NCBI GenBank assembly: GCA_001563915.1
Contig: LKMP01000005.1
Span: 1-59,507, forward strand
Length of the DNA: 59,507 nt
Direction of reading: 5' to 3'
Origin: Nanohaloarchaea archaeon B1-Br10_U2g21
GTDB lineage: Archaea; Nanohalarchaeota; Nanosalinia; Nanosalinales; Nanosalinaceae
The position numbers and the translations under genes are program-made. Below, in pieces: positions 1-59,507 of the stretch. Under the pieces are notes generated by a model. The model was not told where the DNA came from. It made no database searches and saw only the letters and a list, made by a program, of their open reading frames with translations. How positions within the stretch are numbered: the first letter of the stretch is position 1; every line of letters begins with the position of its first letter.

Positions 1-1
1 C

Positions 2-196
2 GATGCAGTAATAGTCAGGCAAAGAAAAGAATTTCAGAGGCCTGATGGTGTAAGAGTAGCTTTCGAAGATAACGCAGCCGTTCTGATTGAAGAAGAAACA
101 GGTTTGCCAAAAGGAAACCTTACTAGAGGTCCTATTGCAAAAGAAGTAGTTGAAAGATATGGGCCTATCGGAAATATTGCGTCACAGGTGGTGTAA
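2..196 (+). CDS. rpl14: 50S ribosomal protein L14 (uL14), 3' part; truncated by window start
   Basis: Manual translation DAVIVRQRKEFQRPDGVRVAFEDNAAVLI...GPIAKEVVERY...* matches the archaeal L14 C-terminus; TAA at 194-196; precedes L24. Confidence 0.95.
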   Translation, partial: DAVIVRQRKEFQRPDGVRVAFEDNAAVLIEEETGLPKGNLTRGPIAKEVVERYGPIGNIASQVV

Positions 197-199
197 AAA

Positions 200-922
200 A
201 TGGTGCAGAGAACAGAAAACTGGAGCAGAAACTGGAAGTCAAGCAAAAATCCAACAAAACAGCGAAAATACAGAGATAACGCTCCGCTACATATCAAGGA
301 TAAACTGATTTCCGCAAACCTCAATGACATTTTGAGAGATGAGCTAGGCGTAAGAACACTCAGTATCGTTGTGGGAGATCGAGTTAAAATAATGAGGGGA
401 GATGATAAGGGAACAGAAGGAATTGTTTCCAGGATCAATAGGAAAGAAGAAAAAATCTATATTAACAACGTTGATAGGCAGAGAACCGATGGAACGGTAA
501 GAGAAAAGCCTTTCCAGCCTTCAAATCTACAGCTTCAAGCACTAAACCTTTCAGACCCTGAAAGAATAGCGAAATACGATGTTGATGACCTCGCAGTAAT
601 TGAGGTAGAAGATGAAGAGCTAGATGAGCTTGAAGAAGAGGAAGAGAATGAAATGATGCAGAGAATGCAGGCACAGTCAGATGCAGCGGAAGAGGAAGAT
701 GAAGATGAAGACAATGGAGATGAGGACGAGTCAGATGACGAATCCGAGAAACAACAAGACTCTGAATATGACTACAGCGAAGTCGTTCAAGGAACTATAG
801 ATGAAGTAAAAGAAGCAGTAGAAGACGGAGCAGATCCAGAAAAACTACTGGAAGCGGAAGAGAGTTCCAAAGATAGAAAAACCCTTAAAGAATGGCTTGA
901 AAGCCAGCTAGACGAGGAATAA
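200..922 (+). CDS. rpl24: 50S ribosomal protein L24 (uL24) with long acidic C-terminal extension
   Basis: SKNPTKQRKYRDNAPLH, KOW-like GDRVKIMRGDDKG, PSNL motif; spc operon position. Confidence 0.93.
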   Translation: MVQRTENWSRNWKSSKNPTKQRKYRDNAPLHIKDKLISANLNDILRDELGVRTLSIVVGDRVKIMRGDDKGTEGIVSRINRKEEKIYINNVDRQRTDGTVREKPFQPSNLQLQALNLSDPERIAKYDVDDLAVIEVEDEELDELEEEEENEMMQRMQAQSDAAEEEDEDEDNGDEDESDDESEKQQDSEYDYSEVVQGTIDEVKEAVEDGADPEKLLEAEESSKDRKTLKEWLESQLDEE

Positions 923-928
923 AAAACA

Positions 929-1582
929 ATGGTACATCAAAAAAGACTTTCAGCACCAGACCACTACCCAGTAAGCAGAAAAGGACTTACATATACTACT
1001 ACCACAAAAGGTTCAAGACCTGCAAGCGAAGGAATTCCAGCAGTAGTATTTCTAAGGGAAGTGACAGGATACGCTGAAACCAAAAAAGAAGCAAAAGAAA
1101 TCATTAGAAAAGGACAACTCCGCAGAAACGGAGACAGAATAAAAGACATTAGAGACACAATAGGGTTATTTGACACAGTGGAGCTGTCTGCAACAGAAGA
1201 AGTTTTCCGAGTACTGCCTCAGAAAAAAGGCCTAAACTTCATGGAAACTGGAGATAACAGGCCAGCAGCAAAAATAACAGGGAAGACTCAAGAAAACGAA
1301 TATTTCGTCTACCATCTTCATAACGGCGAAAATTACAAATCTGAAAACGCATACTCTACAGAATCCACTCTAATCTTTGGAGATAGTATTGAAGAAGCAC
1401 AGATGGAAGAAGGAGAAGAAGTAGTAGTGCTTAGTGGACAACACTCAGGTAAAAAAGCAGTAATTAACGAAATCCACGAAAGAGGAATGGCTGAAGACAC
1501 AGCAACAGTAGAAACCGAAGAATCAGAGTTCGAAATCCAGAAAGATAAACTCTTCGTGATAGGGACCATGGAGGTCAAGTAA
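929..1582 (+). CDS. rps4e: 30S ribosomal protein S4e
   Basis: N-terminal HQKRLSAP, S4-like domain, C-terminal KOW (GQHSGK); operon order. Confidence 0.93.
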   Translation: MVHQKRLSAPDHYPVSRKGLTYTTTTKGSRPASEGIPAVVFLREVTGYAETKKEAKEIIRKGQLRRNGDRIKDIRDTIGLFDTVELSATEEVFRVLPQKKGLNFMETGDNRPAAKITGKTQENEYFVYHLHNGENYKSENAYSTESTLIFGDSIEEAQMEEGEEVVVLSGQHSGKKAVINEIHERGMAEDTATVETEESEFEIQKDKLFVIGTMEVK

Positions 1583-1584
1583 AA

Positions 1585-2091
1585 ATGGCAGAAATGAAAA
1601 AGGTACAAATCGGAAAAGTAGTAGTAAACGTGGGAAGTGGGCAAGTAGGACAAGAGGTAGAGAAAGCAGTCCAGCTAGTCGAAAAGCTCACGGGCAGCAA
1701 CGCAGTAAAGACAGAATCCGGAGAAAACGCAAAGACATTCGGTCTTAGATCTGGCTTGAAAATCGGAGCAGCAACAACAATAAGAGGAGAACAGGCAATA
1801 GAGTTCCTAGAAAAAGTAATGCCTGCAGTAGAACAAATAAAGGACTCTCAGTTCGATGGTAACGGAAACTTCTCTTTTGGAATATCCGAATACATCGATG
1901 TACCAGGAATTGACTACGATGCAGATATCGGTATGATGGGTTTCGAAGTAACGGTTACGTTAGAGAGACCGGGTTACAGGCTGAAAAAGAGAGATTACAA
2001 GCCTTCTGAAATAGGAGAAGATCATAGAATAAGTGATGAAGAAGCAATGGACTTCGTCGAAGACCGTTTCGACGTAGAGGTGACGCAATAA
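1585..2091 (+). CDS. rpl5: 50S ribosomal protein L5 (uL5)
   Basis: KVVVNVGSG, FDGNGNFSFGI, IGMMGFEVTVTLERPGYR. Confidence 0.96.
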   Translation: MAEMKKVQIGKVVVNVGSGQVGQEVEKAVQLVEKLTGSNAVKTESGENAKTFGLRSGLKIGAATTIRGEQAIEFLEKVMPAVEQIKDSQFDGNGNFSFGISEYIDVPGIDYDADIGMMGFEVTVTLERPGYRLKKRDYKPSEIGEDHRISDEEAMDFVEDRFDVEVTQ

Positions 2092-2092
2092 C

Positions 2093-2317
2093 ATGAGTTA
2101 TGAAGCAGTACTTGAGCAAATCAAGCACAAAGACGGTAAGAGAAGGAAATTCGAGAAAAATAATGCGCCTAAAGAAAGAGATTTCGGAAAATCAAAGAAA
2201 GAGTGTAGGAGATGCGGCAGAACAGGTAGGGGAGTCATCTCAAAATATGAATTAAATTTCTGTCGTCAATGCTTCCGTGAAATTGCGGAAGATCTCGGAT
2301 TCAAGCAGTTAAAGTAG
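2093..2317 (+). CDS. rps14: 30S ribosomal protein S14 (Zn-binding type)
   Basis: CRRCG...CRQCFRE..LGF. Confidence 0.95.
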   Translation: MSYEAVLEQIKHKDGKRRKFEKNNAPKERDFGKSKKECRRCGRTGRGVISKYELNFCRQCFREIAEDLGFKQLK

Positions 2318-2328
2318 AGGTGTAAAAA

Positions 2329-2715
2329 ATGCAACAAGATACATTAAGCGACGCATTAAGTGCAATAAACAACGCAGCAAGAAACGACAAAGAGCATGCA
2401 GTAATAGCTCCTACAAGCGAGGTTGTTCAGAACGTACTGATAGAACTCCAACAAAAAGGGTATATTGGAGTATTCGAGCTAATTGAAGACGGTAAAGGCG
2501 GCAAATTCAAAGTAGAGGTAAGGAACATTAACAAGTGCCAGCCTGTAAAACCGAACTTCTCTGTCAAAAAAGATGAGTTCGAAGACTGGGCACAAAGATA
2601 TCTCCCGGCAAGAGGATTTGGAGATCTGCTTGTAACAACGTCTCATGGCATCATGACACATGAAAAAGCAAAAGAAGAACAGGTAGGAGGAAAACTCCTG
2701 GGATACGTATACTAG
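2329..2715 (+). CDS. rps8: 30S ribosomal protein S8 (uS8)
   Basis: DTLSDALSAINNA, YLPARGFG, GGKLLGYVY. Confidence 0.96.
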   Translation: MQQDTLSDALSAINNAARNDKEHAVIAPTSEVVQNVLIELQQKGYIGVFELIEDGKGGKFKVEVRNINKCQPVKPNFSVKKDEFEDWAQRYLPARGFGDLLVTTSHGIMTHEKAKEEQVGGKLLGYVY

Positions 2716-2725
2716 AGGGATAGAA

Positions 2726-3259
2726 ATGACAGAACAGAAATTAAAACTGCCTGAAGGTATTGAAGCTGATTATGAAAAAGGAACTCTAAGAGTCAGTGAT
2801 GGATCCCAAGAACTTGAGAAAAAAATGGATCATGCGTTAGTAGATGTAAATGTTGAGGGAGACGAAATAAAGATCTCGACTGATTCAAAGAAAAGAAACG
2901 TTTTGAGCGTGATAGGCACATACAGGAGCCATGCAGATAATATGGTGAAAGGGATTCAGAAAGACTATGTTTACAAGATGAAAGGTGTATACGCACACTT
3001 CCCGATGAATATCAAGAAACAAGGAGATGAAATCCATATTGAAAACTTCATGGGAGAAAGAAATCCTAGAGTAGTAGACATTATCAAAGGTGTTGAAGTG
3101 CAGGTAGATGGAGATGAACTAGAGGTTACAGGTCCGGATAAAGAAAAAGTAAGCCAGACGGCTGCAAGAATTGAACAGGCCTGTAAAAAAGGAAACAGAG
3201 ATCCAAGAACATTCCAAGACGGGATTTACATTACAGAAAAGAATGGAGGTGGCCAGTAA
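2726..3259 (+). CDS. rpl6: 50S ribosomal protein L6 (uL6)
   Basis: YAHFPM, IENFMGE, DPRTFQDGIYI. Confidence 0.96.
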   Translation: MTEQKLKLPEGIEADYEKGTLRVSDGSQELEKKMDHALVDVNVEGDEIKISTDSKKRNVLSVIGTYRSHADNMVKGIQKDYVYKMKGVYAHFPMNIKKQGDEIHIENFMGERNPRVVDIIKGVEVQVDGDELEVTGPDKEKVSQTAARIEQACKKGNRDPRTFQDGIYITEKNGGGQ

Positions 3260-3589
3260 ATGGCTAAAAGACAGAATACTCACAAGAATAAGAGAATAAA
3301 TAAGGCGTGGAGAAAGCCTCGAGGAAAACACAGTAAACAGAGGCGAAAACTGAAAAGCGCACCTCAAATGCCTGAAGCAGGCTTGAGAACAAATAAAGAA
3401 GTCCGAGGAAAACATCCATCAGGATACGAAGATGTGTTAGTACATAGGCCTGAAGATTTAGATGGGCTTAATGTTGAAACAGATGCAGCAAGAATTAGTT
3501 CTAAGGTTGGAGCAAAGAAAAGAGAAATGATAGTTGAAAAAGCTGAAGAACTAGAAATTAAAGTACTGAACTCGGGTGAGCAAGAATGA
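3260..3589 (+). CDS. rpl32e: 50S ribosomal protein L32e
   Basis: WRKPRGKHSKQR, RGKHPSGYEDVLV. Confidence 0.95.
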   Translation: MAKRQNTHKNKRINKAWRKPRGKHSKQRRKLKSAPQMPEAGLRTNKEVRGKHPSGYEDVLVHRPEDLDGLNVETDAARISSKVGAKKREMIVEKAEELEIKVLNSGEQE

Positions 3590-4035
3590 ACTTAAAGAGT
3601 CAGAGAAGAATGGCTGCAGAAGTAATGGATATAGGAGAAAACCGGGTATGGTTTGATCCAGAACATACAGAGAAAGTAGCTGAAGCAATCACAAGACAAG
3701 ACATCAGAAATCTTATAGAAGGAGGAGCAATCAGTAAGAAAAAAGTTAAAGGAACTTCAAAGGCTCGAGCTAAAAGAATAAAGCGGCAAAAACAGAAAGG
3801 CCGGCGTAAAGGACAAGGATCTAGGAAAGGGAGTAAAACAGCTAGGAAGCCATCTAAAGAAAGCTGGATGGAAACAGTAAGAGCTCTTAGAAAAAGACTT
3901 AAGGAAATGAGAGATGAGGAAGAAGTAACAAAAGAAGAATACCGCAAGCTCTATGATATGGCTAAAGGAGGGTTCTTCAGGGACGTAAACCACTTAGAAA
4001 ACTATGTAGACAATAAAATGGAGATGAGAGACTAA
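3586..4035 (+). CDS. rpl19e: 50S ribosomal protein L19e
   Basis: QRRMAAEVM..G.NRVWFDP, GRRKGQGSRKG, YDMAKGGFF. Confidence 0.96.
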   Translation: MNLKSQRRMAAEVMDIGENRVWFDPEHTEKVAEAITRQDIRNLIEGGAISKKKVKGTSKARAKRIKRQKQKGRRKGQGSRKGSKTARKPSKESWMETVRALRKRLKEMRDEEEVTKEEYRKLYDMAKGGFFRDVNHLENYVDNKMEMRD

Positions 4036-4541
4036 TGGCAGAGAACTCAAATTACCAAGTACCTCACAAGAGAAGAAGAAAACAGCAGACTAATTACCAG
4101 AGAAGAAGAAAGCTTTTGAAATCGGACAATCCAAGAGTAGTAGTAAGAACGAGCAATAAGCACACTAAAGCACACTTATCATACTACCAAACTGAGGGAG
4201 ATGAAAACAGATACTTCGTATCAACTGAAGAGCTAGAAAAGTACGGATGGGAACATCACACAGGCAATCTGCCAGCAGCTTACCTTGCAGGCTATCTTCT
4301 AGGAGCGAGAGCAGATGAAGATCGAGCAGTACTAGACATAGGGCTAAGACAAACTAAAAAAGGAGGAAGAATGTTTGCTGCTGTAAAAGGAATGAATGAT
4401 GCAGGATTGGATGTTCCAGTAGGAGAAAAAGCACTTCCGCCTGAAGAAAGAATTCGAGGAGAGCATATCGAAGAAATGAAAGATATTGAACTAGTAGAAA
4501 ACTTTGAAGAAGTAAAAGAAAATATCGAAAAGGAGGCCTAA
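4035..4541 (+). CDS. rpl18: 50S ribosomal protein L18 (uL18)
   Basis: RRRKQQTNYQRR, NLPAAYLAGYLLG, VLDIGL. Confidence 0.95.
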   Translation: MAENSNYQVPHKRRRKQQTNYQRRRKLLKSDNPRVVVRTSNKHTKAHLSYYQTEGDENRYFVSTEELEKYGWEHHTGNLPAAYLAGYLLGARADEDRAVLDIGLRQTKKGGRMFAAVKGMNDAGLDVPVGEKALPPEERIRGEHIEEMKDIELVENFEEVKENIEKEA

Positions 4542-4544
4542 AAG

Positions 4545-5216
4545 ATGGCAGAACAAGAACAAGAACAAGAAATATGGAAGCCGAAGACAAAGCTAGGTAA
4601 ACTAGTGGCAAAAGGCGAAATAAATGATATAGTGGAAGCACTGAAACATGATAGGCCTATAATGGAGCCTGAGATTGTTGATCAACTCGTAGATCTTAAC
4701 GAAGAAGTAATTCTGATAGGAGGAACTCCTGGAAAAGGAGGAGGAATTCGAAGAACTGTCTCAAAGAGAACTGCAAGAATGCACAAGTCTGGAGCTAGAT
4801 ATTCAAGCAACGCAATGTCAGTTCTAGGAGATAGAAACAGAGTAATCGGGTTAGGAACAGGAGTAAGCGAAGACACACGCGCAGCAATTGATGCGGCAAA
4901 CAGAGAAGCTAAACTAAACATGATCCACGTACCTAAAGGTAATGGATCGTGGGAAGACCGTGGAGATGACCGCACATCGATTCCATTCGCTGTTACAGGA
5001 AAGTCTGGCAGTGTTGAAGTCGAGTTAAAACCTGCGCCAAGAGGTACAGGGCTAGCATGCAGTGATGAGGTAAAGAAAGTGCTAGAGCTAGCAGGTATCG
5101 AAAATATCTGGGTCAAAACTCGCGGACAAACACAGACAAGAGAGAATCTTGTGAGAGCAACATTCAATGCATTAAGAAAACTTGAAGAAATGGAACAACC
5201 TGGTGAAGAGCAATGA
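4545..5216 (+). CDS. rps5: 30S ribosomal protein S5 (uS5)
   Basis: WKPKTKLGKLV, GNGSWE, LKPAPRGTGL. Confidence 0.96.
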   Translation: MAEQEQEQEIWKPKTKLGKLVAKGEINDIVEALKHDRPIMEPEIVDQLVDLNEEVILIGGTPGKGGGIRRTVSKRTARMHKSGARYSSNAMSVLGDRNRVIGLGTGVSEDTRAAIDAANREAKLNMIHVPKGNGSWEDRGDDRTSIPFAVTGKSGSVEVELKPAPRGTGLACSDEVKKVLELAGIENIWVKTRGQTQTRENLVRATFNALRKLEEMEQPGEEQ

Positions 5217-5563
5217 TTGCAGCAGTAAAAATAAGAGGAAACGTTGATGTACCACGACCTGTAAAAGACACAATGACAAATCTAGGCCTAGAAAAGAGAA
5301 ACCAGTTAGTCGTTTATGAAGAAAACGATTCAATTCAGGGAATGATGAACAAGGCTAAGGATTACATCACCTATGGAGAGATTTCAGAGGAAATAGTGAA
5401 AGCTCTTGAAGAAAAACATGGTGAAGTAACACATGGTAAAGTTTACAGTCTTTCCCCTCCAAGCAAAGGGTTTAAAGGTACCAAAAGACATGTGAATCAA
5501 GGGGGGAGTCTGGGTAAAAGACAAAAAGAAGAAATGAATAGCCTTGTAAAGAGAATGGTGTAG
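5213..5563 (+). CDS. rpl30: 50S ribosomal protein L30 (uL30), short form
   Basis: IAAVKIRG, KDYITYGE, LSPPSKGFK; located between S5 and L15. Confidence 0.92.
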   Translation: MIAAVKIRGNVDVPRPVKDTMTNLGLEKRNQLVVYEENDSIQGMMNKAKDYITYGEISEEIVKALEEKHGEVTHGKVYSLSPPSKGFKGTKRHVNQGGSLGKRQKEEMNSLVKRMV

Positions 5564-5567
5564 GAAA

Positions 5568-5990
5568 ATGACAAGAAGAAGATCAAAAAAGAACAAGTCA
5601 GGAAGTCACGGCTATGGAAGTAGTAAAAAGAACCGTGGAGCAGGAAACAAAGGAGGCCGAGGAAACGCAGGAACAGGAAAAAAAGCCTCATCTAAAAGAA
5701 TGACAAAAGATGGCGTGGTAAAACTTGGAGAAAGAGGATTCAAATCTCGAAAACCTGATCAAAACGCCATTAACCTAAGAGATATCGATCAAAGACTTGA
5801 CAACTACGTCGAAGAAGGACTAGCTGAAGAAAAAGATGGCAAATACGTCTTAGATATCTCAGACTTAGGCTATGAAAAAGTCTTAGGTCAAGGACAGATT
5901 AACAAAGAAGTCGAAATTACAGCTGAAAACTTTTCCAGTTCTGCCAAATCAAAGATTGAAGAGGCAGGCGGAGAAACAGTAGAGGAATAA
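5568..5990 (+). CDS. rpl15: 50S ribosomal protein L15 (uL15)
   Basis: HGYG..KKNRGAGNKGGRGNAG, KVLGQG, SAKSKIEEAGG. Confidence 0.96.
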   Translation: MTRRRSKKNKSGSHGYGSSKKNRGAGNKGGRGNAGTGKKASSKRMTKDGVVKLGERGFKSRKPDQNAINLRDIDQRLDNYVEEGLAEEKDGKYVLDISDLGYEKVLGQGQINKEVEITAENFSSSAKSKIEEAGGETVEE

Positions 5991-6052
5991 ACAATATGAA
6001 CGATATCTGCGAATTTATTCGCAGAGAAGTGACGAGGTTTTAGATTAAAACA

Positions 6053-7438
6053 ATGAACTGGGTCCAGATTGCACAGTATCTTCCAACGGTAGAGCAACCG
6101 GATAAAGAGCAGACACTCAAACAGATGATGATCTGGACAGGTATTACATTACTACTCTACTTTTTACTTTCTGAAGTACCACTTTATGCAGCTGACGCAC
6201 AACAAGTCGAACAGGCATTAAGCCAGCTTAGAACGTTTGAAACACTTCTAGGTTCTGAAATAGGAACAATAATCACATTAGGAATTGGACCAATTGTTAC
6301 TGCATCTATTGTACTCCAGATGATGGTAGGCTCAGACTTACTCAAATGGGACACTAATACTAGCCAAGGAAAACAAAAGTTTCAGGCAGCTCAGAAACTA
6401 CTTGCATACTCAGTATGTGTGGTGCAAGCTGCAGGGTTCGTGCTTTCCGGAACCTTTGGAGACGTATCAGGAAACATGCAGCTATTCCTAATTCTTACAG
6501 CACAGATTACGGCGGGAGGATGGCTGATAATCATAATGGATGATTTAGTCCAGAAATGGGGATTCGGAAGCGGAGTAGGTCTCTTTATTGCAGGAGGAGT
6601 ATCAAAAGCAATAATAATTGCATTAATATCTCCTCTTACAGAAGGAGGAAGCCCATTCTGGCTAGAAGGAGGAAATCCGGCAGGAGCACTATTTTCATTT
6701 GCAACAACACTAGAAGCCACTGCGTTAATAACAATGGTTTCGACCATTGGAGTATTCGCAGCTGTGGTATACCTACAATCTATGAGAGTAGAAATACCGC
6801 TAACATTTGGAAATGTACGAGGATTTGGTCAGAAATGGCCGCTTAAATTCTTTTATACAAGCGTAATGCCTGTAATATTTGTAGCAGCGCTAATTGCAAA
6901 CATTCAAATTGTGGGAACTGTAGCAGCAGGACAAGATGGATGTAGTGTTCTAGGATGCTTCAGCGAAGGTCAACCTCAATCAGGGCTAGTACTGTTAGTT
7001 AACCCGCCTACAGAATTTATCTCAAGTCTTGTAGCAGGAGGTTTAGGAGCAGTAGGAACAGGACAACTATTCCATGTACTGTTCTATATCACTATTTACA
7101 CTCTTGGAGCAGTAGTATTCTCTATATTCTGGGCGCGTACTACGGGACAAGATTCTTCGTCAGTTGCAGAACAAATACAGCAAACAGGAATGAAAGTACC
7201 AGGATTCAGGAAAGACAAGAGAGTAATCAAAAAAGTGCTTGACAGATATATTCCAGCTTTAACAGTAGTTTCAGGAGCAGCAGTAGGATTTATCGCAGCA
7301 GCAGCAGATCTTATTCAGGCTGCAGGCGGAGGAATGGGAATTCTCCTTACGGTAATGATCATCTATAGAATGTACGAGCAACTAGCTCAGAAACATATGG
7401 AAGAGCTTCACCCAGCACTCAAAGGCATGTTTGAGTAG
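6053..7438 (+). CDS. secY: Preprotein translocase subunit SecY
   Basis: LGIGPIVTASIVLQ, KWGFGSGVGLFIA, PLKFFYTSVMP, PGFR, GGMGILLTV; about 10 TM segments. Confidence 0.97.
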   Translation: MNWVQIAQYLPTVEQPDKEQTLKQMMIWTGITLLLYFLLSEVPLYAADAQQVEQALSQLRTFETLLGSEIGTIITLGIGPIVTASIVLQMMVGSDLLKWDTNTSQGKQKFQAAQKLLAYSVCVVQAAGFVLSGTFGDVSGNMQLFLILTAQITAGGWLIIIMDDLVQKWGFGSGVGLFIAGGVSKAIIIALISPLTEGGSPFWLEGGNPAGALFSFATTLEATALITMVSTIGVFAAVVYLQSMRVEIPLTFGNVRGFGQKWPLKFFYTSVMPVIFVAALIANIQIVGTVAAGQDGCSVLGCFSEGQPQSGLVLLVNPPTEFISSLVAGGLGAVGTGQLFHVLFYITIYTLGAVVFSIFWARTTGQDSSSVAEQIQQTGMKVPGFRKDKRVIKKVLDRYIPALTVVSGAAVGFIAAAADLIQAAGGGMGILLTVMIIYRMYEQLAQKHMEELHPALKGMFE

Positions 7439-7530
7439 ATAGGGCTGAACGAAGATAAAGGTCAAGAATATACAACTCGCAGTATTTCCATTGACAATTG
7501 TTTTTTAGCATTAAAGTATAATATAGAGTT

Positions 7531-8400
7531 ATGATAGAACTAGTTCTTCTCTTGATACTTCTTGCATTAATTTCTACAACACTCTATCTTCAGTTAAATG
7601 AAGAAGAACAAGAAATCGAAGTTGACCCGGAAAAAGTCAGAGGAGCTGTCAGTGAGTCCTGGAGAGATTTAGAGCTAGATAAAGAAATTGGGAGTTTAGA
7701 AAACCAAGTATCAGAAATCAAGCGACTTCATACAGATTTAGAAACAATGATGAAAAACCCTAGAGAGAGAGGAGAATTTGGAGAAGTAAAACTAGAAGCC
7801 TTACTTGAAGATCATCTTCCTAGTTCTATGTACGATATTCAAGGAGACGTAGCGGGTAAAAGGCCTGACGCATATATCAACTCAGCTGACGGAAAAATTT
7901 GCATTGATTCTAAGTTTCCCTTAGATAATTTCAAGAAATTGATAGAAGAAGGAGAAGAAACATATCAAACTAAATTTCGTAAAGATGTGGAGAAACAGCT
8001 CGAAGAAATTTCTAAAAAATATGTAAGACCTGATGAAGGAACGGCAGAATACGCCTTTGAGTTTGTACCATCTGAAAGAGTATATTATTATCTTGTAAAA
8101 GAAGAGTATCAGCTTTTAAACAGATATACGCAGCAAGGAGTTCAGATAGTTTCTCCACTGACACTTGGACATAAACTTGAGATTGTTAAGGGAGATGCAA
8201 GAGCTCGAGAGATGTCGGAAAAAGCAGATGAAGTTCTAGAAAAACTCCATGCCTTGAAGAAGAGCCATGACAACTTTGAAGAGTCCTGGAGCACTCTCCA
8301 GAGACACATCATGAGAGCCCATAACAAAGCAGATGAGGTAGATAATAAGTATAGAGGGCTAAAAAACGAGTTTGATTCTGTTGATCAGTTAGAAGATTGA
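7531..8400 (+). CDS. rmuC: RmuC-family protein (N-terminal membrane anchor, PD-(D/E)XK-like core)
   Basis: RGEFGEVKLE.LL, RPDAYI, IDSKFPL, FVPSE, VSPLTL motifs. Confidence 0.85.
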   Translation: MIELVLLLILLALISTTLYLQLNEEEQEIEVDPEKVRGAVSESWRDLELDKEIGSLENQVSEIKRLHTDLETMMKNPRERGEFGEVKLEALLEDHLPSSMYDIQGDVAGKRPDAYINSADGKICIDSKFPLDNFKKLIEEGEETYQTKFRKDVEKQLEEISKKYVRPDEGTAEYAFEFVPSERVYYYLVKEEYQLLNRYTQQGVQIVSPLTLGHKLEIVKGDARAREMSEKADEVLEKLHALKKSHDNFEESWSTLQRHIMRAHNKADEVDNKYRGLKNEFDSVDQLED

Positions 8401-8512
8401 AGCTATAAAATTGCCTTTTAATCACTTTCAAAAATATGGGCTCTAAAAAAGGTTCAAAATCTATGTATGATATCTGATAGAACTGAATTTAAATCAGTTC
8501 TAATCCAAAGAA

Positions 8513-8725
8513 ATGTTTATGGAGATAACCAAAATCCAGGATGATGGAGAACGTTTCATAATCCATGGAGACCCGCAACTCTATACAGGCCTGAAAAACG
8601 TTTTTGACCAGATGGGTTTAGGTATATCAGTTACCGAATCAGATTCAGGCGTAGCAAATATTCTATACACAGAAAACAACCGTGATATAGTACTTACAGT
8701 ACTCAATGAGAGAACAGAGAAATGA
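8513..8725 (+). CDS. Small hypothetical protein
   Basis: ORF with plausible composition; ATGA overlap with next gene. Confidence 0.55.
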   Translation: MFMEITKIQDDGERFIIHGDPQLYTGLKNVFDQMGLGISVTESDSGVANILYTENNRDIVLTVLNERTEK

Positions 8726-9129
8726 ATGCGGACCTGGAAAAAGGAGATAAAGTATTATTCAACAATAGAAAAACTCCTTTGAACGTTATTGAGGCCTCAG
8801 AAAAAGTAGTAGTACAGGGACCAAAAGGAGGAAAATATGAGATATTCTGCGATAATGATGCACTTTTAGTAGCAAAGCCGGGAAAAAGAGATTACGCATC
8901 TTACTGCAAGGATTTGAGAAAGGTAGGAGAATGGGTCAGAGAAGAAAATGAGTGGAAACACTCAAAGAGCCAAGCCTATATCAAGATTGAGAAAAAGAGT
9001 AATGGATTTTGGACTCTAAAATCAGATAAGTTTGAGGAAGACTTAGACATTCCTATGTATGGATTTACTGCTAAAGAAGCAGCGGTAGAAGAGGTAGAAA
9101 AATGCATCTCAAAAAACCCTGAAGGTTGA
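8722..9129 (+). CDS. Hypothetical protein (haloarchaeal-type)
   Basis: GDKVLFNNRKTPL.V and VQGPKGGKY look like a conserved small beta domain; function not assignable. Confidence 0.65.
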   Translation: MNADLEKGDKVLFNNRKTPLNVIEASEKVVVQGPKGGKYEIFCDNDALLVAKPGKRDYASYCKDLRKVGEWVREENEWKHSKSQAYIKIEKKSNGFWTLKSDKFEEDLDIPMYGFTAKEAAVEEVEKCISKNPEG

Positions 9130-9224
9130 AAAAATTAAGCTGTGCCGGATATTTGGACAGCAAACTGTAGATGGAGAGGCTTAAATGTGTGCTAGGCTAA
9201 TCAAAGATTAGAGAAGTGTTATTA

Positions 9225-9992
9225 ATGAACTTTAATCAAATTACAAAAACGTTTATAGCAATCGCATTCATTGCTATGGTAGCAGGTATTGCTGTAGCAC
9301 AGGATGTTGAGACACAGGAAAATGTTACTGAAAACCTAGATACACAAGTAGAAAATCAGACAGAGCTACCTGAACATGAAGATATCAGGCTCCCAGGGGA
9401 CAGATTTTATGGGATTACACAGGCCTCAGAGAGAATCGAACTAGAGATTTCGAGAGCGCCAGTTATAGGTAGTGAAGATAGAAAAGCCAGAGCTTTGGCT
9501 AATCATGCGGATAGAAGAGTTGCTGAAATAGAAGGTTTAGTAAAAAGGAATGATACTGAAAGAACAGAACAAGCTTTAGACCGATATAGTCAAGGAATTG
9601 AACAAGCGAGTCAGGCAGCTAACTCATCAGGTAATGAAGAAGCATTGCAGAATGTGGATGAATCTGCTGCAAGGCATCAAGAAACTTTGCAAATTGTGAG
9701 CGAACAGCTACCTGAGCAAGCTCAAGAAGGAATTAAGACTGCGATGGAGAACAGCCAAAGAACTAGCCAAGCTCTTGGAGATTCTGAAGGAACAGTTCCA
9801 GATTTATCTGAAGATGTAGAGTCTGAAACTTCTAGAGATGAACAAAATTTGACAGAAGAGGATGTAGCGCAAGGAAAAGCTAATGAATCATATCAAGAAA
9901 ACTATGGAGAAGAACAGTCTGAATACTCCGAAGATATGAATGGGGGACAAAGTAACGAATCTGAATACGCAGGAAATGCAGGAGGACAATAG
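9225..9992 (+). CDS. Secreted alpha-helical acidic protein, DUF5667-like
   Basis: Signal peptide (AIAFIAMVAGIAVAQ), LPGDRFYG...SERI motif, RRVAEI, RHQETL..V...LPEQA; ATG at 9225 preferred over GTG at 9216. Confidence 0.7.
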   Translation: MNFNQITKTFIAIAFIAMVAGIAVAQDVETQENVTENLDTQVENQTELPEHEDIRLPGDRFYGITQASERIELEISRAPVIGSEDRKARALANHADRRVAEIEGLVKRNDTERTEQALDRYSQGIEQASQAANSSGNEEALQNVDESAARHQETLQIVSEQLPEQAQEGIKTAMENSQRTSQALGDSEGTVPDLSEDVESETSRDEQNLTEEDVAQGKANESYQENYGEEQSEYSEDMNGGQSNESEYAGNAGGQ

Positions 9993-10020
9993 AAAGTTTC
10001 TCTATAGGAAAGGCTAGTTC

Positions 10021-10040
10021 ATTTTATTTTTTCTTCTTTC
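10021..10040 (+). terminator. T-rich putative archaeal terminator between convergent genes
   Basis: attttattttttcttctttc 30-50 nt after the stop at 9992. Confidence 0.4.
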
Positions 10041-10070
10041 TGTTATTAGTGTTATCAAGAATTACTAAGT

Positions 10071-13000
10071 TTAGCGGGAGTTATGGCTGAGCGTGCTTGT
10101 ATCAATATCACTATCAGTTGCTAGGTCTGCCATCATGTAAATTTTCATATCTTTCAAAAGTTCAAGATTTGAAGCGGCTACATGATTATTTTTATTCATC
10201 CAGTTGTGAACTTTTTGGAGGCGTCTATAATCTTTTAGTGCCTTATCAGGTTTTTGATTGTCAATATGCCATTTAAAGACTTTGAAATTTGCTTTGAACG
10301 CAAGTGACAGTGAAGCTGAGAGTATTTGTTGTCTGTATACAATTAGTAGTGCTGAACCAGATGTTGCTGTTAAGAACATAAGAATTAGGTGGTAAGGAAG
10401 CGTTTCTTTTTCGAAGTCGTACTCTATCATTTTTGTTGCGGTTTCTCCGTTACATGCGTAAGTAATATTGTTTAGGCCTTTGTGTAGAGAAATATTTTTT
10501 TGGATTTCTTCACCGCTATCTGTTCCAATTAAAGTTTCGTTATGATAGATATCGCAGTTAGACTCTCTATTTAAAGATAGAGTGGAGAAATAATGCTCAT
10601 CGGTTATTTTTTCTTGTTCCGGAGGCGTTTCTAGTTCTAAAGGTTTTTTATCAAAGAAAGCTGCTTCTGGAGAATACCATTCTGATTCATTGCTGTGGAA
10701 AGAGTACTCAAACCTGTCTGAAGAGAAACTAGAGTAATATGTCTCTAATAATTCTTGGTTCTCTTCTGCGTTGTAATCCTTTATTATAAGTCCTGTATCA
10801 GAATCGCACTCGTTTTCTACTTCTAAAAATGTGTTGTTTTCTTCAAATGAGCGGGTTGCAGTTATACATTCTTCTACGCTTCTAAAACTGTATAAACTCT
10901 TATTTGGCATGTGGTCTTCTGTGACATTCAATATGTCAAGGTCGGAGTACACAACATCATCATCTATATCATCTTCCTCATCTTCTATTTCTTCAGGAGG
11001 TGCGCCAGGAGATTCGTCGCTGCCGCTATCACCGTTATCAGAGTCTGGAGTGTCATCTAAAACAGAAACAGTTTCTGAGGAATCTGTTTGATACTCTGCT
11101 GCAGTCCATTCACAGTTGAACTCAGTTTCTCCTGTAGCATTTGAAACAAATTCTTCTGATTCTGTAAGATTTTCTCCAGGGCCTAAATCTCCGAAGAAGT
11201 AACTTTCCTCACGTACTTCAAAAAGATCCGGTACTGAAATTTGTAAGCCTAAATTTTGAAGAGTTATATCATTGCTATTATTCTCTACTTCGCATGTAGC
11301 ATTGGTGCTTTCTCCAATATCTATCTCGTTTTCGGAGAGCTCAATAGAGTCAAACGCATCAACTTCATCATCAAGATCAATTGAGATTAGCAATGAAGAC
11401 TGCCCAAGGTAAGAAAGCATACTTCCTTGTAGCAGGGGGGTTTCGCATGAACCAGTCTCTAAACAATCATAACTATTTCTTTGATCTACTAGCTCATCTA
11501 AACGATTGCGGTACGTAGAATTACCAGTAGTTTCATAGGCCTGTAAAATTAAACCTCCTTGATTAGAATACTCTAAATCCTCGCAGTCATTAATGCAGTC
11601 GACGTCATCTATATAATTAGAGGTTTTGTTATCGGCTGTTTCTTTCCATTCGGTATTACCACTATGTGTATAACTGTTCCAGAAACCTGATGATATTTCG
11701 TAAGAAGTATTCATGTCAGTGCCGCTTTCAGTAAGGTTCTGTGCGATTTGTTTGTATGTGTTGTTGCCTGTTACTTCATATGCTTTCCAGTATCCACTCA
11801 TCATACTCCCTTGCGACTCAGAGCTACGGCACTCAAAATCGTTATCCCATACTTGGCAGTCTTGATCATCAACTACAGAAGTTGAAGCATAGTATTCTCC
11901 AAGTTCCCGAATCGAATTATTACCAGTGATTGAGTATGCTGTGAATAAGGACTCTATCAAAGAGCCTTGCCTTTCGCCTGCAAACACGCCGTCTGAAGAA
12001 TCGCAGCTGTAAGGGGTTACGTCTTCATCTTCTAAGAAGTCCTCGTCAGGAATACACTCAGCCCTGTAACCTTCTTCAGGGTCGTAGTGATAGGGAGGTA
12101 GAGAAAGCTCTTCTATGGTAGATAAGTATTCTTCTCTATATCTTCCGATATAGGCATTTGAAAGACCTATAATGTAGTTAGCTTGGTATCGCTCATCAGA
12201 AACGACGCATCTAGTATCGCCTTCTAAAGGGTTACATGTGGATTCTGAACCTGTATAGATAAGATCTGATACATCATTCCATAAATTATTATTTATTTCG
12301 CTGTAAGGGACAGGCAGTTTTCCTGAGGAAGGATAAGTTAGATCATCTGACTCTAAACTATAATAGTATAGATTTTGTTGCAGGAAATTATGCTCAAATT
12401 CGCAGCTATTCTCTAAAGGATCTAAACTACATCTTTCGATTTCAGAACCATTTATATTCTTCAATACTGCTTCTGGAGAGTCAATTAGACCTGATAGATC
12501 AGTAGTTACTTTTAGGCTGTCGTTAGTGGAAGGATGGCTGAGTATCTGTGAGTTATGGAACTTTTTATCATCAGATCTTTCTGAAGAGTGGCGATTAAAA
12601 GCGGTTTCTGCAGCTACACTCTGTGTTTTAGGATTACTGCAGCTATTATTGTCATCAGAGTAACAGGAAGTTTCAGATTTCTCGCCTTCCAATACGGCAG
12701 TTCGATAGAAGTTATAATCTTCAGTAGCTCTATAGCCTAAAAAACCTGCCCTGCTAAGCTCAAGATGTTCTTTTTCGCCACAATTTGATTCACAAACCTC
12801 TAAGGATTCTCTATAACTTTTTGTAAGATTTTTGCGATATTCTGGAGATTGAGTTAGTAAATACGCTTCAGAAAAACCTTCTACAATGCTAGGATGGATT
12901 TTACTGGTTTTAGACAGGTTCTGTGCGATTTGTTTGTATGTGTTGTTGCCTGTTACTTCGTATGCTTTCCAGTATCCACTCATCATACTCCCCTGATTGT

Positions 13001-13793
13001 TACCAGTTTCACAATCAAAATCTCCTTCCCAAACATCACAGTTATATGCGGAGCCAAGAGTATAATTTTCTGCGAGATCTTTAGTAGTTTCATCTCCAGT
13101 AACTTGATAAACGCTCCAAAGACCATCTATAAGAGATCCTTGTCTCTCGGCTCCTGAAACATTAAACTCTCCGCCTGCGTCAGAATCACAGTCGAAATCA
13201 TCTATTTCGTGCCTACACTCTAAACGCCTATGAGCTTGGCTACCGTACTCCGATGTAGAAAAATTTAAGGCCTTCTCCTTGTGAGAATCTTTCCCGCTTA
13301 TAGAGTAGGCTAAAGCATACTTACTCATCATATGGCCTTGAAAATGTTCGTACTCGCACTGGAAATCCCCTTCCTCGGAACAGTAAGGATCTTCGCTCGG
13401 ACGAGAACCTAGTAACTCTAACGCATTTTCTTCTAATGTTTCATTTTCTAAACCTATTGAAATAGTTCTATGCCCAGTTTTAGGCGCTTTTTCCTCATCT
13501 ATATTGAAGTAATAACTGTAAACACCTTCAGATGAGAAATTACTGCTGTCTAAATCTTTCTGAAATTTTTCTCCAGTTTCCGAAAGGCTAAAGCTTTGTT
13601 CTTGTTCTGAGGGTGAAAAAAGAACTAACTCTATGTCATCCACACTGCTGTTATTAAAGAAATAGAATGTGTGTTCGCTGTCAACGTTTCGATCACCTTC
13701 TATATAGTATGTAAGCTCATGACCTGCTGAAAGATTCAACAGGAATATTGCTCCGAAAAACATTATGATTAGTCTTGATAAACGGAGACCCAT
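10071..13793 (-). CDS. Large secreted, C-terminally membrane-anchored protein with two Cys-decorated helical repeat domains (six-hairpin alpha/alpha-like) and Ig/CARDB-like domains
   Basis: Signal peptide; duplicated module (GAERQGSLI / AGERQGSLI, CDVWEGDFDC / CQVWDNDFEC, QGSMMSGYWKAYEVTGNNTYKQIAQNL twice); GDLGPGE CARDB-like motif; acidic linker; TM helix LILMFLTATSGSALLIVY. Confidence 0.8.
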   Translation of the reverse strand: MGLRLSRLIIMFFGAIFLLNLSAGHELTYYIEGDRNVDSEHTFYFFNNSSVDDIELVLFSPSEQEQSFSLSETGEKFQKDLDSSNFSSEGVYSYYFNIDEEKAPKTGHRTISIGLENETLEENALELLGSRPSEDPYCSEEGDFQCEYEHFQGHMMSKYALAYSISGKDSHKEKALNFSTSEYGSQAHRRLECRHEIDDFDCDSDAGGEFNVSGAERQGSLIDGLWSVYQVTGDETTKDLAENYTLGSAYNCDVWEGDFDCETGNNQGSMMSGYWKAYEVTGNNTYKQIAQNLSKTSKIHPSIVEGFSEAYLLTQSPEYRKNLTKSYRESLEVCESNCGEKEHLELSRAGFLGYRATEDYNFYRTAVLEGEKSETSCYSDDNNSCSNPKTQSVAAETAFNRHSSERSDDKKFHNSQILSHPSTNDSLKVTTDLSGLIDSPEAVLKNINGSEIERCSLDPLENSCEFEHNFLQQNLYYYSLESDDLTYPSSGKLPVPYSEINNNLWNDVSDLIYTGSESTCNPLEGDTRCVVSDERYQANYIIGLSNAYIGRYREEYLSTIEELSLPPYHYDPEEGYRAECIPDEDFLEDEDVTPYSCDSSDGVFAGERQGSLIESLFTAYSITGNNSIRELGEYYASTSVVDDQDCQVWDNDFECRSSESQGSMMSGYWKAYEVTGNNTYKQIAQNLTESGTDMNTSYEISSGFWNSYTHSGNTEWKETADNKTSNYIDDVDCINDCEDLEYSNQGGLILQAYETTGNSTYRNRLDELVDQRNSYDCLETGSCETPLLQGSMLSYLGQSSLLISIDLDDEVDAFDSIELSENEIDIGESTNATCEVENNSNDITLQNLGLQISVPDLFEVREESYFFGDLGPGENLTESEEFVSNATGETEFNCEWTAAEYQTDSSETVSVLDDTPDSDNGDSGSDESPGAPPEEIEDEEDDIDDDVVYSDLDILNVTEDHMPNKSLYSFRSVEECITATRSFEENNTFLEVENECDSDTGLIIKDYNAEENQELLETYYSSFSSDRFEYSFHSNESEWYSPEAAFFDKKPLELETPPEQEKITDEHYFSTLSLNRESNCDIYHNETLIGTDSGEEIQKNISLHKGLNNITYACNGETATKMIEYDFEKETLPYHLILMFLTATSGSALLIVYRQQILSASLSLAFKANFKVFKWHIDNQKPDKALKDYRRLQKVHNWMNKNNHVAASNLELLKDMKIYMMADLATDSDIDTSTLSHNSR
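11734..11810. repeat. 77-bp near-identical internal repeat, copy A (copy B at 12916-12992)
   Basis: 76/77 identical by eye; single synonymous difference (TAT/TAC). Confidence 0.9.
12916..12992. repeat. 77-bp near-identical internal repeat, copy B
   Basis: Matches 11734-11810. Confidence 0.9.
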
Positions 13794-13965
13794 ACATAAT
13801 ATTAGATTGCTGTTAAATAAACAGTGGAGTTATTTTCTATTTTATTGTTACTTAGAAGGGGTTTGCACATGTTTTATATTCCGTTAAATGGTATTATAAT
13901 ATAGTATAAGTTGAATAACTTGTTCCAAATTAGAAGTAATAAAATGGGTCGAGGAAGGCTATAGA
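13794..13965. promoter_or_regulatory. Divergent promoter region for the 1240-aa gene and the giant-protein operon
   Basis: AT-rich 172 bp; minus-strand TTTATTTA about 21-28 nt upstream of ATG 13793; plus-strand TTTTATAT/TATTATAA candidates; GAGGAAGG RBS-like element before ATG 13966. Confidence 0.5.
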
Positions 13966-16900
13966 ATGTCAGAGCTAGAAAAAATCAAAATACTTCCACT
14001 GCTATTAGCAGTATTATTAGCTGTAGCTTTAGTCGGCGCTGACGCCTCAACGTATATACTGGATTCGACTACAGATTTTCAAGTAACTTCTGAAGGTGAA
14101 GACCGAGGAGAGTGGGAAGTATATTTTGTCTCAGATGAACTAGGCCTAGTAGAGTTTCAGTCTCAAGACTCTAATCAACTAGATTTTGAGAGTGTAGACT
14201 ATTATGATGGGTCTTGGAATGAAATTGAGCCAGAGTCTACTGAACCACTATCATTTGAGTGGAACCAATCAGAGGCAGAATACGGGAGAATTGTGTTTGA
14301 ACTCGAAGAGCCTGGAGATTATCAGGGCCAACTTTCATTTGAAGATTCTGAAAGAACAGTAGAGACCACTCATCGATTTGAGCAAGAAAGCAATATTCTT
14401 GACTTAGACTCGTTAACAGTTCCTTATTCTGTATGTAGTTTTTCTGATAACTTTTGGATATGTGATCCGGAAGAGGGAGAACCGGGTTACGAAGGAGAAC
14501 TGATAGAATTAGATCCTGATGAAGAAAAGTCAATTGATGTGCCTTCAGATGCAGAGGTAACTGATTTTTCATTTCTAATTGAATCAGTAGATGACCAAAG
14601 TTTGCAAAATTTTACTGGTAGCCAAGCTGTTTTTGCAGATCTCGGAGATGAGAGTGCTGTAGTGACTAAAAGCGCAGATACAGTAACTGTTTATTCTATA
14701 GAAGGTGAAGAATTATGGAGTCATCAGTCAGAATATGAAATTGATAGTGTTGATACAGGTACAATACAGCACTCTGAAGATACGGCTGAACAGCCAGATG
14801 ATATAGTGATCACAACTGAGAATTCTTTAGAAGTGTTGGATTATGAAGGAACTGAAGTATTCATGCGTTCAGGAGATGAGCATGGTCCTGTTCTTATTGA
14901 GGAATTAATCACAGATAGAGTTACTGATTCTAGAGACACAGGAGACGCTGATCGATCACAGTGTGTTGGATGTGGAGAGGATGCTCTAGAATTCGATATG
15001 GACTTTGAGGTGAATGATACTCAGGAACTGCACTATATTCAGTTAGCTATGAATTATTTTGAAAAAGAAGATGATCTCAATTTAGTAATCGGTGATTCTG
15101 AATACGATATTCCTGTGGAGGCAATTGACACAAGCAGTATAGATACAATAAAATCCGATTCTGATAATATTGACCAAATGTTAGGTCTAGAAGATAACTT
15201 AGTTCTAGAGACTCCTGATGAAGAATTAAACGCGGAAACGGATTATTTCAAACTACCTTTAGCAATTGCTCCTGAAGCCCAAGAGGAATTAGAGATAAAC
15301 ATAGGCCAAGAAGAGTATAGTGTAGCGCCTGAAGATGTAACAGAAGAACTAGATGCTGAAAATTATAATACTGTTGATAATCTAGACGCTCTTACACACT
15401 TAGATAACTCTATTAGTTATACTCCACAAGAACAAGTTTCTGAAGACTCTTCAACATATGTTGAAGTACCTCTTAACAGAAGAGAAGGAGAAGAAACAGA
15501 TCAAATTAGTTTAGAAATTGGAGGGGAACAGTATACTTTGTCCACCTCGGAGTTAGAAGCAACTAATGTTGAAAGATACAGTGATGATGAAGGAGAAGCA
15601 ACTTCAGGTAAAAGACTTTATGGTGATGACGAGCTAACATTTAATCTCCACTATGATATGCCTGAAGAATTTGAGGCAGAAGATCTATATCTTAAGACGG
15701 CATTTTCGCAGGTAGGGGATCACGCCCAAGACATAGACATCGATATTAATGAGGAAACTTATGAGCTAGACTCAGAACAGATAACAACCTCAAGTTCAAC
15801 AGAATATTCTATTAATGACGGCGCACAGAATAACAGTACATGTATAGGCTGTGATGGAGGTCTTAGACCTGAGTTTGATCTCACAGCTCTAGATATAGAG
15901 GATTCTGGAGAAAATACTGAGATCGGTTTCAAAGCATGCCGCGAAGGAGAGGAGAGTGAAGAACTTGAACTAAGAGGATCAGGCCTTGATACTCGGTATG
16001 AGTTCACGCCGGAGGTAGTAGAATGTTCTGAAGGCTTTGAATGGATCAGTTATACAGTAGACGGGAGCGACATTAGAGATGACTATCTTGCTCTTAACTG
16101 TGAAGATTGTGATGATGATAATTACTACAATTTGGCGGCAGATGATTCAACAGGAGGAGAGTATTCGAGAATATTTAATCAATCTGAGAGTTCCACTATA
16201 ACAGACCTTGGCTATGACTATATGATTAACGCCAGTACAGATACAGCCCTCGACTTTGATTTGGCCAAACTACCTGTAGATAAAGAAGATATAGAACAAG
16301 ACGCTGAAGTGACTTATAGCTGTCAAGACTGTACTGATGAAGAACACTACAGACTTATGCTTGATGACTCAACTTCAGGAAACACTTTTTACAGTGAAGA
16401 ACAGGTAGAGGCTGAAGGAGATGCAATAACAAGAGTATGGACGAATACGTCTTTAGATTATGAGAATGTAAGGACTAGAGTAGATTCTGAAGATCTTGCA
16501 GAAGAAACAGAAATAGATATAACGTGTAATACATGTGATGAAGGGTATAATATACTTAGTGAGGATTCTGAAGGAGAAACTAGAGACGGAGAGGACTTAC
16601 TAAGCACTGAGATCGGTATTAACATTATCGAAAAACCTGTTGTTTATGAATGGGTAGAAATTCCTACTGAAGGGCAAGAATATTTAGAGAATGATGCTGA
16701 AATTAGCTGTGAAGGCTGTGAAGATGAATATTATGTTGGACTGGACTCCGGATCCGATCTTGAGTCATACAGAGACTCTGAAGATCTTCCACAAAACTTT
16801 GGAGGCAGTACATTTAGATTATGGACTAATAGTAGCTTAGAACATGATTTCATCAGAGTTCCGGTTGATGAAGAAGATATAGAAGAGGAAGATAGAGGAA

Positions 16901-19900
16901 GAATAGAGTGTGATGATTGTAATCAACCTTCATATAATGTAATGGTTGATGAGGACTCAACTCTTGACTCTTGGGAAATACAAGGAGGAGAGGAGGAAGA
17001 GCTTTCAGGCGGATTAATGGCTCGCCTAGAATCTTTTGGCACAAATTTAGGTAATGAAATAGTAGTCAGCAGGTCTCCGTCAACCCTAGAAGTATACAAC
17101 AGCACAGGGAGTATAGTGTGGGAAGAAACAGTAGAAAACACAATCTATGATCTAGTTACTGGTCAGGTCGAAGAAAGTGAGACTGGAGAAGAAATAATAG
17201 TTGCAACAAGAGAAGACGTTAGGGTATACTCGTCTTCTTCTGAAGAACTTATACGAAGTTATCCGGAAACTGGGGAAGAATGGGTAAGGAAAGTCGAAAC
17301 AATTGATGCCACAGGCGATGGAACAGAAGAGATAGTGGTAGGTACTGACAGCGGAGAACTTATTGCAATAGATGAAGATAATGAAGAAGTATGGTCTAAA
17401 GACTTAGGAAGTAGAGTTAGAGGTTTAACAAAGGGAGAGGTAATTAGAAATGAGGAAAAATCTCTTGTAGCAGGTCTAAATGATGGTACAGTTGATGTAA
17501 TCTCTTCTGACGGTCAGAGAATTCTGGATTATGAGGGAGAAGAGCCTGTTGTATCAATTGATGCCGAAGATGTAATTTCAAGAGAAGGGGATGAAGTAGG
17601 AGTCTCAAGAGAGGATACTAATGTGTTTAACATGTATTATTCTCCAGAAGACGTAGTCTTTGGAGTTAACTCGGAACAAGCTTTCGAGTTAGAAGGAGTT
17701 TTGAGAGGAAGTGATCAAGTTGAAGACTCAGAAATCACTAATGCTATTAATGAGTATCTTGATGCCTGTGAAGATGAAGTCTGTTCAGTACCTTTAGCTA
17801 TTGAAGCCTCAGAAGATGGAGCAGCTCAGATTTCAAATTTGGAAGTAGATTTTGATTATGACGTAAGCGAGGTTATAGATAGTCAAGATGAAGTTATAGA
17901 ATGGGCAGAAACTGAAGAAATTGAAGCGGGGGAAGAAATAAGGTTCAACGCTCTCGATATCTTTTACCAAACAAGTCCTGCTATTCCTCTAAGAGTAACA
18001 CAATTTAGATCAGATGGTATTACAGACCACCTTGCAGGAGGCGATTTTGACGGCAATGTTATCTTCAATGACTTGACACTGTCAATTGACGCTGAAACAT
18101 CCACTATTGATTTAAGAGATAGTAATAAGTCATTCTGGCTATTTGGAGATGGAGAAGAGAGACAATCTGATAGAACATGGTACCGTAGCGATGAAGCCGA
18201 GTCCCCTGTAGAGATTAACTCTACAGAGTTTGAAACAGTAGATGGATTTGACCAGAAAAATGCCACAGTGTTTAGGAATACGGAAAGAACCGAAGATTCA
18301 TTCCATAATGTTACAGTAGGGATGAGTTTGGATGAAGAAGAAATCAGGGGGGAAAGATTTGTAGAAGTAGAGATAAACGGATCTTGGAAAGACATAACTC
18401 CTGAAGTAGAGGGATGCGAAATATACAATGAGAAAGAGATAGACGAAGAAGTGTTCAAGAGCTGTATGGAAGACAGTAACGGATCTGGAACGATAGACAG
18501 AGTTGAAGTAGTACAACCTGAAGTAGGAGCCCAAGAATCAGAGACAGAATACAGAGTAGGAGGAAGTTCTAATCTGCCTCCAGAGATAACAAATCTCTCA
18601 GTTTCCCCAACAGAAGAAGTTTGGGGTACTGAACACAATGTAGTAGCAGAATTCGAGAACGAAGAAGAAGATAATATCGATGCAAAACTCTGGGTAGACT
18701 CAGAAGAAGGTTGGCAAAAACAGGATGAAAGCATTATTTCTGGCTACGAAAATCAAGTAGAGCTTGAATTTAATACAGAGAGAGAAATGATCGGTTCCAG
18801 AGACCTAAAAATAGAATACGTGGATCTTGATGAAAATGAAGAGCCTATCAGGCCTCCTGTAAACAGTACGGATATAGAAAATCCGCAAATTGAAACAGTT
18901 GACGTATCTGAAAGGCCTATAAGTTTAGATATAACTGATTCGGGAGAGCAAGAGATTGACAGAATAGGTCAAGAAAACAGCGTTGAACTTGCGGTTTTAG
19001 ATGATATAGATGATGTAACAGTAGATAGCAATGATGCCTTCTGTTTCTTATGGGCGGATAATGGCGCCACAACTCTAGTTGACACAACTTTTACTTCCGA
19101 TACAGGAATTTGCCAGCTTGATTTAGAGAATTTGGATGATTTGGATGTGGGTGAAAGAAATTGGTGGATCGAAGTAGACGGACAAGATTTCTACATGGAT
19201 AATCAGACTGAAACTCAGAATATTAATCTAAAAGGTAACATGGAGTTCGATTTAGAGTTTGAAGATAAGAAAGCATTTTTAGAGAATGAACATGATCTTC
19301 CTGAAGAAGCCGAGTATGATATATCTAATGTATTGGATTTAACAGGAGAGGATAGGGAACCTGAAAGTGTAGACATTACGTTTGATGGCCGTAATTATCC
19401 TGAAAGTCCTACTGAGGAAGATGACTATCAAGGAGAACTAAGACCTGAAATATATCAAGATACTCCTGAACCAGGAGAAGTAGAAGTTAGCTTCATATTA
19501 GAAAAAGAAGCCTTCAATGATGCGGAACAAGAAATTAACTTTACAGTAAAAGACTCCTTTGAGTCAGTTTTATCAACTTCTGAAGATGCTATCGATCAGA
19601 GCGAGGCAGTTAATCTTACAGCTGATTTTGAAAGATCAGGAGAAGAAGTAAATCCTGAGAATGTAACATTTGATACAGAAGCCGATGGGTTCTGTCAAGA
19701 AATATGGGATGATGGGTCTACGGTAACATGCGAGTTTGCTGCTAGTTCAAGTCTATCCAGCGGAAATTATAATTGGAGTGTTGATGCTGAGAAAGATTAT
19801 AACGAACATGTGCAAGGACAGGACAGCTTTGATGTAGTGGGAGACATAACAGCAGAAATAGATATTGAAGATGATGAAGTTTATAGAAACCCGGATTCAG

Positions 19901-22900
19901 AAGAGTCTAACCGGTTGTCATACAACATACAGGATATTGAAGATGAGGAAGGAGCTAGTATAACTGACGCAGATTACTATCTAGAAGTTCAGAACGAAGA
20001 CGGAGAGTTTGAAGAATTAGACTCAGGAAACACTGGTAATAGCAACTCAGCTCAAGAAGAATACACAATAGATAGCGAAAAAGAAGTAGGAGGAACCAAC
20101 TTTAGAGTAATAGTTGATACAGGAGATAATGAAGTTACAGAAGTTAAAGAAGTAGACGTATTTGGTACTTTAGAGGCTGAAACTACTGAAACTGAGGATG
20201 TGTATATTCCAACAACAGAGACGCTGACTGATGATGACTTCTCGACCACTACCGATCTACAAATTCAAGTAGAAGATGAACTGGAAAATACTGTAGCTGA
20301 TTTTGAAACAGAATTTAATAGGCCTGAAGGATCTTGTAGTGAAGAAAATGGAAACTGTGAGTACTCTCCAAGTTCAAATCTTCAAGCAGGACAATATGAC
20401 TGGAACGCTACTGTAGAAAAAGAATTCTATGAAACCGCACAAACAGAAAACGAAGAAGTCGTAGTCAAGGACGTTTTAACTTTAGAACTGCCGTCAGGAG
20501 ATGAAGGAGTAGTAGAATCAAGCTTTGAGGACGAAGTAACACAGACATTCTTTTTAGAAAACTCAAGAGGAGACAGAATAGATGCTACAGGTTTTGAAGC
20601 AAGTTTAGAAGATGAAACTGCAGCATTTACCGATGAGCAAGCCCAATTAGAATGGGGTGTGGCGTGCGAAGCCTACAATCGGGGAGAACAAACGTTAACC
20701 GCACAACTAGTGGAAGAAGATCCGAACAATCTGTACAGTATTTTTGACGATTCACAAGAGTTAGAACTGGTCGTCAATAATACTCTGGACGTCAATATTG
20801 GATCTCCTTTAGACGTAGAAGATGAAGATGCTGAGGCATATACTCAAGGAGATAACATAAACTTGGAAACAAACGTTACGGGCGAATGTGGAGAAGAAAC
20901 AGAAGAGTTCGATGATGACATCGTATGGAGTGCTGAGATGATTGAAACAGAAGAGTCAGATACAATTGGAAGTGGTGCTGAATCAACGTGGAGCATACAA
21001 GATGAATTTTCAGGATTTACTGAAATTCAGGCAGAAGTAGACGATGATTATCTAGAAGAAAACACTGACTCTGTAGAAATTGCAATAGATGATGTAATCA
21101 CATTGAATATGACTGAGACGCAAGAAGAAGTTATTAGGGAGTTTGGAGAGGAAGAATGGAATGGGAGTTATGAAGCCTCAGTCTATACAGGAGAGGAAGA
21201 ACCAGCAAACGAGTCCGAAATAGATGAGGACTGGGAGAACTTTGAGGTAACATGGTACTTACAAGGCGAAGAAATAGATTCTGCAGAAACTAATGAAGAT
21301 GGAGTGGTAGAATTTGAGGTAGAATATGGGGAAGAATATGAGCCAGGAGAAGTAGAGTTAACAGTAGTTTTAGAGCCCATAGATGAAGAAGAACTTTCAA
21401 CTGCGATTATAGCTCCAGAACAAACAGAAGATATAGATGTATTAGATGAATCCAGAACCACGATATTAGAAGCTCCGGAAGAAGTTTTATTCCAAGATGA
21501 AGTAGATCTTGAAATGGAGTATGAGATAGCTTCAGGAGAGGAAAATAAAGACACACTTGATCCTAGCTTTGAATGGAGATATGAAAGGCCTGAAGACAGT
21601 GTTTCAATAGGTATAAGTTCCGATAAACAACCTGAGTGGGCAATATCTAGCTCGATATACAGAGAAGGTCTGATAAATGCTACCACTGAGGATGATTTGA
21701 TAACTTCATCTTCAGATAACCAGACGCTTATCGGTAATAGGGAAGCAAACATAGAGACATGGGATCCTCAACCAAATATTCCTAGAGATGAAGTAACAGA
21801 ATTTTCTGCAGAGGTTGATACGCCTGGCCTTTCAGATCCTTCAGGTTATGAGGTGAACTTTTCAGTATTCAATCCTGATGAAGAAGATGACAGAGAAGTT
21901 GTAGATGTGGCTGAACTCGATCAAGATGGAGTAGCAACCATTAACTGGGATGCATCCGAGTATGATCCTGGACAGTACACTACTTTCTTAGAAATTGATG
22001 ATGACGAAGAATTGTTTATAGAGGCAAGCGAACAGAATGAAGAAGAACGCCAAATAAGTATTGCTGATGATGTAGAAGTAACCGCATATTTCAAAGATAA
22101 TTTAGAACCAGTTCCAGGTACTAGAGATGAAGACAACATTCATGGCACTCGTTTCGATAACCTCCCTACAAACGTAGTTTATAGAGACCCTGGACCATGG
22201 CAACATCCTACTGAGATGTATTTCGGTGTAAATCTGACCGCACCTTTAGCAAACGAGCCTGGCGAGGCATTAGTTGATGAGGCAGATGCCATATTTGAGA
22301 TAGAGCACAATGAAACATCTGAAACTCATGAGGTACAAACCTGCGAGATAGATGCTGAAGATCCAGAGACAACATCTGAAGACTTCTTTGATTTTTATGG
22401 ATGCGAAACTATCTGGGATGCTTCAGAAATGGGGAGTGATCTTGAGGTAGGAGCTTATACGCTTAACATCAGAGTAGATCCGCCTTCTGAGGATTGGACT
22501 GTCCAAGAAGAAACCGGGCTAGATTTAGAGGTCAGAGGCCAGCTACAGACCGAAATTGTGAGCCATAATACTGAAGACGGAAATATTGAACAATACATAA
22601 TGGGAGAAAATAATACTATAGACCTTGAGGCTGAAGTAACTGATTTAACGACAGAAGAAACCTTGGACGCTGAAGATCTAGATGATGTAAGATGGAGGTT
22701 GATGGATAGTAGCTCTGGAAGTAGTGCAAGAACAATAACCTGGGACGACCATGACAGCGGGTCACAAAATGAGCTCGAAACATGGATTGATCTTTTCGAT
22801 CCCGGAGATGATTGGAGAATGAGGTCTAGCTCACAGTACATTGGAATTTATGTTGAAAAAGAGTATTATGAACCAACTAGAAATACTCACAGAAGAAATC

Positions 22901-25900
22901 ATAGAAACAGCGGGTTACAAGATAGAAGAAATGCTTTCAGACAGTGGGAGGGAGAAGAGGCTAGAGGAGAAGTAACAGGAGCGCCGGCATTTAGAGGATA
23001 TGTGAATGAAAACGTAATGGACAGAATAAATTATAGAATTCCTCTAGAGCTTGAGCTAGCATTTCCTGAAGAAATAACAGATACAGATGAAGATGATAGA
23101 TTTGAGATAAGAGTGGATGCTAACCGAAAAGGCACAGACACAAGTTTCAACAGTTTTAGAGGAGACTATGAATTGACATGTCTCAACTGTTCTGAAAATA
23201 CTGATACTCATGTGCAAGATGCTGAAGACGAATCAGGACGCTCTACAGGAGAGTGGGAGTTTGACTTTTCGGAAGAAGAGTATAATGAATACTATGAATT
23301 TGAAATAGTGGCTGATTCATCTAGAGATGGACACATAACTGAGAATGATGATTCAGACGATCCGGCCGCAATTAAGCAGACGGTTAGAGTAGTTAGAGAT
23401 TTAGGAGCGGGAGAAGGAGACTGTGAAGGAGATTCTAATAATACTGAGCCTGGAGAAAATGTGGAGGTCTGTCCTAATGAATATGGTTTCGAAGATCTGC
23501 CTCAAAGTTACTGGCTAAATGAGACTGCGACAAATCTAGAAGATACTATTGATGATATGGAAGGGCCTGAAAATCCAGAAGATTTCGATGAAGAAGAACA
23601 TGACTTTAGATGGAAGCAATACCAGCAGTTTGCAAATGAGTCAAATGAGGAATACTATGAACCTGATGTGAGATGGTATGGTGAGCACAGTGAATATGAT
23701 GAGTTGGATGCAGGAGGTTGTAATTTTAATGGAGAGACTGAAGGCGAAGATGAATTCTTTGAATCTAGGGAATCATGTACTGATTGGGCAATAACTGCTG
23801 AACCTCCTGAATTCGAATCTATAGAAGTTGATACAGGATATTACAGACAGGATAATCAGGAGCCTGTCCAAGAAGTTGAAGCCGTAGTAGATTATCCAAC
23901 TCTAGACTACTTTGAATTCCAGTATGAAAATCCTGAAGGATCTAGAACGGCTCTGAGTCCGGAAGGTGAGGATGATAGTTATCCTCATACATACATTTTC
24001 GATGTTTATCCTGAAGAGTTTGAAGGAACATTTGATATTGAGTTAATTGCAGATACTGATGAGAGTGAGAGAACGACAGAAACAGTCACTATTTACGAAG
24101 ATGAAGAAGAAATAACCATAGACGATATTGAAGTCGATGATCCAGTAAATGAAGAAGAGCCTGACACACAGATGGATATAGAACTTGATCTAAGCGGCGT
24201 CACCATAGATTCAGATGGAGTGGAAAAGGTAGGCATAGATTCAGATGAGGACGGGAATTATGATGATGCAGGAGTCAATTTAATTTTTGACGAATCTGAT
24301 GAATCTTATACAATAGAAGATGTAGACTTCACCGCTGAAGATGACACAGTAGATGTTAAAATTTTCCATAAATCGGGTCTGGAATCAGATTCTGAAAATG
24401 CAGTCTTCACCTTCAACGAACATGATCCTGAAGTCGATACTTTCGAAATACTAGAGGAAGAAGATGAGCCGTTTAAAGAAGGAAATGTAATCAACTTTGA
24501 TATTGAGATAAGTGATGAGGATGAAGAGTTAGATTATGCAGAACTAACTAATCCTGATGGCAACCAGATATGTGAAGAAGAACTGGACGACTTAGAAAAC
24601 GGCCAAGAAGTCGAAGAGATTTCATGTGAATATGAGATAGAAACAACACAGACAGGCGATGATTTAGAGTTTGACTTAGAGGTCTTTGATACCGCAGGCA
24701 GGATGGGGGACGAAACACTCCAGCTTGAAATCGATAATGATGAACCTGATATTGAGAATATTGAAATTGATCCAGAAGATGGGATTATAGCTCCTGAGGA
24801 GGAAGTAGATATACAGGCCGATATATCAGATCAGTTAGACAATATTGCGGATACATCAGTTGAAGATAGCGAAGGAAGCGAAGTATGTTCGGCTGGAGAA
24901 TTCTCCAATGAGGGCGGCGATACTTATGAGTGTACTGCGATTGAAGGTAGCGATTTTGAGGGGTCAACGACTTTAGAAATACTTGCAAATGATGAAGCAG
25001 GTAATGAGAATAATGAAACGGTTGAGCCAGAGATATTAGTAGCAGCTAATGACCCTGAAATCACTATAAAGAGGCCTGATGCTGGGGCCTTAGTTAGTGG
25101 AGAAGATGTTCTTATTGAGGCTAATGTGACAGATGAGGATGGCTTGCTAGATGAAGACGAAGTAGAAGTCGAGCTAGATGATGGTACAGAGGCATTTACG
25201 GCAGATATGGATGGGTCTGGAGGGTCTGGAGGAGAGTTTACATACAATCTAGATACTGAAGAATTATCTGATGGAGAATATTCTTTAACTGTATACGCAG
25301 AAGATTTAGCAGGCCTTGATAACTCTGAAACTCTTTCTGAAGACATTGAAATAGATAATACGCCTCCAGAAATATCTATCGCAGCAATAAATGATCCAAT
25401 AACAGGAGACTACACATTCGAAGCCGATATTGAAGATGAAAATGATAACTTGGATGAAGATGCTTTAACTTATGAAATTGAAGATGCAGAGGGTAGCATC
25501 AGTCAGGGAGATCTAGAAGGATCAGGGACTGAATTTGATACAGGTGATGTTGACACAACCGAGTTTAGTGAAGGAGACGCAACTATAACTATTGAGGCAG
25601 AAGATTTAGCAGGAAATGATAATGATGAAACAAGTGATCCATTTAATATCAATAACGAGCCTCCGGAAGTAAATATAATAGAGCCAACAGGAGATTCAGA
25701 CGAGTTTTTCAACGAAGAAGTGACTGTAGAAACCAATATTGAAGATGAAGCAGGTAACGAAGATGAAGACAGTTATTCGGCTCAAATCTTAGATGAAGGA
25801 ATTGATGATAACGATCCTGAAATTAATGGAGACTCAGTCGAGTTCGAACTAGATGTCAGTTCACTAGATACTGGAGAATACACTGTTGAAGTAGAAGCAG

Positions 25901-28900
25901 ATGACACAGAGAACACAGGGCCTACTCAAGAAACACAGAACATTAATGTTGACACAGATTTCCCAATAATAACTAGCGTCTCAATACCAGCAGAAAATGA
26001 AGTCGTAAAACCTGAAACAGAAATAGAAATAACGGTTCAAGCTGAAGTAGAAGAGGATGAAAGCAGCGATATAGACTTAGTTGAGGCCTCATTTGAATCA
26101 GGTTCCAGCACCGTTCTAAGTCTAGAAAGTGGAGATCCTGATGATGGAGTATGGGAAGGTAATTTAGAAGCCCCAGATGCAGAAAGCGTGCATGATATTC
26201 AAATAGAGGCGACTGATTTAGCAGGTAACACGGAAGAAGACTCTGATACTGAAGTAGAAGTAGATGATACTCCTCCTTCAGTCGCTGATTTTGGATCTGA
26301 CGCTGAAGAAAATGAGGATGGTGAAGCAGTAACTTCTAGCGATGATGATGTAGAATTTGCTGTAGATGCAACAGACAGTAATGATAATCTCGATGAGGTC
26401 AGAATAGAAGACTCAGATGAAGCAGTACTAGATATTTTCGCCGAGAATTTAGAAGGAGAAAGCGGCGGAGAATATACTATAACTACTAGTGCAGAAGATC
26501 TAGGTCTTTCAGGAGGAGAAAACCAGTTGACAGCTGTAGGAGAAGATCTTGCTGGAAATACAGGCTCTGACAATTACGTAGTTAATGTTCAAGACGAAGA
26601 TCCTGAAATAGAGGACTTTTATCTTGATGATGATGTTGTCCAGTCGGATACAAATATAACCGCCACTGCCGAAATCTCATCGAAATGGCTAGATATAGTA
26701 GAGTTTAGCCACAGAGGTGACACAATAGAAATAGATGATGAAGAAATAGAGCAGGGAGATGACGGTACACAGACATTTGAAATCGAAATTGATTCAGACG
26801 GAGACCATGAAGAAGAAGTTGATGTAGAAGTCTATGCAGAAGATTTAGCAGGAAACAATAATGAGGACACAATATCCTATGAAATAAATGATGAAAATCC
26901 GACAATCGAAGAAGAATTGGAGGTAGAAGGAAGTGATGAAGAAATTAGCCGGTCTGACAACAGTTTATACTTTGCTCTTGAAGCTACAGATGATTTTGAA
27001 GTAGATAGAGTTGAACTACATGGTCCTAGTGAGGACTCGATAATGGATGAAGATGGAGACTTGTATGAGCTCGATATCACACCAGCACAAATAGGGTGTA
27101 ATGTTGACGTAGACTTTGAACCATGCGAAATAAATGCAGATGTATACGATAATGCAGAAAATATGGAGACATCTAGGACAGTAACTGTAAATGTTGATGA
27201 TGAAGAGCCAGATGTATCTGATTTCACAGTCGATCAAGATGCAGTACAAACGGATACGGATGTAGAATTTTCAGCAAATATAGATGATGGAGACCCAGAA
27301 TTAGAAACTACAGAAGTTAGAGATTCTGGAGACACGATATGCGGTCTTGAAAATGGAAATGAGTATTCATGCATTGAATCATTTAGCGAAGAAGGAGAAT
27401 ACACTCTAGACGCTTACACTGAAGATCGTGCAGGAAATGTAAACGACGATGAGGCAGTAGAACTCATAGTCACTGATGCTTCTCCAAATATAGGTAACAT
27501 AAATGATGACGCTAACACAAACCTCGATGATGTAGGAGTAACAAGATCAGACGAAGAAGTAAGATTTGAAGCAACTGTGACTGATCCTGACGATCTTCTG
27601 GTAGAGGAAGAAGTAAGAATTGAAGGTCAGCAAATGGAGTCTGATGAAAATCAGCCGGATGTATTTTATCTTGAGGAGCTACCTTCTAATCTTGGGTGTG
27701 TGCAAACAGATCACAGTGAGTGCGATCTAGAAATAACTGCAGAGGATGAAGCAGGTAATCAGGAACAGAGAGAACATACAATAATAGTAGATGATGAACC
27801 TGCGGAAATTGAAGAAGTAGAAATGGAGGAGGAAGTCCTAACTTCAGGAAGTACCACAGAAGTAACAGTCCGGCTAGAAGAAAATGAAGGGGAAGAAACA
27901 GTTAACTATGTGGAAGTAGAGCCTTCAGTCAGCAATAATAACAATTTAACATGGAATGGGGAAGAATGGACAGGAAACATAGAGATAGAAAGTACTGAGG
28001 CCTCAGAAAGTTCAGAAGATTTAGAAGTTAGATCTGTAGACTTTGCACAGAATACTGATGAAGACACCGAACAAAGCTATATTCTAGACGACGAAGATCC
28101 TGAAGTTACTAATTTCGCGTCAGATGCAGCTACAAATGATGAGGGCGAAGATATAGCTCAGTCAGATACAGATCTCACGTTTGATGTAACTATAGCTGAT
28201 AACGTTGATATTGACAAAGTAGAAATAGGCAAACCTGATGATAAAACGGTTGTTGGTGAGGATTTAGGAGAAGAAGAAACAGATGTAGAGGATAGATCAG
28301 TTACGGAGTCAATAACTATTTCTTCTGGAGATTTAGGATGTACAGACACAGATTTTGAAACTTGTGAGTTAAAAGCAACAGTGACAGATCTAGCAGGAAA
28401 TACAGGAACTGATACTTATGAGGTTATAATAGATGATGAACCTCCTGCTCTTGAAGAAATAGAGTTAAGTGACAACATAGTACAACCTAATACTGAGGTC
28501 GAAGTATTCTTAGATACTGATGAAGAGTCAGACAGACGCATAGAAACTATTGAGACACAAGGAGATGCTGAAGAAACCGATCTTGAATGGGATGAAGAAG
28601 ATGGAAATTGGTCGGCGACGGTCGAACTTGATGACACAGAAGGCCAGGACCGCGAACTAGAAATATTTGCAGAAGATTGGGCAGGAAACACGAATGATGA
28701 GAGCAAAATATATACTGTAGACGATACGCCACCAACTATCGAAGATTTGAGAACTAACTCTACAAACGACATTGAAAGAAGCGATGCTATATTAGAGTTT
28801 TCAGTAGAGGCTGAAAACCAATTTGAGGAACTAGAATCTGTGGACGTAGAAGGTATGGAAATGGAGAGGCAGACTGAAGAAACTTTCGCAGTTGACGCAG

Positions 28901-31900
28901 CAGCCGAAGAACTAGGATGCGAACCTGTTGAAGATGAACTCGATGCTGATACAGAAGAAGCTACGTGCCTGATAAATGCTACAGCAATAGATCAAGCAGG
29001 AAATGATGAATCAACAGGCTATGAACTCGTAATCCAAAATAATCCTCCAGAAATAGTTGAAGATTCATATGAACTGGATGGTGTTATTGAGGGTGATCCT
29101 CACGATTCAGCACTTCCTGATGAAGATCTAGACTTGTCTATAGAATCCGATAATCCTATTTCAGATACAGAAGCAGATTTAACAGCTATCGAACAAGAAA
29201 CAGGGAATATTGAAGGAGGCCCTGTATCTCTTAATGATGATCCGTCCGGGGAAGACAACTATAATAAGACTTTTGCTACTCAAGATTTAGGAATTACAAG
29301 CGGTCTAATTGATTTCACAGTGAACATCACTGATGAAGCAGGAAATACTGCTGAAGACATATACACATTAGACCTGGATACTGTTCCTCCTGTCATTGAA
29401 GACGTCTATGTAAATAATACACAGCCAGAAACAACTAGAGATACAGTTGAGATTAAAGCAAATATTTCCCATCCATTTAACGTAAAAGAAGGAATGGAAG
29501 GCGCCTACATCAATGTTACTGCTCAAAACAATGAATCCTTCAAAGAACAGATAAATCTAGAAAATATTGAAGACGAACGAGAATCCCCAGATATTAACTC
29601 AGGAAACTTCTCAGCAGACTTTATTCCGCCAGATACAGACACGTACGATGTAAAAGTATTCGCAGAAGATGAGTTCGATGAACCAGAAGATGAGCTTTTT
29701 GAAGAAGTTTTCACTTCTATTGGTGAAGCAAATCTTGAAGTAAGTATGAGTCCAGAAACTATTGAATTTGATAATATATCTGTAGATAATCAAGATCAAT
29801 ATCAGCTTGAAACAGTCTTAGAAAATACAGGTGAAGCTTCAGCGTATGATATACTACTTCAGCCTTCAAATATTGTTACAGGAATTGAATCAAATATAAG
29901 TGATAGAGACTGCGGTATCTTGGAGCCCGGAGAAGAGTGCTCGGTAATATCAGAGATTAATGTAACTGCTGATGCAGGAGCAGGCGATAGAACAATTTCA
30001 TCAAATGCGTTCTGGGAAAATCCCGACAGAACTTCAGGTTCAGCAGCTGAAGCAAGTAGTGTGGTAATAGATCCAAATCCAGTTCTTGACATAACGTCCG
30101 AAAGTCATGAAGAAGAAATAATAAGAGGAGAAACAGGCTCTCTCGAAATAGAACTTTTAAACAGAGGGAATATGATTTTACAAGGCATAGATGCTAGCAT
30201 AGATTCAACAGGAGGACAAATACTCGGAAGTAATGATTATGAATTTGACGAAGTAGAAAGCATAGAGATAGGCGAATCTAAGACTCAAGAAATACAACTA
30301 ACAGACAATCTTGAAGACAAAGGAGAATATCCAACGACATTCCTATTTGAAACAGAAGATCCTTCAGAAGAATGCGACGAAGATTGCGAATCAACAGCAG
30401 ATTCGAATATTACAGTCTTCCACCAAGCATCAATAGGAGTAGATCAAGAAGATAAAACGGTAGATAGAGAAGAAGGAAAAACAGTTGATATAAATGGTGA
30501 AGTAATTGACGATGAAGATGTGCCTGTAGAGAATTACAGTGTGCAGTATATTGTGGATCAAGAAGAACCTGATATAGATGAAGCTAAAATAAATGAAACT
30601 CTTGAAACTAGTTCCTCAGGAGAGATATCAGAGCAGATAGACCTTAGAGAAGATGGTTTTGCGCCAGGAGAATATAATGTTAGATTAGAAATAAGCGAAA
30701 ATAGTTCAAGGTTCTACAGAACTGATCAAGAAGTTGATGAATTCTCTTTAGAAGTAAGAGATGAGCTAAATGTTGAACAAGACCTTGTAAGCAATTCGAC
30801 ATTATGGTATACTGACGTAGATGATCCGATAATAGCAGAATACACTGCAACAGACAGAGAGGGAGAGCCTGTGGAAGGTGCTGAAGTACAGTTCCGAAGT
30901 AATTCTACACAAGGAGTAGAAGACCTAGAAGATGTAGATGATGAAAACATAAACTCTACCTGTCCTACAAATAGCGAAGGAGTGTGTGATATTGAATATA
31001 GGCCTGATAGATCTTCACAGGCATTTGCAACAATTGAAAGCATAATATCGAAGAACGAATACTATGATTTCTCGCCTGTAGACCTACAAGATGATATAGA
31101 AATAGAAGGAGATTTCTCTGTCGTCATAACTACGCCTGAAGAAGAGGAAGGACTCTTAAGAGGGAATGAGTATGATATTCAGGCAGTCGTACTCGACAGT
31201 GAAGGAAATCCGATAGAAGCTGAAAGCTTAGAAAGTATTGACTGGAGAATAAACAATTCGGACGGCGAAACAATTAAAGAGCCGGGAGAAGACACCGCGA
31301 ATGAGACAACTTGGGACATACCATCAGACAAATCTACTGGAGAATATACTATAGATATACGTGCTGAAGATGATGATAATCAGCCTCCGGCTACAGATGA
31401 GGTATCAATAAATGTGTATGAACCAGTTACAATAGATAATACATCTGTAGAGACAGAAGTTGCTGAGAGAAAGAATTCTGAAATAGAATTTGATTTAACA
31501 GTTCAAGACTCCAATGATGAGGCTTTAGAAAACTATGAAATCTGTCAACTGTTTGTTGAAGGAGAAGAAAGAGATAATACTACTTCAGGTTCGGAAGGAG
31601 AATGCGAACTACTATGGGAAACGACTCAAAATGATGAGGTAGGTCCAAATACTGCAATAGTAGAAATAACAGAGTTCAGAGACGATGATAAATGGTACCT
31701 GCCGGATCCAGAAGGCCTGACGGAAGAAGAGTTTAGTATAGAACTTGAAGAAGACATAAATCTAACAGTTTCACAGCCTTCAACAGATGTGTACAGGGTA
31801 GACCCAGTCCCACTACAAGCTAATACTACAGATGCATTTGATAGATTCCTAGATACAGATATAGAGTGGCGATTAGAAGAATCAGATCAGATAATAGAAT

Positions 31901-34900
31901 CCGAAGAATTAGAATCCGAATTTAATGCATCCGATTTAGAATTAGGAGAAGAGCTTCTAAATATCACTGCTGAGAAAGGAGAGTATAATTCAGCATTTCA
32001 AGAGAATGATTTGACTCTGTTTGGACGAGCACAACATGAATTTGAAGTCAGTGATGAATACTTTAGAGGAGACAAAGTTGATTTAACAACCCAAGTGAAA
32101 GATGCTAACACAACCGATACAATCGAAGATGCAGAAGTAAACTTCTATGAAAATGAAGAAAAATTAGGAACTGCATCTACTAATAGTACAGGATGGGCAA
32201 ATCTTACGTGGGATACTGAAGAGTCCGATATTGGTAACAATAATATAACTGCAGAACTTGAAGATCAACAGGACATTTACTACAACCAGACAACAGGAAA
32301 CATAACTAATGAAGTATTCTTAGGTGGAGAAATTGAAACCGAGGTAACAGATATATCCGATAAAGAAATCTATAGAGACGAGTTTGCAGAACCATTACAA
32401 ACTGTATTTGAAATAAATACTACCGATGATCTTGGTGATCAACTAGAAAATGCAGATCAGGAAATTATAGTAGATGAAACAACAATAGGCAACTGTACAA
32501 CAGGAGAGTCAGGAACTTGCAGCTTTGAATGGGATCCAAGCAATGAAACAAGAATAGGGGAACTTACAGGAAAAGTAAACACAACTGCTGAAGATTACTT
32601 CCCGGCCCAGTCAGAAGAATTTAACTTGACTGTGCAGACTGCAGCAAGACCGGGGCTAGAAATCGAAGAAGAAATAGGATATAATTTCTCTGAATCCCAA
32701 GGAGCATCAATAAATTCCACAGTACTTGAAAGCTTCACAGGGCGTCCGATAGCAGATTATGACTTTGAACTTGGATGGGGTCAAAGAGATCAGCCTTATG
32801 AAGCAAGCATGAATCACGAAGATTGGGATTCTGAAGGAGAGATAAACAGCACAGAAATGGGTTTGGAAATTAACGAAACTAGCCTAGAGAAAGAAATCGA
32901 TTTGGAAAGAATTGATTTAGCTGAAATAAGCCTGAACAATCCTGAAAACGCCAATTGGAGTCTAGAAATTGGTAATGAGGAAGAGATATATGAGATAGAT
33001 TCAAATAGCACATCTGAAGAATTAGAGTTAGAGAATAACACGGTTACTGAATTAGACTTTGAAACAGATGGAAAACTTGTATTAGAGGAGTTAGTACTTT
33101 CAACACTTCAACTTGATGAGAGAAGAGAATTAAAATATTCTGAATTATGGGGTTCAGAGACTGGTAGAGAGTCAGATTCCGGAGAGTTCACTAATGCTAC
33201 AGTATCAGACAGTAATCAGCTGGAAGAAGAGATAGATGATCCTGATGAAACCCCTCAAGGATGGTACTATGAAGAGACAGACTATATAGATACTGAGATA
33301 GGGCCTGGAATTTTTGGCACTCAGGGATTAGTTGTTAATGCGACAGAAATGCCTGGAAATGAAAGTGCAACAATTATGAGAGACTATTCAGAGTTCTCTG
33401 GAACCTCAGTGTACGAAGAGTTTACAACTGTAGAATTTTGGATGAATTCGGAACTTAACGGAACACTAAACATGCAAGGAAGTGCCTGTCAAGAGAACTA
33501 CTCATTTGAAGGACTTGAATGGAGTCCTACTCAAATAGACATTAATTCATACCATGAAAATTGTGGGGAAGACGTGGAAAGAATAGAAGTAGAATTTGAG
33601 AACACCTTGGAAGACGAACTGGATACTGAAATAACTTTAGATATGTTCAACCGCTATAGGCCTTCGGACACAACTGAAGACAAGAAAAAAGAGTTAAAGT
33701 GGCTTCCTCCAGCCGCAGGTAACTATACCTTCAAACTCGAAATCGAAGAAGAAGAATACTACAACACAACAGAACAAATAGAAATAGTAGATATAGAGGT
33801 TATTTCAACTGGAGGAGGTCAGACTCCAGAAGATGATGAAGATGAAGTGCCAGAACAAATAGGTCCTATAGAATCATTTGAACTCGAACAAAATACAATA
33901 AACCAGACTGTTGGAGCAGAAACCTATGGGGACTTAACGCCGATAGGTGTTGCTAATGATGACCAACAAGCTATAAACATAAGCTCTTCAACTGTAGAAG
34001 GAGAAGAGTTTTTGGAAGCTCCAGATGACATAGAAATACAGGAAAATGGAGTTGAAAATATAGAGATTGGATATACTAGCCAAGAACCCGGGAATTATTC
34101 AGGAACTGTTGCTGTATTCAACTCTGAAACTTCTGAGAGAGATGATATAGAAGTAAACTTGGAAGTAGTGCCGGTAGAAATGGAGTTACTAGATATTGGA
34201 GCAGAACAAGGCACTGAAAATGTAACAGAGGGAGATAAAATATACACGACTGCAGAAGTAGCAGCTGACGAAGAGCCTGTAACAGAAGACATTGACTGGA
34301 ATGCTAGCGTAGAAGAGGAAACCTGCGATAATACTAATGCCGACTCTAACAGTACTACAGGCATATGGAACATAACATGTGAAGCGCCAAGTGTAGAATT
34401 TAATCCTATAGAAACAGAGTTCGAGCTGATTGCAGAATATCAAGAACTTGAGCTAAGAGACAATACAGAATTAGAGTACCGGGATGTAACACCCCCATTT
34501 GTCACATCTAAAGATGCAGAAAACGTAGAGCAAACTCAAGAAACAACAATTGAAATCGAGGCCTGGGATAACGTAGAAGTAGATAGAGTTGAAGGACATG
34601 TCGAATATATTGAAAACGAGACCGATATGGGAGAAATCCAGTTCCAGAACACAGAAGATGACTGGTATCGGGCAGAATTTGACAATACATCTTATGAAGG
34701 GGACTATGATGCTGTAGTAGAGCTAGAAGATGTTAATGGTAATGAGAAAACTGCAAGAGTTCCATTCTCAGTTCACCCATATGTAGACTTATCAGGAACA
34801 AGTACAGAAGGAACTTCGTTTGAGTTCAGAAGGCCGGGAACGGAATCAGTCTTAGAAAGATACGAGCTTGAAGAGGAAGAATTCAATGTAACAGCCCAGA

Positions 34901-49161: not shown

Positions 49162-50052
49162 TTAATTAAGGGAAGGAATCATCATCTTCATGCAGAAAAC
49201 AGAGCCTCCAGCTTTCATGAACTCAGAAGTATCTGTTTCAACTACTTTAAATCCGTGGCTTTCCAGGAGTTCTTCTGTCTGCGTGTTTCCTTCTTGTATT
49301 ATTACGGACTCTTTGTCTGGGCAGTGTGCGTTACAGGCAAAACTCTCTGCAGCCTCGTTGATAGGGGCCTCGATTACGGTAGGCCATAGTCTGTGAATTT
49401 TAGCCAAAGATTCTTTACTGAACGCATCAGGAGCTATTAATACGGTTTTAGAGTCTAAAACTGTGAAGCATGTATCTAAATGGTAAAAACGATTATTATC
49501 TATCTTCAAAGTTACTATTTTAGATCTAGTATAGTTATTGAGAGCTTTATAGGCGTCTACGCTAGTTCTTATGCCGTGACCGCCCCATATAAGATCTTTG
49601 GAAGGATGCTTAATGGCATCACCCATGCCCTCAAATATTTTGTTTCTATCTATTCTTCTTATCTTAAACTCTGATTTTTTGTACCAGTCGTTTAATTGTT
49701 CTACTTCATTCTGTCGATGTTTTGAGGCCATATTACTCAGTACTACTTCTCTATGTCCATTATGGAAATAAGGAAAGCTCTGATTGGCCGTGAATACAAG
49801 ATCTGGTAGGCCTTCTACAGGTTCTAGTACATGTACATTATAGCCTAGAGACTCGTAGATTGACTTCAAATTTTCCCATTGTTTGAAAGCCTCTTGATTG
49901 TTAACCTTGTTCGAAGAGTCCATGTAAGGGTTAATCTCATATTTTACATCAAAGTACTCTGGATGAGCCATTAAAACGTCAAAATCTCTTTCCCGGTTTG
50001 TTACATCGGATAAATCAAAGTCAAGAGAGTTTAGTGAAGTGTAGACGGTCAT
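49162..50052 (-). CDS. Guanidino-group modifying (amidinotransferase/DDAH) superfamily hydrolase, arginine dihydrolase (ArgZ N-domain)-like
   Basis: FDVKYEINPYM, PDLVFTAN, FEGMGD, FYHLDTCF, FACNA, SEFMKAGGSVFCM. Confidence 0.8.
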   Translation of the reverse strand: MTVYTSLNSLDFDLSDVTNRERDFDVLMAHPEYFDVKYEINPYMDSSNKVNNQEAFKQWENLKSIYESLGYNVHVLEPVEGLPDLVFTANQSFPYFHNGHREVVLSNMASKHRQNEVEQLNDWYKKSEFKIRRIDRNKIFEGMGDAIKHPSKDLIWGGHGIRTSVDAYKALNNYTRSKIVTLKIDNNRFYHLDTCFTVLDSKTVLIAPDAFSKESLAKIHRLWPTVIEAPINEAAESFACNAHCPDKESVIIQEGNTQTEELLESHGFKVVETDTSEFMKAGGSVFCMKMMIPSLN

Positions 50053-50113
50053 AATTCTAGTTTAGAGATAGAGAAATAAAAAATAGAAAGAAAAAAGTAT
50101 GGAGAAATAGTGA

Positions 50114-51352
50114 TTATTTCTCATCTATATGGTTAGCCATGCGGCTCTGTAGCCCCCATAGTTCGATAAATCCTGGTGAAGCCTCTTGATTGAAGGTTTC
50201 TCCTTCTTTATATGTTGCAAGATTGTGGTCATATAATGCGTTAGGAGATTCTCTTCCTACTACCTTTGCTTCTCCTTTGTAGAGTTTCAGTCTTACTGTT
50301 CCGTCTACTTTCTGGTTAGAATTTTCTTGGAAGCTCTCAATATTATCCATTAATGGATCATTCCAGAGTCCTTGATAGGCCATTTCAGCCCATTTCTGGT
50401 CGAGAGATGGCTTGAAAGAGTTTTGGTGAGTGGTGGATACAAATTTTTCCAAGTCGTGATGCGCGTTTATGATGGTGATTGCAGCAGGGCACTCGTAGAT
50501 TTCTCTTGACTTTAGACCCACTACGCGGTCTTCAGTCATATCAATGATGCCTACTCCGTGTTTTCCAGCTATATCATTTAGCTCGGATATCAGCGAGGTT
50601 AGAGGCTGCTTCTCTCCATTTAACGCTATGGGTACGCCTTTCTCAAACTCCAGAGTTATGTATTCTGGTTCTTCGGGAGCATCTTCAGGTACTTGAACTA
50701 GTTCGAAGATATCATTAGGATACTCTTCTTCAGGATGCTCTAGTATTCCACATTCGATACTTCGTCCCCACAGATTTTCATCCGTAGAATAAGGAGAGTC
50801 TACATCGTTAGGAACAGGGATGCCGTTTTCCTCTGCGTACTCTAGCTCTTTATCTCTTGTCATTTCCATTGCTCGTACGGGGGCGACTACTGTAAGATCG
50901 GGGTCAAGAGACTGCATAGATACTTCGAAACGCACTTGGTCGTTACCTTTACCTGTGCTACCGTGAGCGACTGCATCCGCTCCAGTTTCTTTAGCTACTT
51001 CTACAGCAATTTCTGACTTTAAAGGTCTGGCTATGGCTGTGCTTAAAGGATACTGGCCTTGATACATTGCATTAGCTTTGATTGCTTTCGAAATGTATTT
51101 TTCTGCGAACTCTTCCTTTGCGTCGACTGCTACTGCGTCCACTGCTCCAAGTTCTAAGGCCTTTTCTTTAACCTCATCAAGTCTCGCATCTGGCTGACCG
51201 ATATCGATTGTAAGTGCTACGACTTCCGCATCGTAGTAGTCTTGCATCCATTTTACGAGTATAGATGTGTCTAGTCCTCCGGAGTAGAGAAGCACTATTT
51301 TGTCTATATTGGGTTTTTCATGCGTAGTTTCCGTGTTGTTGAGTAGTTCCAT
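50114..51352 (-). CDS. argG: Argininosuccinate synthase
   Basis: LYSGGLDTS, AHGSTGKGNDQVRFE, YSTDENLWGRSIECG, KSREIYECP. Confidence 0.96.
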   Translation of the reverse strand: MELLNNTETTHEKPNIDKIVLLYSGGLDTSILVKWMQDYYDAEVVALTIDIGQPDARLDEVKEKALELGAVDAVAVDAKEEFAEKYISKAIKANAMYQGQYPLSTAIARPLKSEIAVEVAKETGADAVAHGSTGKGNDQVRFEVSMQSLDPDLTVVAPVRAMEMTRDKELEYAEENGIPVPNDVDSPYSTDENLWGRSIECGILEHPEEEYPNDIFELVQVPEDAPEEPEYITLEFEKGVPIALNGEKQPLTSLISELNDIAGKHGVGIIDMTEDRVVGLKSREIYECPAAITIINAHHDLEKFVSTTHQNSFKPSLDQKWAEMAYQGLWNDPLMDNIESFQENSNQKVDGTVRLKLYKGEAKVVGRESPNALYDHNLATYKEGETFNQEASPGFIELWGLQSRMANHIDEK

Positions 51353-51370
51353 GTTTTAGTTGTACACCTC

Positions 51371-51456
51371 AAAAAAAATACGGGCCATCAGTCCTGTTTT
51401 TTAACAAAAAGTCTTCTGTATAATAGGAAAAAACTAGTTAGAAGGACTGATAACCG
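51371..51456 (-). terminator. Putative attenuator: long hairpin followed by U8 tract, immediately before the argG RBS
   Basis: Minus strand CGGUUAUCAGUCCU (51456-51443) pairs with AGGACUGAUGGCCCG (51395-51381); inner GUUUUUU/AAAAAAC; then UA-U8 and GAGGUG. Confidence 0.6.
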
Positions 51457-51458
51457 AT

Positions 51459-51527
51459 TTATCTGCGCCTAGCCCTATTCAAAGCTAATTTTACAAGTCT
51501 TGTGCTTTGAAGGTCTAGTAATCGCAT
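51459..51527 (-). CDS. Putative arginine leader peptide (uORF) MRLLDLQSTRLVKLALNRARRR
   Basis: 22-codon ORF in the arcA-argG spacer; 6 Arg, 4 of them in the last 5 codons; below the ORF-track size cutoff. Confidence 0.65.
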   Translation of the reverse strand: MRLLDLQSTRLVKLALNRARRR

Positions 51528-51549
51528 ATTGCTAAATCAACCTTGTTTC

Positions 51550-51557
51550 TTTTTAAA
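51550..51557 (-). promoter_or_regulatory. Candidate TATA box (TTTAAAAA) for a leaderless uORF-argG transcript
   Basis: 23-30 nt upstream of the uORF ATG, which is canonical archaeal spacing. Confidence 0.5.
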
Positions 51558-51558
51558 C

Positions 51559-52824
51559 CTACTCCCTGTTTATTGGAGTAGTCATACAGTGAACGCCTCC
51601 ATAACCATTTGTTAGGTTGTCAAGTTCAAGGCCTATGCCATCAGGTACAATCTCGACTCCGAAGTCTCTCATTCCTTCAATAGTTTCATTCAGTTCGGGA
51701 TCATACTCTCCATCCTCTCCTGCTTCATAAATTGGCATGACTTTATGGTCGTCCAGAGTGAGGAAGTTCGCACCGTTAGGAAGTTCATGTGCTGGTATAT
51801 CAACCCATTCATAACCTTGATCTTCTAAATATTCGGTTAATGATACTTCTCTGATAGGGTCATCAGTGTAGCCGCTTTCTTCTCGTTCGTATATATGAAC
51901 TAGCGCATCAGAAGCTAGTTCTTCATTCATTACGGCAAGCCCCTCTCCTGCAATATTAAACCAGGTGTCAAGATGCATGATGTTCATGTCAGCTTCGCCA
52001 TTTGCCAACATTTCTGCCTGTTTTTCTGCTGTTTCTTTAGGAGCGTGGACAAGACCTACTTCGTCATATGAAACGGCTCCGCTATCTAGCACCTCTTTTC
52101 CTGCATCATAAGTTGTTCTTAGTACGTCTCCATTTTCTGCTTCAACGCCTATCAGTGCAAAATTTCCGGCTGGGATGAACTCGCCACCTTCTATTGATTC
52201 GCTAGCTGAGATGGGGTCGTATACATCAGCATCTAGTGCGTTCCAGGCTTGTTTTGTAATCGGTACTTCAGATTGTCTTGTTGGGTACTTCATGTTACAC
52301 ATTATTGGTCCATTATCGCCGACCATTTGTTGATCTCGCTGGAAGAACATGTTTGTGATAGGATTTTCTAGGGTCATTGAGATCTCATCCGCTCTATCGT
52401 CTTTTATGGCGCCTCCATCAGTTTGGTGTTTTGGAGGATGTCTTGTTAGGTTAGGCTTCATAAGGATGGTCTGTAGTTGCTGCCTAGGTGAGAGATCTGC
52501 CCAGTTATCTCTTATTTCATCGTAAACTGGTTGCTGCCTATCTGCTGGAAGGTTATCGACATCTATATCTGAGTGTGAGTCAATTAGTTCTTCCATAGGT
52601 TCGCCTGCGAGGTCGTCGTAAAGTTGTCTTACTTCTACGCCGTTTTCTTCTAGGACGTTTACCATTTTTTGGTGTTCTCTTTGAGCTTTTTCAAGCGAAA
52701 ATGAGTCGAGAAATAAGTTTGCTTCAGGATCCATTGAACCAATAAGTGCTTCAACGCCCGGTGTTAGAACTCTTACTTGTTTTAAAGTGTCGTATTCTGC
52801 TTCAACAGTAGTATTAGAGTTCAT
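51559..52824 (-). CDS. arcA: Arginine deiminase
   Basis: AEYDTLKQV, AQREH, NMFFQRDQ, IEGGEF, MHLDTWFN, GYGGVHCMT. Confidence 0.88.
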   Translation of the reverse strand: MNSNTTVEAEYDTLKQVRVLTPGVEALIGSMDPEANLFLDSFSLEKAQREHQKMVNVLEENGVEVRQLYDDLAGEPMEELIDSHSDIDVDNLPADRQQPVYDEIRDNWADLSPRQQLQTILMKPNLTRHPPKHQTDGGAIKDDRADEISMTLENPITNMFFQRDQQMVGDNGPIMCNMKYPTRQSEVPITKQAWNALDADVYDPISASESIEGGEFIPAGNFALIGVEAENGDVLRTTYDAGKEVLDSGAVSYDEVGLVHAPKETAEKQAEMLANGEADMNIMHLDTWFNIAGEGLAVMNEELASDALVHIYEREESGYTDDPIREVSLTEYLEDQGYEWVDIPAHELPNGANFLTLDDHKVMPIYEAGEDGEYDPELNETIEGMRDFGVEIVPDGIGLELDNLTNGYGGVHCMTTPINRE

Positions 52825-52877
52825 TTTTACAACAAGCTCTATTTACTACTTGTATGTTAAAGTTTATATACATTTTC

Positions 52878-54620
52878 CTACATTTTATCTACGGTATTAA
52901 TACCTAAGACGCCTAGGCCGTTATTAAGCACTTCATGAGTTGCATCAGTTAAGGCTAACCTCTCCTTTTCTGTTTCAGAACCTAGTACTCTGTTTTCATG
53001 ATAAAAACTGTTGAAATCTTGTGATAAATCAAACAGATAATGTGCTACAGGCGCAGGATCATAACTCTCTTCTGCCCTCTCTAGAGCAAGAGGGTAGACT
53101 GCAAGAGATCTTGCAAGCTGAGTATCATTCTCGTCCAAGACAGGGTGGTCGGGCATTGATGCTAAGTCATCTGCATCTTCAAGTATAGACTCTGCTCTTC
53201 TAGCAGCGTATTGAATGTAAGGCCCGGAATTCTCGTTGAAAGAAGTCGCTTGATCCATATCAAATGTGATATTCTTGTCTCTACTAACTTTCACGTTCTC
53301 ATATTTGACAGCTCCTAATGCAATTTCTTCAGCAATCTCTGCTGCGACATCATTCTCAAGTTCAGGGTTATTCTCATTTACGATATCCAGAGCTTTTTCA
53401 TAAGTTTCATCTAATACTTCTCGAGCTGTGATTATTTGACCTCTTCTAGTCGACATACTTCCTTCGGGCAGGCTTATCATACCATAACTAATGTGTTCAA
53501 GCGAGTCGGAGTCATAGCCCATGAGACCTGCCGCCTCAAAGAGGTCCTGAAAGTATTCGTCTTGCTCACTCGCCACCACATAAAGCGCCTCATCTTGTCC
53601 GAATTCCTCCTCTCTGAAATCAATTGCTGCTAAATCTCTGGTAGGGTATAGAGTTGTGCCTTCAGAAGTAAGTATTACAAATTCATTACTGTCTTCTCCA
53701 TGATTAGGCTCCAAATCAATTATGACTGACCCATTATCTCCTTTTCTAGCTACTCCGTCTTCTAAAGCCTCTTCTACGATTTCATCAGTCCATCCATTCA
53801 TTACGTAAAATGATTCTCCAATCCATTCGTCAAACTCTACTCCAAGCCGATTATATGTTTCCTCAAATCTTTCTATACTCACATCTCTGAACTTTTCCCA
53901 TAGTTCTGTAGCTCTTTCATCTCCTTCTTCAAGTCTGCTGAACCATTCTCTGCCTTTCCCTCTTAATGCCTCAAGTTCCTCTTCGCTTCCTTGGTCTTGG
54001 AGTTCTGCTTCCTTCTGTCCGACTTTTTGGTATAGTTCTAGTAGGTGTTCTATTGGTTGTTCTTCTAGTTTGTTTTTGTTGCCCCATTGGTCGAATGCGT
54101 ACATGAGGTTTCCGAATTGTCCGCCCCAATCACCTAAATGATTGTCTTTAATAACTTCGTTTCCTCTGTGTTCGAGTACGTTTGAAAGCGCATCGCCCAT
54201 AACAGTGTTTCTAAGATGTCCGATATGCAGAGGTTTGGCGATGTTTGGTGAAGAGACGTCTTCAACAATTAAACGGTCTGAGTCTCCGGATCCATATTCT
54301 TCACGACTTTCTTGAATATGGTCTACTGTGTGTTTGGCAAAATGAGGTTCATCTAGGTGGAAATTTACGTAAGGTCCGTCAGCAGAAACGCTGTCTAGAA
54401 GAGGGTGATTGAATTCTTGTGCTGATAGCTCTTCCGATATTTCGTTCGGAGCTCTCTCGGCTATTTGCGCTGCTTGAAATGCCAGGGGCGTAGATAGATC
54501 TCCGCGTTCTTCACTAGGGTGAGTGTTGACATCTAAAGAGTGGTCTATATCATTTAAGTCTATCTCGGAAAGAGCCACATCAAGTTGTTCTTCTAGATCG
54601 GAACGGACTTCTTGGAACAT
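52878..54620 (-). CDS. argS: Arginine--tRNA ligase, copy 2
   Basis: SSPNIAKPLHIGHLRN, NHLGDWGGQFG, SMSTRRG, NSGPYIQY, FNSFYHENRVL; start set at ATG 54620 (MFQEVRSD). Confidence 0.94.
   Translation of the reverse strand: MFQEVRSDLEEQLDVALSEIDLNDIDHSLDVNTHPSEERGDLSTPLAFQAAQIAERAPNEISEELSAQEFNHPLLDSVSADGPYVNFHLDEPHFAKHTVDHIQESREEYGSGDSDRLIVEDVSSPNIAKPLHIGHLRNTVMGDALSNVLEHRGNEVIKDNHLGDWGGQFGNLMYAFDQWGNKNKLEEQPIEHLLELYQKVGQKEAELQDQGSEEELEALRGKGREWFSRLEEGDERATELWEKFRDVSIERFEETYNRLGVEFDEWIGESFYVMNGWTDEIVEEALEDGVARKGDNGSVIIDLEPNHGEDSNEFVILTSEGTTLYPTRDLAAIDFREEEFGQDEALYVVASEQDEYFQDLFEAAGLMGYDSDSLEHISYGMISLPEGSMSTRRGQIITAREVLDETYEKALDIVNENNPELENDVAAEIAEEIALGAVKYENVKVSRDKNITFDMDQATSFNENSGPYIQYAARRAESILEDADDLASMPDHPVLDENDTQLARSLAVYPLALERAEESYDPAPVAHYLFDLSQDFNSFYHENRVLGSETEKERLALTDATHEVLNNGLGVLGINTVDKM
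54025..54146. repeat. 122-bp identical tract, copy 2
   Basis: Identical to 46332-46453. Confidence 0.9.
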
Positions 54621-54753
54621 AATATGTCTTATATATTCTCTAAAATATTTATAACTTCTCAATGATTGCGCATGGGCGCTCAAGCTCTGAAAATATCTTC
54701 CAAAATCTTGGAACGCTTAAGGATATATAAATTAACGAGAACTAACACCAGCT

Positions 54754-55464
54754 ATGTCCATTGGAATCGCAAATGCTATTAAGAACGGTGTAAGTAATGC
54801 TGTTTCAAAAAATGGAGCAATATTTGTAGCATTATTTACCGCAATTTATCTGTTATATGATATAGCACTAGACACAATTTTAGCAGGTTTAGGCGAACCT
54901 CAAACTGGACTAGCTATAACAGCAAATGTAGGTTTAGGAGTTTCCCTTGCCGTAATGTATCTAATATCAATGATATACGTTACTTTAGTCCTACTAAGGA
55001 CTTTTGCGGCTGAAGAAACAAGTCATGTGCCGGAATCTATTTACAAGGAAAATCTTCTGTTACCGGCCATAAACCTTACAGTAGCTTCTATAATCTTCAC
55101 TCTGTTAGTGGGTATCGGAGCCTTAATGCTGGTAATACCAGGAATATTTTTGCTTGTAGCATTGTATTTCTACTCTTTTGAAGTCGCAGTACGAGATAAA
55201 AACTCTATACAGGCCTTGAAAGGTAGTTACGGATTAACAAAAGGTAATAGAATCGAACTCTTTGCCTTAGGAGTAACAGTAGTCTTAGCCTCGTTTGTTA
55301 TAGGATTGTTTACGTTACCGTTCCTAATATTTGCTGAACTGGGCGGCACAGGAGTGGCTTTAGTATCAATGATAGTACATAATCTGTTCCTCGCTATACT
55401 AATAGTAGGAGGATTTTCTATTGCAGCACAAGCTTACAATCAACTACTTGCAATGGAAGAGTAA
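54754..55464 (+). CDS. Multi-pass membrane protein (YciC/DUF975-like)
   Basis: LVIPGIFLLVALYF, ALKGSYGLTKGNR motif; about 6 TM segments. Confidence 0.7.
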   Translation: MSIGIANAIKNGVSNAVSKNGAIFVALFTAIYLLYDIALDTILAGLGEPQTGLAITANVGLGVSLAVMYLISMIYVTLVLLRTFAAEETSHVPESIYKENLLLPAINLTVASIIFTLLVGIGALMLVIPGIFLLVALYFYSFEVAVRDKNSIQALKGSYGLTKGNRIELFALGVTVVLASFVIGLFTLPFLIFAELGGTGVALVSMIVHNLFLAILIVGGFSIAAQAYNQLLAMEE

Positions 55465-55569
55465 GGTTTTGTCAAAAAGATTTTTTTAGTTTCAATCAGA
55501 TGACTTAGTTAGAACTCAATCTAATCTCTATAAATTTCGTTAAAAATCTGAAAAGCTACTAACAAGAGT

Positions 55570-55773
55570 ATGGCAGATACTGAGAATTATGTAGACAGGG
55601 AAGATCAGGCCTGGAGATTAGTGCTTATACTACTTGGCGCAGTTTCAGGAACTGCATCTATAGCTATACTCACAGGTTTCTGGCAAGAAGACATGATACT
55701 ATCGCCTATATTAGGAGTAATATCGATTTTATTGCTCACAGCTGGAGGCATTATAGGGAGAGAATCAGACTAG
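55570..55773 (+). CDS. Small 2-TM protein, possibly YgaP/DUF2892-like
   Basis: N.V...D...RL.L..LG pattern followed by 2 TM segments. Confidence 0.5.
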   Translation: MADTENYVDREDQAWRLVLILLGAVSGTASIAILTGFWQEDMILSPILGVISILLLTAGGIIGRESD

Positions 55774-55799
55774 TTAGAAGATTTTTCTTTTTTCTCTTA

Positions 55800-55860
55800 T
55801 TAGGAAATATAATTATTATCCATCTTTTTCCTCAATTTTGAAAAGTACTTCTTCAGTCAT
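55800..55860 (-). pseudogene. Decayed fragment of an amphi-Trp gene paralog
   Basis: MTEEVLFKIEEK then frameshift and stops; resembles MVEKVLFEIEKEM of 57509-57772. Confidence 0.45.
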
Positions 55861-56011
55861 AGCAGAACTCTTTGGATTGTAAAGATAAATGTCCTTTTGT
55901 TATGAGAGCACTTGCTTAGATTTGCTGAAATGTGTTAAAATGGTTGATAAATGACTATACTATAAAATGCCTAAAATAGATTAAAATCTGAAGAACCATA
56001 TTGCAACTACA

Positions 56012-56641
56012 GTGGAACGCGGAACTGTTTTAGCAAACCCTGCGGTAAACTTGAGTCTGCTTTTAGTTGCTGCATTTTTTATCCAGATTTATGCGAACTC
56101 GCTGGGTGCGATGGAAAACATTTTCTTACTCCAGATGCCGCTAGAGGAGAATCCATGGACAATATTAGCCAGTAACTTTGCTCATGTAGATGCTGCTCAT
56201 CTTTTCTCTAACTTGATTGCACTCCTTATTGTGGGTTTGCCTGTAGCAATGAAGGCATCTGAAATCAGGTTTTATCTGTTCTTTGTAGTGGTAGGTTCTA
56301 TGGCGGGAGCATCACAGATAATGGCTTTCTACTGGATGGGGCAGCTTGGAGTGATTGATGCCGGAACAGTAGGGGTTATGGGTGCAAGTGGAGGAATATT
56401 TGGGATAATAGGTTATCTTATTACCTCTAACCGAGTTTCTGCTTTATCATCTAAGTTTATGCCTCTCCCAAGCAAGATTAGGTATGCAGCATATTTAATT
56501 GTGGCAATATGGATAACTGCGGCGACAGCAAGCCCTCAGGCGGCGCTCGTGGGGCATTTCACAGGATTAGTATTAGGGCTGGTTGCAGGCAGAAGAAATT
56601 TGTTGAGAAGAAAGAAACAGATATCTACTTTGTCCTCCTAA
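56012..56641 (+). CDS. Rhomboid family intramembrane serine protease
   Basis: PW...S.FAH...HLFSN, catalytic GASG, A..GHFTG. Confidence 0.9.
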   Translation: MERGTVLANPAVNLSLLLVAAFFIQIYANSLGAMENIFLLQMPLEENPWTILASNFAHVDAAHLFSNLIALLIVGLPVAMKASEIRFYLFFVVVGSMAGASQIMAFYWMGQLGVIDAGTVGVMGASGGIFGIIGYLITSNRVSALSSKFMPLPSKIRYAAYLIVAIWITAATASPQAALVGHFTGLVLGLVAGRRNLLRRKKQISTLSS

Positions 56642-57437
56642 AATTCATATATGATATTGCTGAAGCCAGTAAAAAAGTAGCTCCTATGAGTTCAAGACTT
56701 TCTTCAATAAAATGATCTGTGAACATAAATGCTAGATCATCCCAGTCAGTACCATGCACGTCTATAATTCTCTGTTCAGCTGCGTTATAGGCTTCTTGAA
56801 GTTCTTCGCCGCCAATAGCAACAGTAGCGTTAAGTCCGACATCGCCTAGGTATGAAACGCCGAAGGAGTGTCCTGGTCCTGAAATTGTTACGGCTAATCC
56901 ATAGAATAGTCCTCCTAAAACTAGGAGAATCAGGGTTCTTCTATGATTTCTGATTTTTTCACCGTATCTTAAAAATGCGTATCCAGGTATTGCTGCTAGG
57001 GATCCAAAGTAGATTGTCTCAGCGATGTTGATTTGCTGCCAAGGAAGGTCAAGTATGTCTCTAAATAATGTGTGTCTTGGGTTTAGAGCATCTTCTATCA
57101 GCATTAGGGCTGCTGTAACTGCGAGGAGAGCCCAAAACTTTGTGTTTGCTCTGTCTTTTCTGTTAGAAGATTCTTTGTAGAGTCTGTAAGATGCAATTAT
57201 TAGGCCTGTTAGCAAGGTCCACTGGATTAGTTCAATAGGCGCTCGTTCCGCGAATAATGTGTTCCAGTAGAAAGGTACTATTCCTCCAGGTAATCCGCGT
57301 AAACCGAAAATATTCAAGATATCAACTAGTAAAACTAGCAAATAAGAAATTCCTAGAACTCCGAAGCCTGTCGCTAAAACGTGTCTATGCGTTACTTTAA
57401 CTGAAAGTGTTTTTTCCCGGATTTTTTCTAAGCTCAT
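56625..57437 (-). CDS. Multi-pass membrane protein of unknown function
   Basis: About 6 TM segments; E.IQW, LIEDALN.RH, IEESLELIG motifs. Confidence 0.7.
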   Translation of the reverse strand: MSLEKIREKTLSVKVTHRHVLATGFGVLGISYLLVLLVDILNIFGLRGLPGGIVPFYWNTLFAERAPIELIQWTLLTGLIIASYRLYKESSNRKDRANTKFWALLAVTAALMLIEDALNPRHTLFRDILDLPWQQINIAETIYFGSLAAIPGYAFLRYGEKIRNHRRTLILLVLGGLFYGLAVTISGPGHSFGVSYLGDVGLNATVAIGGEELQEAYNAAEQRIIDVHGTDWDDLAFMFTDHFIEESLELIGATFLLASAISYMNFRRTK

Positions 57438-57508
57438 ATATTGTGGTGAGGTCTGCCAAAAATTTTTGGCGAAAAAACTTTTTTGGCGGTTAGTTCTTTT
57501 TTCAAAAG

Positions 57509-57772
57509 TTATTTGATTGACAGGCCTTCATTAGATTCCTGTCTATTGCGTTTCCATTCGATTTCAAGTTCTAGGCTTTCTTCGCCATTCTCTTCCTCTA
57601 CCTTTATTTCGAACTCTGCAGGCCTATCTGTTTCTAGCTCTACTTTTTGGCTCTCTGATTCCAGAGTTATTGGTTCTCCGGACTCTATTTTTTCAGCTAT
57701 TGCTCTAAGTTTTCCTGCGATCTCTGCACCGTTCATTTCTTTTTCTATCTCGAAAAGAACTTTTTCAACCAT
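57509..57772 (-). CDS. Amphi-Trp domain protein
   Basis: EIAGKLRAIAEKI, FEIKVEE, SLELEIEW. Confidence 0.8.
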   Translation of the reverse strand: MVEKVLFEIEKEMNGAEIAGKLRAIAEKIESGEPITLESESQKVELETDRPAEFEIKVEEENGEESLELEIEWKRNRQESNEGLSIK

Positions 57773-57941
57773 ACTTGCCTTTGATAGTTAAGCGATAAAT
57801 AAGTTGAGGTCGGCCAGTATAACAATATTTTTTGTTTTTGACTTTCTTGATAGGCCTGATTTGGCTGTTTGAGATATTGTTTACTGTGAAAAATTGTGTT
57901 GAAGGCCTAAGATTTTTATTCAGTCTAGTTAAATTCTTCTT

Positions 57942-58640
57942 ATGGTATATGAAGCCATTGCAGCATCGGGCAGTAGCCCTTACATTTGGGCATATATAAT
58001 AACTGCCTTTTTGAGCGGTTTGGCCTTCCTATACCTCAGCAGAATATGGGATAACGTGCCTAGAAGATTCCCGATAGTCCACTTCTTTATTGTGACTTGG
58101 TCGGGGCTTATGTACCTTAACTTCGTTGAGGGACAGACTTTGATAAGCGATTATGCGTGGTACGTTGACTGGATGATATCTACTCCGTTGATTGTGCTAG
58201 CATTAGCTATGACAGCTACGTACAAGTCGGAGAAGAATCACTATGATCTGATAGCCGCTTTGATGGGGCTACAGTTCATGCTTATCGTCACAGGAATTAT
58301 CTCTCAGGAAGCTGCAGCCTCAACAGCTTACGCGTTTTGGATTGGCTGTGGTTTACTGGCTGGAGTAGCGTACCTTCTATGGGTGCCGTTCCGAAAAATT
58401 GCTGAGGAGACATCAGACGTACTCGCTAAGAAGTACAAGCTACTAGCAGGATACATCACAGTATTCTTTGCGCTGTATCCGGCAGCGTGGTACTTAAGCG
58501 AAGTAGTCTATCCTGAAGGCCCGGCAATGCTAGGCGCCTTTGAGACATCTCTGGCTTTCGTAATCCTGCCGTTCTTCTGTAAGCAGGTCTACGGATTCCT
58601 AGATATGTATCTGATCCAGAAAGCTGGAGAGGAAATCTAG
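57942..58640 (+). CDS. Xenorhodopsin (light-driven inward proton pump), Nanosalina-type
   Basis: 7 TM; HFFIVTWSGLMY, helix C WYVDWMISTP, helix G LPFFCKQVYGFLD (Pro in place of the second counterion, retinal Lys, cytoplasmic Asp). Confidence 0.93.
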   Translation: MVYEAIAASGSSPYIWAYIITAFLSGLAFLYLSRIWDNVPRRFPIVHFFIVTWSGLMYLNFVEGQTLISDYAWYVDWMISTPLIVLALAMTATYKSEKNHYDLIAALMGLQFMLIVTGIISQEAAASTAYAFWIGCGLLAGVAYLLWVPFRKIAEETSDVLAKKYKLLAGYITVFFALYPAAWYLSEVVYPEGPAMLGAFETSLAFVILPFFCKQVYGFLDMYLIQKAGEEI

Positions 58641-58670
58641 AACCGCTACAACAAAAAAACCTCTAACACT

Positions 58671-58690
58671 TTTTCTTTCTTTTTATTTAT
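58671..58690 (+). terminator. T-rich putative terminator after xenorhodopsin
   Basis: ttttctttctttttatttat. Confidence 0.4.
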
Positions 58691-58725
58691 CTGATAACAA
58701 AAACATTATTGAGGACGAAAACTAG

Positions 58726-59507
58726 ATGATAATAGGCAGCTTTGAATTAACAATTCTATTGTCTGCTGCAACCGTTCTCGGAATAACCGCATATTATCTG
58801 AAACAGCCAACACTCGTAGCATACCTATTTGCAGGGATAATTATCGGGCCTTCCGCGCTAGGGTTAACTGACACAACACCTCTTACTGAAACCGCCGCCG
58901 AATTAGGGCTCGCATTTCTACTTTTCCTTATAGGCCTTGAACTAAACTTTAATGAGATAAAACACATTTTAAGGCCTGTAACAAAAATTTCCGTTGGCGT
59001 GATGGCCTCTCTATGTATTTTAACTACTTTAACAGGAGTCTTAATAGGCCTGACCGTGTTTCAATCATTTTTACTAGGCTTAGCGTTTATGTATAGCTCT
59101 ACAGCCATTGTAGAAAAGTTTTTGTCCGATATGCATCTTGTGGATGAGACGTTCGGAGAACTTAATACAGGAAACCTTATTATACAGGATCTGGCGGTCG
59201 TACTGCTAATGGTTATAATTACGTCAACGAGTGGTGGAGAAGGCATAATAGATAGTTTAGCTTATGCATCGGTCTTTCTTGTCTCAGCTATTGGTTTAAC
59301 TCTGATCGCTTCCAAAATACTTCTTCCCCGGCTAATGTCTTATATGGCTTCCAGAAATCTTCCCATATTTATAACGGGCATGGCTTGGCTATTTCTATTT
59401 TTAATAGCTGCAGAAATATCGGGTATGAGTGTTGAAATTGGTGCATTCATCGCAGGTTTAGGGCTCGGCCAACTAAATTTCTCTGAAGAGATTAAACACG
59501 ACATCAA
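58726..59507 (+). CDS. Cation:proton antiporter, CPA2 (KefB/KefC-like); runs off the window end
   Basis: Manual translation MIIGSFELTILL...KQPTLVAYLFAGIIIGP...AELGLAFLLFLIGLEL...SSTAIV...GNLIIQDLAVV; absent from the ORF track because no stop is in the window. Confidence 0.88.
   Translation, partial: MIIGSFELTILLSAATVLGITAYYLKQPTLVAYLFAGIIIGPSALGLTDTTPLTETAAELGLAFLLFLIGLELNFNEIKHILRPVTKISVGVMASLCILTTLTGVLIGLTVFQSFLLGLAFMYSSTAIVEKFLSDMHLVDETFGELNTGNLIIQDLAVVLLMVIITSTSGGEGIIDSLAYASVFLVSAIGLTLIASKILLPRLMSYMASRNLPIFITGMAWLFLFLIAAEISGMSVEIGAFIAGLGLGQLNFSEEIKHDI

What the first reader, a model, noticed from the sequence alone, without database searches (positions are those of the whole stretch)
51353..51558. 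Arg-rich leader peptide + hairpin + U8 upstream of argG: candidate ribosome-mediated attenuator in an archaeon
Seen (minus strand, in order): TATA-like TTTAAAAA; 23 nt later an ATG opening MRLLDLQSTRLVKLALNRARRR* (ends AGG GCT AGG CGC AGA TAA); 2 nt after the stop a ~14-bp stem (with G-U pairs) enclosing a second helix; then UA-UUUUUUUU, the RBS GAGGUG and argG. The Arg-codon segment GGGCU could alternatively pair with GGCCC of the 3' arm. Known: this is the layout of bacterial amino-acid attenuators, where cognate codons cluster at the end of a leader peptide; archaea couple transcription and translation and terminate at U-tracts. I know of no characterised Arg leader attenuator in archaea. 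Inference: argG-argH expression is gated by Arg-tRNA availability, which fits the two neighbouring argS genes.
Basis: partly seen in the sequence, partly recalled or inferred. Interest (0 to 1): 0.85.

Follow-up and report, generated by a model that had tools for sequence, protein, structure and literature searches.

The report
Arginine-rich leader ORF before archaeal argG
A tiny arginine-rich reading frame, a hairpin and a run of eight U's sit in front of an arginine-synthesis gene of a salt-loving nano-archaeon, and may let ribosomes switch the gene on when arginine is scarce, a kind of control not yet shown in archaea.

Summary
The described anatomy is real. A TATA-like box lies 30 nt before an ATG. 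That ATG opens a 22-codon ORF ending N-R-A-R-R-R-stop. A 13-bp stem starts 3 nt after the stop, followed by CGUA, U8, GAGGUG, 12 nt and argG.

It is unlikely to be chance:
- It is the only one of 1,372 intergenic short ORFs in this genome with at least 4 Arg in its last 5 codons.
- It is one of 32 of 1,362 with leaderless promoter geometry.
- The folds beat shuffles (z -3.46 and -2.53).

The mechanism is unproven. No homologous leader was reachable, no RNA data exist, no antiterminator was found, and a second TATA inside the hairpin loop could drive argG on its own.

Context raises the prior. In 35 of 35 synthetase-linked cases, a leaderless short-ORF cassette in this phylum carries a 'specifier' codon matching the downstream aminoacyl-tRNA synthetase. 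Three cassettes are in this genome. Relatives' argG and argS carry an Arg version that resembles the RF2 +1 frameshift site.

Verdict: credible candidate Arg-sensing leader (about 0.45). The window's leader is not a member of that cassette family.

The parts
51559..52824 (-). Upstream gene: arginine-deiminase-family protein, 421 aa. Its stop codon lies 1 nt before TATA1.
   Evidence: Pfam PF02274 ADI, E 1e-27. Homologues were found in only 3 of 70 phylum genomes.
51550..51557 (-). TATA1 (TTTAAAAA). The hexamer starts 30 nt before the leader ATG, which is leaderless promoter geometry.
   Evidence: In this genome TATA-like hexamers peak at -31..-28 from start codons (107 of 785 genes).
51459..51527 (-). 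Leader ORF (uORF1): 22 codons plus stop, MRLLDLQSTRLVKLALNRARRR*.
   Evidence: It is the only one of 1,372 intergenic short ORFs with at least 4 Arg in the last 5 codons. It folds on itself (hairpin A, -17.2 kcal/mol, z -2.53).
51462..51476 (-). Arg-codon cluster AGG GCT AGG CGC AGA (codons 18-22).
   Evidence: Codon use per 1000 is AGA 24, AGG 6.3, CGC 2.6. The tRNA-Arg genes found have anticodons UCU, GCG and UCG.
51443..51455 (-). 5' arm of hairpin B (13 nt), starting 3 nt after the leader stop.
   Evidence: The arm is unique in the genome.
51428..51433 (-). T6 tract in the loop of hairpin B. It pairs with the A-run of TATA2 in the fold.
51406..51410 (-). T5 tract in the loop of hairpin B.
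51397..51404 (-). TATA2 (TTAAAAAA) inside the loop, 52 nt before the argG ATG. It is a candidate promoter for argG alone.
   Evidence: 18 of 78 SD-led genes have a TATA-like hexamer at -52..-41.
51383..51395 (-). 3' arm of hairpin B.
   Evidence: Hairpin B alone is -21.7 kcal/mol.
51356..51388 (-). Mini-ORF (10 codons, MARIFFEVYN*). Its AUG lies in the basal pairs of the 3' arm. It contains U8 and the SD and stops 3 nt before the argG AUG, in the argG frame.
   Evidence: Read directly. Not tested further.
51371..51378 (-). U8 tract, 4 nt after the stem and directly before the SD.
   Evidence: A T run of 5 or more before an SD occurs in 2 of 78 SD-led genes.
51365..51370 (-). Shine-Dalgarno GAGGTG. 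The GGTG starts at -16 from the argG ATG.
   Evidence: The genome's GGTG peak is at -12/-11, with a range of -16..-8.
50114..51352 (-). argG (argininosuccinate synthase, 412 aa). It is followed by a DDAH/amidinotransferase-like gene (49162-50052) and an argH-like lyase (47811-49133).
   Evidence: Pfam PF00764 and PF20979. Tree.

Best explanation
The intergenic region is a ribosome-mediated, Arg-tRNA-sensing leader for argG, the DDAH-like gene and argH.

Proposed sequence of events (all steps are inferred from sequence; none is shown):
1. Transcription starts at TATA1 and yields a leaderless mRNA whose 5' AUG opens a 22-codon ORF. Four of its last five codons are Arg.
2. The ORF stops 3 nt before a 13-bp stem (hairpin B). 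That stem ends 4 nt before U8.
3. When Arg-tRNA is plentiful, the ribosome finishes and leaves. Hairpin B forms and most polymerases end in U8 (hairpin-enhanced archaeal termination).
4. When Arg-tRNA is scarce, the ribosome lingers on the last Arg codons and covers the basal 4-6 pairs of the stem. The remaining helix is then too far from U8 to help release, so transcription runs into argG.
5. The same melting would free an AUG in the 3' arm. The 10-codon ORF it opens ends 3 nt before the argG AUG. A translational output is therefore possible as well.

My split of the 0.45: termination output 0.30, AUG-unmasking output 0.15.
For: - Arg richness is unique: 1 of 1,372 intergenic short ORFs and 11 of 13,203 overall. 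The ORF sits before an arginine-synthesis gene.
- The ATG lies 30 nt from a TTTAAA start, the modal leaderless distance in this genome. Only 32 of 1,362 intergenic short ORFs share this geometry.
- Hairpin B: z -3.46. The stem ends 4 nt before the U tract. T8 is rare.
- A ribosome with its A site on Arg22 lowers hairpin B from -21.7 to -14.6 kcal/mol by removing the basal pairs.
- The peptide is strongly basic in an acidic proteome (11.5% Glu, 7.2% Asp). That fits a codon sensor better than a folded protein.
- Lineage context: sister bacterial argG loci have a conserved Arg-containing leader ORF whose RRG codons form a hairpin arm (12 loci with an ATG-started copy; L050 keeps the core but has no ATG). 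All 15 other nanohaloarchaeal argG loci carry a short ORF with an invariant Arg codon over the gene start.
- The same genome has 3 leaderless short ORFs whose specifier codon fits the gene downstream (serS, lysS, and an aminotransferase locus).
- A review states that hairpins can enhance archaeal termination at bacterial-like terminators (PMC13675443, section 17 read).
Against: - No homologous leader is available. There was no DNA match in the 69 other phylum genomes and no close relative in the genome or metagenome contig scans.
- The only close ArgG (P0061, 81%) has a called N-terminal extension without Phe-Phe. It therefore has no T8 in the 30 nt before its start.
- No mutually exclusive antiterminator was found. 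Stalls on Arg18, Arg20 and Arg21 leave hairpin B intact, and a ribosome on the stop codon melts more of it than one on Arg22.
- T6 and T5 in the loop should already stop some archaeal polymerases. T5-T6 terminates efficiently in Pyrococcus (PMC2253867, abstract in search listing only).
- TATA2 lies at a usual distance for SD-led genes, so argG may not depend on read-through.
- The SD is unpaired in all folds.
- Selection effect: the finding was picked from a very large scan, so rare coincidences are expected.
Confidence: 0.45

Rival explanations
1. This is an ordinary intergenic layout with no arginine sensing. The T6, T5 and T8 tracts, with or without the hairpin, terminate the upstream argS-ADI transcription unit. 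TATA2 in between drives a short SD-led argG mRNA that starts in or next to the T8. The Arg-rich ORF and TATA1 are coincidences.
For: - Multiple oligo-T tracts are typical archaeal terminators (PMC2253867, abstract in search listing; PMC13675443 section 17).
- The TATA2 hexamer at -52 falls in the range enriched for SD-led genes, 18 of 78 at -52..-41.
- No antiterminator was found.
- The leader is not conserved, and T8 is absent before the start of the closest ArgG.
- Nine-base inverted repeats within 120 nt are common: 46 loose pairs in the window.
Against: - It needs several independent rarities at one spot: Arg richness (1 of 1,372), leaderless TATA geometry (32 of 1,362), a 13-bp stem abutting the stop, and a T8.
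- The genome does not otherwise favour hairpin terminators: 4 found against 3.6 expected in 6 kb.
- The first T5-or-longer tract lies about 107 nt after the ADI stop.
- T8 would sit between TATA2 and its start site, an odd initiator context.
Confidence: 0.3
2. TATA1, the leader ORF, hairpin B and U8 form a separate small gene, either a 22-aa basic peptide or a roughly 155-nt small RNA with its own strong terminator. It is unrelated to argG control. argG is transcribed from TATA2.
For: - Leaderless geometry. Several of the other 31 TATA-positioned short ORFs look like real small proteins.
- A hairpin plus U8 would end such a transcript cleanly.
- Haloferax has 16 small ORFs in long 5' UTRs, 7 of them with a second start site before the main gene (PMC4983044, passages).
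Against: - A strongly basic peptide is atypical for a salt-in halophile. The Haloferax small proteins are reported as acidic (passage).
- No homologue was found in the 69 other phylum genomes at the DNA level.
- No Rfam family matches; the best hit is E 0.5, far below gathering threshold.
- It does not explain Arg richness next to argG.
Confidence: 0.1
3. The element acts at the DNA level. The 13-bp inverted repeat flanking TATA2 is an operator pair for a transcription factor, for instance the winged-helix ORF at 46956-47264, which represses the argG promoter.
For: - The arms bracket TATA2.
- A small wHTH-like ORF lies in the cluster, though its Pfam hits are weak and below cut-off.
- Relatives' argG promoters carry a palindrome (TGTTCAGAACA) next to a divergent ACT-domain gene.
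Against: - The arms are 47 nt apart and include G-T 'pairs', which only make sense in RNA.
- The arm sequence occurs nowhere else in the genome.
- It gives no explanation for the Arg-rich ORF.
Confidence: 0.05

Closest known systems
Bacterial leader-peptide transcription attenuators (trp, his, leu, thr, pheA, ilv operons; recalled, no Arg example known to me)
   Same: Both have a short leader ORF with clustered cognate codons near its end, followed by a hairpin plus U-tract before the first biosynthetic gene. In both, ribosome position is proposed to decide whether the terminator forms.
   Different: The host is an archaeon and the leader appears to be leaderless, with a TATA box and no strong SD. 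There is no 1:2/2:3/3:4 alternative pairing; only direct occlusion of the basal stem pairs is possible. The loop is 47 nt and holds T6, T5 and a second TATA. Archaeal termination does not need a hairpin. One search for an Arg leader attenuator at argG found nothing relevant.
Mycobacterial leaderless polycysteine short ORFs ('Cys ribulon'; Canestrari et al., bioRxiv 10.1101/834739; abstract read)
   Same: Both have a leaderless short ORF as the first cistron, a run of cognate codons, and stalled ribosomes as the sensor for a downstream amino-acid gene.
   Different: There the stalled ribosome blocks a duplex that sequesters the downstream ribosome-binding site. Here the argG SD is unpaired in all folds. 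Only a mini-ORF AUG in the 3' arm is masked.
Leader ORF of halophilic Bipolaricaulota argG, the sister clade of this ArgG
   Same: Both lie upstream of the nearest bacterial relatives of this ArgG (tree). Both have a short ORF with Arg codons next to or inside a hairpin followed by U-rich sequence. Both have a T-tract directly before GAGGTG.
   Different: The bacterial peptide core (GFLISAISPLRRG) is highly conserved, with synonymous third-position changes. The window's peptide scores -1.2 bits against its profile, ranking about 6,050 of 13,203, so there is no homology. The bacterial leader lies 120-173 nt before the SD.
RF2 (prfB) programmed +1 frameshift site (PMC10798248; passages read)
   Same: This applies to the cassettes found in this genome and phylum, not to the window's leader. 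They have an SD-like GGUGGA, 3 nt, a P-site codon (UUU or GAA), then a slow A-site codon. The productive frame is +1.
   Different: The A-site codon is a sense codon matching the regulated gene rather than a stop codon. Frameshifting is inferred, not shown. The window's argG leader lacks the motif.
T-box riboswitches of bacterial aminoacyl-tRNA synthetase genes (recalled)
   Same: A single specifier codon in the leader matches the amino acid of the downstream synthetase or biosynthetic gene.
   Different: In T-boxes the codon is read by an uncharged tRNA on a structured RNA.
Fungal arginine attenuator peptide uORF (CPA1/arg-2; recalled)
   Same: Both are upstream ORFs controlling an arginine-synthesis gene through ribosome stalling.
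   Different: The fungal case senses free arginine through a conserved nascent peptide and stalls at the stop codon. Here Arg codons are clustered, and peptide conservation could not be tested.

Membership tests
Leader-peptide transcription attenuator | Short translatable leader ORF with a start signal | tested here: met
   The ATG lies 30 nt from a TTTAAA start, which is the genome's leaderless geometry. Translation itself is not shown.
Leader-peptide transcription attenuator | Cluster of codons cognate to the regulated pathway | tested here: met
   4 Arg in the last 5 codons and 6 of 22 overall. This is unique among 1,372 intergenic short ORFs.
Leader-peptide transcription attenuator | Terminator (hairpin plus U-tract) between the leader and the first gene | tested here: met
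   13-bp stem, 4 nt, then U8. Function as a terminator is not shown.
Leader-peptide transcription attenuator | Mutually exclusive antiterminator pairing selected by the stalled ribosome | tested here: not met
   Free and ribosome-masked folds keep hairpin B. Only its basal 4-8 pairs are lost when the A site is on Arg22 or the stop codon.
Leader-peptide transcription attenuator | Conservation or covariation in related genomes | tested here: inconclusive
   There was no DNA homologue in 69 genomes. Its protein start excludes a T8 within 30 nt. Population contigs are identical.
Leader-peptide transcription attenuator | Short terminated transcript, with read-through that responds to the amino acid | not testable with these tools
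   No RNA run holds the locus.
Leaderless cognate-codon short-ORF attenuator (mycobacterial type) | RNA duplex that sequesters the downstream RBS and is blocked by the stalled ribosome | tested here: not met
   The SD GAGGUG is unpaired in all folds.
Nanohaloarchaeal specifier-codon cassette (GGTGGATGTTTT-X or GGTGGAYRCGAAAGR; defined here) | SD-like GGTGGA, 3 nt, TTT or GAA, then a cognate codon inside the leader ORF | tested here: not met
   No such motif occurs in the window's leader or anywhere on its contig. The genome has 3 cassettes elsewhere.
Nanohaloarchaeal specifier-codon cassette (defined here) | +1-frame ORF running from the motif to the start of the regulated gene | tested here: not met
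   The +1 frame from the Arg cluster closes at UAG, RNA nt 92-94 (read sequence).
Bipolaricaulota argG leader peptide (defined here) | Peptide core GFLISAISPLRRG | tested here: not met
   The profile of 12 leader peptides scores the window's peptide at -1.2 bits, rank about 6,050 of 13,203.
Archaeal oligo-U terminator of the upstream gene | U5-or-longer tract(s) on the sense strand downstream of a gene | tested here: met
   T6, T5 and T8 lie about 107, 134 and 180 nt after the ADI stop. Whether they end that transcript cannot be tested here.
Known RNA families (Rfam 15) | Covariance-model match at gathering score | tested here: not met
   0 matches in the window. The best weak hit is 19.6 bits against a threshold of 63.

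The most novel reading that the evidence does not exclude
Nanohaloarchaeota read aminoacyl-tRNA supply with the ribosome itself.

A phylum-wide family of mostly leaderless short ORFs carries an RF2-like +1 frameshift cassette: SD-like GGUGGA, 3 nt, UUU or GAA, then one 'specifier' sense codon. When that codon is hungry, ribosomes shift into a +1 frame. That frame ends on the start codon of the matching synthetase (Thr, Gly, Ser, Tyr, Val, Lys, Phe, Trp, Arg), or is itself the enzyme (argG, a TrpD-like gene).

This would be an archaeal, translational counterpart of the bacterial T-box, and the first natural hungry-codon regulatory frameshift.

The window's argG is a foreign copy. It carries a second device of the same logic: an Arg-codon leader attenuator, which would be the first in an archaeon.
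Probability: 0.3. Interest if true: 0.95.

Novelty: new variant of a known kind. Interest (0 to 1): 0.76.

Why it matters
Leader-peptide attenuation is a textbook bacterial mechanism, and I know of no demonstrated archaeal case. My full-text searches found none, and a 2026 review of termination does not use the word 'attenuat' at all. Archaea couple transcription and translation and terminate at U-tracts, so the parts exist. A defined 175-nt leader with clear mutational predictions makes the question testable in a haloarchaeal reporter.

The wider context found here may matter more. The specifier codon matches the synthetase in 35 of 35 linked cases, and an Arg version sits on relatives' argG and argS. 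This points to ribosome-based amino-acid sensing as a general strategy in these tiny symbionts. A 2016 review states that no example is known of starvation-driven 'hungry codon' frameshifting that yields a useful product (PMC5009743, passage).

Tried and rejected
**Searches and tests that gave nothing**
- Comparative test of the leader: no DNA match in the 69 other phylum genomes (best E 0.011 over about 20 nt). The genome contigs and metagenome-contig scans with ArgG gave no relative above 68%.
- RNA evidence: no RNA holder listed.
- Read laying on two DNA runs that may be the source gave only identical contigs and no variants.
- Rfam: nothing at gathering score. A weak C/D-box snoRNA-like hit (E 0.5) was rejected because no box motifs are present.
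- Supplements of papers were not consulted.

**Ideas I dropped**
- Homology of the leader peptide to the Bipolaricaulota leader. A 6-of-10 match to one sequence looked promising, but a profile test rejected it.
- A frameshift in Bipolaricaulota argG. This was my misreading of frames. Their start is ATT, ATG or TTG at one position.
- A repeated element or MITE. The arms are unique in the genome.
- SD sequestration. It is not seen in any fold.
- A +1 path from the Arg cluster to argG. It is closed by a stop.
- The motif GGTGRNYRCGAAAGR as argG-specific. It also occurs before argS and other ORFs.
- Four matches (L060-L062, L064) lie inside or at the end of long ORFs and look like chance.
- The T variant of that motif is weakly enriched, 13 against 6 control, and was not followed.

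**Coverage limits of the cassette survey**
- Of the 82 GGTGGATGYTTT hits, I fetched 57 loci covering the 59 TGT-type hits outside G000, less one at a contig end.
- The 19 TGC-type hits were not examined.
- 27 of 62 rows have no classified downstream gene, and some of these (L079, L105, L109, L110, L112, L124) may be chance.
Full report
**What the window is**

The window is contig C20 of an 816-kb, 24-contig genome (92% complete) of the phylum Nanohaloarchaeota. GC content is 39.4% and the proteome is acidic.

On the minus strand lie, in order:
- argS (52878-54683);
- an arginine-deiminase-family gene (51559-52824);
- the 206-nt region in question;
- argG (50114-51352);
- a DDAH/amidinotransferase-like gene (49162-50052);
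- an argH-like lyase (47811-49133).

A pyruvoyl arginine decarboxylase gene lies on the plus strand (47326-47814). A second argS follows (45188-47014).

**Observation**

- TATA1 at 51557-51550.
- 22 nt further, the ATG at 51527 of a 22-codon ORF ending AGG GCT AGG CGC AGA TAA.
- A 13-bp stem with two G-U pairs (arms 51455-51443 and 51395-51383) that starts 3 nt after the stop. It encloses inner helices in a 47-nt loop.
- CGUA, then U8 at 51378-51371, then GAGGUG, 12 nt and the argG ATG.

The leader RNA folds into two independent domains.
- Hairpin A spans the whole ORF and pairs the start region with the Arg-codon region (-17.2 kcal/mol, z -2.53).
- Hairpin B is -21.7 kcal/mol, and the 95-nt region around it has z -3.46.

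**Is it chance?**

I made 795 crude gene calls on the laid genome and measured the background.
- Among 13,203 short ATG ORFs of 8-60 codons, 11 have at least 4 Arg in the last 5 codons. Among the 1,372 intergenic ones, only this ORF does. Arg makes up 4.5% of codons.
- TATA-like hexamers peak at -31..-28 from start codons, so leaderless mRNAs are common in this genome. The leader ATG is exactly 30 nt from the start of TTTAAA. Only 32 of 1,362 intergenic short ORFs have such geometry, and several of those look like real small proteins.
- T8 is rare. The genome has 24 T/A runs of 8 or more. Only 1 of 792 genes has T8 within 120 nt downstream. Only 2 of 78 SD-led genes have a T run of 5 or more before the SD.
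- The stem arms are unique in the genome.

Together, and located before an arginine-synthesis gene, these are hard to ascribe to chance. However, the finding was selected from a very large scan, so I do not treat the product of these frequencies as a probability.

**Tests of the proposed mechanism**

With a standard footprint, a ribosome whose A site is on Arg18, Arg20 or Arg21 leaves hairpin B intact. On Arg22 it removes the four basal pairs (-14.6 kcal/mol). On the stop codon it removes seven or eight.

The layout can therefore work only by direct occlusion of the stem base, not by the classical three-helix switch.

The geometry does fit a hairpin-dependent release. The stem ends 4 nt before U8, so the usual release point lies inside the U tract. 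Losing the basal pairs would move the helix too far away. [quoted passage not shown]

Several facts count against the model.
- The loop holds T6 and T5 tracts.
- The loop also holds a second TATA (51404-51397), 52 nt before the argG ATG. That distance is enriched among SD-led genes (18 of 78 at -52..-41), so argG may have its own promoter.
- The SD is never sequestered.

I also noticed a 10-codon ORF (51388-51356). Its AUG and next codon are exactly the bases paired with the first six bases of the 5' arm. It contains U8 and the SD, and it stops 3 nt before the argG AUG. If it is real, melting the stem base would also unmask a start that is coupled to argG. This is untested.

**Conservation**

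- argG occurs in 16 of 70 genomes of the phylum, and in none of the four other species of the genus.
- The leader has no DNA match elsewhere.
- A maximum-likelihood tree of 37 ArgG sequences places the window's protein as sister to all 15 other nanohaloarchaeal copies (93/89; those 15 are supported at 100/99). Its genome, however, belongs to a family nested among them. The whole group is sister to halophilic Bipolaricaulota (100/99). I left out of the tree duplicates of loci already present (L017-L020, L030) and two truncated loci (L025, L029). I conclude the window's argG is a separate, probably transferred, lineage.
- In 5.8 billion proteins the closest relative is P0061 at 81% identity. All others are at most 67%.
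- The DNA of P0061 could not be fetched. Its called N-terminal extension shows that the 30 nt before its homologous start are open and encode no Phe-Phe. It therefore has no T8 at the window's position.
- No RNA run holds the locus, and the two DNA runs hold only identical contigs.

**Context 1: the sister bacterial clade**

In the Bipolaricaulota order, 14 of 19 genomes have this argG.
- 12 loci (11 of those plus the metagenome contig L026) carry an ATG-started, roughly 33-codon leader ORF with the invariant core GFLISAISPLRRG. The Ser-Pro-Leu codons show synonymous third-position changes. L050 keeps the same core but no ATG start was found. L041 has a divergent form, and L038 lacks enough upstream DNA.
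- In most of these loci the codons AGG AGA GGG form one arm of a hairpin closed by the last codons of the ORF, followed by U-rich sequence. This reads as a bacterial Arg leader attenuator, though that is my inference.
- Their argG starts at ATT (most loci), ATG or TTG at one position after GAGGTGAT. A T4-T6 tract directly precedes the SD, as in the window.
- The window's peptide is not homologous to this leader (-1.2 bits).

**Context 2: a specifier-codon cassette in the phylum**

*The Arg version on relatives' argG and argS.* In all 15 other nanohaloarchaeal argG loci, an SD plus ATG opens a short ORF. The argG body lies in its +1 frame.
- At the junction lies GGT GRA YRC GAA AGR in 13 loci. 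The variant GAT TRC GTT CGA occurs in 2.
- The Arg codon is invariant in meaning: AGA in 11, AGG in 2, CGA in 2.
- AGA and AGG are rare in the argG bodies (0-2 per gene against 5-10 CGN).
- The overlapping Lys AAA and Thr ACG codons are fixed although AAG and ACC dominate in these genes.
- The motif also occurs elsewhere, 26 hits against 8 for a reversed control. One is before argS in one genome, where the +1 ORF ends in an ATGA overlap with the argS start. Others are tandem copies in which the +1 frame of the first motif always enters the second motif in its 0 frame (4 of 4).

*The general version.* The window's own genome has three leaderless short ORFs with GGT GGA TGT TTT followed by one more codon.
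- TCC lies before serS (TIGR00414, 401 bits).
- AAG lies before class II lysS (NF001756, 644 bits).
- ATC, and then CTG after a second GGT GGA TGC GTT motif, lie before a small ORF and an aminotransferase.

Across the phylum GGTGGATGYTTT has 82 hits in 41 of 70 genomes, against 12 for the control. I fetched 57 loci for the TGT form. The resulting table has 62 motif rows.
- 35 rows lie before a recognisable aminoacyl-tRNA synthetase gene. In 35 of these 35 the codon after TTT encodes that synthetase's amino acid: Thr 12, Gly 9, Tyr 4, Ser 3, Val 3, Lys 2, Phe 1, Trp 1.
- Classes were assigned by N-terminal patterns. One representative of seven classes was confirmed above NCBIfam cut-offs, and serS and lysS of this genome were confirmed.
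- In 33 of 35 the +1-frame ORF that begins in the motif stops within -17 to +10 nt of the synthetase start. The exceptions are -43 and +634.
- In two Trp cases the +1 ORF is itself the gene, one TrpD-like and one HisC-like, both below NCBIfam cut-offs.
- 27 rows remain unclassified, and some of them are probably chance.

*How the cassette may work.* The layout is an SD-like element, 3 nt, a P-site codon, then a slow A-site codon. This is the layout of the RF2 frameshift site as described in PMC10798248 (passages).
- I think a +1 shift on a hungry specifier codon is the best reading. It uses the 0-frame cognate codon, keeps the +1 ORF, and gives the right regulatory sign.
- A restart at the GUG inside the motif is not excluded. 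Gene callers start ArgG there, and other DPANN ArgG N-termini align with that start.
- I found nothing in print on such a system. A 2016 review says no useful hungry-codon frameshift is known (PMC5009743, passage).

**What this means for the finding**

The window's leader is not a member of the cassette family. It has no motif, and its +1 frame closes early. But three lines raise the prior that the Arg-rich leaderless ORF is a real sensor:
- the same genome and phylum use leaderless short ORFs with cognate codons to control amino-acid genes;
- the orthologous position in relatives carries an Arg-codon device;
- the sister bacterial clade carries an Arg-containing leader ORF.

The closest published analogue in architecture is the mycobacterial leaderless polycysteine short ORF (abstract read). 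Its RBS-masking duplex is absent here.

**Verdict**

- The interpretation as a ribosome-mediated Arg attenuator is plausible but unproven. I give 0.45 to an Arg-sensing leader acting through hairpin B (0.30 by termination at U8, 0.15 by unmasking the coupled mini-ORF).
- I give 0.30 to an ordinary terminator-plus-promoter region with a fortuitous ORF, 0.10 to a separate small gene or RNA, and 0.05 to a DNA operator.
- If true, it would be a new archaeal variant of a known bacterial mechanism.

Noticed in passing
G000 contigs C13:25228-25278 (+), C16:3230-3271 (-), C13:33072-33146 (-); loci L065-L124 in 41 of 70 phylum genomes: A leaderless short-ORF cassette, M-x-GGT GGA TGT TTT plus one 'specifier' codon. 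In 35 of 35 synthetase-linked cases that codon matches the downstream aminoacyl-tRNA synthetase (Thr, Gly, Tyr, Ser, Val, Lys, Phe, Trp). The +1-frame ORF from the motif ends on or next to the synthetase start in 33 of 35. The layout resembles the RF2 +1 frameshift site.
   Followed up: partly
L002-L016 (argG of 15 relatives; e.g. L004:1434-1478), L063 (argS of G006), L055-L059: An Arg version of the cassette, GGT GRA YRC GAA AGR, overlies the argG start, with argG in the +1 frame. It also precedes argS, where the +1 ORF ends in an ATGA overlap. Tandem copies form a frame 'staircase' (4 of 4). AGR is a rare codon in these argG genes.
   Followed up: partly
L026, L039-L051 (halophilic Bipolaricaulota argG loci): A conserved leader ORF of about 33 codons (core GFLISAISPLRRG) lies 120-173 nt before the argG SD. 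Its RRG codons form a hairpin arm followed by U-rich sequence, which looks like a bacterial Arg leader attenuator. argG there starts at ATT in most loci. No Rfam family matches.
   Followed up: partly
window 51356-51388 (-): A 10-codon ORF (MARIFFEVYN*) whose AUG is paired in the base of hairpin B. It contains U8 and the SD and stops 3 nt before the argG AUG.
   Followed up: no
window 45188-47014 and 52878-54683 (both -): Two argS paralogues flank the arginine cluster. They are 50% identical as proteins, but share a 373-nt DNA segment at 80% identity and an identical stretch of about 40 residues. This may reflect gene conversion or a recombination scar of an inserted cluster.
   Followed up: partly
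window 47326-52824: An unusual gene set for a DPANN genome: an ADI-family gene, argG, a DDAH-like amidinotransferase, argH and a pyruvoyl arginine decarboxylase. The ADI-like gene is found in only 3 of 70 phylum genomes. In G040 it is the divergent neighbour of argG.
   Followed up: partly
L004:771-1328 (-) and equivalents in most relatives: A divergent DUF7523 plus ACT-domain gene lies next to argG-argH. A perfect palindrome TGTTCAGAACA lies between the TATA and the SD of several cassette-bearing promoters. This may be an amino-acid-responsive regulator and its operator.
   Followed up: no
window 57942-58640 (+), 44150-45112 (+): A bacteriorhodopsin-family gene, and a TFB homologue with an N-terminal membrane-like extension.
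   Followed up: no
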